NCBI GenBank assembly: GCA_030867685.1
Contig: JAQOWU010000007.1
Coordinates: forward strand, 186,001 to 250,000
From: Wickerhamiella versatilis
Lineage: Eukaryota
Direction: 5' to 3'
Length of the DNA stretch: 64,000 nucleotides
Both the position numbers and the translations under genes were made by a program. This document shows positions 1 through 64,000 of this stretch, one piece after another (within the stretch, counting starts at the first letter, position 1; every line of letters begins with the position of its first letter). The notes under the pieces were generated by a model. The model searched no databases. It saw only the letters and a list, made by a program, of their open reading frames with translations, and had not been told where the DNA came from.

Positions 1-473
1 CTGGTATCTCAGGCGAGGTGACAAATATTGGGATAAAGCCGTGATCGGAGAATAGCGAGATGATCTTCATGAAAATACCTGTGATTGAAAGCACATCATT
101 GAGATCACCCCTGCAGCGAGTGACACACAATTATTTTTAACAAATGTGTACACATAAACAAACTACACGCATTCCCGGACAAATATTGCATGGCAGTTAT
201 GCCGGTAAACACTAGATACTTAATCGTCCGCAGTAAATCAGTTTTAATACCTAGCCCATGTTATATAATATTCCTGATTTGCATGATTGAAAGATTAAAA
301 GATTGAATGGTTTTAGGGACGAGGCCGGTATAGAAAAAGTTTATCCCCGTTTTCTGCTTGACACTTTATTGTATGCGCATAAATAGAACGCATAAGTATT
401 ACTTCGAAAAATTCTCCTAATCATATATCCACGTTACAAAACCAGGGTTCTCACGTGCTGAGACCCTAGCCCA

Positions 474-1499
474 CTAAAGCCGCGAGGGCGATGTGTCGAA
501 AAGCTCTGTGCCGAATACACGATCCCAGAACTTGGTTGTAACACCAAATCCCATCTCGTAGTCCTTATAGTGATGGTCAATGTGTGCCTTTTTTGCCTCC
601 GTCATGAAATTCGGGATTTGGCTGTGGTGTAAGAAATAGTGAGTGCAATCGTAAATAATATAGCCCAGATGTGAGCCCGCGTAAATAGTAGTCGCAAGGT
701 GGAAGTTACGAAATACTACCTGGAAAACGTAAAACAGAGGGATTGCAAACAACAGAGCTACCGCGGGGGGCATTACAAGGCGGTGTCGGTCCATTGGTAG
801 GAAGTGGTGGACTCCGTGAAGCATGAAGTGTATCGTATATGCCACTTGGAATTGCGGCAGGTGGTAGTCAAGGTGGAATAAAAATCTGTGTAGAGCGTAC
901 TCTAAGAGCGTCCAGAAGCCAACTCCAAAGATATAAAGCGGTATGGCGTGCTCGAGTGGAAGGCCGCTGAAGCCCATCTTGAGGAGATGATAATTCACAG
1001 GCAGCCAAATTGCAGGCACAAGCCACCAAGGGGATCTGGTAAATGGTTCTAAAAAGTTTCCGAAGATCGGCGCAGAGCCATACTTGTAATGGTGTGGTTT
1101 GTGGACTTGCTCTATATAAAATTCACGAGTCCATTTTGCCCGCCAAATCTGCGGAACCATTGGCTCTCCGAGAATGATAAAGTGAGGCTCTTCAGGCTTG
1201 TTGTCCTTCTCATCCATCTCGGTATCCGTCGCACTTTTGGAGTCGGGGTCCGACTCTCCCGTGGGCAATCGGCCAACATAGTAATCCTGAAGGACTTCAT
1301 AGGCCGCCTCACTATGGGCATGAACGGTTTCATCCGCCATAATGTGGGTGATGTCTGAGTTGGCATATTTTGTTATCAATTCGTCGCCTCCAGGGTGGTC
1401 TTCAAGAAAATCCGTCACATCGTAGACCTCTGAGTTATGCATCATAACTAGGACACGATCCTGGCTCGCCAGCGTCTTGATTCGACTTTGTTCAGACAT
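474..1499 (-). CDS. SCS7: Sphingolipid fatty acid 2-hydroxylase (cytochrome b5 + FA hydroxylase domain)
   Basis: N-terminal b5 motif HPGG, then His boxes HRFLFH, HGVHH, HYFLHH, HIDHH and GFGVTT-FWD. First ATG at 1499. Confidence 0.93.
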   Translation of the reverse strand: MSEQSRIKTLASQDRVLVMMHNSEVYDVTDFLEDHPGGDELITKYANSDITHIMADETVHAHSEAAYEVLQDYYVGRLPTGESDPDSKSATDTEMDEKDNKPEEPHFIILGEPMVPQIWRAKWTREFYIEQVHKPHHYKYGSAPIFGNFLEPFTRSPWWLVPAIWLPVNYHLLKMGFSGLPLEHAIPLYIFGVGFWTLLEYALHRFLFHLDYHLPQFQVAYTIHFMLHGVHHFLPMDRHRLVMPPAVALLFAIPLFYVFQVVFRNFHLATTIYAGSHLGYIIYDCTHYFLHHSQIPNFMTEAKKAHIDHHYKDYEMGFGVTTKFWDRVFGTELFDTSPSRL

Positions 1500-1966
1500 G
1501 GTTTGCAAAAGGCGAAGTAGAACGACAGAATTCGGCGATTACGAATATATAGAGACGATCATTCATGTGTCTTGTATCTGGATAAAGTAAGCGATGACCG
1601 ACATTCATCAAACTCGATCTATATTTTTCCCCGATATTTTACCGCTTTAAGGAGCTCCATCGAGCTCAAAACACTATGTATATATTAGAACCATAGCACA
1701 GCGACTTTTTTCCTCCGAAAAGCCACTAGCCCAGCCCTAACCCCACGATAACCATCTGCGACGACCTTCTTGAAAACCCTGCATTAAAAGAATGAACTGA
1801 ATTATACGCTAGTAAGCTCTAGTCTAGTTGCATTCGTGCAATATCAATTCTTTTTTTTCAATCGGACCCCGGCTGTCCTAAGCCCCTGCACTTTGGCCTG
1901 TTAATAAGCGGCCTGATCTGCATATCTAAATCCCGTCATATAGTACTCCTAAGGTGGGTCCAGCAG

Positions 1967-3607
1967 ATGTGGCATAGGGGAAAGGTATGGAGCCTGGGAA
2001 TTCGCAAATTTTGTTTCAGGGCTCCAGTGGTAAGGAAGGCCAGTCTGGTCACTCCCATCGCGGCAGCATTTATAGCCGGGGTAGCATCGGCAACTTTGTT
2101 GTCGTTAAAAGCCGAGAAGCCACAAAAAAGCTCTTCTAGCACACTATCTCTAACATCGATGCCTGATCCGATATATGCGTCTGCGCTGGAAGAGCAAAAA
2201 GCTGTCTCTCGTATTAAAGAAATTGTGGGAGAGGAGAATGTTACGAGTGAGGCCGGGGTCCTGGAACTACATGCAGATTCACCCTGGCAGACTTGGCATC
2301 CTGAACGGGATGAGTGGCCACGGACTGTGGTCTACCCCAATAGCACGGAACAAGTTTCTCAGATCATGCAAGTGTGCAATGAATACCGTGTACCTGTCAC
2401 ACCTTACTCGGCTGGTACTTCGTTGGAAGGGCATTTTTCACCGGTTTATAGCGGTATATCGCTTGACATGAGCAACATGGATCAGGTTTTGGCTGTACAT
2501 AGTGAGGATCTGGATGTTGTGGTTCAGCCTGCTGTGGGATGGGAGGCACTTAATGAGACACTAAAAGAACACGGTATGATGTTTGGTCCCGATCCAGGCC
2601 CCGGTGCTCAAATTGGGGGAATGATTGGTACTTCGTGTTCAGGCACCAATGCTTATAGATATGGTACAATGAGGCAAAATGTGGTAAATCTCACGGTGGT
2701 GCTTGCCGACGGGACGGTCGTCAAAACTAGACAGCGGCCTCGAAAATCCAGTGCTGGCTACGCATTGACAGAACTAATTGTTGGATCTGAGGGAACGCTC
2801 GGTATTGTTACAGAAGCTACCCTTAAGATATATCCAATACCTCCTATTTATCGAGTTGGAGTAATGACATTTGCCAAAATTAAGGACGCTACTGACACAG
2901 TACACAGTCTTTTTAAGTCGGGTATCTTTCTTGACGCTATTGAGCTTTTGGACGACGAGCAGATGAAGCGAATAAATCAAGCTGGCAGTACCGACCGTAC
3001 GTGGGAGGAAAAGCACACCCTCCTTTTGAGATTTGCCGGCTCCTCGGAGAATGCTGTAGAAAGTCAGATCGAGGATGTAAAGACTGTTGCAAAGCAAAAT
3101 GAGTTTCTTAATTTTCAGTTCGCCCATGACAAAGAGGAAACAGAAGATCTCTGGGTCGCAAGAAAGTCTGCAGCATGGTCAGTATTCGTTACAATGCCTC
3201 CCAAGCATAAAATATGGTCGACTGATGTGGCTGTCCCATTATCGGCACTTACGAAAATAATTGTAGAGACCAAACTTGATTTGGTTTGCAGTGGTCTTAA
3301 TGGAGTTATTGTGGGACACGTTGGCGATGGCAATTTCCATGCAGTGATCACATATGATCCCGCCACCCAGAAAAAGGAAACGGAGGCTGTTGTGGACCGA
3401 ATGATTGAGCGTGCGATGGCTCTGGAAGGTACATGTACCGGTGAGCATGGGGTGGGCATCGGAAAGCGACGCTTTATTCTTGAAGAGCTCGGGAAGCCAG
3501 CAATTGATACGATGAGAGAACTTAAAAGGGGACTCGATCCTAATTTCATTCTCAACCCAGGAAAAATTTTTAGCGTCTCTCCCTCACAGGATATCCCAAA
3601 AAAATAA
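1967..3607 (+). CDS. DLD1: Mitochondrial D-lactate dehydrogenase (FAD-linked oxidase)
   Basis: Basic presequence-like N-terminus. Motifs GTSLEGH, DPGPGAQIGGM, GSEGTLG, HVGDGNFH, GEHGVGIGK, LNPGKIF. Confidence 0.9.
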   Translation: MWHRGKVWSLGIRKFCFRAPVVRKASLVTPIAAAFIAGVASATLLSLKAEKPQKSSSSTLSLTSMPDPIYASALEEQKAVSRIKEIVGEENVTSEAGVLELHADSPWQTWHPERDEWPRTVVYPNSTEQVSQIMQVCNEYRVPVTPYSAGTSLEGHFSPVYSGISLDMSNMDQVLAVHSEDLDVVVQPAVGWEALNETLKEHGMMFGPDPGPGAQIGGMIGTSCSGTNAYRYGTMRQNVVNLTVVLADGTVVKTRQRPRKSSAGYALTELIVGSEGTLGIVTEATLKIYPIPPIYRVGVMTFAKIKDATDTVHSLFKSGIFLDAIELLDDEQMKRINQAGSTDRTWEEKHTLLLRFAGSSENAVESQIEDVKTVAKQNEFLNFQFAHDKEETEDLWVARKSAAWSVFVTMPPKHKIWSTDVAVPLSALTKIIVETKLDLVCSGLNGVIVGHVGDGNFHAVITYDPATQKKETEAVVDRMIERAMALEGTCTGEHGVGIGKRRFILEELGKPAIDTMRELKRGLDPNFILNPGKIFSVSPSQDIPKK

Positions 3608-4799
3608 TTGGATCGTCAGTGTTTGTTCGTACAATGGTTGAATGATGATGACAACAAGTAATTAGTTGCTCGTTGATTTGAATAGTATCAATTCAGATAG
3701 CTTTATTTCTCACTTAGCGTACGTTATCAGCTAAGATTGGTGGCTAATTGATCAATGCAGCAATATCGTGGTAGTAAAATTAATATTGTCAACTAATGAG
3801 ATTGGTATGTGCCATCTAGCCTTTGTCTATTAAATCTTACACGCTTATCATTAGCTTACGCGAGTCTCAGAGTGACATAATGTTGGGTCATAATGGGAGA
3901 TATCTTGATGATCAATTCGATAGTTGCACTTCCATACTTTAGTTGTTTTTGTTGTATATCCTGATTGAACGGAGTCTCAAGTAGTGCAGGGTGCGTAGCA
4001 CTGTGTTTTATTAAGGAAAGGATTAGTCGGGAACTAGGTACTATATTTCACGAGCTACCCTACTCTATGATGCCTGTTAAATCTATTTTGCACTTATCAT
4101 AGGGCCTTTGAAAAATAATATAGAGGAACATGGAACCAGAAGCTTCGGAAAAAGGTACAGTTTATCATTACTTCAGCTACCACGGTATATGGTGATGACC
4201 AAACAACCACCTAAGAGCTGGAAATAGATGATCTAAGAAGAGAAATATGACGAATACTTCAACTGGTAAATCATGCACCGAACAGCCTCGAGAAAGTACC
4301 GCTATATTAGATAATCGGATGTCACCGTAGGGCTGATCGCCTGACGATTCGTAGACAATTCAGAGAATCAGAATAAAAAGCGGCGTGACCTCCATAAGTA
4401 GATGCAGTAGCCTGTACTCTTCAAGTCTCTCTATATGATATACATCTAATGTTAAATAATCGACACATGCCGATCGATCTGCATAACATGACGAATATCA
4501 TTAATTACCGGAAATGATCGGAGATTGCTGGACAACTCTGACAATTTGAATTAGCATGGTGACTACAACAACAGAAATTTCCTATTTGACCTTTTAAGTT
4601 ATGTTGCAGTTTGATCGTCTAAGTGGTTTTGAAGGCAACCTTCTTGGCTTTGGGAGATTCACCAGGGGTGTCTATGCATAGTTGATATAATCATCGATTG
4701 AGATTATGTTATGTCAGTGTGATTTCAAAGTGCCGCAATGTGAGAAACTATATAAAGAGAACTATCACCACGATTTAACACCTCTCATCTTAATTTCCC

Positions 4800-5363
4800 A
4801 TGTTCCTTAAATTGTTGTTAGCAGCAGGATTAGCAGCTGCGGTTCCTGCGGTGGAAAGAAGAGAAGCTAGTATTGCAACTCCAACTCTGACCAGCGTGAG
4901 TGTTGGTTCTATTGATCCAAGCCTATTTCCAAGTCTTGCCCAAGCTGAGAAGGCAGTTCCCACTTCCACCAGTAGTGGCAGCTCTGGTGGTTCTGGTGGT
5001 CCTTTTGAGTGGCTGGAAGAAAAGGCCGAGGAGGTTGCTAAAATCCTGGTAGGTGCTGGTGTATCTACTGGTGTTGCAACAGCTGCGGCAGCAGCCGCGG
5101 TAAATGCAGCAGCAGTAGCATTGGCCGGTGTAGGCACGGCTGTAGGCGCGGCTTCTGTGGGGTCGGTAGTTGCAGGCGCTGTGGCGTCAGCCACCGCCGC
5201 TGCCCAGGCAGCTGGAGCAACTGGGCTGGCTGCAGCCATTGCTGGTACGGCAGCCACAATTATTGTAGGAGTTAGTCTTGGCATCACTGCTCAGGGAGCT
5301 CTTGTAGCTGCAGCGTTGGCAGCTCTCTATGAATATATTGAGTCTGCTGGACTCGTGCCTTAA
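4800..5363 (+). CDS. Secreted Ala/Gly/Val-rich hydrophobic protein A (unknown family)
   Basis: TATATAAA about 50 bp upstream. Signal peptide, VERR-EA dibasic site, Ser/Thr linker, then about 110 aa of nearly uncharged Ala/Gly/Val sequence. Confidence 0.8.
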   Translation: MFLKLLLAAGLAAAVPAVERREASIATPTLTSVSVGSIDPSLFPSLAQAEKAVPTSTSSGSSGGSGGPFEWLEEKAEEVAKILVGAGVSTGVATAAAAAAVNAAAVALAGVGTAVGAASVGSVVAGAVASATAAAQAAGATGLAAAIAGTAATIIVGVSLGITAQGALVAAALAALYEYIESAGLVP

Positions 5364-5698
5364 AACCTACGATGGCGTGTGCCTTTATTCTCTCGCGCTC
5401 TTAGTTTATAACTTTTATGTGTGAACTGAATGGCTACTTTTCTTAATAGTATGCTACTAGAAATCAAAAATATATGTTCTCACCGGATTGGAATGTAAAT
5501 TAGTATTCCGCTCGCCCAACCTATATAATTATCAAGAGCCAGAGATTATATACACCTCAAGTTCCGTCCGTACCTTTGATAGATTTCTCTGTTCTTATGT
5601 TTTATAAACATAGACGGTTTTCTTGACAGGGTATGCTCACTTCCAAAATATTCTTGAATAAGCTGTAGATGATACCTTCCATCTCACTTATTTGAATC

Positions 5699-6163
5699 CT
5701 AAGTAAAGTAACAAATGTAGTCAGTTCCTCCTGATGCAACATAGCAGACCGCAACCCACAAAATATCGAATACTACGAAAGGACCTATTGCTAAAGGAAG
5801 TACTGCAGCTCCAGCAGCGGCAACAATTCCTGGAATAGCGGCAGCAGATACACCTAATCCAGTCAGCACAGTATTTACCTGTACCAGACTAATCCCACCT
5901 ACCAGCAATAGCATTGCTGCAATCGCCGCTGATGCTGCAACACTGCCGGTAACACCTAGCGGAAGAGCAGTATCTGTTACAGTAGCTGCTGCATTTGCCA
6001 GCGCAAGCGCCGTAGATCCAATTACACACCCTACTACTGCTAATCCTGCAAGAGCAGCGGCAGCTTCTACACTTGTGCTGACGCCTGTGGCCAGTGCGGC
6101 ACCTACCACTGCACTAATTGTTGTGACGGTGGCAGCCTTCGTAGCGACAGCTATAGCAGCTGC
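5699..6163 (-). pseudogene. Start-less 3' copy (B') of Ala/Gly-rich protein B
   Basis: Aligns to the last ~150 aa of 6528..7748 (IAVATKAA...LLLVGGISLxQxNTVLxGLGVS...LWVxxC-x10-C). No ATG or signal peptide; frame is still open. Confidence 0.8.
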
Positions 6164-6281
6164 CGCGAGTACAGCAGCCACAATTATTGTGGGAATTGGT
6201 CTTGGAATTGCTGCTCAGGGAGCTCTTGTAGCTGCCGCGCTTGCAGCTCTACTCGAAATCGTTGGTACTGGTGGATTTTAA
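6156..6281 (+). pseudogene. Start-less 3' copy (A') of Ala/Gly-rich protein A
   Basis: TAATIIVGIGLGIAAQGALVAAALAALLEIVGTGGF versus TAATIIVGVSLGITAQGALVAAALAALYEYIESAGLVP in A. Confidence 0.8.
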
Positions 6282-6527
6282 CCTTAAATACTAAATAGTG
6301 TTGTCTCATTTCCTCGATGTCTTGTTAAATAGAAATTGGGAGTGTATCTTGAACCTGCTTTATTATAGACATATTCCTCGAGTTCTGACTATTGCTAAAT
6401 TTGTCTTCTCATGTGTAGCTCTATAGATATTGAATTTTCTTGACATGGTACAAGAATTTTATTAAAAATACATTCTCAGTTCTGCTTGTGTATATAACAT
6501 CTATTAGTCTGTATCCCTGGTTAATTC

Positions 6528-7748
6528 TCAACTCAAATCGCAAAATACATCAGCCCCCTCCGTAGAAATAAGGCAAATTGTGACCCACAAAGTATTAAAT
6601 ACAACGACAGGAGCAACTGCCAAGGGGAGTACTGCTGCTCCAGCCGCTGCTACAATTGCTGGAATGGCGGAGAAGGATACACCCAATCCGGCGAGTACAG
6701 TATTTATCTGTGCCAGACTAATTCCACCGACCAGCAGTAGCGTTGCTGCAATTGCTGCTGATGCTGCTACAGTGCCGGTAACACCCAGCGAAAGGGCAGT
6801 ACCTGCTACAGTAGCTGCTGCACCAGCCAGTCCAAGGGCAGTAGATCCGATCACACCTCCTACTACTAGTAGTCCACCGAGCCCTGCTGCTGCTGCACCA
6901 GTTACACTGATGCCTGTGGCCAGTGCGGCACCCACCACTGCGGTAATTGAAGTGTCCGCGGCAGCCTTAGTAGCAACAGCAATACCGGCTGCCAATGCAG
7001 TTGCCAACGCAGTTCCGGTACCAGCTGCCGCAAGAACTGCTTGGGTTGCCACAAGTGCAGTTGCGGCAGCTGCTGAAGACACACCAAGACCAACCAGCGT
7101 GGAAATTGCACCAGAAATGCCCACACCACTTACAATTTGAGCTAGAGCAGTAACGCCCAGTTTTGCAGCTGTATCCAGGGATACTCCTGTACCAACAGCA
7201 ACTGCTGCCGCTGCCGCTGCAGCGCCTGTTGCCCCTGTGGTAGCTAATGCTCCAGCAATACCAACAGAAATCGCTCCACCTATGGTTGCAGCCACGCCGA
7301 TAGCTACAGCCGAGGTATCTGCAATTCCCTTGGCAGCTACGGCAGCCGCGGCCTTGGCAGCTACATCAGCAATCGCCGCTACGGAGGCACCAGCTGGTAA
7401 GCTCGCGAGGCCCGCAACAGCAACAGGACCAGCAGCAAGTGCTGCAGCCTGTGCTGCTTCAGCACTCAAGCCCAATCCAATGGCCACTTCAATGGCCGCC
7501 TGAATTGCTTGCTGCTCACCATTACTAGTTGAAGTAGCCTTAGGGGTGCTGATAGTGGGCGTCGAGCCTGAAGATAGCAGCTGGATACTTGTTGGGGTTG
7601 CAAGTTTCTGAATATTACCATCGGTGGAAACCGGTGCTGTGCCGGTGCTCAGGACAACACTAGTCTCTGTTGTTGTCGGTACAGCAGCAGCGCTTATGCA
7701 CGACATAACAGCCACGAGCGTGACGGCCAGCTTCGAGAAAAACTGCAT
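6528..7748 (-). CDS. Secreted Ala/Gly/Val-rich helical-repeat protein B (unknown family)
   Basis: Signal peptide, Ser/Thr-rich linker, about 320 aa hydrophobic region with recurring GxG(V/L/I)S-x2-AA turns, C-terminal C-x10-C. TATA-like element near 7781-7787. Confidence 0.8.
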   Translation of the reverse strand: MQFFSKLAVTLVAVMSCISAAAVPTTTETSVVLSTGTAPVSTDGNIQKLATPTSIQLLSSGSTPTISTPKATSTSNGEQQAIQAAIEVAIGLGLSAEAAQAAALAAGPVAVAGLASLPAGASVAAIADVAAKAAAAVAAKGIADTSAVAIGVAATIGGAISVGIAGALATTGATGAAAAAAAVAVGTGVSLDTAAKLGVTALAQIVSGVGISGAISTLVGLGVSSAAAATALVATQAVLAAAGTGTALATALAAGIAVATKAAADTSITAVVGAALATGISVTGAAAAGLGGLLVVGGVIGSTALGLAGAAATVAGTALSLGVTGTVAASAAIAATLLLVGGISLAQINTVLAGLGVSFSAIPAIVAAAGAAVLPLAVAPVVVFNTLWVTICLISTEGADVFCDLS

Positions 7749-9249
7749 TTGGTATACTGACGTGGTTATCTTGCCAGTGCTTTATATCAACCGCTTAAAT
7801 TAATGATGCAAATCTTGCTCAGTGCAGATCATTCACATCCGAGTTATTTAATCACGTCACTGTTGGAAAACTTTACCTTTCGGACCATGCAGAATTTGTA
7901 GAAGCATCTTGGCGCCTGGAAATTTCCTATTCAGATATCTGTGTACAACGCTTGCCCGTCGAAAGCAGTACTATTTTAGACTTGACCCCAATCGCTGCAA
8001 CCGCAAATTGCATGCATCCAGCCATGTGCAAGATCGCCGAGGAAATTAGTAATCTTCATATTATTACTATGCTGGTGCTAATAAGGGGTAAATCAAGGTT
8101 TCCTCTATATTCTCGGGTATATTTATGGTAAAATGTAGCCTAGCAGCGAGAAGGTGACTCTACCAGTTATTTTCCGTCCTTGAAACACTAGATCGATCAA
8201 TCTTACGTGCACACCTCTCTATTCGCCGATTGCTTGCAGCTTTTTGCAGATGATTATAGAGACTCCTCGGACATCTCCATCAGGATAGCCGGGAATTAAC
8301 ATAATATTAGGCTATTTAAAAATTGATTTGGCAGATTGATAACTTGATAACTCATAGCTATGATTTATAGAATCTGCGTATCAGTGGGGCTATTTTTGAG
8401 GTCATTGATTTTGTAGGGCACTCTGGGACACTTCCCTCTTGAGTACCTGCTACTATGTTTACTCCATAGCGTAGAATCTTTTGTTACGCTTGTGCAGAAT
8501 ATGCTAAGAAGTATTGTCTAAATATACAACCTGGCTGGTTATGTAGGCCAGTAGCAATTTCAAGCTTTTCACTGTAGTATTCAAATTTGGACGCCGCTGG
8601 TCAAGCACAGCTAGTAGCATGGAGAAGGCCCAATCCTACGCTTGTAAAGATTTGTAATATCGGAATATAATGTAGAATCTGACGTGGTAAGGGGTTTGAA
8701 AGATATGCATTTACGAATTGAAAGAGTAAGATCAGCACTGTAGAGAGCAACCGTAATAGAAGCTCTCTTGGGAACACTTGCATATCATAGATGCGCAGGT
8801 TTCGGACTATGGCAAAATTGTGGGGTAACGATGGACTTTGGCCGGACGTATAGCGTATTTCGCGTATGATGTCATTACGTGCTTGCCGTTGTGTGGTAAT
8901 AAGGAATGTGATAACTTAGTATCTCTAGATGAAGTGTTAGTTTATAGTTTCTTGAGAGACACGCAAAGTTGAGATTTTACTGGTGCATTTACCGAGCTCA
9001 TCCTCGATTGGTTTATCCCACTGATCTTCACGGAAATATTAGTCATGTAAATCTAGATCACGTCAACAAAGTCAGCCATGTAATTGACGAGACCTCGTGA
9101 ACATTTTTGTAATTGAGGGGATCCAATTTTTTTTTCGCTATTCTACACTTGCTTCCCTCCTCGATATTTTTTAGAGCCTGAATTTGTGCCAGACTGAGGG
9201 AACATTATCGGCAAATTCAACCTCTCTGCTTTGTTATCAGCATTTTTCT

Positions 9250-10428
9250 TTAAGAGGAAAATGTCACATTGTGGAACCTGGTAAGCTGAAATGGTGATAA
9301 ATCAAACTCAGATTGCTCCCCACATATTTTCTCCACCACTGCCTTACCGACGCCTGCGGAGTCTTTGAATCGCTGGCCGCATGAGGACACAAGGAACACA
9401 TTTGGCATATTCGGATGATAATCCAAAATGAAATTGTTGTCCACTGGAACCTTTCTCAAATGCAAATCACTCTTCAACACTCTATCTGAAACACCCGTTA
9501 GCTGCCACTTGGTGCTGGCATTTGGGTCACCTCCTACTTTTACTACATCTTCTCCATGTAAAGGTGGTAATACATAAAATGCGTCTCCTTGGCGATGCTC
9601 CCCGATGAATGCGGGAGAGCCACTCGGGAAATTCTGCTCTTCATCGAGGGCAAACCAAAATTCCTGTTGGCGAATGACATGAAAATATTTCTCGTAATAA
9701 CTTCCGAGAAGACGAGAAATCCAGGATCCTGTAGCTATCCCTTGCCGAGCCCTGATTCGTAAATTTTCAGTTTGAACGTTCACCTTGAACTCTTGGTCTC
9801 CTACGAATCTCCCGAATCTCCCGAATAGCTGGCCCATGCTCCCAGCGGTTTCTTCTAGGTAAAGTTTGGCTCCACACGACTGGGCATGCTCAAGCTGTAC
9901 CCTGATACAATTTTCTGAATACAAATAGCCTGACTCTGCTTCATAATAAGCCGTGACATCGTTTCTCATATGCGCAAACTGCGGATGCTGTGAAATTAAT
10001 CTTTGCAAATCAACCGTTTAGTATCTTATTCCAAAACTTGAAGCTATATTCGAGCTACTCCGTAAAGATTCTTCATCCATACCTGTCACGACAGCACCGC
10101 ATTGCTCAAAAAGTTTCGTACCACTTTCCTCCTCTAATTCCCTCCAGCGCTTGTGAGATGCTATCGTGAAGGGCAAATACGACTCATTTTCTCCTATATT
10201 CAGGTATGTTATATCAGTATTTTGGTATGTATGCTCTTGTTCTGGTGGTGGAGAGCTCCCAGTGCCTGCCACATCCTCTTGCACAGGTTCAAGAGGAGCT
10301 CGGTTCTTTGGAGCGCTCACGCCCACCACATCAATGCCTCTTATAGCAAGTTGATCTACTATCGCTGAGCCCATCGCACCTAGTCCTACTACGACAATAT
10401 CACACGTTATCTGGTCCGCTCTCTCCAT
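9250..10428 (-). pseudogene. Sarcosine oxidase / N-methyl-L-tryptophan oxidase (SolA-like) FAD oxidoreductase, disrupted
   Basis: DIVVVGLGAMGSA dinucleotide motif. The two ORFs are in the same frame, split by TAA at 10018-10020. The C-terminal GHGFK motif has degraded to CGQRFK. Confidence 0.78.
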
Positions 10429-10903
10429 ATTGGTCCTTATGACTTAGTCATATATCTATCTTACATTATCCACCCAGATTCAATTAGTCTCAAGGAGTGT
10501 GGTAAATTATGGCTATTTTGCAGGGCATTTAGTTGATACGAGTGTATGGAAGGACAAGACGTAGCAGAGCTCCCGTTTGTTTAATCACTCTATTGCTGGA
10601 GTTATTTCAGCTGGTTCAGTAAACAATAGCAGAAGTGATATCAGTCAGTGGGTTATCTTGCAAGCTTAATGGTACCTATGCACATGTATTTGCTTTGTAG
10701 TATCAAAATAATAAGCCACGACACAGCTTGTGCGTAACTCCGATTACAAATATAGATAAATACTCTGCCCCTGTGAAGTGTTATCTCATCCGATAGACAC
10801 CAAAAAGGCAAATTCTATTAATTTAGCACAATGGGTTTACTGAAGTGCAAACCCCGATACATAAATCTTCATGACAACAAGTTCCCAGGCGCCGAATAGA
10901 TTG

Positions 10904-11803
10904 TTATAGTTTCTCACCAGTACGGTTACCCCCGTTTCGAACAGGGATTGAGAGTTGAATTGCCACTAAGCATACTACAGTCACCTGCATGAGACTAGCA
11001 ATTATTCCAGAGCTCACAAACTCTAATTTGGGAATCTGTACACCAGACCACAGGCAAAGCGTGCCGTGGACTAAACACATGTCTGCTATCAAGATCAAAT
11101 GTACCTTTTTGTATATGGACTCACATGGTAACCATGGACAAGTCAAGTTAGCGACTACTAAACAGCAGGATATCACTGCCTGTCCTGGGCGAAGGAATGT
11201 GAAAAAACCATCGACCGCAATCTTAATTGACGCGCGAGATCTAAACGGCAAACTCGGTATCAAACAGGCGTGAATCGAGACAAGTCCTATACTTATCAGC
11301 AGTATCGAGACAAGAAATACACGTTTGAAGATTCTATTGTCCTTACATGCACGAAAACCTCCGCCTACAGCAAAAGATACTGCGTAAAGCCCGAAAACTG
11401 CTAAGTAAAAAGGAAACACATAATCTCCAAATTGACGATTTTCTTGAGACGCAGAGTTCATCAATGTACTACTATCGCGTATCGTCCACTTTAAGTACAT
11501 CTTATTGACGAAATGCGACTCTATTAGAATGAGGGAGTTGCACAACAATGCCAATGTAGTATACGTACAAATGGCCTTTTTTGGCTTGGAAGTATAATGA
11601 ACAGGAATAGGCAATAATGAACCTAGCAATGTGAACCACTTCAGTTTCAAAGCGGTACTTGCAGCTTCTGGTATGGTTGCAGAGATCGCACCAATGAGAA
11701 CTAGAAGTACTATGCGGAATAGTGAGACAAGTAGCGAATAGCCTTGGGTGATAACAGTGCTGTCACTCTTCTCTTCCATTTGTGGTTCAGACGTTTGCTT
11801 CAT
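10904..11803 (-). CDS. Polytopic membrane protein, unknown family
   Basis: About 300-codon ORF with roughly 8 hydrophobic segments and no recognised motif. First ATG at 11803. Confidence 0.5.
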   Translation of the reverse strand: MKQTSEPQMEEKSDSTVITQGYSLLVSLFRIVLLVLIGAISATIPEAASTALKLKWFTLLGSLLPIPVHYTSKPKKAICTYTTLALLCNSLILIESHFVNKMYLKWTIRDSSTLMNSASQENRQFGDYVFPFYLAVFGLYAVSFAVGGGFRACKDNRIFKRVFLVSILLISIGLVSIHACLIPSLPFRSRASIKIAVDGFFTFLRPGQAVISCCLVVANLTCPWLPCESIYKKVHLILIADMCLVHGTLCLWSGVQIPKLEFVSSGIIASLMQVTVVCLVAIQLSIPVRNGGNRTGEKL

Positions 11804-11909
11804 GAGAATGTATATTAGTAATGGTAACAAGTAATCTACATATTGTCCTCATCATTATTATTGACGTCATCTCGTGACAAGCGACGAAAGAATATCATTA
11901 TTATTGAAA

Positions 11910-13592
11910 ATGAATCAAAGTCACCTGCCAGTAACTGCTGGCAAAGTGTGCAATCTTAATCCATTCTGTACGATCTTCTGGGCTCTACTGGCAGAATTTT
12001 GGCAATATGGTTGCGTTGACGTTGTCTGTCTTTCAATTTTTGAATGTGGCAGGTCGGTGGAAGAATTTTCGTGGATATTTCCGACCATATCATCTCTCGT
12101 AATAATGACCATCTTGCCAGCATTTGAAGATCGCTTACCGTTTCCCGCAGTACTGGTATTGCTGATACTTCTTTACGGCCTCAAATTTCTATCGGTGCAT
12201 CTTAATTCAGCAAATGATACCTTTCCCGTTTTCTTTTATATATTTGTTCACACCGCCTTGGAATGTTTGGTGTTTAACATGTTTTCAGTACCAAAACAAT
12301 TTCAGATCTATCAACTGCGTGAATACATATTGAGTTTCTCACTTTTGTTCTCTATTATGCTTAATATCTTTCCTCTTTCAAAACAATCATTAATGCAGAT
12401 ATTCCCATTATCAGTCGTTTGTTCTACTAATGGAATACTTATGATCTTAAGCCGAGTATATCCTGAGGTATGTACCCCGGAGAGGTCTTTTATAACGCTG
12501 AATATTGTGTCGATCTTGACAAATGTTTTGGGTCTTCTAGTGGGACATTATGGTGAGGATATTTTCGATTTCGGTATGAGTTTTAGCGGCTATAATCCTT
12601 TTCAGGCAAGTACTCTGATTTCTGTTATGCAGTCTGTTGCGAGCGTTCATATTTTCAATGTCTTCTACAACTGGAGGTTTGAATTCGCTGCTTTCAATGG
12701 CCGGAACTTAAGTATCGGTACTGAGTCAATAACAAAATCCTACCGATCAGCCATATCAAATTCCATCTTTGATGACAGAAGATTCTTATTGGTACTGATG
12801 TACAGTATCTTTTTTTTCTAACGGTTGGCGTTTTGTGTACTCGGTCTTCATTGTACTGCCCTTTAAACTACTACGATGAGCCTGTAAAAGACCAGCCTGA
12901 CGTTATTAGAACGCACAAAGGTTCAATTGATTTCCAAGATGTAATAGAAAATTTTTATATCAAGCTTATAGCTTGTGACATTCTATTGATATACTTATCT
13001 GCAACCTTGGTACCTCTTGCTATTCCCAGAGGCCTTCTTTTTATATCATATTTCACACTTGGTCTTTTTGGAGACGTTGCAACCATGGCAGTAATATCCT
13101 GCAATCAGTCCCGCACTATTTATTTTGCAATATGTTACAAATTTGCTCATATTGGTCTTGGATATTTAACTCTGGGCTCGCAAATAGCCAGTGATGGTAA
13201 TGATGATATTTTTGAGCTTAAAGAACACCTTCTATGGCTGTCTATCCTCTTCAACTTGATATGTTTTACGCCTAACAAGAGCAACTTTGTTGTTCTCATG
13301 TCGATAATGTCATCTTTTTTTTGCTGTTTGCTGGGAAATAAGTAAAATGAAGAAAGATTGTTTGACCGTGCAAATAGGCTATCATGGTACTCCAAAATTG
13401 CTTATTTGTTCTTTCGTTATACTTTTAATACAATTTATCCAAAACGTATCCCCCATAACCACCCTTGCCCGCGAAAATTGGGACCAGATCGAGAAGTTTT
13501 ATCGCACCCTAGATCTTATGGTTTTGTGCGTCACAAACTATGTTGCATCAACCCTATCAATCTATCTAACTGCTGGATTAATCTCCTCATAG
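11910..13592 (+). pseudogene. Polytopic membrane protein split by frameshifts at two T8 runs (pseudogene or assembly error)
   Basis: Hydrophobic ORFs 11910-12821, 12833-13345 and 13347-13592 join if one T is added at 12810-12817 and one T is removed at 13315-13322. Confidence 0.45.
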
Positions 13593-14209
13593 GGGTTTTA
13601 GTGATCTTTCTTATCCGCAAATGTAGCTGTACAATTTTGCTATTTGGAAATGCTCCTTGAGGTACATCTTGATATGAGGCCAGACCTAAGTTGTTAATAT
13701 TTGAATCTTATCACTATGAGTGTACATAGAAATGACGAAAAAGATACCGATCCAATGTGCTATGCTATTTTTCTACCATTCTATTATGTACATCATATTT
13801 TATCGACTACAATGAACGCATTACCGTAGTTTTTGGAGATACTTGTTTTCATTCCATGTGAGAAGAATGCTATCTGAATATCTAGCAAAATGCTGTACAG
13901 GGAAATAGTAAGCTCTAGCAAGGTATAGAAATTACGGTTGGATAAAGCGAGATAGCCCACTGTTGATTATTAATCACATACCGGGGTGGTAATGTGGGGA
14001 AGCCCGAAGATGGTGTTAAGACAATAAATGAGCTCACGTTCCTGCAATGTACTATACTTCTTGTGATTACATATACTTCATGCTGCTGATAATTGCTTCT
14101 TAATTTCTAGCACACCCCTTCAAGGGGGCTATCTTGCTATATTGTGGCCATACACATTAGTAATATATCAAGAAGTGCTCACCATACAGGATAGCTCTGA
14201 TTGAGATAT

Positions 14210-15274
14210 ATGGTGAGCGAAGATCTACGTATTGAAATATCGGGACATAAATCAGAGTCATGGTACAAAGAGGGTGATATAGTCTCGGGAAGGGCGTTTA
14301 TTGATGCAAAAAAGGATATTGGTGTCCATACCATCACAGCAACCCTTCAGTGCAAAGAACTAGTTACAGTGGATTGGACAGAGAGAACCAGACCTCGTTT
14401 TGATACTGTAGAAGTCGACTATGTGAACTTAAAGGAAGTTCTCTTTCCGGCCCCTATGCTGAGGAAATCGGATAATAGTGATGAGTGGAAGATAGGGGCA
14501 GGTTTGCACGAATTCAAATTCAGATTCGAAATTCCCAAGCTGGAGCGCGCCCCACCATCTTGGGGAGATGACAAAAGCTATGCAAAAATATTGTGGTTCA
14601 TTAAAGTATGTGTTTGTAAGTCGGGATTTCATAGGGACAACGAGGAAACTTTTCCAATCAAGGTATTTCAAACCAAACCGGCACCGTCTCCTGGGCCTGC
14701 TGAGGTGCAAAGTGTTTCAGGTGACTTAACAGTACACATGCCCGGATACAGACGTGGAATTGCCAGACTGTTTGATTCAGAACATAAGACGAATACGAGG
14801 ACGCGACTTTCGGTATCCTATCCTAGCAAAGGTATATCAACCATCCACCCAAGTATAAATATTTATTCTGACACACCTCGGCCAGATTTGGTTATGATAC
14901 AGTCTGTTCAAGTGGATCTCCAGTCTCGCGCAATTGCGAATGTTCATGGCCATTACAACTGCGAAGACAAATTGCATAGTCTCGGGCAGCTAGATGATAT
15001 CAATTTCAATAAGGGTGGAAATGTAGACATTTCCCAGGTGTTGGCCGACCAGGACTCGTGGAATTCAACCCCTATTGCCCAGGAATTTCACGGCTATTCG
15101 TTTCGTGTAAGGTACGATTTGATAATTCGCGTCAAAGTGAAAGAAAAGCTAAGGCAGAAACACAAAACGGGCCATAGTATAGATCTGGTCATTAAGGCTC
15201 CTTGCCGAGTACTATCACCTTCACTGGTGGACCTACCAGATTATGACGATAAAATAATGAAATACGAGTTGTAA
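14210..15274 (+). CDS. Alpha-arrestin-like protein
   Basis: Y-x2-GD-x-VSG start, GLHEFKFRFEIP...PPS, beta-rich arrestin N/C-like pattern, C-terminal LPDY (PY-like) motif. Confidence 0.7.
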   Translation: MVSEDLRIEISGHKSESWYKEGDIVSGRAFIDAKKDIGVHTITATLQCKELVTVDWTERTRPRFDTVEVDYVNLKEVLFPAPMLRKSDNSDEWKIGAGLHEFKFRFEIPKLERAPPSWGDDKSYAKILWFIKVCVCKSGFHRDNEETFPIKVFQTKPAPSPGPAEVQSVSGDLTVHMPGYRRGIARLFDSEHKTNTRTRLSVSYPSKGISTIHPSINIYSDTPRPDLVMIQSVQVDLQSRAIANVHGHYNCEDKLHSLGQLDDINFNKGGNVDISQVLADQDSWNSTPIAQEFHGYSFRVRYDLIIRVKVKEKLRQKHKTGHSIDLVIKAPCRVLSPSLVDLPDYDDKIMKYEL

Positions 15275-15393
15275 CTATACTTTATTTAACTTAATCTGTG
15301 TCTGCAAGTGGTATGGCTACCCAGCTATCTCACGTTGTTCATCTAAGCTTAGATCTAAGATCCTTATCGCCGTCACGCTTTTTAACGGTTAAA

Positions 15394-15711
15394 GGATATA
15401 GCATGGCCAGCGATGAACCTGCGTGTGTAAATTTCCATTCAGCTGCTGGAAGTGGAAATGGAATGGGATCTTTGAATAATGCATATATCTCTTATATACA
15501 GCTCGTGATTATCACTGGACAGCAAGTACGGTCTATGATTGGAATTGACGCGTTGTTAACAACCACCAATGCCACAGAGCTTCCTTGACTCTTGGTAAAA
15601 TGGAGGCACGAGCCTGCGATTGCATCGGATGTACCCCGTGCTCTAAGCCAAGATATACACTGCGCAAACAGTGACCCTAAGGGTCCCGCATATTTATCAG
15701 TACTCTAGGAT
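15394..15711 (+). pseudogene. Fragment of bacterial-type benzoylformate decarboxylase (MdlC-like ThDP enzyme)
   Basis: Reads GYSMASDEPACVNFHSAAGSGNGMGSLNNA...TGQQVRSMIGIDALLT...LP*LLVKWRHEPA...KGPAYLSV. This matches my recollection of the MdlC PYR domain ([27 protein letters not shown]...GQQTRAMIGVEALLT...LVKWSYEPA...QGPVYLSV). Internal stops; no 5' end. Confidence 0.8.
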
Positions 15712-15830
15712 GCTAAGAACCGCCCAATATGATTGAAATTCTGATTGGGTCTGGATGCATGGAGCTAGGAAGCTATTATGAATATTGGATTTTCCGGAGT
15801 GTCACGAGATTTCAAGGCCTTAATTCGAAC

Positions 15831-16415
15831 CTAAGGGGGAGCGTCACTGGCCGTCTTTGGTTGATACTGGTGGACCGCAGTGTTTCTGAATGCTGGCTCA
15901 TATGGGTCTTTGGGTTTTACTTTCAGAGGTACGACTCGTGCTTGGCACCTATATGGCTCACACGCTTTATCATCGCGCATGGTGTTCTCGCGCGCAAGGT
16001 TCAGATCGTTACCAATGTATATATTCGTACCAACCCTGTTAAGAAGGTCGGGTTCGAGAAAATAGGGAGCATGAGGTACGAACCACAGTCGTGTGTTACT
16101 TGAGGGTGGATCTTTTTGCAACACCCGAATTCCCAGCTCACTGAGCACCCGCAAGTCACGTTTCTTGAAATTTGGGTCCCATGCTGTAATTTGCTTTGCA
16201 TTGAAATGTTGCTGCAAAAGCAGGGCCAATGCGGTTTGGTACTCAACACTCATATCATCAACTCCGAAATTACCCACAGCTAGAAACCTAATATCATCAA
16301 TCTCTGGTTGAAACGGTTTAAGAGCCCGCAGTACAGCTGCCAAAAACGGCGACCGAGCAAGCTCTGTCTGCTTCTGTTCCACAAGTTCAACGAGCGTCTG
16401 TTCCGAAGGGGGCAT
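15831..16415 (-). CDS. SRR1-domain protein (Ber1-like)
   Basis: IRFLAVGNF...YQTALALLL...WDPNF...D-x2-L, LWFVPHAP, IYIGNDL pattern of the SRR1 domain. Confidence 0.75.
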   Translation of the reverse strand: MPPSEQTLVELVEQKQTELARSPFLAAVLRALKPFQPEIDDIRFLAVGNFGVDDMSVEYQTALALLLQQHFNAKQITAWDPNFKKRDLRVLSELGIRVLQKDPPSSNTRLWFVPHAPYFLEPDLLNRVGTNIYIGNDLNLARENTMRDDKACEPYRCQARVVPLKVKPKDPYEPAFRNTAVHQYQPKTASDAPP

Positions 16416-16891
16416 ACCCTTACCCGCGAAAATTGGAAACTAGTACAAGATGCCCTGCGATAGACGCCTGGTCAATAGGTTAAGAGCCTTAAGTTTAACA
16501 TTTCTAGTGTGCGTATGAATCAAACTGAATAGTCATGGACAAATTTATATGATAGTGCTCGAATTAACAGTATTTATCATACGCAATTCATTTCTAATCT
16601 AGCTTCGTGGAATATAACCATGACCCATACCAAATGTGCATTCTAGATTGTTTGTTCATATATTTTTGTATTCATACTTATTTATGTCTTTCACAACTGG
16701 AGACTGGTCGAGCTACCCAATCTTCGATGCGACAAAGTTGCGAGTCTAAATTAGGGTATGTAGTGGATACGTTGTCACACATCTCATTAAGGGCAATTTT
16801 CACGTGTTATGTCTTAAAGAAATATGAATGCTCCATCCTTTTTTATTTTTAGATATATATACTTATTCGAAGCATCATTGCACAGGCCTTT

Positions 16892-17905
16892 TTACGATCC
16901 TCTCTCTTGGGTTTCTTGCGATTGACGTATATAGCCTAGCTTCCTGATATCTGCATCAGTACGATTTCCATGGATGGTTATGGTATCCAGCTTTTTGTCA
17001 AGTGCTGCCTTCTCTTCGGCACTGAGTACCACCTTCGCGGCTCCCAGATTCTCTATGACCCTAGACTCTTTCCTCATTCCAGGAATAGGAATCACATTAT
17101 CATACTTGTTGAGCATCCAGGCCAATGATACTTGTGCAGGAGTTATACCCTTCTCAGATGATACCTTGAACAACATATCCAATAATGGTTGATTTGATGC
17201 AACATTTTTTTCAGTATAACGGGTTATTCCTCGCCGGACATCATCCCCTTTATAATTATCCGCAGGCTTCACATAATTGGGGTCCGCACTGAGAAAGCCC
17301 GAAGCCATGGGACTGAATGCCACAAACGCGATTCCTAGTTCTTGGCAAAGGGGGATAACATCTTTCTCAAACATTCGTTCCATTATAGAATATTCGCTCT
17401 GAATGGCAGTCAGGGGTGTGATGGAATGGGCAAGTTTAATTTGCTGGGCACTAACTTGCGATAAGCCCCACCCACCTATTTTTTTCTCATGGATAAGTTT
17501 TCCCATTACCTGGGCAACCTCCCCCAAGGGTATGTTTTCCGGGGCTCGATGCAGGTAGTATAGCTCAACGAAATCTACACCTAGCCGTTTGAAGGACTTA
17601 TCAAGATGGTCCCTAATTTGGGCTTCTATCTCCTCGGCATCGAGAAGAAATAGCTTGGTTGCTAGAGAAATCTTGGACCGGATAGGATTTAGAGCCTCCC
17701 GTAGCAATTCTTCATTATGACCAGAACCGTACACCTCAGCCGTGTCGACATGTAGCTTTAATCCCTCAGGCACAAGGTCGCTCGCAAGACGGATTAGCCT
17801 GATTGCCTCCTCCTTGGATGGCGATTCACCATACCCATGACTGAAACCCATTGCACCATATCCAACAGCGTATACCTTGTCGTTTCCCAATACTCTGGCT
17901 TGCAT
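16892..17905 (-). CDS. Aldo/keto reductase, bacterial-type
   Basis: GYGAMGFSHGYG, DTAEVYG, LATK, LYYLHR, IQSEYS, FSPMASGFL, IPIPG. Confidence 0.88.
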   Translation of the reverse strand: MQARVLGNDKVYAVGYGAMGFSHGYGESPSKEEAIRLIRLASDLVPEGLKLHVDTAEVYGSGHNEELLREALNPIRSKISLATKLFLLDAEEIEAQIRDHLDKSFKRLGVDFVELYYLHRAPENIPLGEVAQVMGKLIHEKKIGGWGLSQVSAQQIKLAHSITPLTAIQSEYSIMERMFEKDVIPLCQELGIAFVAFSPMASGFLSADPNYVKPADNYKGDDVRRGITRYTEKNVASNQPLLDMLFKVSSEKGITPAQVSLAWMLNKYDNVIPIPGMRKESRVIENLGAAKVVLSAEEKAALDKKLDTITIHGNRTDADIRKLGYIRQSQETQERGS

Positions 17906-18864
17906 AGTAGGCTTTGAATCACTATCCTAGTCGAGATTTGTAATCACAGTCCGGTCTGCCATTAGCACTCATTGGCATAAATTCTATAATACCTTGAAGA
18001 CACTGCTAAGAAATAGTGGTATAGAAGAAGCTGCTTAAATTTACGGTATGTAAAGACGATTGACGGGCATGGTACTGGCATATTGCTGAGGTGATTTGCA
18101 TACGTTAGCAGGATGATTTCGTCGCCTATGTGCTGCAGGTTATGGGCAATTTGCGTGGAAATTTAGTCTCATGTTGCAATTAATTGATACACAGGTTAGG
18201 GCATATTGTTAATGCAGTAATCGTGCAGGCGCACTCCTAGCGATAAAAGTGGTAATGCAGCAATCGTGCATGACTGTTTCACTACATAAAGATAGGAATA
18301 AATGCTGTAGAGAAGCAAAAGCTTCCAATGATGATCACTAAGTTCATATTGTGACGGGAGCTGGTTTCGCTTCGGTCCAGGCTGTAGCGCCGAATGTTGA
18401 CAAAGTCACTCGCCGAACTGAGGAAGCTTTAGGATAAGTATCGAATGACTCAACTAGTACAGCTGATGCGAATTTAGGCTGTTTTGGATACAGAGTACTG
18501 TCGTGGCGATGTTTACTTTGTGAATTACTTAAAGAACCTGAAAGTCGATAAAAAGTTCATAGCAGTACATTCCTCCACTAGATTTAGTATATGTAACACG
18601 CTAAATCAGATACTGAAGAGATCTCCGCTTGATTAATGCCTCAGCATGGACTTCTGCAGCGTCACGCACACCACCGGAACTCATGAAAAGGCTAGGAGCT
18701 ATCTCGTGAAATTTGTGAGAGGTTCGAATGTACATTAATACGATATCTAAGCGAAGACTTATCTTGACTCCTATCGCAAAACAGTTTTGAATACCTTTTA
18801 GGTTAAATACAGGTTTAACAGAATACCATCGCATACTATGAAACCTATGATGGCTGATAAAAAA

Positions 18865-19884
18865 TCACGAGATTATCTGGTGGGGGTTTCCTGTAACATC
18901 TGCCCAATATCTTTGAGCAACCTTGGGATGTGATCGTACAAAACCCAATACAGTATTGTCACCAAACGACGCCAAGAGTGGGTTGTGTTTTTCTTGGCTG
19001 ATTCCTCTTGCCTTAGCAGCAAGACTAGGGGGCAAGTCTATGGGAGGCACGGTTGTGTCTAGCTTTGGACCGAGGAAAAATGGGATCGAGTAGCGATCTA
19101 CGCCACTATTAGGACTCACAACGCGATGCTGAGTTGCTCTCAGGTAGCCATTCGTTGCTATCTCGAGCATTTCGCCTATGTTGAAGACAAAACTTCCTGG
19201 GACAGGCACAGCATCAATCCATGTTCCGTCATTAGCCTCGACCTGTAGACCCCCAACCTGATCCTGTTGCAAAAGAGCAAGATAGCCATAGTCCTTGTGA
19301 CTTCCCACGCCCTGGCCACTGCCACCGGGGGGATAATGAATCACTTTTTGATACCTGCACGCATCTTCACCAAACCATCGGTCGAAGTAATCTTCATCCT
19401 GGCCCAATGCTGCGGCAAGTGCTCTTAGTACTTCACAACTCACCCGGAACGCCTCTGCCTGCCACGCGAGAGTCACTTTTTTCAATTCTGGCGGATCATC
19501 TGGCCACTGGTTAGGTCCAATTAGCCGCTTCCAGGCCGGGTCGCCGCTCTTGGTCACTAAAGCCTCCCGTTCAACCCCAATATCAAGCTGTTCGCGCCAA
19601 TCGGGTGATCCTGCAGTGATTTCAGTTCCAGTACGGGTGTATCCCCTAAATTGTGGAGAATTAGTGTTCTGAATTGCCAGTTTCTCCTCGGTCGGTTTAG
19701 CGAAAAATTCACGGGCCAATCTAAACATATCATCTGTCAATTCCTGGGGTACTCCGTGCCCTACGACATAGAAAAACCCTGCATCGTGGGCAGCATGCCT
19801 TAGATCTTCTAGGAATGATTCCCTTTGGGTACTGCTACGGAGCAGTGAAATATCAATAACTGGGAGCTTTACTGAGCTGCTCAT
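18865..19884 (-). CDS. 2-oxoglutarate/Fe(II) dioxygenase, isopenicillin N synthase family, bacterial-type
   Basis: LPVIDIS, GFFYVVGHG, HKD...H iron triad (HKDYG / QHRV), RYS. Confidence 0.88.
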   Translation of the reverse strand: MSSSVKLPVIDISLLRSSTQRESFLEDLRHAAHDAGFFYVVGHGVPQELTDDMFRLAREFFAKPTEEKLAIQNTNSPQFRGYTRTGTEITAGSPDWREQLDIGVEREALVTKSGDPAWKRLIGPNQWPDDPPELKKVTLAWQAEAFRVSCEVLRALAAALGQDEDYFDRWFGEDACRYQKVIHYPPGGSGQGVGSHKDYGYLALLQQDQVGGLQVEANDGTWIDAVPVPGSFVFNIGEMLEIATNGYLRATQHRVVSPNSGVDRYSIPFFLGPKLDTTVPPIDLPPSLAAKARGISQEKHNPLLASFGDNTVLGFVRSHPKVAQRYWADVTGNPHQIIS

Positions 19885-21305
19885 TCAAGAGTTATTGCAG
19901 GTAAGTGTAGGATGGTCGAGGATGACGAAATGTGAGTCATTGCGTATTGGCACGTGACTCGGGCATACGGCTACATGAAGCAAGATTAAAGGACATCACA
20001 CGAGCAAACGCAATTTTATTAATTCATGAACAAAGTTTGGTTATATCAGTAAAGCATTAATACAAAAACTAAGTGGAATCACCCAAGTTAAGCCTGTGCT
20101 TTCAGGATGCCGCGTCACCGATATGAATGGTTAGCTCACAGGATATAAGTGACAGCACATTTGCTGTTCCCAAACTCTTTTATCGCGGTTAGTCGTACAG
20201 GATCAGGAAACTACGAACTCACTAGGAACCAGATTGTTGGTGAAGCTATGGAAGATCTGAAAAGGATTAAAAGCCACTTTTTTCTCTAATCGGAACCGGG
20301 GGTCCGCAGACTATCAAATAATCAGAAGAGCCCGGGTATCTACCGGGGAAACTTCGTTATAAAGCGAGGTTGCAGCAGTAGAAGCAGAAACTACCTATTT
20401 AATAAAAGTTTCTACATATTAAAAAAAGTCTAATAAAAATGTTATCAAACTTATATAAGTATTCTAGTGACACTTAACTTAAGTGCCAAAATAAGTTATA
20501 TATATATGCCCTTTCCTCGATATTTCTTGATAGCCATCACAACTTTCTACAGAATTGCTAAACTTCCCGCCTGCAATAGCGTACGAGCTTTAATTTAATG
20601 ATGGAGTATCCTGTGTGTCCACGAAACCACGAACCAGGATTGTTTAGCGAGCTATTAGCATTGCTAATGTACGTTTTCAGGAATAAATAAGCCAATTGCA
20701 TAAAACCTGCATCCTGAAAGCGTTCCAGCTTCTTCCTAATATATCTATCTAAACATACCGGTGCCTTAATTGCTTGAACACGTGCCACTCTTCCGTAATG
20801 GCCACTAACCTACCTCTTTTTAGGCAAAAAGCCTTATAAATCTTCTACCAGGATACCACCAGCCTAACTATTTTGCAAAGGTGTTGATCTTTTTCCTGCA
20901 TTGTTCTTACAAGGTGGGGTCTTCATATTGATCTCGGTATGTTTGGAGCAGGCATATCCCCCGAGCTGTATCATCATTGCCCAGGAATCGCTGCGGATTT
21001 CGTTGCGCGGTTTGTTCTTTTCTGGCATATCTCATATTTGGATCCTAGCTGTTGAACAGTCAACAAAACATTTCCACGGCAGTTGCTCAGTTGCCACGGA
21101 AAGCCAGTATCTTGGGGCCACATGAGCAGGGTGATGCGACGGGCTCCTCTAGGGGTGGGGATTTCGAAGTCCCGAGGACAGTACCCCTACCCATATGTAC
21201 GATTGCGTATCTCTGTGTGCTGCATCACAGAAACCACATACTCAAAGTTAACAGCATAAAGAGGTGGTTATTTATTTATGGGAGACTCATATTAACATCA
21301 AGAGA

Positions 21306-22565
21306 TTACTCAACACCAGGAATAGAGTTCGTTATTGCTTGAACATTACTTTCGCTGGTAAACTTCACAGGGGCCACGGCATATTGCTTATTGTCCAAGT
21401 CAAACACTATATTAAGGTTGCGCATGATAGGATCTCCAAGAATATTGAGGAAGAATGTACCGCCAAAAATAGATCGAGATAACGCCAGGAACGACATGTA
21501 TCCCAGATCTTCGTAAACAAGGTCCTTGGCGGGAACAGTAACATTAAAGCCATCAAAATAGAATGTGAGACCTTCCTTGTCATCCATGTTGGCTGGACCT
21601 GGCTTCACGTAGAGCTGTTGAATCGGCTCATATACATAACCGTACTTCAACGCAATGATGTCAGCAAGATCCTGCGGCAGGACAAGTTCAGGCGTGCCTG
21701 TATCCCATATGGCCTGGAATGGTTGGCCATACACCTTAGTGTCAACAGCATAATATCCGCTCCCAACTGGTCCATCAGTGTACCAGGGAACGATAGAAAA
21801 CGGTCCATCAGCCTTGGCGGTGTCAACACCGCCGAGAAGTAATTTTGCCTCGGTTTGATCCTCATTCGTGAGGTAAAGGCTAAAAGCATTTGCGCTAATA
21901 GTTCCCTGATCCTTGAGCTGGGAAACAAACGGAGGGTACTTAGGATTGGCCGATTCTGCGTTCTCAACAGATATTCCTACAATTGCAATATTGTACATGA
22001 ACTCTTTGCTCGACTTATTCAAGAATGCAAACTCGTACTCTGGAACAGATGCAGCACCGATAGTAACGGTATCTTTGGCCCATGTCCCAGCAACCCTATT
22101 CGATCCATCGCCATAGGCCTCCCTAAAATCATCGTTCAGCCACTCGTAGTGAGGTGAAACTCCGGCCTCATATGTGTTATTATCTCCAGCAGATTTAGAA
22201 AACACCCAGGTGTCGCTGCTACCTGTATCAAGGATTCCAGTTAGCTTTTGTCCTCCGATCTCGTAGTCGAGATAATAACGCAAGCCTTCCCAGAACTCCA
22301 CCTTAGCGGTTTGCGGATAACTAGTCGTCAGTGATGTCACTGCACTACTTGATGAAGTGGTGCTTGCAATAGCGCTGGCTGAAGTAGGCGTATCGCTTTG
22401 AGTATCCCCAAGCTTTTTCAAGTTGTGGGATATGGTTGCATTGCGACGGGGTAACGTAGAATTTTGACGAGAAAGTGACACATGAACGACACCCTCACTT
22501 TCACGTTTCTCAGTAGGAGCTGCTAGGCAAAGGGCAAAAGCTGCCGCAATCAATGTAGGCTGCAT
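21306..22565 (-). CDS. Secreted pepsin-family aspartic protease
   Basis: Signal peptide, KR pro-site, catalytic DTGS and DTGT, ILGD. No GPI tail. Confidence 0.9.
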   Translation of the reverse strand: MQPTLIAAAFALCLAAPTEKRESEGVVHVSLSRQNSTLPRRNATISHNLKKLGDTQSDTPTSASAIASTTSSSSAVTSLTTSYPQTAKVEFWEGLRYYLDYEIGGQKLTGILDTGSSDTWVFSKSAGDNNTYEAGVSPHYEWLNDDFREAYGDGSNRVAGTWAKDTVTIGAASVPEYEFAFLNKSSKEFMYNIAIVGISVENAESANPKYPPFVSQLKDQGTISANAFSLYLTNEDQTEAKLLLGGVDTAKADGPFSIVPWYTDGPVGSGYYAVDTKVYGQPFQAIWDTGTPELVLPQDLADIIALKYGYVYEPIQQLYVKPGPANMDDKEGLTFYFDGFNVTVPAKDLVYEDLGYMSFLALSRSIFGGTFFLNILGDPIMRNLNIVFDLDNKQYAVAPVKFTSESNVQAITNSIPGVE

Positions 22566-22977
22566 CAGAGAACGAGCTTATACAACAGTTTACTTGGGAC
22601 TTTTATACAGGCTCTAATTTATGTATATATAATATATTTTGTCGTGGATGAAAATCACTTAATAATGCGCATATCATTCAAGATTAAGAAAGAAAGACAA
22701 ATTGTAAGATCTGCGAGCCAACGCTCATAGAGACGCAAATTCTTATCGGCTCATACTATCTATATATGTCAATATAATTGTAATATTAGAAGTACGAAGT
22801 CCAGTTTACTGCTTTATTGAATTCTCTTTTCGAAGTATCCCCGGCAAATCCCGATGACAAATATTGCATTCTTCTGAGATAAGAGCATGCGGCAAGCCAC
22901 TTGTCATTACTGATATAATGCGAAGATTATTCAAGATTTATTTATGAAGTAACAGATTTAGTTATCAAAGAAGTTGA

Positions 22978-23640
22978 TTAACATCCTTTGGGAGCATTTC
23001 CATTTGAATCAGGGAAGCATCTGTTTGTCGGACCAAAATAGCCACACGCTGGGAGATGCTCAGGCCCTAAACGAACAGCAGGACCATTAGAACCAGCAGT
23101 ATTCGTGTACATGTTGTTTTCCCACCATGATACGTCAACTATATGGTGATGACTAGTGGCAAAAAACATGAAAAGTGCTCCAAAGGCATTACCGATAGTC
23201 GCAGAGTTGTAAATCAAATATGTGTATTTTGACCACCAGCGTGGGTACTTGCTTTTAATGAGCCCACTGAATAACCAGCCCATTTGCCAATTTGGCCCGT
23301 TGTACCACCAATTATATGGAGCCCACGATTGATTGGCATTAAGTGCTGCCATTTCATTAAAAGTTGAAAGCCACTCCATGCCAAGCATGCCTCACTTCCG
23401 GCTTCCGACGGCGTGACCATTTGCAACTCATTTCGAAAGCTCTCTTGCACACCAAAATGGGATTGGATAGAAGGCACCCATCAGGAAACACCACTCAAGC
23501 ACTGGATCAAGACCATGCAGTACACGATTAGGCCCGATAGTACTCCCATTGAATTGCTGAGTTGTAATATATGTCCGCTGACTGACACATTCAAATTTAG
23601 ACGAATCATCTGGAGTAGGTGGTATCAAGAAAACTACCCT
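22978..23640 (-). pseudogene. 3' fragment of OPT-family oligopeptide transporter
   Basis: TIGPNRVL...WCFLMGA, KSKYPRWWSKYTYL, FMFFA...VSWWENN spread over frameshifted ORFs. 5' two-thirds absent. Confidence 0.8.
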
Positions 23641-23832
23641 TCACTCTAGTGGGTCTCAAGAGGAAAAAACATCGTGATGATTTGTATGTATTTTAGAAAA
23701 AAAAAGTCAAAATTACACCGTAGTAGCTATATCAGAGATTTAGCAACCTATTTGGTGGTCTGGTCGAAACACTTCAGTTCTATGGACTTTCTCGTACTGA
23801 CGGAAAGATACGCTTAAAGCAGGAGGTGCTCT

Positions 23833-23946
23833 CTAGCAGAATAGACTGCTGGTGCAATTAGATGGTATCTCGGTCACGTTTTAGTTGTTCTGAAAGTGCT
23901 TCTTGGCCGTATCAATATCCTTAAGAACCAGTTCACGGTTGGTCAA
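23833..23946 (-). pseudogene. 3'-terminal relic of a paralog of the 51356..53161 gene
   Basis: My translation LTNRELVLKDIDTAKKHFQNN*NVTEIPS versus FKDQRDAVMKDISTAKRWFARRGNTTEIHS. Confidence 0.65.
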
Positions 23947-24258
23947 GACCTGAGAAAGAAGTGAGTAAGAGACAAATTTCTTTCTATCCAGACAGGGCCC
24001 CAGATGTTCAACTAATCAGAAGGGTCAAGATATCCTTCCAATAAACCGGGTTATTAATCAAGGTGGTGGTGGCAGACAACGTGTATATTATTTCATTATA
24101 AAATATTCTATGGGAACTGAGAAATTAAGTAGAGGTGGTCTAGTTATATTTAATTTGATTATCAAAACCAAGGATATTACGACTAGTACGATTTGTATAT
24201 GTTTGTTATGATGAACCATCAAGTCAACCACTGTAAACAAAGTGGTAGTAGTGTGTCA

Positions 24259-24350
24259 TAGTATCAAGCGCATAATATCCACTCCCAACTAGTCCATCAG
24301 TGCACTAAGAAACAATAGTAAACAGTCTACCAACCTCAGCCGTGTCAACA
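24259..24350 (-). pseudogene. Internal relic of the aspartic protease gene
   Basis: Gap-free DNA match to about 21737-21828 (gcataatatccactcccaactagtccatcagtg versus gcataatatccgctcccaactggtccatcagtg). Confidence 0.75.
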
Positions 24351-24550
24351 TCATAGGAATACAGTTGCACTACTCAGCTTCGATTCTATCATTTTTAAAA
24401 GTAGTTATTAATGACAAATGGACTCCTCACGCCGACTAATAGGCTATGTATATGCGGATATAAAGTGGTCTACTAATACTTTTCATAGGCTACTTCGCTA
24501 TTCCTGTAAATTTCTGCTCAACGTAGATACCAGCCAAAACTTGCATAATA

Positions 24551-26431
24551 CTAAGGCGTTCCCAAATGACAATGGCTACTAGCCCATCCTCTCAGGCCTA
24601 GTGCCAATGAGAAAAGAGCGATAAGAAGCATGGTAGCGCCAACACTAACATTCAACGTGAACATTTGGTCAAAGCCTCGATAAATTTCGGCCTCGACAGT
24701 TTCTCTATTCGAAGACATAAAAATTAATCCACCGCAGACTAAACAGCAAGACATAAGAACCTCGGTCAAAGGCCTCTGCGGTATACCATCAGCAGGCGTT
24801 CCGCGAATGAACAGAACTACGAAGGTCAGGACTCGCAGTATTGCGGCAATACAGAACAATGTTCCCCACTGTATATGTATTGCCGTTGAAAGGTTCGTTT
24901 CCTGTTGATGGTGAGACATAAGGGCACCCGTCCAAAATATGATAAATGCTGGCATTGGATTCAGGGAGAAGGTACGAATAGTGGTTGAGCGATAGCTGGT
25001 ACCAAAAGCTAAACACATTGCACGATGGACGGTGGCTGATTCCAGGACTAGTCCGCAAAGACCACCTCCAAAGAACATAAATGCAATTGAAACATGCTGC
25101 AGATCCTTATGAGACCACTTTCCGTCATTGTTGCCAAGGTGTTCTAAAAAGACGTTTGTGGACCCATAAAAGAATATGAGGAAAGATTGCCAGAATTCCA
25201 TGGTAGGATACTCTGGCCAGAACTTTAAATATCTAGTCCAGGCATAACAATTTTCGTTCGATATACCAAGTTCTTTCGAATATTGCAAGGACTCTATAGG
25301 CTGGGCATTCCAGGCCATGCCATATTCAGCAAAAGCACCAAAATAGCGAGCCAACTCAAAGAATCCCAACATGAAGAATACAGAGCCTTTAATAAAGTGC
25401 GCCAATAGCGCGAAAACCTTATGTCCTCGTCCAAGGCAAAAGCCTGTAGCACATCCGAGCAATACGTATTGTAATCCAAGCACTAGTAAAGGAAAGTTCA
25501 GTACGGAAAATACTAGTATTGAGAAACTATGACTTGCATTTGCAACTCTGACAATAAGCGGGCTTCTTGTGAGACGCAGTACTATTCTGGGTACTTTAGT
25601 CTGAGCACTATGGGAAGCATCGGTACCGATAAGACTTTCAGCATCGATATCGAAGGAGTCTCGTGAATGCAAAGTTCCTGAGTTGGATGATTCATCGTCA
25701 TTAATAGACGTCTCCTGCCGTTCCCGAACCGGCAAAGTTTGGTGCTCTATTTGGCGAGGCTCCGGTGCGATGCTACTGGCCCTTTCGTATAAGTTGTTCT
25801 CTCGATGTTGTTGTCCAATTGACTTCACTATCATCGCCGTCCAATGCATGGCCGTTAGGAACAGCATGATTATGGAAGCTTTGGGATAAATAGCACCAGG
25901 ATACAGATCTGGCGCTGTTGGCATGTACAATACGAGAAATAAAATAGATAAGGCCACACATATTGCTTGAGCTGACTGAAGAGGAACATAGAGCGACTGT
26001 GCCCGAGTGTCGGTGCTCATTAAGACAGCCGTAGGGTAGAGCACCACCCAGCTGAATACCATAAGACTTGCATGCAAATAAAGAAAGACTTTATTTCCTT
26101 GCTCAGCGTTGAAAAAGGTTGTCGCGTTATACTGCTCCCAATATTTGCGCTGTTGCGGTTCTAAGTGAGGAATTTCTAGCACCGGCCTGCCGTGGTGTGC
26201 ACTCATAGACATGGGTGAAGGCTCCATTTCATGATCAGTATCATTTGTAACATCACTAGTGATACCTCGGTATGAAAAATGGGCTTGGATATCTTTTATT
26301 TCTGGCTCCTTGCCAGGGGAGGTTGAGATCCCGTGTGCTCTGGGCATCTTGCCATCCACATTGGGTATAAATGCACCGCTTCATGGTCCAACTACCAAGC
26401 ATAATATACCAAGTAGATCTGATGGTCGCAT
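24551..26431 (-). CDS. Ytp1/YCR061W-like (DUF2427 + Ytp1) multi-pass membrane protein; TGA interrupts the signal peptide
   Basis: LAHFIKGSVFF, YGSTNVFLEHL, WSHKDLQH, NPMPAFIIFWTG-x2-MS-x-HQQ. In-frame ATG 26431 gives a signal peptide broken by TGA at 26381-26383; next ATG is at 26347. Confidence 0.8.
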
Positions 26432-26737
26432 CGAGCAGCTGTAGTACTCCTCCTGCTACTTTATGAACAGATATACATATCTATATACTGTCGGAACCTG
26501 ATTCCCCGAATGGGTTAGGGCCATTATGAGAATCCACGTTTTTCTGGCTATGGCCTAAAGTAAAAAGGGAATATGTACAAATTTTATGGAATTTAGCAAA
26601 GAGGTTCGGTTTAGTTTGTAGCTTATCTAGAGTTTGACTCTAGGCTATATTACTCCAATCCACAAAAGATATTTTTAGTCGGATCCTATCTCCCCGAATT
26701 ACATAACTGGATTTAATCTCCCCGAGTGATTGGAAAT

Positions 26738-28711
26738 ATGGCACCTATCAGAGGTGTTGAGCGTAAAGCAGCATTAGCATGTGATGCATGTCGCCAGCGG
26801 AAGATACGTTGTGATAGCTCAAGACCGGTATGTGGGTCTTGTAGAGATTCTCGAGTAGTATGTGCTTACACGCCGACTACACGCCCAACCAAAGCGGACT
26901 GGAGATACGAGGAGCTCTCACAAAAGCTAAGTAACATTGAAGCAATATTGATGAACCGTCTGGTGAAACCGTCTGACTCTGGAAATATAAAAGAGCTTAT
27001 CGCGGATAATAATGCAGCTCCGGAGATGAACCCTGCTGAGCAAGAAATTGTCGCCAGGTCTGAGGCACCTTTATTCAATGACGTAGTCAAATTTGTTGTG
27101 AGAGATTTGGGTCTCAATAATTTTGGCTGCTCACTTACAGTGCTCTCATATCTGAGCAAATCAATTCAACAATCTGACACACTTCAGAGGCTGAGATCTT
27201 TGTCTAAGCATATAATGCAAAAAAGAACACCAGTAAATTATAGACTCGAGAGCAATGTGGGCCGTCAGGAATTAGATGTGAAACTGGTAAAGTGGTCTAT
27301 CGAAAGACACTGTGAGCGGTTGCAAGCGGCAAATCCCGATAACCCTGATATTCCTGATCATGAGAAAGTTGCACAAATTCTCCCTAAAAGATCTACGGAT
27401 ATGGTTTTGCGTTTTCTCATGACTTCCCGCGATTTCGAATCAGATGCGTGGGAGCAAATGTCTCCTTGGTTGAGGACGGGATTCGAGGTAGCTGCGGTGA
27501 TAGAAACCTTCTACGCTGCTCAATTTGCTGGTAATACTATTGGGATACCGTTTCCCGAGGAATTTTGTGAAGACCAAAAGGCTATTGCCATAAACATTGC
27601 GATTGAGTTTCTAGAGTCATTGGAGTTCTTGCCATCTAGCTTTTTGCTTGTGAGATGTGGTATGGTAATCATATGGCTTCTGAACAAGTTCTCCTTTTTA
27701 CCCTCTGCCTCTGTGTTTCATGCCACATTGCTTTCAAAGGCACGATCAATTGGAATGGATCGAAAAGATGTTAACGAGAAGTTTCCATTAAATATGGCTG
27801 TACAAAGATTATTTGTGTGGCGCATGCTTTTAGTGTTTCAGCAGACTTCAGCTCTGTTTAGACTTGAGGAGCCAATCATTGTTCGGCCAGATTCCATAAC
27901 CACTTATTTCGGCGCAAAGAGTCCAGCAGATCATAGTATCGGGATTCACAGCATATACAACGAAGCAAGGGAGAAACTATTCTCAGTCAATAACGCTAAA
28001 TATTCACCAAAAACTCTCTATAACACAATACTGAGGCTTGACACAGATATCTCAATTTGGTACAGCAAATTACCTGGACACTATCATCAAGGACCTTTTG
28101 ACTACCGCTCTCCAAACACAGTAGATTTTGTCGAATGGCTGAAATCTCATTACATACCAGTGACAAGGCTGAAGTATCTTATTACCTTGCTTATTATTCA
28201 TAGCATTCCGGCATTTTATCCAAATTATCTACCTGCATCATTTCCGAGACCATCTCTTGAAATTGTCACTGAATGTGCCTTTAAGATAATTGATATTGCC
28301 ACAAAGGAGGTACAAATTCACCGTTCCTTGAGCAATGCAGCCTGCAATGTTGTCACCAGCGCAGTGATCACTCTTTTTTGTAGGCAAGTGCGATACCCTC
28401 AGCACCAGCAAGAGAATCAGCAGAATTTGGAGATACTACAGGTTAATATGATATATTTAATTGGCCACGCTGTATTTCTAGGAACAGACACGTCAAAAAT
28501 TCAGGTTTTCGAATTGTGGAAAGGACTTATGGAAATCATGAGTGACTTATTACTCAAACCGTCAATACCACAGCAGCCAGAAAAAGATCTTAACGCTGAA
28601 GCATATTCGTTTTTTGATGGATTTGCACCTTCCTTTCTACCGAACGTTGGTGATGAGAATATGCTGTTAAGCGAATACGATACTGAAAACAACAATTGCA
28701 TAATCAATTGA
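26738..28711 (+). CDS. Zn(II)2Cys6 transcription factor
   Basis: ACDACRQRKIRCDSSRPVCGSCRDSRVVCAY, followed by a fungal TF middle region. Confidence 0.9.
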   Translation: MAPIRGVERKAALACDACRQRKIRCDSSRPVCGSCRDSRVVCAYTPTTRPTKADWRYEELSQKLSNIEAILMNRLVKPSDSGNIKELIADNNAAPEMNPAEQEIVARSEAPLFNDVVKFVVRDLGLNNFGCSLTVLSYLSKSIQQSDTLQRLRSLSKHIMQKRTPVNYRLESNVGRQELDVKLVKWSIERHCERLQAANPDNPDIPDHEKVAQILPKRSTDMVLRFLMTSRDFESDAWEQMSPWLRTGFEVAAVIETFYAAQFAGNTIGIPFPEEFCEDQKAIAINIAIEFLESLEFLPSSFLLVRCGMVIIWLLNKFSFLPSASVFHATLLSKARSIGMDRKDVNEKFPLNMAVQRLFVWRMLLVFQQTSALFRLEEPIIVRPDSITTYFGAKSPADHSIGIHSIYNEAREKLFSVNNAKYSPKTLYNTILRLDTDISIWYSKLPGHYHQGPFDYRSPNTVDFVEWLKSHYIPVTRLKYLITLLIIHSIPAFYPNYLPASFPRPSLEIVTECAFKIIDIATKEVQIHRSLSNAACNVVTSAVITLFCRQVRYPQHQQENQQNLEILQVNMIYLIGHAVFLGTDTSKIQVFELWKGLMEIMSDLLLKPSIPQQPEKDLNAEAYSFFDGFAPSFLPNVGDENMLLSEYDTENNNCIIN

Positions 28712-28796
28712 TAAAGGTTAGCCTAGTGCCAAGTTTGGTGTACATAAATCGCATTGCACGGGATGTGGCTTCATCCCGCCAACAGGTAAAAGAGTA

Positions 28797-29981
28797 ATGA
28801 CAAAAAAAGAATATAGGAAGCAAAACGGGGAGATCATATCGTATCGTTTCTGCTCCTCTGCTACTCCCCCTTGTGTTTCCTGCAATACAATCCGGTCCAT
28901 CAGTTGGCACAAAAGTCCGATAGGTAGGGGCAGAGTGTGTAATTGGTGTCACCTACGGCACGAGGAACATGGGAGCTTCTGTCAAGATTGTGGGTATATC
29001 CCGTTATCCGAAGAAGTAACTAATGATTGTCTACAATACGAGTGCACTGGAGCTATACAGAAGAGTCCACCCAGCCAGCCCACAAAAAAATGCATGTCCT
29101 GCCACCAAGTACCCTTGGGCTGGATGGCTAGTTGGGATAACGCGTCAGGTCAATTGTGTCCACAGTGTGGAGATCGTTATAAGCATGTTAATATGTACTG
29201 TGATGTACCATATTGCCACTTCGTTCCGTTTCAGTACCAGATTGAAAAGGCAGGAAAGAAGGGGTTATTTAATTGTCTCCAATGCGGACACGGAATCCAA
29301 AAAAATGATGCTCTGACCCCTGAAAAAAGAGGTGATGATGTTGTGGCCCAGGACCCACCAGGCATTGATAATCCACCCCTCAACCTCTCGGATGCTGGTG
29401 GACTTCAGGCAGGCACTAGACGCTCACGAGGTAGAAAAGCTGGAGCTGGACCTTCGGGGCCCTGTCTTGCCTGTGGCACTACAGATACCGTGAAATGGCG
29501 CCCGAGCTGGGATAGTAAACAAGGTGTGCTCTGCAATCCCTGCGGCAAACGCCACATAAAACATCCCGCACACTGCACATTATGCGGCTTCATACCGAAC
29601 AAAAGGGAGTGGGAGAAAATGGAAATTATGGTCAGAATAGGAGAGCAAGGGGAGAAACTCTTTTGGTGCCCTACCTGTAGTCGTCAAACCGGTGGCGATC
29701 AATATACTGTTGTTTGGACACCGCCTCCTGATAAAGCTAGCCCGCGCATATGCTTTTCATGTGGAGAAAACAATACCCTTACATGGCACCAAAGCTGGGA
29801 ACCGGGTCAGATGCTGTGCAATCCCTGTGGAGTTCGCTGGAGGAACATGGGTGTGCACTGCGACTGTGGTTATGTTCCCTTCAAGTCACAGTTGGATAAA
29901 GCCCTGCCTGACGAGCAGGGTAATCAAACTATCCAATGTAAAAAATGCGAAAAAGTGATGACCGTCCATGTGCCGAATTAG
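28797..29981 (+). CDS. Cys-rich protein with four tandem Ash1-like GATA-type zinc modules, probably 5'-truncated
   Basis: Four repeats of Cx2C...W-x2-S(W)...(L/V)Cx2C-x2-R...C-x1-4-C(G/H)(F/Y)(I/V)P...Cx2-4C. Confidence 0.7.
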   Translation: MTKKEYRKQNGEIISYRFCSSATPPCVSCNTIRSISWHKSPIGRGRVCNWCHLRHEEHGSFCQDCGYIPLSEEVTNDCLQYECTGAIQKSPPSQPTKKCMSCHQVPLGWMASWDNASGQLCPQCGDRYKHVNMYCDVPYCHFVPFQYQIEKAGKKGLFNCLQCGHGIQKNDALTPEKRGDDVVAQDPPGIDNPPLNLSDAGGLQAGTRRSRGRKAGAGPSGPCLACGTTDTVKWRPSWDSKQGVLCNPCGKRHIKHPAHCTLCGFIPNKREWEKMEIMVRIGEQGEKLFWCPTCSRQTGGDQYTVVWTPPPDKASPRICFSCGENNTLTWHQSWEPGQMLCNPCGVRWRNMGVHCDCGYVPFKSQLDKALPDEQGNQTIQCKKCEKVMTVHVPN

Positions 29982-30183
29982 AAGCCAAACCCAGCTACTC
30001 CAGAGAAAAAAGTCACTTGTGCCACGATCGGAGCATAGAAGATTGATAATATGGCACTGGAGAGATTTAGGTGTTGACTGCTTGAGGTGAAAAAGGTTGA
30101 TCTCCTGATAACGAGCTACTCTCATCCCTTTTATCGTCTATACGCCATCCGCTGCAAATTGCCTACCAAGTACTACCGAATAT

Positions 30184-31752
30184 CTAGTAAGAGTATCTAA
30201 AGTTCTTATTCTCCACATCCGTCAGGTCCATATCCGTCGTTGTCGTAGCCTTAGTCAGAGTCACAGGCCCAAAGGTCCTCTCCCGATAACGATTCTTGAT
30301 TATGTAAAAGCACAGCAGGACGATCTGCAGAATGAAAGACACAACGCTCAACGCGGCCATTGCCTCCTTCGCTGAGGGATAACCGCTCTTTTTCTCGCTG
30401 TCTTTAAACATTTGAGGGCCTGAAATATGAGCCGCTGAGTACGTCGTCAGGGTTAGGGCGCTCACTGTGATCTTTTTTGTGTGCCCCGCGACGTTGGAGG
30501 TGACCATCGAGAGCATTCCGCCGAAGGAGACGTTGGACACCCAATTCCAGATCCATATGCCGCTGAGTTTTGCGGCGGTGTTGGGACCCCACGCAATGAA
30601 GCAGCAGCACAGCACATTGATAGCGCCGGCGGGGATCATGTATGCGCTTCGGCACTTCGAGAATACGCCATAGAGCGAGAGGATGCTGATGAGGCCGCAC
30701 CCGACGATCTGGCAGGCGCCGCCCGGAATTGTCATGAGCAGCGACTGGGAGTCGGAGTCGACGACTTGCTTTACGAGGGTGTTTTGGAAAGTGGCCATGG
30801 CGCCGAAGATAATAATGCACGTAAAGACATTGAGTAGGATTAGAATTGTGTGAACGGCATCCGAGGTGACGATTTCCCTAATTTGGTACCACTTAATCTT
30901 AGAGTTGCCGTAGCCCTGCTGGTTTCCCCGTATGCGAACAAGCAGTGCGCGCTTCTCGGCGCCGGTGAGAAACCACGCTTGCTCGGGCGTGTTTGGCACG
31001 ACAGCGAAGTACGCAATTCCACTGACTATGGTCAATGCTCCGAAGATGAGATGAATTATACGCCAGCGGCCGAGCGTCCAGTCCTTAATCATGAGCCCGT
31101 AGCCAACCGCGTTCACGAGGATGACGGTAAGGCCATTAAAGCAGGTCCATACCATACCCCCCGCGGCGAAGTGTTGATGTTTGGGGAAGAATTGACTGGT
31201 GGTTACTTGGAACGACGTGACGATAACTGATTCGCCAGCGCCAAGCAGAACGCGACACACAATGTAACCCGCGTAGGATTGAGACGCCGCTGAGCATACG
31301 ACGACAATCCCCCAGAGCAGCATCACAATGCCAGTCCAACGCGGCCCACATTTCTTGACCACTAGCAACGACAACGGGATCTCGGCAACCAGGTAGCCAA
31401 AATATGTGCTGCTACTGGACCACGAGAACTGGTACGTGGTCATGTCAAGACCACCCTTCCAGCCCTGCGGTTTCTCCTTGATGCCAAGAATTGCTGCGGT
31501 GGACAGGATGTACTTGTCAGTATACATTATCATGTATGCCCACCCCAGCATCATATTGAGAGCCCACGTTTTAGCTATAAGCGACCGCATATGCTTCCGC
31601 GTAGTGCCTAGCTGCTCAAGAGTTTCCGCTTCGACATTTTCTATGAACTCCTCCCCCTGTTTCTCGTCGACTGGATATGACTCACTAGAATTCTCGACGT
31701 GTTCAACGTCCGTGTTCTTTTTATCGACTCGCATGATCGACGAAAATCTCAT
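30184..31752 (-). CDS. MFS allantoate/dipeptide permease (Dal5/ACS family)
   Basis: DKYILSTAAILG, YFGYLVAE, RVLLGAGES, WRIIHL, PNTPEQAWFL, NVAGHTKK, GPQMF, DLTDVENKNFRYSY. Confidence 0.9.
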   Translation of the reverse strand: MRFSSIMRVDKKNTDVEHVENSSESYPVDEKQGEEFIENVEAETLEQLGTTRKHMRSLIAKTWALNMMLGWAYMIMYTDKYILSTAAILGIKEKPQGWKGGLDMTTYQFSWSSSSTYFGYLVAEIPLSLLVVKKCGPRWTGIVMLLWGIVVVCSAASQSYAGYIVCRVLLGAGESVIVTSFQVTTSQFFPKHQHFAAGGMVWTCFNGLTVILVNAVGYGLMIKDWTLGRWRIIHLIFGALTIVSGIAYFAVVPNTPEQAWFLTGAEKRALLVRIRGNQQGYGNSKIKWYQIREIVTSDAVHTILILLNVFTCIIIFGAMATFQNTLVKQVVDSDSQSLLMTIPGGACQIVGCGLISILSLYGVFSKCRSAYMIPAGAINVLCCCFIAWGPNTAAKLSGIWIWNWVSNVSFGGMLSMVTSNVAGHTKKITVSALTLTTYSAAHISGPQMFKDSEKKSGYPSAKEAMAALSVVSFILQIVLLCFYIIKNRYRERTFGPVTLTKATTTTDMDLTDVENKNFRYSY

Positions 31753-32497
31753 ATTCTGTAGGAACGTGACGCTATACAACTAAGCAAAAATCCTCTCCTC
31801 GTACATACGATTACGTCTTTTCCCCACCTTACGCGCTAAAAACTGCTATCAGTAATAAATGATGTCAGTAGTGCTGACCATCGCGATACTGCGTTTGCAG
31901 TTCGCGATCTATTGTTATGGCTGTAGATAAAAACAACTAGATAAAAAACCTAGCTCATCATCCCTGGCTATCTTTTATTAGCGTGCTATTCACTGAACCC
32001 CCTAGTAATATGTGTGCTACAATCGAACCCTTTCCCCATCCCCCGCCCATGCAAATCAGGTAACTGCGGCAGTTTTCATTCGGCCTTCGACGCAGCAAAT
32101 TCCAAGAGGAAGCACAGCATTTTTTTCATATAGTGCTGGTGCCCTCTCCTTACATCCTTCTTTCCCGTTGTTTCAGGCTGAATAGGGTTGTATTACTTAT
32201 CGTAGCACGTCGTATAGATTGCTTGAGCAGGATAGAGGCTAAACTGCGATTTGTTGCCATGTGCGAATCAAAATAGTACATATGCGAAATAACAGCGGCC
32301 TCAGCCCTCAAACTTTACTTTGGCACTTAAGTGTGGGGCCGTACATATCGACAGGTATCTGCACAAGATAAGATTGGGATATACACCACAAAACAATTTT
32401 CGCAAAACTCATCACAAGGAGTATGGCCGCACCCAAATTTATAGGAAAATAGCTATATAAGACCTCCACTGACTGCAAATTTAACCATCAAACACAA

Positions 32498-33016
32498 ATG
32501 TACGCTTCTACCCTCTCTTTGGCTCTTCTTTCCCTGGCTTCCGCCGAAACACCTCAAGGTAACAGCCAGAATCATTATAATGACCTCACGGGTGCCCAGA
32601 ACGGTATGATTAACCACCAACAGGTTCAGGATACCCTTAACAACCAACTTAAGGGCAACGGTGACGTCCATGCAAATGCCGATCGGATGGCCGCCTACAT
32701 CACTGGTGCTGATTCGCAGATTGACAACGCTATTGCAACGTCATCCAAGGCACTTGCTCCTCTTACCGGAGGATTGAGTGAAGCAATTGGAAATGTTCTC
32801 CTGGGACCCTTCGTACAGTCGGTAACAAACGGTGCAGAGGTTTTTCTTTCTAACATGGTCGGTGGCGCTGCCGACACAATGGATGCAGAGATGGTTGGCC
32901 GTTTGACTGGAGACTACTCGCGTCTTTCAGAGCTCTCCTCCAAGAGTAACGTCGACACCTCCAAATTGCAAGACCTCAACAAGCAAATTCAGAATACCCT
33001 GCCAAAGTCAAAATAG
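32498..33016 (+). CDS. Small secreted helical protein, single-unit paralog of 41808..42764 (resembles Candida Pbr1 from memory)
   Basis: TATATAA at about 32454 and a signal peptide. Shares ITGADSQIDNAIAT and LGPFVQSVTNGAEVF with the 41808 gene. Confidence 0.8.
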   Translation: MYASTLSLALLSLASAETPQGNSQNHYNDLTGAQNGMINHQQVQDTLNNQLKGNGDVHANADRMAAYITGADSQIDNAIATSSKALAPLTGGLSEAIGNVLLGPFVQSVTNGAEVFLSNMVGGAADTMDAEMVGRLTGDYSRLSELSSKSNVDTSKLQDLNKQIQNTLPKSK

Positions 33017-33921
33017 GTGGCTTGTGTGCTATTAGGCAGTTGATTCAATTAACATTGAGAACTAGGTTTGTATTTTCTCTAGCAGCTAGTTAATCTCTTG
33101 TTGTATCTTTTACTCAACTGAAAGGACAATGAGCGTTTATGAATTTCAACTAAAGAGCACACGAGATGCTTGTGACTTTTGATTTCGAGCGATACTCCTT
33201 TTCTGGGCTTGATCCTGTCAGCATCCTAACCTCCCCCAACATGCTGAAGTATTCTCACGGCAATTCGAGAGCTGGGGAATCATGCAATGTAATTCGGATT
33301 CCTCTCCATACGGAATAATGGACATCTCCTTACCCATATCGCCATCGCGTCGATCGTGATCGTCGATGCAAGGCGATAAGACCAGATGCCCTGATGCGAG
33401 GAGTCACAACTACACAAAAATGAGTAGTCAAATTGGACCTTTGTCTCGCATAAGTACTTTCATCGCACCGTAATAGCATAGTATAAAGTCAATTCTGCCT
33501 AGCCACCTCACTACCTGAGACGGGTCCACTCGGACAAAGTTACCTTGCCACAATACGGGTTACCTAATCCAATTATTATCTCGTCCATTTGAAATTGTCA
33601 AGCGGCAAGCTAGAAAGCAACCGCAACCGGAATAATTTGAAGAATCCAAGAGCAGAGAAAAAGGAAGTCATGATTTAACCACCACTATGTCTATTTGTTG
33701 ACCTAACTGACAAGATGAACCTTGAGTTTCTCGCTGCATCATGTACGAGACGCTTGATGTCTTTCTCTTAGGATCCACATCACTGAGCTAGTTTTATTTG
33801 ACTCTTCACGAATGGTCTTGTGTGGCTTGATAGGGATGCAAAAAAAGTCACACCAAATAGAGTCAAGGAAGTACACGCTCGCCTTAGGCTCGGCAGCTTT
33901 GTTAAGAATTTTAGATTTCGT

Positions 33922-34311
33922 TTAAGCAGCATAACATATCAGAGAGCCAAAAAAGTGGCCCAGGATAGCTCCAAAAGGTAGCGTGGCTGCAAACCTCAAG
34001 TAAGTGGCAGCATTCGCAATAGCTGGCGCCGAAGTGCAAACGGGGGTCACTGCTCACACTGGAACTATTTACTCTGATGCTAGTACGGGAGACATCTTGG
34101 TGTGACCACAGTCTTCAATAGTATGTATCGTTGATTTTGTCACGTCATATGTCGATGAGCCATGCGTAAAAGTTGTGGGTGACGAGGAATAAGTAGTCAA
34201 GTATCTAGCCTCAGCAGTAGAAGTTTCATTCAGTGAAGGAGTATATGATTCTAAACCACTTGCTTCTACTTCAGACGTCACGGTAATGGAATCACTGAAC
34301 TATTGAGAGGT
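33922..34311 (-). pseudogene. Decayed Ser/Thr stalk, Ccw12/Sed1-like repeat and GPI signal, in frame after the GH51 stop
   Basis: In-frame translation contains LTTYSSSPTTFTHGSSTYDVTKSTIHTIEDCGHT and TSAPAIANAATYLRFAATLPFGAILG, with three further internal stops. Confidence 0.7.
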
Positions 34312-36219
34312 CTACTGTCCCGTTGTGGACGTTGTTGCTACGGACCCACCCTGTTTCTTCAGGGTGACCACACCCACAAAGTAAGGTCCGACCTCTAGAG
34401 ACAGTGAACCATGTTCGTAGCTTACATCCAGCTGCTGGAGGCTCACCTGCTCCCTCTGATGAAGAAGATTTTGCGCATCGGCATCAGGGGACGAAATCCC
34501 CACCGCCGATGCATTAGCAGAAGAAAAACCCCTCACCTCGATTTTAGCCGTAAACTCAACAGACTTATTTGTGGGATTCGCGATTTTGACATGAACTGTT
34601 CCGGAATTGGTATCGATATTCGCAACATAGTACAGAGGGTCATACTTGGCATCCACAAGACTTAAAGTTCTATCACCCTGGGTGGATGAAAACATCTTCT
34701 GAACATAGTATGATGTACTTAACGCAATAGCGCCAGCGTCATAGCTAATCATATCCGGATACCACTGGGTGGATTCAACATTCTGCAGAATAGGCGCATA
34801 GCACGAACCAAGGACCTGTTCTGAGTTACGCTCTAATCCGATCATATAAACTGCCTCACTAACAGCAGTATAAGCTGTTGGATACTGGACATGGGTTCCA
34901 TTGTCGAAGCTTGAGGCAGCATATTCACCAATAAATGGTTTAGTGTTATTACGGGGATAATTGTCAAATTGGTCAAATCTGTTGATGAAATCGGAAGGAG
35001 TAAGATAATAATGCTGGTCCCACCATAATACCTCATTCTTCGGGAACTCAGTGATTTTTGTGGTTGCTATCATTGTGAGATTTGGATATTTCGATTTGAT
35101 TGCATCATGAAAGTGCTTAAACCTATATTCTTGGTATGTTGTCTGGGACAGGCTCGAAATAAAATCTTCGTTTCCAATCTCAACATAATTCAGCTTCCAG
35201 GGATCCTTACGACCATTCTGTGCACGAAGCTTACCAAAAGCCGTGGATTCGGGGTCTCCAGTAATGTACTCCAACTCATTGAGAACCTCGTCGACATATG
35301 GCTGCAGGTCGTCCTCACGAACCACCACGTTGTCCAATGAATATCCCGCGTAGATACCGAGTAGGGGCTCAAGATTCATATCCTCAATCCAATCAAAGTA
35401 TTCATGGAGACCAAGTCCATCGGTTTGGGGGTATCCCCAAGGATCCTGCCGTCCAGGCCGATCAATAAGTGGTCCAATGGTCTCATTCCACTTCCAGTGC
35501 GAGTTGATCTCACTCCCCTCTAGGTTGTTAGCGCCAGGGAACCGCAAAAAGTGAGGATTGAAGTCTTTCACAATCTCTGCGATATCCTTGCGCAATCCAT
35601 TGGGCCGGTTGTTGAGGGTAGCGCCGAACAATGAGATCAGGTTGAAAAGACCATCACCCTCGATATACAAGCCATTATTCAGATTGGCCGCTTTTTCCGA
35701 TGGAGACAGTGTTGCTTCATATAATTGGAATCCGTTGGACCGAGCAACATAAATGCCACTATCCTGTTTTACCGCCTTAGGCACAGCAGATGCATATACT
35801 TTACCTGATTCAACGCTTCTCAAAGACACATTGAAGGAAGTTGAAGTGGAGGTTTCTTGCTTTTTGTGATAAAAGCGGACAGTGTAGTCCTTGGACTCCA
35901 CCTTGATACCCCACCAACCGGAATTCCAGAACCCTTTGCCCTCGACTTTTAGTGAGTGGGGAAGAGCCTTGGACAGCGACACATTCACCAGAGAAAGCTC
36001 GGCACCATCAATACCAGTATAATTAGCTGTCGATGGATTTTCTCCCTGAAATGCTCGATTAGCTAGGAGCTCACCATAAATACCGCCATCACCCGAATGA
36101 TTTATGTCTTCGAACACGATACCGTTGAGCAAGCTCGACGACGAATTAGTGTGGGCATCGCTAATTGTGAGAGCTACTGCAGATGTGAGCAGCTGACTTA
36201 TGGCGAAAACCGTCAACAT
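34312..36219 (-). CDS. Secreted GH51 alpha-L-arabinofuranosidase
   Basis: Signal peptide, FEDINHSGDGGIYGEL, LRFPGANNLEG, YVEIGNED, FIGEYA, MIGLERNS. Confidence 0.92.
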   Translation of the reverse strand: MLTVFAISQLLTSAVALTISDAHTNSSSSLLNGIVFEDINHSGDGGIYGELLANRAFQGENPSTANYTGIDGAELSLVNVSLSKALPHSLKVEGKGFWNSGWWGIKVESKDYTVRFYHKKQETSTSTSFNVSLRSVESGKVYASAVPKAVKQDSGIYVARSNGFQLYEATLSPSEKAANLNNGLYIEGDGLFNLISLFGATLNNRPNGLRKDIAEIVKDFNPHFLRFPGANNLEGSEINSHWKWNETIGPLIDRPGRQDPWGYPQTDGLGLHEYFDWIEDMNLEPLLGIYAGYSLDNVVVREDDLQPYVDEVLNELEYITGDPESTAFGKLRAQNGRKDPWKLNYVEIGNEDFISSLSQTTYQEYRFKHFHDAIKSKYPNLTMIATTKITEFPKNEVLWWDQHYYLTPSDFINRFDQFDNYPRNNTKPFIGEYAASSFDNGTHVQYPTAYTAVSEAVYMIGLERNSEQVLGSCYAPILQNVESTQWYPDMISYDAGAIALSTSYYVQKMFSSTQGDRTLSLVDAKYDPLYYVANIDTNSGTVHVKIANPTNKSVEFTAKIEVRGFSSANASAVGISSPDADAQNLLHQREQVSLQQLDVSYEHGSLSLEVGPYFVGVVTLKKQGGSVATTSTTGQ

Positions 36220-37818
36220 CAATATAATTCGACTATGCTTAAATTTAGATCATGTTATATATGAACAAGGCATGCATTGATTGGTAAGTATATCGGAATG
36301 AAGCGCCAAATTAGTCAGTGGTGCCGTTCATTCCGTGCCCCTACACAGAATATGATCAGCGGCAGCATAAAAATACGGATACGCGTGTAAAAGATTGTCG
36401 CCATGAAGACCTCTATAAACGCATGATTTACGCACCTAATACTTTTCTCGATTAGTGGGCCGCGACACGGCTTAATTGCTACTTGTATTTAAGCTCACAT
36501 TATAAGCTATTGATAATTTCTACGTAATACTGATCATCGCACGCAATAGACTAATGAGATATTTTGACGATCTGGTACTCAAGCATGATTAGATTTCAAT
36601 ATTGAGAGGATATACTACCCATAAGATATTTTATGTAAAGGTTTAGGTACTCATAGAATACCTTTCATTAGCATCTGGAAAAAAAATACCATCTCCCCGC
36701 TAAAAAAGCTGATTAGTTAGCTACCTTCGAGTTCCCATTCAGCCAGTTCTCAACGTAAAATCTAAACTTCAGAGTCATATATGTCTATTGGCACCGACTA
36801 CATTCACTACATAATATATTTGCTATCCTCAATAGTCGTCACGCAGAAGTCACAACCTGCCGATATCCTGATCCAAAAGCGCGGTTCTCATCTATATGCG
36901 GGTTGCAACGACCGCATGGTATAATTTTAATGCATAGTTGCGAATGAAAGCAAATACATACAAAAAAAAATAGTAACACAGGTGACAAATCGACTGCGAC
37001 GGAGTAGGTTTTTGTAGATCTGCTATCCCTATTTCTAGGAGATCTCAGACCATCCACGGAAAGAAAAACCATCTGCTACTTCGTTCCTAAATGATGTAGC
37101 AAAAATCTGGGACCCCTAAGAATATCGATACATCTGAACACGAATAAAGTAGCGCATAGTTACGTATTGCGCATATTGTCTTATTTTGCTACGTAATCAT
37201 ACATTGTCTCACCTGTTGCGATTTGTCAAGTAGCTGGTTTTACCCGAGGCTCGATGGCAAATCTACAAGCGCTAAATTCTTGAGCACATCGAGCCTGAGC
37301 ATCTAGCATCAGTCACAGTAATAAAATCATTTTTGTGTCTAGGTAGCGCACCTCAGTATTATTTTGGCGTTGGCCCTACTTCATAAATAAGCAATTGAAG
37401 CCCAGAGCGGTTAATAATCCTTTAAGACGAGGATACATCAAGGTGGGGTATGCTCTATCACAGAGCGTACAAACCTGAGACAGGTAGTACAACTTCGTAA
37501 CACTTCAATGTGGGCGATATCAATTTTTTCTTATAGATGAATACTTTCATAGACCACAGGCTAGGTTTCCGGCTGATGCGATTATATTAGGTGTCTATCG
37601 CTACCTGGGACTGGTTAGACAATAGACGACAGCCCACACTGTATATGTAACTGCTACGCTAGATCTTATAAGGAGGAGCAAAAGTAATGACTTTCAGTGT
37701 GAGAATTGCTGTGATATCTTTCTTGTACTTAGGCAAAAAATCTGATTGTGAATAACTATAAAGAAAGTGATTTTAAAAATCCATAAATTGTAGTACTTAA
37801 CTTGCATCAAAATACAGG

Positions 37819-39519
37819 TCATTCTGTGTTATGGGTACTATTGGGCTTAAAAAGCCAAAGGTAGTCACCAACGGTTCCATCAACGCCCTTAATGAATTCC
37901 CAATGAACAGCGGTGCTATTATGAACAGTCAACTTGCTAAACCCGTAGTTTTCCTTGTCCAACACCAGTGTATAGTCTTGAACTGGATCTGAACCCAACT
38001 CGGAATGGTCTTCAATATTTCCAGCCATTCCATTCACAATATGTGCCATGGATTTTCCTTCATTCGCAATATATGTGTGGTTATCTTTGTAGGAATCCTG
38101 GTATATCTTACCGGAAGAGCCCATGGGGTACATGCGCTCATACCAATGAATGTGGCCCGCAACAAAGAGATCGACACCATATTTGAGGAATAAAGACTCA
38201 AATGCTTCTCTGTTATTATCCAAGTAGTCTGCAGTTTGGGAACTGTACATGGGACGATGGCTGTTAACAAATACCCATGGCGTTTTTGTACGGTTCACAG
38301 ATTCAAGGTCATTTTTTAGCCAGTTGTACTGCTCGTATGCATCATTTCTGTTGTAATCGTTGTCATCTATGTCACCAAAAGGACCACTGTTCATTACACC
38401 TGTTTTACTCTTTGCTGGCTGCCCCGAAGAGTCTTCTTCTATGAAAGCTTCTTGAGGGCTTTTAGGATAGTCTGTCTCAGCATCCATTGAAATAAAGTGG
38501 GCGATACCGTAGTCAAATGAATACCAGAAGTTAGAAACCCCCTTTGTCTCTTTTCCCGGCATCCTGAATCGATACTGGAAAGCGGTAAAGTTACGCTGAG
38601 ATGGAGGGCAGCTGTAATAAGTAAGTTCATTATCAGAGGAGGTTGTATCAGTCTTATTCTCATTCAAGTATGGTGTCAATACGTTCTTAGGCCCATCATC
38701 CTCAGTGCAAGCTGCCTCATGGTTTCCCGGTAACACCATATATGGAATACTAGTTGTTACGTTGTTCATCCATTGCTGCCAGAGATCCCAATTTGATTCA
38801 TATATAGGACTCATCTCCCCACTGTAAGGCTCTTGGAAATAGTGATCATCTGCATATGATATGTCACCCCCGTGCCATGCAAAAACTACCGACTGATCAT
38901 CATCAGCTGTTGCGGCTTCCGTAAGATACTTGTGAGTCCCCTTCGCATTCGTATATCCCATATCGTTAAGTACAGCTGCCGTGAACTTTTTGTTAGTTCC
39001 GGCAGCAGGAGCAGTTCTAACACTAAGAACGTCCGATTCAGTGGTTCCATTTGAAGCCAAGATACGGTAATAGTATAAGGTGTCTGGTTGTAGGTTGGTT
39101 AACTGGATGTCATGATAGAACTCACTGCACTGAGTGATGGGTCTCAATGAACAAGGTGGAGTCCTATCATAAGAACGTGTATGGCCAGAGGTTGTATGGT
39201 TAAGATGATTAGAGCTTGTACCCCATGCTACCTTGGGATCATCATCCAGTCCGAATGGCGTCTGATAGTGAATATTAATACCTTCAGGAAGGTATGCCAG
39301 TGAGATGACATTAATGTTATTGGTAGGATCGTCTCCGGAAGGCTGGACAGCTGCTGGCTCTGAGAGACGCACGAATCCTTTTCCATCACCATTGATTGTT
39401 TGATCATTCCAGTCAAAAATTGGGATGTCGGGTCCCTTATACGGATATCGAGTATCGACTTCAGGAGCTGCAGAGACAATTCCTATGAAAGCACCAATAA
39501 ACTCTGGAGTCAATTTCAT
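37819..39519 (-). CDS. Secreted purple acid phosphatase (Aspergillus AphA-like)
   Basis: Metal-ligand motifs NDMG, GDISY, GNHE, SHRP, GHIH. FN3-like N-domain and signal peptide. Confidence 0.92.
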   Translation of the reverse strand: MKLTPEFIGAFIGIVSAAPEVDTRYPYKGPDIPIFDWNDQTINGDGKGFVRLSEPAAVQPSGDDPTNNINVISLAYLPEGINIHYQTPFGLDDDPKVAWGTSSNHLNHTTSGHTRSYDRTPPCSLRPITQCSEFYHDIQLTNLQPDTLYYYRILASNGTTESDVLSVRTAPAAGTNKKFTAAVLNDMGYTNAKGTHKYLTEAATADDDQSVVFAWHGGDISYADDHYFQEPYSGEMSPIYESNWDLWQQWMNNVTTSIPYMVLPGNHEAACTEDDGPKNVLTPYLNENKTDTTSSDNELTYYSCPPSQRNFTAFQYRFRMPGKETKGVSNFWYSFDYGIAHFISMDAETDYPKSPQEAFIEEDSSGQPAKSKTGVMNSGPFGDIDDNDYNRNDAYEQYNWLKNDLESVNRTKTPWVFVNSHRPMYSSQTADYLDNNREAFESLFLKYGVDLFVAGHIHWYERMYPMGSSGKIYQDSYKDNHTYIANEGKSMAHIVNGMAGNIEDHSELGSDPVQDYTLVLDKENYGFSKLTVHNSTAVHWEFIKGVDGTVGDYLWLFKPNSTHNTE

Positions 39520-39617
39520 TATAAACTTAATCACCGTTGTGATTGGTTCACACTAATAAAATAACCGCTTATCTCCTTCGTGATGGCTGCATTTGTTAAT
39601 TGGCCAAAAAAGAGATT

Positions 39618-39831
39618 GGCACGTGCGAATGCACGTGCCTGCGAGCATCTGCTTCTCCTATGTAAGCAACATTAACTGCGTAAGTCAAGGAAGCTTATCT
39701 TATTGAAACCAAAAGGGAAAAGCTCACTTTATTTACTGTGAAGGTCCCACACCAACTTCTGATACTTCTTGAATCCATATTGAAAGTATTAATGTACCAC
39801 CTCGTGATTTCCCATTGATCATCAACACGTG
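39618..39831. promoter_or_regulatory. Three CACGTG E-boxes (Pho4-type) upstream of the acid phosphatase
   Basis: CACGTG at 39620-25, 39632-37 and 39826-31. The first two lie in the inverted repeat GGCACGTGC-gaat-GCACGTGCC. Confidence 0.65.
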
Positions 39832-41807
39832 CTGATAGCGGCTGTGCATGTAATTAAAAGTGATATACATTGGATATGACTGAGCATTATTATAAATTTT
39901 CTTAACCAAAATCTCTAGCAAATGAGAAGTACTTCTATGGCTCTAAATAGGTAAGAATGCGGATAGTGTAGTCACAGACCAACCGATCTACACATCCAAC
40001 CATCTAAGTTATAAAAGTGAATTTGGTATGATGTAATCCTAGGCATGAACTAACGAAGTTACAGATCGCGGTTAATGAAATGCGATAGAGTATTCCCAAG
40101 CTAGCTAAGTAATATGAAGGAGTCCCTGGACGTAGCAGGCTTTTTTCTGTATTGTCAGCACTTCCAGACATAGTGTGGAGAGAAGGATAAGATCCATCAT
40201 CGGCCATACGTATATATGATAAGTATAGAAACATTTAATGTTAGTATCTCATTATATTCAGTGACTTCGAGCTTGTAACTCTAGGAACCAAGTACCTTGA
40301 AGCGTTTTTTTATCACGACTAATGACGTAACTACTTTTCACTACAAGAGCTCAAGAATGCCGACATATATATCAAGAAAGGAATCTCTTGTAGCATAAGC
40401 TGATCGCCAGAAGTAAGATGATACTTTCCCTAAGAGCATGATAATCCCAATGGGAAGATATCCAACAGATTGCCTTGGTAATTACTAACTGATCTTGTAT
40501 AGCTTAGAGGGTAATGAAGCTTTTTACATGTATTGCAAACAGATTATTTTCATGAAACTGAAGGGACCAGATTCTAGCAGAGGACGATCTAGACCGAAAC
40601 GTCAAAGAGCTATAATTCGTCAAAAAAAAGTCGCAGAGAACTACTTACAGGAAACTGATTGTACTGGTACATTAATAACTCATCATATTTCGAAAAACAG
40701 ATATTTTAGCTTATGATAAGTCCTAGCGATCATTATAGCTAGTCCCTGTAGATGACTCCATCGGAAATACACCCTGCTGGTTTTAATTTCAATTTTATGA
40801 TAAAAGCCCTGCCGGCAAGTCTCGGATTGCCTTTCTTCGCTAGAATTTTGAGAAAGGATGCGAATTAATACTAAAGGTTGGTTTTTTTTTATGACACAAA
40901 TATAAAGAATAGAGGCATCTGAGCATAGTTCTGACAAGGTCCGTGATTTGCGTAACCACGTTCTCGATGCGAAATTACGCTGCCTAATCTGAAGCTTAAC
41001 AAATTGCAAGATCTGTTTCAGTATCATTATACTATGAATCAGAGCCTATACTTCTATGAATATTTGAATCTTTCAATACTACTCCCCATCGTTACTTGTC
41101 TATAACTCCATCATTAACCTAGTGGGACCTCCCGATAACATCGATGAAGGTCAATCCGACAAAACTGACTACAAAAGTAATTCTAAGCTTAACCTATACG
41201 GTGTTCATGGTACCACTACAAAATTAAAGCGATATCATGGCGCACTTATCGGGCAGGACAAATCTGACAATAGCAATACTCCTGGTCGCTCCCAGCTCGG
41301 TCATTATCTGGATTCCAGCAAAGCTAAGCTGTCTAGTAGCAGTACCTCGATTTTCAAAATTCCTTAATTATTGTCTTAGTTAGCCAGATAAATACTAGAG
41401 CAACTGACTTAATTACAAATGATGGTATGTTCACTATAGTGTTAAGAGATAGGAAAATGAGATCAAAATTGATCATATATTATTGCTCAACACTATCATT
41501 GAATACAGGTGACAAATATTAATACCATCACCTGTCATTGTAGAGACTAAACTAATATTGTAAAAAACCATACATGCTCACAAAGTTAGAAAAAAACTTT
41601 TTCAGACTTATAGACTCAAACTAAAACCGTGCAGTGCAATTCAGATAAATAAAGTTTCGTCAATCGTGAGACAACAGTCAGCACACCTCGTACCGGTAAC
41701 GCACAGGTGCTCCATATGCTACGCAGCACTTTAATGATGTTTATATCTGTATATATACCGTCCGCATCACCTGATAACAGTACCCAACACACAAACACAT
41801 TCCTTCA

Positions 41808-42764
41808 ATGCAGCTTTCTGTTATCTCTCTCGCCACACTCGCTCTCACTCATGGTGCATCAATTGAGTTTTCCAAGCGTCAAGATACCTCTGTTATTCCT
41901 AGTGGTATGAAAGGATCGATGCAGAATGCTCAACAGGTTCAGGATACCTTAAACCGTGAACTTCAATCTCATGACGGCCATGCAGCTTCAGATGTCATAA
42001 GCTCCTTCATAACCGGTGCCGACTCTCAGATCGACAATGCCATTGCTACTGTTGGTCAGTTTCTTGCACCGGTAACCCTTGGTGGCTCTGAAGCGGTAGC
42101 TAATGTCATCCTGGGACCTTTCGTTCAGTCAGTTACCAACGGTGCAGAGGTATTCATTTCCAACCTTCTTGGTGGTGGCATCGATATGGTATCTGATGCT
42201 GCCTATGCTCAATATCAGCAAAGCGTTTCTCGTCTTTCCAAAGAATCTCAAAAGTATGGTGTGGATACCAGTTCACTGGACAAGACGATCGCCAAATTCC
42301 CATCTAAGGACCATTCCAAGCGTCAGGATACCTCTGTTATTCCCAGTGGTATGAAAGGATCGATGCAGAATGCTCAACAGGTTCAGGATACCTTGAACCG
42401 TGAACTTCAATCTCATGACGGTCATGCAGCTTCAGATGTCATAAGCTCCTTCATAACCGGTGCCGACTCTCAGATTGACAATGCCATTGCTACTGTTGGT
42501 CAGTTTCTTGCACCGGTAACCCTTGGTGGCTCTGAAGCGGTAGCTAATGTCATCCTGGGACCTTTCGTCCAGTCAGTTACCAACGGTGCAGAGGTATTCA
42601 TTTCCAACCTTCTTGGTGGTGGCATCGATATGGTATCTGATGCTGCCTATGCTCAATATCAGCAAAGCGTTTCCCGTCTTTCGAAAGAATCTCAAAAGTA
42701 TGGCGTAAATACCAGCTCCCTCGACGAGGTCATTGCTAAAATGCCCAAGAAATCCCAAAACTAG
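41808..42764 (+). CDS. Secreted two-unit Kex2-type polyprotein (Pbr1-like units)
   Basis: Signal peptide, then SKR-QDTSVIP... unit 1 and SKR-QDTSVIP... unit 2. Confidence 0.85.
   Translation: MQLSVISLATLALTHGASIEFSKRQDTSVIPSGMKGSMQNAQQVQDTLNRELQSHDGHAASDVISSFITGADSQIDNAIATVGQFLAPVTLGGSEAVANVILGPFVQSVTNGAEVFISNLLGGGIDMVSDAAYAQYQQSVSRLSKESQKYGVDTSSLDKTIAKFPSKDHSKRQDTSVIPSGMKGSMQNAQQVQDTLNRELQSHDGHAASDVISSFITGADSQIDNAIATVGQFLAPVTLGGSEAVANVILGPFVQSVTNGAEVFISNLLGGGIDMVSDAAYAQYQQSVSRLSKESQKYGVNTSSLDEVIAKMPKKSQN
41871..42750 (+). repeat. Intragenic tandem direct repeat, period 444 bp (148 codons), 2 copies
   Basis: tccaagcgtca(a/g)gatacc at 41871 and 42315. Copies are near-identical until the last ~15 codons. 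Confidence 0.95.
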
Positions 42765-43344
42765 GTCATAGGGCACCTATCTCAGTACTTGTTTAAGCCA
42801 GATAGCGATATATATATATTATGATCTGATCATTGATATTAGATATAATTCTGTATCAGCATTTTCTGATGATTTAGTAAAGCGCGTCACTAATCCGAAA
42901 TTATTATCTGAATAAGATATATATTGCATTATTCATCATTATCAGTGCGCAATGTAGTTTGATTAATCCATAATTACCGTACAAATGCCTGACTGGTGAG
43001 TTGATATAAATTGAATCTTGATTCAAGATGGCCCAAAATATCTTACGGACGTGTCCATACGACCTAAGACATGTTCCCCATGTGTAGGATCATATTACAC
43101 TGACTCTCTTCCGCTTGCATATGCCTATACCCCTACAAAAAGTGTCAGAAAGTAATAAAAAATTTCACTCAAACGTGTATACACAAGTCTCGTACTTTCC
43201 AACATATCATAGACTGAGTCAGCTCAACTTGTAGAGATAAATCCTCACTATGACCTCTCTTACAACTTTCAGCCAGTCTCAGGTACCTTTAGACATTGTA
43301 GCCTGTATTTCTAACTATTCTAGGCTTGCTATTTATGCACTTGG

Positions 43345-44442
43345 TTAATTCGCATTGGGATAATCAATATAACCGACCTCAGGCGGAATCTCCTTATGGA
43401 TACGATAAAAAGTCTTCCGATCATATTTGGTCAAGGCCTTGAAATCCCTGATTCTCTTCACTAGGTCAGGGTTGGGAATAAACATACGCCCAATTCCAAC
43501 TAGCGTCCTGTTGTCTCTGTTGGCAAAATCATCAGCGTAGTCCCAAAGTTGACCGCATCTGATTATAACCCCCTGCCAGATCTGGTAGCAGAAATCATTG
43601 AGTTCATGCTCAATTTTTTGTGAGGAATCTACTCGCCACGCCACACGGGGCTCCACGAGGTGCACATATGCCAAACGCTTATTGGCTTGGGCACGCTGCT
43701 CGAGCTCGGCAAAAATGTATCCCCATTGTGGGATCGGACTTACCCCATAGTCCACATTGCCAAATGTGCCCCAGGGGCTAAATCTTATTCCAGTACGTTC
43801 AGCTCCAATGGCCTCTGTCACGGCATCAACAACCTCTAACGTGAACCTTGCCCTATTTTCAATCGAGCCGCCGTATTCATCATCACGGACGTTCAAAGTG
43901 TGCAAAAACTGATCTAAAAGGTATCCGTTGGCATTGTGGATCTCCACGCCATCGAATCCTGCCTCTACTGCATTCTTAGCAGCTGTCGCATACCACTGAA
44001 CGTATTCCTTTATCTCCGAAGTAGACAGGGCACGTGGGGTAACAGACTTTTCATCGAGAGGGGCTGCAGAAGCACTTACAACATCAATTCCTTCCTCTTT
44101 GGCCACTTCGGGGATTGCTTGCCGACCAAGTGCCCATAATTGTAGGTATATGTAAGATCCTTGTTTATGTACAGCTTCAGTTACCGGCTTCCAATGCTGA
44201 ACCTGTTCAATGGACCAGATTCCCGGTGCATCAGCAAACCCACCAGCACGTGGGTGAATGAAAGTTGCTTCAGATATAATCAAAGTACCGGGCTCCTGTG
44301 CGCGTTGCTCATAGTACTGAGCCATCATGGGCTGAGGAATATGTCCTGTAGCCCGATATCGGGTCAATGGAGCCATCACAATGCGATGCCCAAGCGTATC
44401 ATTACCCACTTTGATTGGTTCAAAAAGGTTTCGTGCAACCAT
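43345..44442 (-). CDS. Old yellow enzyme (FMN NADPH dehydrogenase / ene-reductase)
   Basis: MAPLTRYRA, QLWALGR, GFDGVEIHNANGYLLDQFL, YGGSIENRARF, GYIDYP. Confidence 0.93.
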   Translation of the reverse strand: MVARNLFEPIKVGNDTLGHRIVMAPLTRYRATGHIPQPMMAQYYEQRAQEPGTLIISEATFIHPRAGGFADAPGIWSIEQVQHWKPVTEAVHKQGSYIYLQLWALGRQAIPEVAKEEGIDVVSASAAPLDEKSVTPRALSTSEIKEYVQWYATAAKNAVEAGFDGVEIHNANGYLLDQFLHTLNVRDDEYGGSIENRARFTLEVVDAVTEAIGAERTGIRFSPWGTFGNVDYGVSPIPQWGYIFAELEQRAQANKRLAYVHLVEPRVAWRVDSSQKIEHELNDFCYQIWQGVIIRCGQLWDYADDFANRDNRTLVGIGRMFIPNPDLVKRIRDFKALTKYDRKTFYRIHKEIPPEVGYIDYPNAN

Positions 44443-45087
44443 GACTGTTTATCAGGATGATGTCGTGAGTGCGCGTTGTGCCAGTGGTCTAGATTTAAAA
44501 TAATTATAAATATCACGCGATTGATGACGAATATTTGTAATGGTGCAGCAGTGGACACTGTCTGACATAGATACCAGCACCAGGACATTGGCATCACGAA
44601 ATAGTTAGACGATACCTAATTAACTTGCTGAAGTTTGCGTTTACACTGCTTAAAACTGGGCAAGTCCATAATATCGGGTCTAAGATTCCGCACCTTGGTC
44701 GATCATTAGAGAAAAAGAGATACTTTGCCGCTTTAGACACAAAGTTCGTGACTTTTTAGGACCTTTCGATACTATAATTTCACAGTGTAAGTTTAATATT
44801 CGCCACGCCTTTTTCTAATATAGTATAGTCGAAAAAGAATTAGGGCGTCAACCGTAGCTCCATGCAACTCTTGGCAAGGTTTGGTGTCGATGTAACAAAG
44901 ACCGGCAGTAAGATCTATAGTTATTTTTACTTACCACAAGACCTACTGTATTGTTATACATGCAAGTGATGTCATCAAGTTCCCGCATTCCAGCTTGGGT
45001 AAGAAGAGTAAATGAATAACCACCTATGAATCAGAATGCTTATATGGCTAGCATGAGAAAAACTTGTTTTCATAATATTAAAGCATC

Positions 45088-46584
45088 ATGTACCGTCGTC
45101 CTATTGCATCCTCGATAGGGATTATATCAAGTACCCTGCTAATTACTGCGCACACAATGAGAGTGAGTCTTGAGACTGGAACTGAAATCTCGGTCAAAGA
45201 ACTGAAGGAGCATAATAAGCCAAACGACTTGTGGATCAGCGTAAACGGCAGAGTATATGATCTAACAGACTTTAGTAAAATTCATCCCGGCGGGGCAAAA
45301 ATACTTCAGAAGTATGCGGGGTGCAATGCCAGCAAAATTTTCAACAAATACCATGCAAGTGACATTCCTGAAAAATTATTGAAACCAGTGCACCAATTAG
45401 GGGTGTTGAAGGGTGACCTCACGGATGCTGGTGACGTGACAGAGAGTGGAGATTATGGAAAGCTCAACGCGTATCGTACTAATGTTCCCCAGATTGGCCA
45501 GCTGTTAAATCTCAATGACTTTGAACATATAGCCAGACACATTCTACAGCCAATAGTTTGGTGTTTCTACGCTGCTGCAGCGGAGGATGAAGTCACTTAT
45601 CGAGAAAATATCAATGCTTATCGCCGCATATTTTTCAAGCCTTATGTATGTCGCGATGTAAGGGATATTGATTTATCAACAGAGATGTTGGGTGCTAAAT
45701 TGGCGGCACCATTTTATTGCTCCGCATGCGCGCAGGCAAAGCTTGGACATTATGATGGAGAGCTGGGTATTGCACGTGGTTGCGGTAAAGAAGGTATCGC
45801 ACAGATGATTTCCAGTAATGCATCGTACCCTATGTCTGAGATTGCTGGACAGGTTCCGGGGCAGGTTCAATGGTTCCAGCTGTACACATCTGACGATAGG
45901 CAGGTATCATTAAATCGTATAAAAGATGCTGAACAGAGAGGCATGAAAGGAATCTTCGTGACTGTCGATAGTCCTGAAGTAGGTCGGCGTGAAAAGCATA
46001 TGAGAGTTTTTGCGGAGCTAGATCTTAATGACAATTTCGAATCTTCGAAGGAGGCGAGAGATTACAATCCACATGGCAGAGCATTCCCTGTCACATGGGA
46101 TGATATAGACCTTTTCAAGTACTCCACGAGCCTACCTATTGTACTTAAAGGTGTTCAACGTGCTGATGATGTTGTACGGGCGGCAGAACATGGTATCAAA
46201 GCTGTTGTCTTGTCCAATCATGGAGGAAGACAGTTGGATTTTTCTCAAGCGCCTATACAGGTTCTGGCTGAAGCCAGACCGATGCTAGACAAGCGCAACT
46301 TGAATATAGAAATATATGTTGATGGTGGGGTACGCAGGGGGTCAGATATACTGAAAGCGCTAGCCCTGGGAGCCAATGGTGTTGGTATTGGCCGTCCTTT
46401 TCTATATGCTAACTCGGCATATGGTGAGGCTGGCGTACGTAGAGCATGTGAAATGCTAAAAGAAGAGATGATGACTGACATGCGTTTACTAGGAATCACC
46501 AAAGTTGCCGATCTCACACCAGATATCCTGGATACGCGTGGCCTATTCCTTCGTGATCTAACTGTAGATACCAATGGTACCTGA
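45088..46584 (+). CDS. Flavocytochrome b2-like FMN alpha-hydroxy acid dehydrogenase (Cyb2 paralog)
   Basis: b5 domain (HPGG), WFQLY, TVDSP, LKGVQ, SNHGGRQLD, DGGVRRGSD, GRPFLY. Alternative ATG at 45157. Confidence 0.88.
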   Translation: MYRRPIASSIGIISSTLLITAHTMRVSLETGTEISVKELKEHNKPNDLWISVNGRVYDLTDFSKIHPGGAKILQKYAGCNASKIFNKYHASDIPEKLLKPVHQLGVLKGDLTDAGDVTESGDYGKLNAYRTNVPQIGQLLNLNDFEHIARHILQPIVWCFYAAAAEDEVTYRENINAYRRIFFKPYVCRDVRDIDLSTEMLGAKLAAPFYCSACAQAKLGHYDGELGIARGCGKEGIAQMISSNASYPMSEIAGQVPGQVQWFQLYTSDDRQVSLNRIKDAEQRGMKGIFVTVDSPEVGRREKHMRVFAELDLNDNFESSKEARDYNPHGRAFPVTWDDIDLFKYSTSLPIVLKGVQRADDVVRAAEHGIKAVVLSNHGGRQLDFSQAPIQVLAEARPMLDKRNLNIEIYVDGGVRRGSDILKALALGANGVGIGRPFLYANSAYGEAGVRRACEMLKEEMMTDMRLLGITKVADLTPDILDTRGLFLRDLTVDTNGT

Positions 46585-46990
46585 CCGAGCAATAAGAGGC
46601 CATTCCAACCATCATTGTACCCAGAAGTGTTTTTCGTAAAGCAAGAATAATAATAAGGCTCGCTGCAGGTGAGTAGTGTATCTAGCATCACCTGGTCTCC
46701 ACAATTGCATTCTTTTATTCATATAAGGTTGAGATATTGTAATATAGCATAACTCTTCTGTAGCATATGAGAAGAAGTCTCTGTATTGCTGATAACATCC
46801 TCAATCATTTCTCTGATCAATTTGCGTCGAAACTCAATATAAATCTCTTAGGTGTTAAGTTATTTTTATTTTCAATTAAGGGCATCAACAAGCATTCCAC
46901 TCGGGAGAGTTCAGCAGTCTATATCTATCTATCTGAGATTAGTAGGCGTGTTCCGAAGATTATTAGTAATCAATTAGAACCGCGGCTCGC

Positions 46991-48049
46991 ATGAGATTGC
47001 AATTACGCGAATACTACCCACTGAGCATGTTGAATACTCTCTTTATGATATCAATTTCATCACTTTACACCACGTCAGCCTCACCATCAGATTATATCCC
47101 TCCTGCGTTTCCTTATCCTCATATCGGATTCAATCTTACTGAATGGGTGGACCACTACAATAATTATCAAGATGCTACCACCAATAACTTAAGCATTGGT
47201 GAATTGGCGCTGAGCTCTCCCCATATTAGTATCGATGCAAACTTGTTGTTTTTGAACTTGAGCGATTTGCCGGGTCTAGGAACATCGTTTGACACTGTTA
47301 CTGGTATCAGAGATAGCCAGCTGCGGTGGTTTGTCGAAGCCCCTAATCGCACCGAAACTGATCCAGTTATATTATATTTTCATGGTGGTGGATATATCTG
47401 GGGCCTTTTCCCTCAATTTCTTCGTGTGCTAGAGGAAATCTACGAAGGGGTCAACAGCCCAAATTTATCTATACTTATGCTCGACTATACCTTAACTGAG
47501 GATGAAAAATTTCCGTATCAGTTGAAAGAGGCAGCCGCCGTTTACAATGCCCTGTTGACGACTACTAGTAACATAATATTACTAGGTGATTCATCTGGCG
47601 CTCACCTTGCAATAGAACTTCTCGCCCATATGCACCGACCTTTCCCAACTGTACCGAAACTGCCTTTGAACACGGCTGTCAAAGCCTTAGCAGCGTTGTC
47701 TCCTTGGGTAGACTGGAATGTAAACTCGACCGATGCAAAGCTTTATAACATGATGGGAATCGAAGCATGTTCTAATGAAACTCTCTTGAAATCTCGCTGC
47801 GTGAATATTGGGACAGATACTGACTTGCCGTGGAACAAGGTGCTTCCCCCCGATGTGTTTGTGACATATGGTGAAACTGAGCCTTTAAGAGCCAGTATAG
47901 AAAAATTCGTTGAAATCGCTGGAATCAGTAATAGCAGCGTTTACATGGAGCCGGAAGGTATTCATGATGGGATACTTAACGAAGTAAATAACGGACCTAT
48001 ATTACCGCGGTTAATTACCTTCCTCAAAAAAGCTATCAATGTTAAGTAG
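46991..48049 (+). CDS. Alpha/beta hydrolase (Say1/HSL-like esterase), probably secreted
   Basis: HGGG oxyanion motif, GDSSG nucleophile, SPW, E...H triad region. Signal-like stretch from ATG 47027. Confidence 0.8.
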   Translation: MRLQLREYYPLSMLNTLFMISISSLYTTSASPSDYIPPAFPYPHIGFNLTEWVDHYNNYQDATTNNLSIGELALSSPHISIDANLLFLNLSDLPGLGTSFDTVTGIRDSQLRWFVEAPNRTETDPVILYFHGGGYIWGLFPQFLRVLEEIYEGVNSPNLSILMLDYTLTEDEKFPYQLKEAAAVYNALLTTTSNIILLGDSSGAHLAIELLAHMHRPFPTVPKLPLNTAVKALAALSPWVDWNVNSTDAKLYNMMGIEACSNETLLKSRCVNIGTDTDLPWNKVLPPDVFVTYGETEPLRASIEKFVEIAGISNSSVYMEPEGIHDGILNEVNNGPILPRLITFLKKAINVK

Positions 48050-49126
48050 AAGCCTTAGACGCTAATTTCACTAAAATACTCATTATATTGCTATAACTGT
48101 ATGACCCTGAAAGGTTCAAACAAGTAAAATCACGGTGAATGTTAGACCTGCTCTTCGAATCAGAAAATATCGATTGATCACTGAAGTGCAATTTCTATGT
48201 TTATCAATAAGTTGTGTTCGCGGGCAGATTTTGGATAAATTTCTTCTGAAGCTACTTCTCACACTCTCGGGTATAATTATGCGGATAGAGCTTTCCAACG
48301 AAAGGGAGTAAAGCCTAGAGTGGATTGGCAAAAAGAAGACAAGCATTCTTGTCCCAAAAAAAGTGATGGTGAAGATTTCTAGCGGTCAACTAAACTAATA
48401 AGTGTTGATTAAGGCTCGATGCTTTGGCTAAATAATCATAATACGCATTTGATAGGTACCATGATCGTCGCAAATTTACGTGGGAAGTGTGAGAAAAACA
48501 CTGACTATAAAACCTAGCGATCACCTGGAAACTTTCTTATCAAATTATTTTGTGTAATTCAAGACATATAACTTATATGCGATGCACGTGGAGCCTATCA
48601 TTTTTCACTAATAATGCTGGCTGTGAATGCTGGATATTCAATCCATATTCCTCTATGATCGTGTGTACCATGAATGACAGCGAAATACCTCAACTCTTAT
48701 TTCAGTATATGTTACTCCTGCAGATAGCATAAAGCTACCATCAGTCGAGAGTTGTCGCACAACACTAGTTTCGACTTGGTCTAATTAAGATTATCTGACG
48801 TTGCTGCCCTGTTTTAGTAGACCCTAGCCTGAATTTACAGATCGTCATAGCTTACGAAATAAGAATAAATATAGGTGCAGCAAATCTGGTAATGAAGCTT
48901 TCATTTCAGCAATACTTTAGGGGGTGTAAAATTCTCTTCATTTAGGCAAATTATTATCCGGACGCATTTTGGACAAAATTGCTCTGGTATCGAGATATAT
49001 TTCTCACGCGATGGCATACCCCGGTACATCACTTAATAAGTGATCATCGTAGTCTGTGTTATTTAGAGATAAATTAGATCTAGGAGGTACGAACCTCGCC
49101 TCTTAAGGACCTATCACAAATTCCAG

Positions 49127-50419
49127 ATGTATAAGCTCCTAGTTGCCGCAATCCTCGGTTGCAGCTTTGGAGCACCCGAAGCAAAGCGTAATACAGGCAA
49201 TGTAGTAGAGATATCCCTTAATCGTGGGAACACAACTGTGCGCAAACAGTATGCAGGTTCTCAATCATCAGGAAAAGATAAACGTTTCGAAATTCCGTCC
49301 TATGATGAACAGGGAACGACTACGTCCTTAGAAGCAACCACTACCTCATCCTCTGATACTAGTGGCCCAACAGGAGATCTCAATTATACTGTCTCTCGCT
49401 ATTTCTTGGACTATGAAATCGCTGGTCAAAAATTGACGGCTATCCTCGATACCGGAAGTACCGTCAATGTTTGTTTTCTCAAAGACCTTGAAACTCTTTT
49501 CTATAATGCTTTTGATCCGTCAAAATCTTCCACTTATGAGTGGATGAACAATAATTTTACCGCTGCGTATGGTACCGGCAGTAATAAGATTGCCGGTACT
49601 TGGGCTAAGGATACTGTGACAGTAGGTGGTGCATCTGTAGATGACTACCAATTCGCCATGTTAAATAAATCTGTCGAGACTTTTGAGGAAAATAGGGGTA
49701 TTTTTGGACTGTCGCTAAAGCAATCAGAAACGTCTGAAAATAAGTATCCCACTTTCCCGGAACGACTGAAATCTCAAGGAACCATTTCATCAAACTCATT
49801 TAGTTTGTACACTGCAGATCCCGGCGAGATCAATCTCGTTAATGAAGAGCCTTCCGCTCCAGGAAAGTTGCTTTTTGGCGGTGTTGATCTGGCTAAGTGT
49901 GATGGACCACTGTACACTGTACCCTGGTCTACGACACCAGTTTTAAGTGATCGTTACTATACTATTGATACAGAGGTTAATGGAGTGGAGTTCACGGGCA
50001 TATGGGATACCGGTACGGCTGAAATTCTTTTGCCAGAGCATCTTGCTGAAAGTGTTGCTCACAAATACGGATATTATTTTGATTTGTTAGGCTCAATTTA
50101 TATTAAGTTTGGCCCTACCAACATGAAAAATCAAGAAGGCTTGACTTTCAATTTTTCCGGTGTCAATGTCACGGTTCCTGCGGAAAAACTCGTTGTCGCG
50201 GATTTCGGATTTATGTCTATCCTCGGTGTCGGCAAGGCTATTCAGGATAAAAACTATACATTGAGCATACTTGGTGATCCTATTATGCGCCAGCTCAATT
50301 TGGTATTTGATATCGATAATAAGCAGTACGGAATATCGAACATCAAGCACACCTCTGATACAGATGTTCAAGCTGTGACCGACTCTATTCCCGGATCAGT
50401 TCCGGCACCAGGAGCTTAG
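49127..50419 (+). CDS. Secreted pepsin-family aspartic protease, paralog of 21306..22565
   Basis: Signal peptide, KR, DTGS and DTGT. Shares WAKDTVTxGxASV and ILGDPIMRxLNxVFDxDNKQY with the paralog. Confidence 0.9.
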   Translation: MYKLLVAAILGCSFGAPEAKRNTGNVVEISLNRGNTTVRKQYAGSQSSGKDKRFEIPSYDEQGTTTSLEATTTSSSDTSGPTGDLNYTVSRYFLDYEIAGQKLTAILDTGSTVNVCFLKDLETLFYNAFDPSKSSTYEWMNNNFTAAYGTGSNKIAGTWAKDTVTVGGASVDDYQFAMLNKSVETFEENRGIFGLSLKQSETSENKYPTFPERLKSQGTISSNSFSLYTADPGEINLVNEEPSAPGKLLFGGVDLAKCDGPLYTVPWSTTPVLSDRYYTIDTEVNGVEFTGIWDTGTAEILLPEHLAESVAHKYGYYFDLLGSIYIKFGPTNMKNQEGLTFNFSGVNVTVPAEKLVVADFGFMSILGVGKAIQDKNYTLSILGDPIMRQLNLVFDIDNKQYGISNIKHTSDTDVQAVTDSIPGSVPAPGA

Positions 50420-51355
50420 ATGCGAAAGACAAATAGTAACGAGCAATTATTTCATGGAGCTATGTTCAGTCTTCATTTTAAACCGGAGAATCTGGAAATA
50501 TCAGCACGTAATGTAACTTTTATAAGCATTTAAACTCGTATTATATTTGCCTTTTTGCTACTCTATGATTAGAAATCGTGTAAAAGCAGGCTGCTTTCCA
50601 ATTGACTCTTTTTTCGAATTCTTTGTCCTCAGTTTCTGTCGGTTGTGGGCCTTCCCCAGACAGACTGTTGCTACACAGTTGTTATTTCTGAATGCAGCTA
50701 CTCGTCTTGCTTGCTGAATAGCTTTTCTACGTCGATATGCTCCTCTAACCATGTATCTAATCACTGCAAGAAAGTGAAAATGAGCTGTCAAGTAGAAGTT
50801 CAGGATGTCAACGATTGATAGAGTTATGCGTTGTCGCTGCATCGTCAGCATTCGCATATAGTGAGTTCAGCGCTTGGAAAAATAGCAGTGAGCAGCTAAG
50901 TATGTAGAAGTATTTCAAACCAGCTGCGAAAGTCACGATCATATTTATGGACATAAGAACAATACCCATCAAGACACTTGTAATGCTAGTTTAGATGCAC
51001 TACCGCCTTCACATGATTCATTATATAGCGATTTACATAGCTCTAAAACCGTTTGCTGCTATAAGCACTGACTGATGAGGAGCTTAGAACCGAACATCAT
51101 CGAATGACAGAGGAGCCCTCTGAACTAGGCTGCACAGAAAAAGTGCTTTAAGCGCCAGATCAAATATATTTTCTTCATTATAGGGAGAATTGAAATAAAG
51201 GAATCAGATGTCGAAGATTGTCGATAAAATTAGCTGGTCCGGTCATGACTTAGTTCAGATAAGCAGATATTAACCTCAATAGTATAAACTCACAGTATAA
51301 AAACTTTTTTACAGCTATCTAAAAGCTTTCTGCTATATAAGTGCTGTTTGGGTGG

Positions 51356-53161
51356 CTACTGCAGTATATCTTTCAGTTTCGAGTGTATCTCAGTTGTGTT
51401 GCCGCGACGAGCAAACCACCGTTTTGCCGTAGATATGTCCTTCATAACTGCATCCCGTTGATCCTTGAATGTGTCGTAAGCAAACGTTATAGTAGGAATT
51501 TGCTGCTGATCTTCAGTAACTGGTTGGTATGTGTTGAAGCCCAATTCATGTATACCGGTCGATCCCGTATTTGGCGAGGGCCAGCTAAGATGATTAAATG
51601 ACGGAGCTATGCCATAATTTGCCTCAGAAAATATTGCGAACTTTGGAGCCTGGTTCATCGGGATAAACCCCATCTGAGCATCAAAGAGCATCTCCGCAAT
51701 CGCAGGAACTCCAGGGTATTTTTTTTCCAGATCCTTGACCATCGTTTTCAAGCCAAGAAGCATATCACCATCCAGATTGTTCTCCCAGAGACCACATATA
51801 TCAAGGAAGTAAGCATCAACACCGTAATGGTCAATCTTGCTTGCAATCCTATTGTACAAGTGCTCTCGCCAACTTGGTACAGCCAGATTCATATAGACCA
51901 TAGAACCATCAGAATGATGCCGATCACCATCCCAGTCAGGAATATCACCGGGAAATGGATCTTGATAAAGTGTTCGCAGCTGCGCGTTGGATACATTTCT
52001 GAAGCTTGGCATGCTAGGGTCAGCAGAGTTACTACCAAACATCAAGGCGAAATGATATCCAAGCTTGTGGCCCTCAGTTATCAGCTCAGAGAAACCGGCC
52101 TCCCCGCCAGGAAAGTCGCCAATCTCATAGGTAGGATACGAGTAATAATATCGACCATCCCATCCCGTGACAAACACCATAACATTTCGAGGATCAATTT
52201 GTGTGGAAACCCACTTTAATATATCTAACTGCTGCTTGAAGGAGTTGTGAACAAATCCGGTCCAGTGCTCTCCATGAAGAGTTACCACAAGAGAAATATT
52301 CCGCATCCAGTCTGGTGCATCTTTGCGGGTCGAAAAGCTCTCCCACTCCCAGTTTCTTGCTACTTCCTTAAAATGGGTATCCGCAATATCTTTAAAATCA
52401 TTTTTAGGCCCAACAATTCTCCACACAGCGCTCTCAATTGTTGACTTCTTCTGCCATCCTGCTTGTTCGTACACCAGGTCAACCTTATATGACTTTGAGC
52501 CCGGGAAAAAGGCAAAACGTGCTGGCCTCACTTCTTTTTGGATAGAAGATATGCCCCAGAACAAGCCATTATCAGACTTGACTGCCATGAGAGGGGTCCC
52601 CATCGCATTATTTATATATGGATACTCATATACAAGCTCGTTCTCACCGGGATCACTCCAATCCTCTGCAGCTGAGGATATATTCCCTCGGGGGAAGTTT
52701 CTTAAAATTGTTTTGATGCTTTTGATCTTGTCTCCATTTGGCAAAGAGCCATTGACTTGCCATTCAATATATCCTTCCTTGGTGGTATATATGTGGGCTA
52801 AAACATTACCTGAAGCCCTTTGCTGGCCACCGGCCCAAGTTAACCCTGTGGAATTGAGGCTAATTCCACTGGAGTTCCTATGAACAACGGTCGAATTTGG
52901 GTCCAGACCATAGTTTTTACTGAAAGAGATAATTTCAAACCCAAACAGAAAGCCGGCATACGGTACCGAGGGTTCAGGATTCGGGTAGCTAAACTTCATT
53001 TGGCTAGTACCTTTCGGCGGTGTAAACACATCGTCAATAGAAGTCACGTTCTGCAGCTCATATTGTTTGTCATTTGCGTTGAGAAATGAAGCATCCGGGC
53101 TTGATCTTATCACAGCCGCGGACACTACAAATATGTTGACAGCAAACCGCAGCCAGTTCAT
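51356..53161 (-). CDS. Secreted putative glycoside hydrolase of unassigned family
   Basis: Signal peptide and N-glycosylation sequons. Beta-rich N-domain, then a TIM-barrel-like region (GWDGRYY, GGEAGF, YMNL-x3-WR, YGVDAYFLD, AEM). Confidence 0.65.
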   Translation of the reverse strand: MNWLRFAVNIFVVSAAVIRSSPDASFLNANDKQYELQNVTSIDDVFTPPKGTSQMKFSYPNPEPSVPYAGFLFGFEIISFSKNYGLDPNSTVVHRNSSGISLNSTGLTWAGGQQRASGNVLAHIYTTKEGYIEWQVNGSLPNGDKIKSIKTILRNFPRGNISSAAEDWSDPGENELVYEYPYINNAMGTPLMAVKSDNGLFWGISSIQKEVRPARFAFFPGSKSYKVDLVYEQAGWQKKSTIESAVWRIVGPKNDFKDIADTHFKEVARNWEWESFSTRKDAPDWMRNISLVVTLHGEHWTGFVHNSFKQQLDILKWVSTQIDPRNVMVFVTGWDGRYYYSYPTYEIGDFPGGEAGFSELITEGHKLGYHFALMFGSNSADPSMPSFRNVSNAQLRTLYQDPFPGDIPDWDGDRHHSDGSMVYMNLAVPSWREHLYNRIASKIDHYGVDAYFLDICGLWENNLDGDMLLGLKTMVKDLEKKYPGVPAIAEMLFDAQMGFIPMNQAPKFAIFSEANYGIAPSFNHLSWPSPNTGSTGIHELGFNTYQPVTEDQQQIPTITFAYDTFKDQRDAVMKDISTAKRWFARRGNTTEIHSKLKDILQ

Positions 53162-53879
53162 TGCCGGAGAAGCTGAAACAGCGGCTGCTTAAGTACTGTG
53201 GGGTAAGCCCTTGATGTCTAACATTGGCGTATATTCAGATCGTTTAGTCATCTGCCCAGAGCATGATCGACGGAGGCATGCAAAAAACGCTGGCAGCCAT
53301 CAATAAAGGTTAAATAGGAGGTATAACTAATATATATAACTAATATATTAGCATAATTATTAATTAATAGCTTATAGGGACTTTCTAGAAAGGCTCGTGC
53401 ACCAATATATTTCGGATCGACGTCATGTTAGTGTTTTGTGGTAATTGTAAGCGAATGCTTCGATATATTAGTCATCCTGTCTTGTGATTCGCTTAATCTT
53501 TCGAACGTAGCTTATGAACTGCATCTAATGTTAAATTTCATTGCATTTTGATTGTGATCTTGCGCTGGCCTAGGCTCTCTGGTAAGTTAACTCTTGTTGT
53601 CTGCCCCAAAGCAACAAAAAGTATATCCTTTGGTTATAAATCGATACTTTACGCAGTGGGATGCGAAATCAGGATTCCATTATAGTGAGGCGAGACAATC
53701 CACTAGGTTGAACAGATCAGATAACTGTTGCAGAACTCGTAAGTTAGTTAGGTTTCTAGTCACTTTGTTTGATAATAATGTAATAATTGTGCCCCACATA
53801 AGAATCGATCCTTCTGAGCAATGCTCTAAGACGACTTTTTTTTGAATAATTTACAGGTATATTTTCGTCATCCCATGGC

Positions 53880-54245
53880 CTGAACAGTAGCGCCACACTC
53901 TTAATGGGGTTCAACACCTGCAATGAAGTTGAATGTTCACCGAGCAATACCCACTTTCATGAATTTCGTCATGCGCTAATAGATCGAGGATCTCTCGATT
54001 CATACCACGCATACTTTCAAGTCGACTGTTGTTGGCAGTGGCTTGAAAGAGATGCCTCTGGTGCCATAACATACGACGACATGGCCTTCCCTCATGGCAT
54101 AAACCCACTGAGCGATCTTGCAAAAAGCGTAGAATGCATATAAATCGATGTATACAGACCTTTGTGAACATTGGTGTGATACCCAAACAGTAAGGCTAAG
54201 AACAGGATCGCTTGGATCCAAAAAGGACTATGCTGCAGCTTTTCT
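53880..54245 (+). pseudogene. N-terminal relic of GH27 alpha-galactosidase
   Basis: LMGFNTCNEVEC...YFQVDCCWQWLERDASGAITYD-x2-AFPHGI-x2-LSD, then CDTQ...RTGSLGS after a stop/frameshift. Confidence 0.8.
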
Positions 54246-54930
54246 ATAACATTCGGCACTTATCAGTAAAATTCTTTAGTTAATAATTGCATCAGCTAGA
54301 TATAGTATTTTTCAGTTCTGGTAAGTTAGACGAAATGAGGATCCATAGAAGATATGATACTTCCACAAATTCCCGAAATTAAGTCGTTTCCTGATGCTAA
54401 TTGACGGACCACTCGCTTCTAACCGGGTCTTAGAGATACTTCTCATTGATAATTTTGAAATGCCTGACTCATATCTCCATATAGTTTCAGACTATATAGA
54501 TCAGAATTTAGTTAAAGTTAAAGAGTTAGCTACTCTCCTCTCACGTTCGGACAAAATATATACTTAGGTAATCGCGAAGCACTTGTGGACGAAGATAAGG
54601 TCCCTTTAAAATAGCCATTCATGAAGTTCAAGGCGTACTGAGAATGTACGATACGACAAATGTGTGCTTACGTGTACTAAGCACCAAGGTAGGGTAGAAC
54701 CCTTTGCCTATATGCATAATGTCGGAGAATTATAGGCTTACTGAATCACTATAACATGTAGGACTTGTAGTGCTTATTTCTTTCCAAGTGCGTTAATATA
54801 CACACTTCCAGAGGTTATACTCTATATACCAAGTAATCCCGGCATATACGAGGATTGGGCGTCGAACAGGTATCTTACGCATAGCTTACTAACGCATTTT
54901 AGCATCGGCGCAGAGCTACCTGAACCGTCT

Positions 54931-54943
54931 CGGATTAACTCGG
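54931..54943. promoter_or_regulatory. CGG-N7-CGG direct repeat (Aro80-type zinc-cluster site candidate)
   Basis: cggattaactcgg about 140 bp upstream of the decarboxylase ATG. TATAAA at 55006. Confidence 0.35.
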
Positions 54944-55080
54944 AATTTCCCTCCCGGGTAGCGGGAGTCGGGGAGCGGGATCCAGTTCAAAAGTCTTCTG
55001 GTCTGTATAAAGCTGGCCCGATCTCCAGAGAAATTAACATTTTAATATTCTATCGGTGGTCTAATATTAACCAGTTCCAA

Positions 55081-56775
55081 ATGGTAGCAAATATAGAATG
55101 CATTGGAGACTACCTGTGGAAGCAGCTTCGTCAAATAGGGGTGCGACACGTCTTCGGTGTACCTGGCGACTTCAATCTCCAATTGCTTGAGCAACTCGAG
55201 AACGTGGAAGGTATTGAGTTTGTTGGTACGTGTAATGAGCTCAATGCAGCATATGCGGCTGATGGCTATGCCCGCCTTAATGGAATCGCAGCCATTGTGA
55301 CAACGTATGGGGTTGGTGAATTTAGTGCCCTTAATGGAATAGTCGGTTCGATGGCTGAGAATGTCCCTGTCATTTGTATAACCGGTGCACCACCGCTCCA
55401 TGCAATGGAGAGCCGAATGATCTTGCATCATACCCTGGGAGATGGTGATTTCGATAAGAACATGGTTATTTTCCAAAACGTAACCGCAGCCCAAACCCGT
55501 CTGACGTCTTCCAACGCCCAGGACGAGATCACTCGAGTACTAAATGTATGTGAAACGAAAAAGCAACCTGTATATATTCAGTTACCTTCAGATGTCACTT
55601 CTCGTGAAATACAGATTTTCAAAAAACCCCATGCCGTTCCCACTGTACCCATGAATGAGATTGAGTCCTTGCTTCAACTTCTTAAGCAGAAGCTATGCTC
55701 TTCAAGAAAGCCTGTCATCCTAATTGATTGGCTGGCCAACCGCATGAATCTCGCGAGCGGACTCAAGAAGTTTGCAGAGTCGCTGAAAATTCCCTATGCT
55801 ACACTTAGTACCGGAAAGGCTATACTTGATGAAAGAAACCCCCTTTATATCGGTGTCTATTCTGGCTCCAAGACAAAGTCCGAGGCTGTGCGGGAGCGTA
55901 TAGAAACTTCGGACTGCCTGATCATGACATCACCATTATTTATGGACTTTAATTCTGGTTGGTTCACTCAAAATCTTCCCCAGGATGCCAAAGTATGTCT
56001 TTGCCAAACATCTGTGGTGATCTCTGACAAATATATATACCGTGATGTATCGCCATCCGAAGTCATTGACCGCTTAACCGATACGTTGGCTCCTACTGCT
56101 CAGAAGCTGCATTTTATACCTTGCCTATCCCAAGAAAAACAAATTGAAGTTCTGGATTTTGAGGAAAAACCTCTTACACAGGCTAGAGTCTGGCCACTTC
56201 TGGCGCAAAAATTCATTCTTCCAGGAGATGTGGTGGTCGCCGAGGCTGGCACTCCGAGCTCAGGTTTAGGCCCCCAGAAGATGCCTAACAATGTTTCATA
56301 CATCTCCTCCAGCCATTGGTGCTCTATTGGCTTCACACTACCTGCTATACTAGGTACATCGCTTTCTTCGCCATCCAGAAGGCACATCTTGTTTATGGGT
56401 GACGGAAGTTTCCAAATGTCAGCCCAGGAACTCTCAACAATCCTGAGGGAGGGTATGAAGCCCATTATATTTCTTATTAACAATAAGGGATACACTATAG
56501 AGCGTTTTATCAAGGGAATGAATGCCAAGTTTAACGATGTCAGTGATTGGGATTACACGAAGCTTCCCCAAGTGTTCTGCAAAGACCCCGAAGTAGTTTA
56601 CACCGCATCAGTCAGGTCTGAAAAAGAATTGGAAACCCATATTAATAGTTTGTCGTCTTGGAATGGTCCTGCCTTTATCGAGATTCACCTCGATGCTTAT
56701 GATGCACCAGCAGGTGTACATAAGCTTGGCCCACAGGTCGCTGAGTTTAATGACGCTATCACGTGCTTTCCTTAA
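55081..56775 (+). CDS. ThDP-dependent alpha-keto acid (indolepyruvate/phenylpyruvate/pyruvate) decarboxylase, bacterial-like
   Basis: FGVPGDFNL, NELNAAYAADGYAR, LHHTLGDGDF, GDGSFQM...NNKGYTIER. Confidence 0.9.
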   Translation: MVANIECIGDYLWKQLRQIGVRHVFGVPGDFNLQLLEQLENVEGIEFVGTCNELNAAYAADGYARLNGIAAIVTTYGVGEFSALNGIVGSMAENVPVICITGAPPLHAMESRMILHHTLGDGDFDKNMVIFQNVTAAQTRLTSSNAQDEITRVLNVCETKKQPVYIQLPSDVTSREIQIFKKPHAVPTVPMNEIESLLQLLKQKLCSSRKPVILIDWLANRMNLASGLKKFAESLKIPYATLSTGKAILDERNPLYIGVYSGSKTKSEAVRERIETSDCLIMTSPLFMDFNSGWFTQNLPQDAKVCLCQTSVVISDKYIYRDVSPSEVIDRLTDTLAPTAQKLHFIPCLSQEKQIEVLDFEEKPLTQARVWPLLAQKFILPGDVVVAEAGTPSSGLGPQKMPNNVSYISSSHWCSIGFTLPAILGTSLSSPSRRHILFMGDGSFQMSAQELSTILREGMKPIIFLINNKGYTIERFIKGMNAKFNDVSDWDYTKLPQVFCKDPEVVYTASVRSEKELETHINSLSSWNGPAFIEIHLDAYDAPAGVHKLGPQVAEFNDAITCFP

Positions 56776-57251
56776 GACAGTCATTTTCACTTGGATCGAT
56801 GATAATTTGATTGTTACATGCGAAATGTATGGCGTGTTTCAATTTCTTTTTCTTTATAATCAATATCCCTCGAAATATAGCATATACAGGAATGGTAACA
56901 ATGAATTTCAAATTAGTATTTTAAAGCTGTTGGTAAAAAATATAAATATACAATGAAACATATAATACTTTCAATGGGAAATGCAATTGTGCAGGTTCTC
57001 CTCTCTATTAAAGATATTAAAACATACCACATGCCAAAAACTATGAAATAGCGACTAGACATGTGTGGTTACGCAACTTAGTAGCAGCATCCTCAATCTC
57101 AACAAGTATCAGAAGCAGATGTCCTATTGAGGTGGCAAGCAGCTACCTCCTCCAATTTTTTCCCATGCAAATTTAGGTGTGCAGCGGTTTGACGACTTTC
57201 TATGAATAGTCTACCAAGAATTTGTTCATATGAGTAAATAAGTATATATAA

Positions 57252-58175
57252 TTAGCCAGAGAATTCATATGTTGGCATACCTTTGGTGTCTGTTTTGTAC
57301 ATAAACAAATGCCCCCCATGCGTGTCTCCTTCCGAGGTTCCGGTAGTGAAGAAAATGGTGTCATTGTTGATCCCACCCCAGGCAGGGCATGTGATGTTCT
57401 TCGCAGGAAAACTAATCTTCTTTATAATTTCGCCTGCTGGGTTTAGAACCAATGCACGATATCCTTGCCACATTGCGACCCATATATTCCCCTTGACGTC
57501 CACCACGAGTCCATCAGGTTGATCTTTCTCACCCTCATAGTCTTTTAGGACCCTTTTATTAGAGATGCTGCCACTCTTATCGTCGTAGTCAAAGGCATAC
57601 GTTTTCTGCAGAACAGAGTCATTCAAGTACATTATCTTGAGATCGGGGCTCCATCCAATACCGTTGCTTACAGATAGTCCGTCATCCATTTGGTGCAGGC
57701 TTCCATCAGGATCGTATCTCCAAAGACGTCCTATTGGCTTCGACTTCACATTTCCAACTCCAAGCGATTCAGCTGAAAAGTCAATTTCTCCACCCCACAG
57801 ACGACCTGAGGGGTCCACGGCACCATCGTTGAACCGACGAAGGGATCTTTCGCTGTTAGGAATAATTTCCTTGATCACTGTCAAAGACCCTGTTTTTTCA
57901 TCCAAGTAGCCAATCCCTTGATGGTAAAGGCAAATATATGAACCTGGATGATCCTTTCTTAAATATTGCGCAGTTACCGCATCACTGGTATTCAGAACGG
58001 ATATACTTGATGCAGTTGCGGTGCCAGTGCTAGCGTCGATTGGTAAAATGAATACTTTGTTACTGCACAAATCATTGAAATGGAGTGTATTATCACTGAA
58101 TCTATAAATAGGTCCCTCTCCAACGACTGTTGGAGCATCCAACTCTAAATAAGGTCCGCTAACGTTGTCTGCCAT
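57252..58175 (-). CDS. SMP-30/gluconolactonase/regucalcin-family lactonase
   Basis: GEGP, RFNDGAVDPSGRLW, SNGIGWSPD, PDGLVVD, TCPAWGG. ATG at 58175. Confidence 0.9.
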   Translation of the reverse strand: MADNVSGPYLELDAPTVVGEGPIYRFSDNTLHFNDLCSNKVFILPIDASTGTATASSISVLNTSDAVTAQYLRKDHPGSYICLYHQGIGYLDEKTGSLTVIKEIIPNSERSLRRFNDGAVDPSGRLWGGEIDFSAESLGVGNVKSKPIGRLWRYDPDGSLHQMDDGLSVSNGIGWSPDLKIMYLNDSVLQKTYAFDYDDKSGSISNKRVLKDYEGEKDQPDGLVVDVKGNIWVAMWQGYRALVLNPAGEIIKKISFPAKNITCPAWGGINNDTIFFTTGTSEGDTHGGHLFMYKTDTKGMPTYEFSG

Positions 58176-58472
58176 CGCGGCAACAGCAAGGGTTGATCTA
58201 CGCTGACTAATGATATCAGTATAAAAATGAGGTTTTCCATCCTTGTGCAACGTTGGCTGGTCTGATCAAGACTGAGATATTATCTCTATAACTCAATTTC
58301 ATAGTTACCGGCCGTTGCTTAGGCAAACTCAAATTATCAACCGCCCTGCTGCGCTTTCTAAGCATTTAACGCTCTTCTTAGATTAGCTTTCTACGACTCG
58401 TCATATGAATATATCGGATAGACGACCTAAAAAATCTATTTATATGTGACGGAATTAATGATAGGTGTATAC

Positions 58473-59975
58473 TTAAAGAACTTGCTTGAAAGGCTGAAGT
58501 TTTCGAAGTTGCGGGCCATACTTATAAAATAACCAGGGGATTGGAAACAGTGCAAGGGAAACGAATCCTAGGACAGAGCTCGCCCAATGGGGATTGAGGC
58601 CGCTATACATTTGATGGGCGAAAAGTGGGAAAACACCGGCGAAGATACTTCTCAGCAGTGTATTGGAAGCTAGGGTGCTAGCAGCATAATGGGGATATGA
58701 ATTGATCAAATAAACCAGACAGCCCTGAAATATAACTGAGAAGCCGGCGCTCAACACGCCAATTCCAATGATAGGGCCAATCCAATGGACATGGGAGTAC
58801 ATGGTCCACCCGTAGATGAAAAACCCCGCGGGTAGGAGCCAACCTGATACTAACATTGCCCCCAAGAATTCTTCTGGAGGCGGATGCGCCTTGATAGTAC
58901 CTGCAATGCGACCATATCTGGCAGCATTAAGTATATTGATAACTCCGCCTACAATAAAACCAACTATCATGGCAAGAATAGGGAGCGAAGCTGGAACAGC
59001 TGCAAAATGATATATGGTATGAAAAAGCTCTTCAACATTGGCAATCAAAAGAAACAACACTCCATAAACAAAAGAAGAGTAAATATTGATAAATAATACA
59101 ACAGGTGTCCCAAAGAGCATCAGGGGTCGTGCAAGGTGAACCTGAATAATTTCTCTGACAGTCAGCCGATATTCATCATTTTTGGAATGTATTGCCCACT
59201 TTTCACTGTCCAATCTGATATTTCTGGCTTTCATTTGTTCTAAGACAGGTATGTATGATTCAGAAAGTACAACAAGCGAAATGACTGCGTTGACAATGGT
59301 GAACAGGCCAGTTGTCCAGCATATCCACCTCCAACCATACCCTCCTGTCGTTATTAATGCCGAGCCAACTAAAGGAGCAATAGCACTGCCAAATACTATA
59401 TTAAATGCGTACAAGACCAACGCGGCTACTCTCTCTTTAGGGGACCACATATCTGCCATGGCCCCACCTGCATTAACCAAAGATGCACCGGCGAAAACAC
59501 CAGAAACGAACCTTAGCACTAGTACTGCCCATATACTAGTGACGTTGGCGGTTAAAATTATGAATACCCCACAAATAAATGTAGGAATGTAAATTCCGGT
59601 TTTTCGACCATAGAGTTCACCCATAGGCGCAAACAAAAGAGGACCAAGGCTATTTCCCAGCAAATATATAGAGTATACCAAGGTACCTATTTCTCTCCCA
59701 ATGGGAAACTCTTCTGTTAGCTGGACTAGAGCCGGAGAAAGAGCTGTACAGGATAACTGGACGGACATAGGCGCGATGCCAAAGACGAATGTGTGCATAA
59801 TCTTCTTCCTTAGTGACCATGACATTGGATGATCAGCACTTTCTGGAGGAATTGTGATAAGATCACCCAGATCATCATCCCTTTTTTCGAAGTTTTGGTA
59901 CAATTCAGGATGCATTATTGATTCCTCTAGTATTGAAGAATCCATTTCAGACTGTTTATCTCTAAATGATTTCAT
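58473..59975 (-). CDS. MFS drug:H+ antiporter (DHA1 family)
   Basis: HPMSWSLRKK, GPLLFAPMGELYGRK, WRWICW, ESYIP, YAASTLASN-x2-RS. Confidence 0.9.
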   Translation of the reverse strand: MKSFRDKQSEMDSSILEESIMHPELYQNFEKRDDDLGDLITIPPESADHPMSWSLRKKIMHTFVFGIAPMSVQLSCTALSPALVQLTEEFPIGREIGTLVYSIYLLGNSLGPLLFAPMGELYGRKTGIYIPTFICGVFIILTANVTSIWAVLVLRFVSGVFAGASLVNAGGAMADMWSPKERVAALVLYAFNIVFGSAIAPLVGSALITTGGYGWRWICWTTGLFTIVNAVISLVVLSESYIPVLEQMKARNIRLDSEKWAIHSKNDEYRLTVREIIQVHLARPLMLFGTPVVLFINIYSSFVYGVLFLLIANVEELFHTIYHFAAVPASLPILAMIVGFIVGGVINILNAARYGRIAGTIKAHPPPEEFLGAMLVSGWLLPAGFFIYGWTMYSHVHWIGPIIGIGVLSAGFSVIFQGCLVYLINSYPHYAASTLASNTLLRSIFAGVFPLFAHQMYSGLNPHWASSVLGFVSLALFPIPWLFYKYGPQLRKLQPFKQVL

Positions 59976-60059
59976 CAATAAGAAGTAAAAAAAAAGATTA
60001 AAGCTATCAATGCTGGATTAACTGGCGTTATGTAGTTAACGATTTCTAATCCACTAAAC

Positions 60060-60131
60060 GGGCCGGCAACAGCCCTCCCCTTCCAAACTAAAGTTTATGT
60101 CATATTTATGTGGGCCGGCAACATTCTCCCC
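60060..60131. promoter_or_regulatory. Duplicated CCGG-containing element upstream of the DHA1 transporter
   Basis: GGGCCGGCAACA-N2-3-CTCCCC at 60060-60080 and 60112-60131. Confidence 0.55.
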
Positions 60132-60274
60132 GAAGATAAGGTATACCCCAAGTATAGTCCAGCTAGTCAACATGCGCGGGTGGAACGTGAGAAATAGCTG
60201 CTTCGAACTATAAATAGATTATATAAATAGAGACATAAAAAGAAAAACATTCTTTTTCTCTTTTCTTCCTTTTT

Positions 60275-62200
60275 TTAGGTCACGACGCACTGGTCATTCC
60301 CCTCGATATATTCATGGGGAAAAAGATCATTCCAATCATTGGGCACTGGATTCTCTAATATTGATTTTTTTGGTATGACTGCATTATGAAGTTGATAATG
60401 CCGTGCCATAATATCCAAAAGAGCCTGCCAGATTTCAGAGTTCGGACTCTGACCAGAGACAGAAGGCCACCTGTTCTGATTTAGCCGGTGAATAGTATTA
60501 CTGAGTAGGTCGAGGTCGTTTTTGTTAGATGCATGAGTAGGATGGCACAATTGCTTGTAGAGCAAAGTGCATACTGCTGCAGTAACTGCAATACTGTTGA
60601 CTGTCGTGCATTCTCCCTTTATATCTTGGGATGATAACGCAATTCGGTACAATGTCCGAGCAGCAATGGAAACTTTTTCCAATGAATATGGTACTGGTTC
60701 TGGAAGAAATGAGGGATAGAATGCTGGAATTGAATACACGGCTATTACTGTATGCAGGAATTTATAGACGAGATTTCCCCTAGAGAAGGTTGTGACAAAG
60801 TCGCCAAAACTGTTTGGTAATGATTCATCATTCAATTTATGTGCATCCCACGGAAACTCATTTTCCCACGTAGTAAGTGCCTTGCTCAAATTAAGGATAT
60901 CATTGAGCACTTCCTTGGAGGAGCACTTGCGACTCATGATCACAAACAGTTTTTCATACGCTGTATCATAGAGCCTATGAATCCGGATAGCATATTTGGC
61001 AAGTCTATATTGTTCAGCCATCTCTGATTGGCTAAATGAGGATTGCAAGAGATCACTTTCATTGAAATTCAGTCCTGAAGGCTTCAAGGACCAGATAACG
61101 GTATTACTATAGGTTAAATTCCACAATAAATACCATACACGTTCTCTCCACCCAGCTATATTAGGAGGATATGCCTTGTTGGACTCAGGGCGATCGAGCT
61201 TGATTACCTTGCACATGTCTATGATGGGACCCAGTAAGGTCATAAGTGAAGGTATATTGGAAGTGACGGCAAGAAGAAATACAAGCAGAATAGCCAATCT
61301 GACAGAACAAAAAGAAGGGCGAGAAAACCGCATTAAGTTCAGTGTCCTTATGGCCTGATAAAGTGCAGCTCTTTCTTGAGACTCTACAAACTGCTTAGGT
61401 AGCTCATCATAACGCGACTGGAGTCTCAATTCAAAGGACCCAGCTATAATCAGTGCGGCTTTGACTCCCTTTGAAAGCGGCTCTGGCAGAGAGGACTCCT
61501 CATTGAAGTCTAGGTCATCAGGTGGAAGCAGCGGATGAATATATTGATTTGAAGAATGTCTGTAAGCTTTTATCCCTACCTGAAGCAGGCGAGGATCAGG
61601 CTGGAACCCACTAGATTCATCTGATGGTTCCATGAGTCGCCCATATATAGCTTGAGTTTTTAACCATACGTTATGAGATGTCATTTCAAGACTTTGTGGA
61701 AGAAACGGGTCTTCTAACATCCGAGACAGTGAGCTGATGTCTTTCGGGCTCAGTATAGAAAGAAATACACTTGATAGATACTCAGACGTATTTAAGTGGT
61801 CTCCGCTTGCGTGGAGTTTCATGTGAGCAAGTCTTTCATTAAATAATGGGATTTCGTGAGTGCTGTTTTCCAGGTCGAATGCCTTATCTTCTGAGGAAAT
61901 TTCGGTCGTCGCAGGGGTTTCAATCGCAGGTGGCGGGGCATTTCTCGCAACGAGTTCGTTAACACTAGTCACAAGGGACTGAAGTATTTCACCATACTGG
62001 TCTAATCTTTCGTGGATAGCTGAGAACCTGGTATCTGATGAAGATTGGCGCTCGGATGGGCTGTAAACACATTTATACCCATATTCTGCACAGCGCCCGC
62101 AGGCTGGCTTGATTGCATCACAGCGAGTCTTTTTCTTTCTGCAGTTATCACATGCTAAAGAAACGCGATTGTGCCTGGATTTTTCTACACGGTACGACAT
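60275..62200 (-). CDS. Zn(II)2Cys6 transcription factor, distant paralog of 26738..28711
   Basis: ACDNCRKKKTRCDAIKPACGRCAEYGYKCVY. Shares SIPAFYP-x2-LP with the other factor. Confidence 0.9.
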   Translation of the reverse strand: MSYRVEKSRHNRVSLACDNCRKKKTRCDAIKPACGRCAEYGYKCVYSPSERQSSSDTRFSAIHERLDQYGEILQSLVTSVNELVARNAPPPAIETPATTEISSEDKAFDLENSTHEIPLFNERLAHMKLHASGDHLNTSEYLSSVFLSILSPKDISSLSRMLEDPFLPQSLEMTSHNVWLKTQAIYGRLMEPSDESSGFQPDPRLLQVGIKAYRHSSNQYIHPLLPPDDLDFNEESSLPEPLSKGVKAALIIAGSFELRLQSRYDELPKQFVESQERAALYQAIRTLNLMRFSRPSFCSVRLAILLVFLLAVTSNIPSLMTLLGPIIDMCKVIKLDRPESNKAYPPNIAGWRERVWYLLWNLTYSNTVIWSLKPSGLNFNESDLLQSSFSQSEMAEQYRLAKYAIRIHRLYDTAYEKLFVIMSRKCSSKEVLNDILNLSKALTTWENEFPWDAHKLNDESLPNSFGDFVTTFSRGNLVYKFLHTVIAVYSIPAFYPSFLPEPVPYSLEKVSIAARTLYRIALSSQDIKGECTTVNSIAVTAAVCTLLYKQLCHPTHASNKNDLDLLSNTIHRLNQNRWPSVSGQSPNSEIWQALLDIMARHYQLHNAVIPKKSILENPVPNDWNDLFPHEYIEGNDQCVVT

Positions 62201-63059
62201 TTCCCGTCAAGATACCAACCGAACCCATTAGTCATCATCGACTCGGTCCATAAGTGTCGAGCGTTCCCAGCTTTTCATCCGCGCAGAACATAATATCACA
62301 TCATATTCTGTCCTAATTTCGTTTTATAACATTTGAAACAAGTTGGAGCATATAGTAATTCTTTTTTGGTCTTTTCTAGCATATCGGGGAAATGCTGTTG
62401 TTACAAATGATAGAGACTGTTCAAACCGTCAAATATTGTACAAACCGCTAGAGCTTAGCACTTTTGATCTAAATTACTTCTAGAAAATGATCTAGCAAGT
62501 TGTAGATCTCGATTTATGTAACTTGGTAAGGTACTTTGATTATTCTACCATCATTTTCAGGTCTTTCCAAGATACGCAGACGTGCCAGACGGAAACCAAG
62601 CTATCATAGTAAGGTGAAACGACGAAAATTATTCTATAACATACTGTGATAAGATTGGATTATAATCGCTAAACCAGTTTGGGATGTATTAATTTTCGGA
62701 TTACAAGGCTTGGCTAAACAGCGATTTGTCACCGCGAACTAGATATCATTACAACTGGAGATAGCCATAAGAGGTAAGGGGAATATCTATCTTAATTGAT
62801 ACAAGTAGCACACATTGTTTTCTAGCTAGGTGCTACTTTGTACTACTGATTTTTATCAGTTTGACCATCATTCTGAACTGTTTCCTTCCTAGCGCCATTC
62901 TAGCGATTGCCAAAGCACTTGGGATCACGTTTTTCGAACCCAAGCACGGTTGTATGTACGGCCTAGAAAATGACTCCTTATTTCGTTTCAGTCGCTGCAA
63001 GATAACTCAAAATTTGGGAGACAGGATGCTTCATATGTTTGGTACTCAAAGTACCCAGA

Positions 63060-63953
63060 CTAAGTTATGTGTTTTCCCCCCTTGTTGTCAGCAGCGAACC
63101 GGTCTAAAGTATCAATATCATGGCCGAAAACGACCGTCGCGTTGGTAAGCCTCTGAAGCATTCTTAGCCTGCACGATGACCTGTACCAATCCGCCATTCC
63201 AGTTAATAGCCATCCCTGCGGATGCCCAAGCTCGTAGTTTTCTTTGATATGCACATGATCCGACGTAAAAATTACTGTCCCTGCATCGCGCAGATTAATT
63301 TGTAGCCAGATCAGACCGGGTGCATGCCCTGGAGACAGATGCAAAGTAATACCAGGAAATATATCCAGCTCCTGATCGCTAAATGTCTCCCACTTCAGGC
63401 CCATATCAAGGTAGTAAGGCAAGTAACCAGAATCAGAGTCAGTACACGCGGCCCAAAAGGCATGCTTCAGCTCAATCTCATGCGCCCAAATTTTCACATC
63501 GTCGCGGCCCTTGAAGTATTGCAAACCGCCAGCATGATCAAGGTGGAGATGGCTTATGATCACATGCCTCACGTCTTTAATATTGTAACCGGCACTTTCG
63601 ATGGCCTTATCTAATGATTGCATGCGGTCTCGGTTTGTTGGAACGAAAACCTCACAAACATGGTCCCATGATTCCTCATACGTGTCATAAAGACCCGGAC
63701 CGGTATCCCACAAAATAAGCCCATCTGATGGGTGATCTATAAGCACAGCATACATCTGAAGAGTATGAACCGCGTACTTCGCAGGCACACCGCCAGATTT
63801 AGTCCAAACGTTGCCAGCGCTACGCACAAAACTCTCGTCAAGACGGAGGTAGCCTAGGTTCAACACATGTATGGACGTACCTTCAGGCGCAAGGTTGCTC
63901 TGAGTGAGGGATTGAATAGCCGCCTGAGGACCGAATGCGAACCTTTTTGACAT
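63060..63953 (-). CDS. Metallo-beta-lactamase-fold lactonase/lactamase (AHL-lactonase / gamma-lactamase family)
   Basis: ILWDTG, SHLHLDHAG, SPGHAPG, TSD, FGHD metal ligands. Confidence 0.88.
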   Translation of the reverse strand: MSKRFAFGPQAAIQSLTQSNLAPEGTSIHVLNLGYLRLDESFVRSAGNVWTKSGGVPAKYAVHTLQMYAVLIDHPSDGLILWDTGPGLYDTYEESWDHVCEVFVPTNRDRMQSLDKAIESAGYNIKDVRHVIISHLHLDHAGGLQYFKGRDDVKIWAHEIELKHAFWAACTDSDSGYLPYYLDMGLKWETFSDQELDIFPGITLHLSPGHAPGLIWLQINLRDAGTVIFTSDHVHIKENYELGHPQGWLLTGMADWYRSSCRLRMLQRLTNATVVFGHDIDTLDRFAADNKGGKHIT

Positions 63954-64000
63954 AATGAACCTTGCAAGGTTAATCCGGATAACGTTACTAAAATATGCGG

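Follow-up and report, generated by a model that had tools for sequence, protein, structure and literature searches.

What do two convergent open reading frames between positions 4800 and 7748 of a 64,000-nucleotide stretch of Wickerhamiella versatilis DNA (the window) encode? Both predict strongly hydrophobic, Ala/Gly/Val-rich proteins with signal-like starts, and it is rare for secreted proteins to exceed a GRAVY of 1 while carrying almost no charge. A preliminary description had proposed that the two products, termed A and B, are related and form a secreted two-component pore former or a surface-active coat. We therefore asked whether the frames are genuine genes, whether they are homologous, and which role their build and history would best fit.

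Two convergent genes and the relic between them

Gene A occupies positions 4800-5363 of the forward strand and encodes 187 amino acids, converging with gene B. Its product starts with a signal-like segment (residues 1-17; 4800-4850), just after which lies the sequence RR-EA (R20-R21-E22-A23; 4857-4868), followed by a Ser/Thr/Gly linker (residues 24-69) and by an acidic helix plus Ala/Gly/Val domain (residues 70-187; 5007-5360) that ends in the polar tail YEYIESAGLVP. The residues A, G, V, S, T, L and I make up 81% of A, which has 17 charged residues, 17 Ser/Thr within residues 1-80 and no Cys; the mature protein would be ∼15 kDa with a pI of ∼4.1 and a GRAVY of 0.88. The preliminary description of A as a real 187-residue frame with signal-like start, Ser/Thr linker and RR-EA thus held in every element. 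A dibasic pair followed by X-Ala after the signal peptide, the Kex2/Ste13-type motif, was present in A only, and cleavage at this site is predicted.

Gene B, which belongs to a small orphan family, lies on the reverse strand at 6528-7748 and encodes 406 amino acids. A signal-peptide-like segment, assigned by eye and ending at AAA↓VP (residues 1-22; 7683-7748), precedes a Ser/Thr-rich, presumably O-mannosylated linker (residues 23-75; 7524-7682; 28 Ser/Thr within residues 1-80), an Ala/Gly/Val-rich domain of ∼14 short predicted helices with G-x-G turns (residues 76-391; 6576-7523), and a polar, acidic C-terminal loop, C392-x10-C403 (residues 392-403; 6540-6575). Here A, G, V, S, T, L and I account for 87% of the residues and 19 residues are charged, which, together with the 17 of A, bears out the claim of a long, nearly charge-free domain in both proteins. 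B contains neither Arg nor a dibasic pair, and only two of its three Cys belong to the mature protein, the other being in the signal segment. Mature B would be ∼35 kDa with a pI of ∼4.2 (overall range for the mature proteins, 4.1-4.4) and a GRAVY of 1.17. By inspection, a GPI-type terminal hydrophobic tail with an omega site was absent from both A and B. The real frame, signal-like start, linker and low-charge domain reported earlier for B were all confirmed, and the six turn motifs quoted for it were located at residues 90, 185, 219, 277, 320 and 353. Indeed, G-x-G-[VLI]-S occurs five times in the domain against 0.1 expected, a count reached in none of 1000 shuffles, while the periodicity analysis revealed no strong repeat period.

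Between the two genes lies a chimeric relic in which the 3′ part of a copy of B is fused to the 3′ end of a copy of A. The B-derived part, B′ (5699-6164, reverse strand; frame open to 6214), has neither a start codon nor a signal peptide, and its positions 5754-6164 match B 6583-6993 at 79.9% over 412 columns. As had been described, the terminal Cys loop is common to both copies (C392-x10-C403 in B, C157-x10-C168 in B′). The A-derived part, A′ (6169-6281, forward strand), retains its own stop codon at 6279-6281, and its positions 6169-6250 match A 5245-5326 at 87.8% over 82 nt. In addition, the first convergent spacer, from the A stop to the B′ stop (5364-5698), retains some colinear similarity to the second, from the A′ stop to the B stop (6282-6527), with a local score of 36 versus 19.8 ± 2.5 for shuffled sequences and none of 300 shuffles reaching 36. 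On these sequence comparisons, the chimeric relic indicates that the whole convergent unit, [A> <B], was duplicated in tandem and that the 5′ halves of both inner copies were later deleted. A 71-aa peptide starting from an internal ATG of B′ was considered and rejected, as an 18-nt deletion is placed at that ATG in a related strain; by eye, there was no upstream exon for B′ in 6215-6527.

The similarity between A and the first repeats of B, previously aligned by eye, did not prove significant. BLASTP gave an E-value of 13 and hhalign a probability of ∼1%, and 158 of 500 segment-shuffled A sequences scored at least as high as A against the B-family HMM. Smith-Waterman z-scores were 3.1-3.5 for A versus B, 3.4 for one half of B versus the other, and 21 for true orthologues. 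When the 64-kb window was searched in six frames with the B-family HMM, A was absent from the matches at E ≤ 10. Judged by sequence, A is not a B-family member and its homology to B is not demonstrable.

This result bears on the idea that B is functional, with A being either a recently arisen ORF confined to its lineage or a remnant that does little or nothing and shares with B only an Ala-codon-rich sequence and a local motif style. In keeping with this idea, A was missed by the B-family HMM, no relative of A was found among the best 8000 word-sharing candidates or in a metagenome contig scan, and the GCN-rich DNA keeps several frames open, including antisense ORFs of 164 and 158 aa. However, both searches for A are hampered by low complexity, with low-complexity words dominating the 8000 candidates that were scored, so that these are weak negatives. 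Moreover, A has a signal-like start, a linker and a stop of its own, its 3′ end persists in an older copy at 88%, none of the indels listed for two related strains (all but four) falls within A, and a contig from sequencing run X20 begins 67 nt before its ATG. We regard a largely functionless A as quite improbable.

Conservation and expression of B

A phmmer search with B over 1,835,955,588 representatives returned one match, a single cluster with an E-value of 3.7e-34, which led to P0004, a full-length relative of 409 aa with the same architecture. B and P0004 are about 45-46% identical (184/406), evenly along their length, and align without a single gap over the 316-residue domain (residues 76-391), which points to a defined fold. 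The signal segments share 12 of 22 residues, and the signal-like start with its AAA↓V(P/A)TTT junction is kept in P0004. B, B′ and P0004 all retain the two C-terminal Cys, spaced as C-x10-C in B and B′ and as C-x11-C in P0004. We defined the B family, comprising B, B′ and P0003-P0006, by a signal-like start, an S/T linker, a gap-free helical domain of ∼316 residues and a C-terminal C-x10/11-C loop; all four features were found in B, P0004 and P0005, the last of which is encoded on a 218-kb contig, while B′ keeps only the last ∼150 residues. The two halves of the domain differ in charge. In the N-half, P0004 has 29 charged residues among 165 versus 9 in B, where the corresponding positions are mostly Ala, whereas the C-half is almost charge-free in both proteins.

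The B frame is constrained. NG86 dN/dS between B and B′ was 0.25-0.29 at a dS of 0.56-0.66, and in a six-frame omega test the B frame was lowest at 0.25, with four other frames at 1.16-1.63. In related strains, all four listed indels within ORFs, including two in B and one in B′, were multiples of three, as against none of the eight listed intergenic ones; four further indels fell outside this listing. B is thus a real, conserved gene under ordinary purifying selection.

No known family was found to include these proteins. Against Pfam-A, including the SRP1/TIP1, HsbA and killer-toxin families, neither A nor B had a match at the gathering score; A gave two sub-threshold rows only (E 0.22 and 0.66), B no row at E ≤ 1 and P0004 none at E ≤ 10. 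A PDB profile search returned no match at E ≤ 10, and the ESM Atlas held no usable match for B or P0004. A word-indexed homologue search with B found no relative among the best 8000 candidates, a weak negative with low-complexity words dominating, and a metagenome contig scan with the two-sequence alignment as query found none either. Within the 64-kb window, tblastn and the six-frame HMM detected only B and B′. Literature keyword searches, which are blind to an unnamed family, returned nothing describing such proteins, nor did a term look-up in the reference-list passages of PMC12715866. The earlier view of a family of secretory-type build with no known match is therefore upheld for Pfam, PDB profiles and the Atlas, with folds resembling generic helical repeats only. 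A confident match to a known wall or lipid-body family, lack of expression or secretion, and lack of A-B linkage in relatives had been named as findings that would speak against the original proposal; none of these emerged, A-B adjacency being known from strains ∼97% identical only.

The evidence for expression of A and B was mixed. The sequencing-run listing had no RNA holder, and the designation of X20 as RNA is a program's guess. Its contigs are gene-shaped: one (4733-6022) covers A at a depth of 9.8, and another (6485-8334), which reaches 586 nt upstream of the B ATG, covers B at a depth of 64.9; the DLD-like gene next to them has a depth of 9.1. At 6485 the contig carries the remnant of an Illumina adapter, which lies 43 nt beyond the B stop and probably places the 3′ end of the B mRNA near this position. 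In the RNA run X24, the summed depth was ∼35 for the DLD-like gene and 0 to ∼0.5 for A and B. As X24 reads differ from the window by ∼5% and the identity cut-off was 92%, these depths mean that, in the sample concerned, A and B are not expressed, are missing or have diverged too far. Codon usage of the genes resembled the window background and showed no high-expression bias.

Hydrophobicity and predicted structure

The structure models had mean pLDDT values of only 44.7 and 49.5. The one moderately confident AF2 region was the N-half of the B domain, with block pLDDT values of 56-82, while the C-half was modelled as stacked helical hairpins. The predicted helices of B span 10-30 residues, mostly 15-20, and are joined by turns of 3-6 residues with no polar loops. 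Foldseek yielded nothing at E ≤ 0.001. The best VIA-align matches were 7udo_A (Z 9.4; rmsd 5.2 over 156 residues) and 7udk_A (Z 9.8), both below the tool's own noise level of Z ∼13 for helical repeats; the matched model region had a pLDDT below 50, and the confident part (residues 76-240) was barely covered. With a sub-noise Z and a matched region of such low pLDDT, functional inference from these matches is impossible. The best structural neighbours of the B model are in fact de novo designed helical repeats.

Membrane propensity was marginal and restricted to the C-half. In an approximate Hessa-plus-length scan, B had three segments between -0.01 and 0.27 kcal/mol and P0004 two, at -0.41 and -0.59 kcal/mol, all of them in the C-half. 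The same scan found only three segments at or below 0.5 in the transporter-like ORF of the window, so it is insensitive. A plain 19-residue window scan identified no B segment below 0 kcal/mol.

These data fit, in part, the possibility that B is an integral membrane protein. Its signal peptide would be cleaved, the glycosylated stalk and the N-half would remain outside, and an even number of marginally hydrophobic spans in the C-half would cross the plasma or ER membrane, leaving the Cys loop outside; such a protein might act as a scaffold, sensor or channel. The GRAVY of mature B, the marginal segments of B and P0004 and their nearly charge-free C-halves argue for this arrangement. Against it stand the shortness of the predicted helices, the tight turns devoid of polar loops, the lack of a cytosolic tail and the outcome of the plain window scan. 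On balance we consider a membrane-spanning B rather unlikely, though it is the strongest of the alternatives.

Relation to known systems and proposed role

The preliminary description had likened the domains to glycine-zipper pore formers and to circular bacteriocins. The former analogy fails: GxxxG occurred once in the B domain versus 5.9 ± 2.1 times in shuffled sequences, a depletion that excludes a glycine zipper, while P0004 had two against 4.3, and the three copies in A against 1.8 represent no enrichment (248 of 1000 shuffles reach three). Circular, saposin-fold bacteriocins are small cationic peptides of ∼60-70 aa with a compact fold of four to five helices, and here the comparison breaks down on size and charge. 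What A and B share with both groups is small-residue-rich helices split by Gly-containing turns. Unlike them, the mature proteins are of ∼15 kDa and ∼35 kDa with pI values of 4.1 and 4.2, are eukaryotic and carry a Sec signal; their models, which are of low confidence, match generic helical repeats only.

K1-type killer preprotoxins are secreted, Kex2-processed, acidic and membrane-active proteins, encoded on dsRNA as precursors with an alpha/gamma/beta layout. The RR-EA site of A recalls them, but A and B have no sequence similarity to them, no such precursor layout and no visible immunity logic, B lacks a dibasic site, and the genes are chromosomal. Even so, A and/or B could be chromosomal membrane-active toxins of the killer type, possibly acting jointly. 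On this view, Kex2/Ste13 would mature A at RR-EA, and after secretion the small-residue hairpins of the toxins would enter target membranes. The signal-like start of A with RR-EA right behind it suggests such a route, a low pI and strong hydrophobicity would not be out of place in an acidic yeast killer protein, helical hairpins of marginal hydrophobicity could slip through the translocon and enter a membrane at a later stage, and the pair was duplicated as a unit of which one copy decayed. Nevertheless, the searches of Pfam, toxin families included, and of PDB chains gave no match, GxxxG is depleted, B has no dibasic site, an immunity determinant is not evident, the A-B homology is not significant, adjacency is documented in ∼97%-identical strains only, and selection on B is of the ordinary purifying kind. 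A killer-type function thus appears very improbable, and it is the least probable of the readings considered here.

Further parallels exist among the fungal proteins that confer surface hydrophobicity, namely hydrophobins, the Ustilago repellent Rep1 peptides and hydrophobic yeast wall mannoproteins. A and B resemble these in having a signal peptide, a small to medium size, a strongly hydrophobic mature part and a lineage-specific multigene locus, and an interfacial role is what we propose for A and B as well. In contrast to hydrophobins, which have eight conserved Cys forming four disulfides, A has no Cys and mature B only two. B also lacks repeated Kex2 sites, both proteins lack a GPI-type tail and any sequence or Pfam relationship to this group, and the A/B-type domain is predicted to consist of helices, not of a beta barrel or amyloid. 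The Ser/Ala-rich yeast mannoproteins of the SRP1/TIP1-TIR type, some of which are expressed only under certain conditions, likewise have a signal peptide and low-complexity stretches rich in Ser/Thr and Ala; A and B differ from them in having neither a Pfam match nor tandem Ser/Ala repeats, and B aligns gap-free to P0004.

Taken together, B, and by analogy A, is best read as a hydrophobic, O-glycosylated protein of the secretory pathway that is restricted to its lineage and located at the cell surface or associated with a membrane, a reading to which we assign a probability of roughly 40%. The signal peptide of B would be cleaved upon entry into the ER, and the O-mannosylated Ser/Thr linker would form a hydrophilic stalk. 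The remainder would be acidic and rich in Ala, Gly and Val, with short helices arrayed one after another and linked by G-x-G turns. Its N-half, which is still charged in P0004, may form an extracellular amphipathic helical bundle; this charge and the moderate AF2 confidence were counted as placing the N-half outside the membrane. The nearly uncharged C-half would reside in or on a hydrophobic phase, such as the outer face of the plasma membrane, the wall or the cell-air/liquid interface, and a disulfide-bonded hairpin on the extracellular side would close the C-terminus. The role of B would then be structural or interfacial, as in surface hydrophobicity or a coat, and not enzymatic. The data show the reality of the gene, its family membership, the selection on it, its architecture and the history of the locus; secretion, glycosylation, the disulfide, location and role are inferred. 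Since no relatives of A were detected, the extension to A draws on composition and build. A hydrophobic coat or surface-active protein is also more economical than the two-component pore former originally suggested.

Counted against a surface location were the GRAVY of 1.17 and the segments near 0 kcal/mol, which fit an integral membrane protein equally well. The lack of a GPI-type tail, the near-zero depth in X24, the poor models and the absence of high-expression codon bias were weighed in the same way.

A bolder reading, which we hold to be unlikely, places A and B in a novel class of their own: anionic, ultra-hydrophobic proteins built of helical hairpins, which budding yeasts would export via Sec and which would then enter foreign membranes or the air-liquid interface. 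Their helices would be only marginally hydrophobic and so would escape membrane integration during export. In foreign membranes they would act as a chromosomal killer system, with A as the Kex2-matured partner of B; at the air-liquid interface they would act as a protein biosurfactant. If true, either would represent a novel solution with no relation to hydrophobins, K1-type toxins or bacteriocins.

At the least, an as yet unannotated protein family has been delimited here, its architecture clear and the history of its locus documented. Its interest would be modest should B turn out to be a wall or membrane glycoprotein of an ordinary, lineage-specific kind. Should B prove to be genuinely exported and to stay out of the membrane, it would provide a natural test case for the passage of marginally hydrophobic helices through the Sec61 translocon. 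The organism occurs in food-fermentation metagenomes, and in that setting film formation or microbial competition could be affected by a new hydrophobic protein that acts at surfaces or membranes.

Convergent genes A and B and the family of B

Two convergent ORFs, A (4800-5363, forward strand, 187 aa) and B (6528-7748, reverse strand, 406 aa), were translated with the standard code. This reading is adequate, since the CTG codons of B pair with Leu or Ile when aligned with a relative. As the preliminary description had stated, each protein has a signal-like hydrophobic start (judged by eye), a Ser/Thr stretch and a long Ala/Gly/Val domain; A, G, V, S, T, L and I together make up 81% of the residues in A and 87% in B. 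In mature form, both proteins are strongly hydrophobic and acidic, with a pI of 4.1 and a GRAVY of 0.88 for A, and 4.2 and 1.17, respectively, for B. The RR-EA signature reported for A was found at residues 20-23, and every one of the six turn motifs quoted for B was present; B has neither Arg nor a dibasic site. The pattern G-x-G-[VLI]-S occurs five times in B versus 0.1 expected, a count reached in 0/1000 shuffles. Long Ala/Pro/Thr-rich ORFs run antisense to A (4790-5284, reverse strand) and B (6664-7140, forward strand), which is an expected by-product because GCN-rich coding DNA keeps the opposite strand open.

B is a real, constrained gene belonging to a tiny family. A phmmer search with B among 1.84 billion cluster representatives gave a single match, the 295-aa fragment P0003 (E = 3.7e-34). 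With P0003 as query we reached the full-length relative P0004 (409 aa), whose cluster holds P0005 and P0006; P0003-P0006 all stem from Logan/ENA assemblies. Of 406 positions, 184 carry the same residue in B and P0004; identity is spread evenly over the regions (42-55%) except in the last 15 residues (33%), and residues 76-391 of B align to P0004 gap-free. Both share the signal-like start and a junction of AAA with V(P/A)TTT. The terminal Cys loop is indeed kept as C-x10-C in B and in B', a relic copy of the 3' part of B, and reads C-x11-C in P0004.

Comparison of B with B' gave a dN/dS of 0.25-0.29 (dS 0.56-0.66), and B' was therefore under constraint for the greater part of its existence. When all six frames were compared as a control, the B frame had the lowest omega (0.25), followed by the wobble-sharing antisense frame of the ORF opposite B (0.33), while the remaining four gave 1.16-1.63; because this antisense frame is also low, low dN/dS alone cannot identify the coding strand at this locus. 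Among the indels listed for related strains, beyond which four more exist, 4/4 within ORFs and 0/8 in intergenic DNA were multiples of three.

History of the locus

Self-comparison placed B' at 5754-6164, matching 6583-6993 of B with 79.9% identity over 412 columns, and next to it A' (6169-6250), which matches the 3' end of A (5245-5326) with 87.8% identity over 82 nt. The open frame of B' (5699-6214) lacks a start codon and a signal segment, and B' is a relic rather than a gene. The convergent spacers 5364-5698 and 6282-6527 retain residual colinear similarity, with a local score of 36 versus 19.8 +/- 2.5 for shuffles (36 reached in 0/300). The locus is most simply explained as a tandem duplication that has since decayed: from the layout [A> <B'][A'> <B], a later deletion would have taken both inner 5' halves plus the promoter region common to them. 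The decayed middle still varies between strains: X18, a DNA run from a related strain, carries 26 additional letters exactly at the B'/A' junction (window 6155-6164) and an 18-nt deletion at 5915, inside B'.

Duplication as a unit shows that A and B once travelled together; it does not imply that they work jointly. The homology of A and B proposed by eye was not borne out. BLASTP returned E = 13, alignment of A to the B family by hhalign had a probability of ~1%, and the score of A with the B-family HMM was equalled or exceeded by 158/500 segment-shuffled versions of A; at E <= 10 this HMM missed the A frame among the 686 frames of the window. Smith-Waterman z was 3.1-3.5 for A versus B, 3.4 for one half of B versus the other, and 21 for true orthologous halves. 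These tests therefore point to a local style common to A and B, with ancestry not provable. No relatives of A emerged among the candidates scored, a weak negative. That the proteins form a killer-type toxin, either one acting alone or B with A, appears quite improbable.

Expression and neighbouring genes

Sequencing run X20, which is RNA by the tool's guess only, yielded gene-shaped contigs. One (1899-3857, depth 3.5-9.1) takes in the DLD-like ORF plus short flanking stretches, another (4733-6022, depth 9.8) begins 67 nt 5' of the A ATG, and a third (6485-8334, depth 64.9) spans B, with what remains of an Illumina adapter at 6485, 43 nt beyond the B stop; coverage was nil in 3858-4732 and 6023-6484. 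This pattern fits transcripts, that of B being the most abundant. The third contig extends 586 nt upstream of the B ATG (7749-8334), and a TATA-like GATATAAAG lies just ~35 nt upstream of that ATG; the upstream coverage could reflect a long leader or a separate transcript. The raw RNA run X24 speaks against such expression: summed depth was ~35 on the DLD-like gene and 0 to ~0.5 on A and B, where silence, absence and divergence are indistinguishable because the reads are ~5% divergent from the window and the match cut-off was 92%. If X20 and X24 are both taken at face value, expression of A and B is condition- or strain-dependent.

The neighbouring Scs7-like (474-1499), DLD-like (1967-3607) and DAO-type FAD oxidoreductase (9250-10443, reverse strand) genes gave no functional hint for A or B. 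One in-frame TAA (10018-10020) breaks the DAO-type gene into an N-terminal part with GxGxxG (10018-10443) and a remainder (9250-10017), and one X20 contig (depth 17.9) extends over 9118-10000; the split could represent a pseudogene, readthrough or a sequencing error. Elsewhere, a 394-aa ORF (28797-29981, forward strand) with several CxxC...W...CxxC units looks GATA-type zinc-finger-like by eye and adjoins a Zn2Cys6-like ORF (26738-28711). An unannotated, secreted-looking 172-aa ORF (32498-33016, forward strand) combines a signal-like start with a Gln/Asn/Ser/Ala-rich body and had no Pfam match at E <= 0.001.

Fold and possible role

Pfam gave no match for B or P0004 and two sub-threshold rows only for A; neither a PDB sequence-profile search (E <= 10) nor an Atlas search returned a match. 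AF2 models were all-helical and of low confidence both for B alone (mean pLDDT 44.7) and for P0004 with a five-row alignment (mean 49.5, with blocks of 56-82 at residues 71-240 only). With low-confidence models as queries, Foldseek found no match at E <= 0.001, and the VIA-align matches were all designed or generic helical repeats with Z <= 9.8, under the tool's stated helical-repeat noise level. The suggested analogy to glycine zippers fails because GxxxG is depleted in B (1 observed vs 5.9 expected). An eight-Cys pattern and, by inspection, a GPI-type tail were absent from A and B.

The two halves of the domain differ in charge. The first half, of 165 residues, contains 29 charged residues in P0004 versus 9 in B, and the positions of the lost charges are mostly Ala in B; because of this, the first half may be an amphipathic, extramembranous helical bundle that turned alanine-rich in the B lineage. 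Charges common to both proteins are D128, K132, K196, K261/262 and D265/266. The second half has almost no charge in B and P0004 alike, and segments of ~0 kcal/mol on a crude, approximate Hessa scale with length correction are confined to it (three in B, two in P0004). Such segments would suit an integral membrane protein, the main rival reading, which we regard as rather unlikely; the same scale recovered only three segments in a transporter-like ORF of the window, so it cannot separate a membrane-embedded from a merely hydrophobic domain. Our preferred reading, held tentatively at a probability of roughly 0.4, is that B and its relatives constitute a lineage-restricted family of secretory glycoproteins, whose hydrophobic helical domain may act at the cell surface or outer membrane leaflet.
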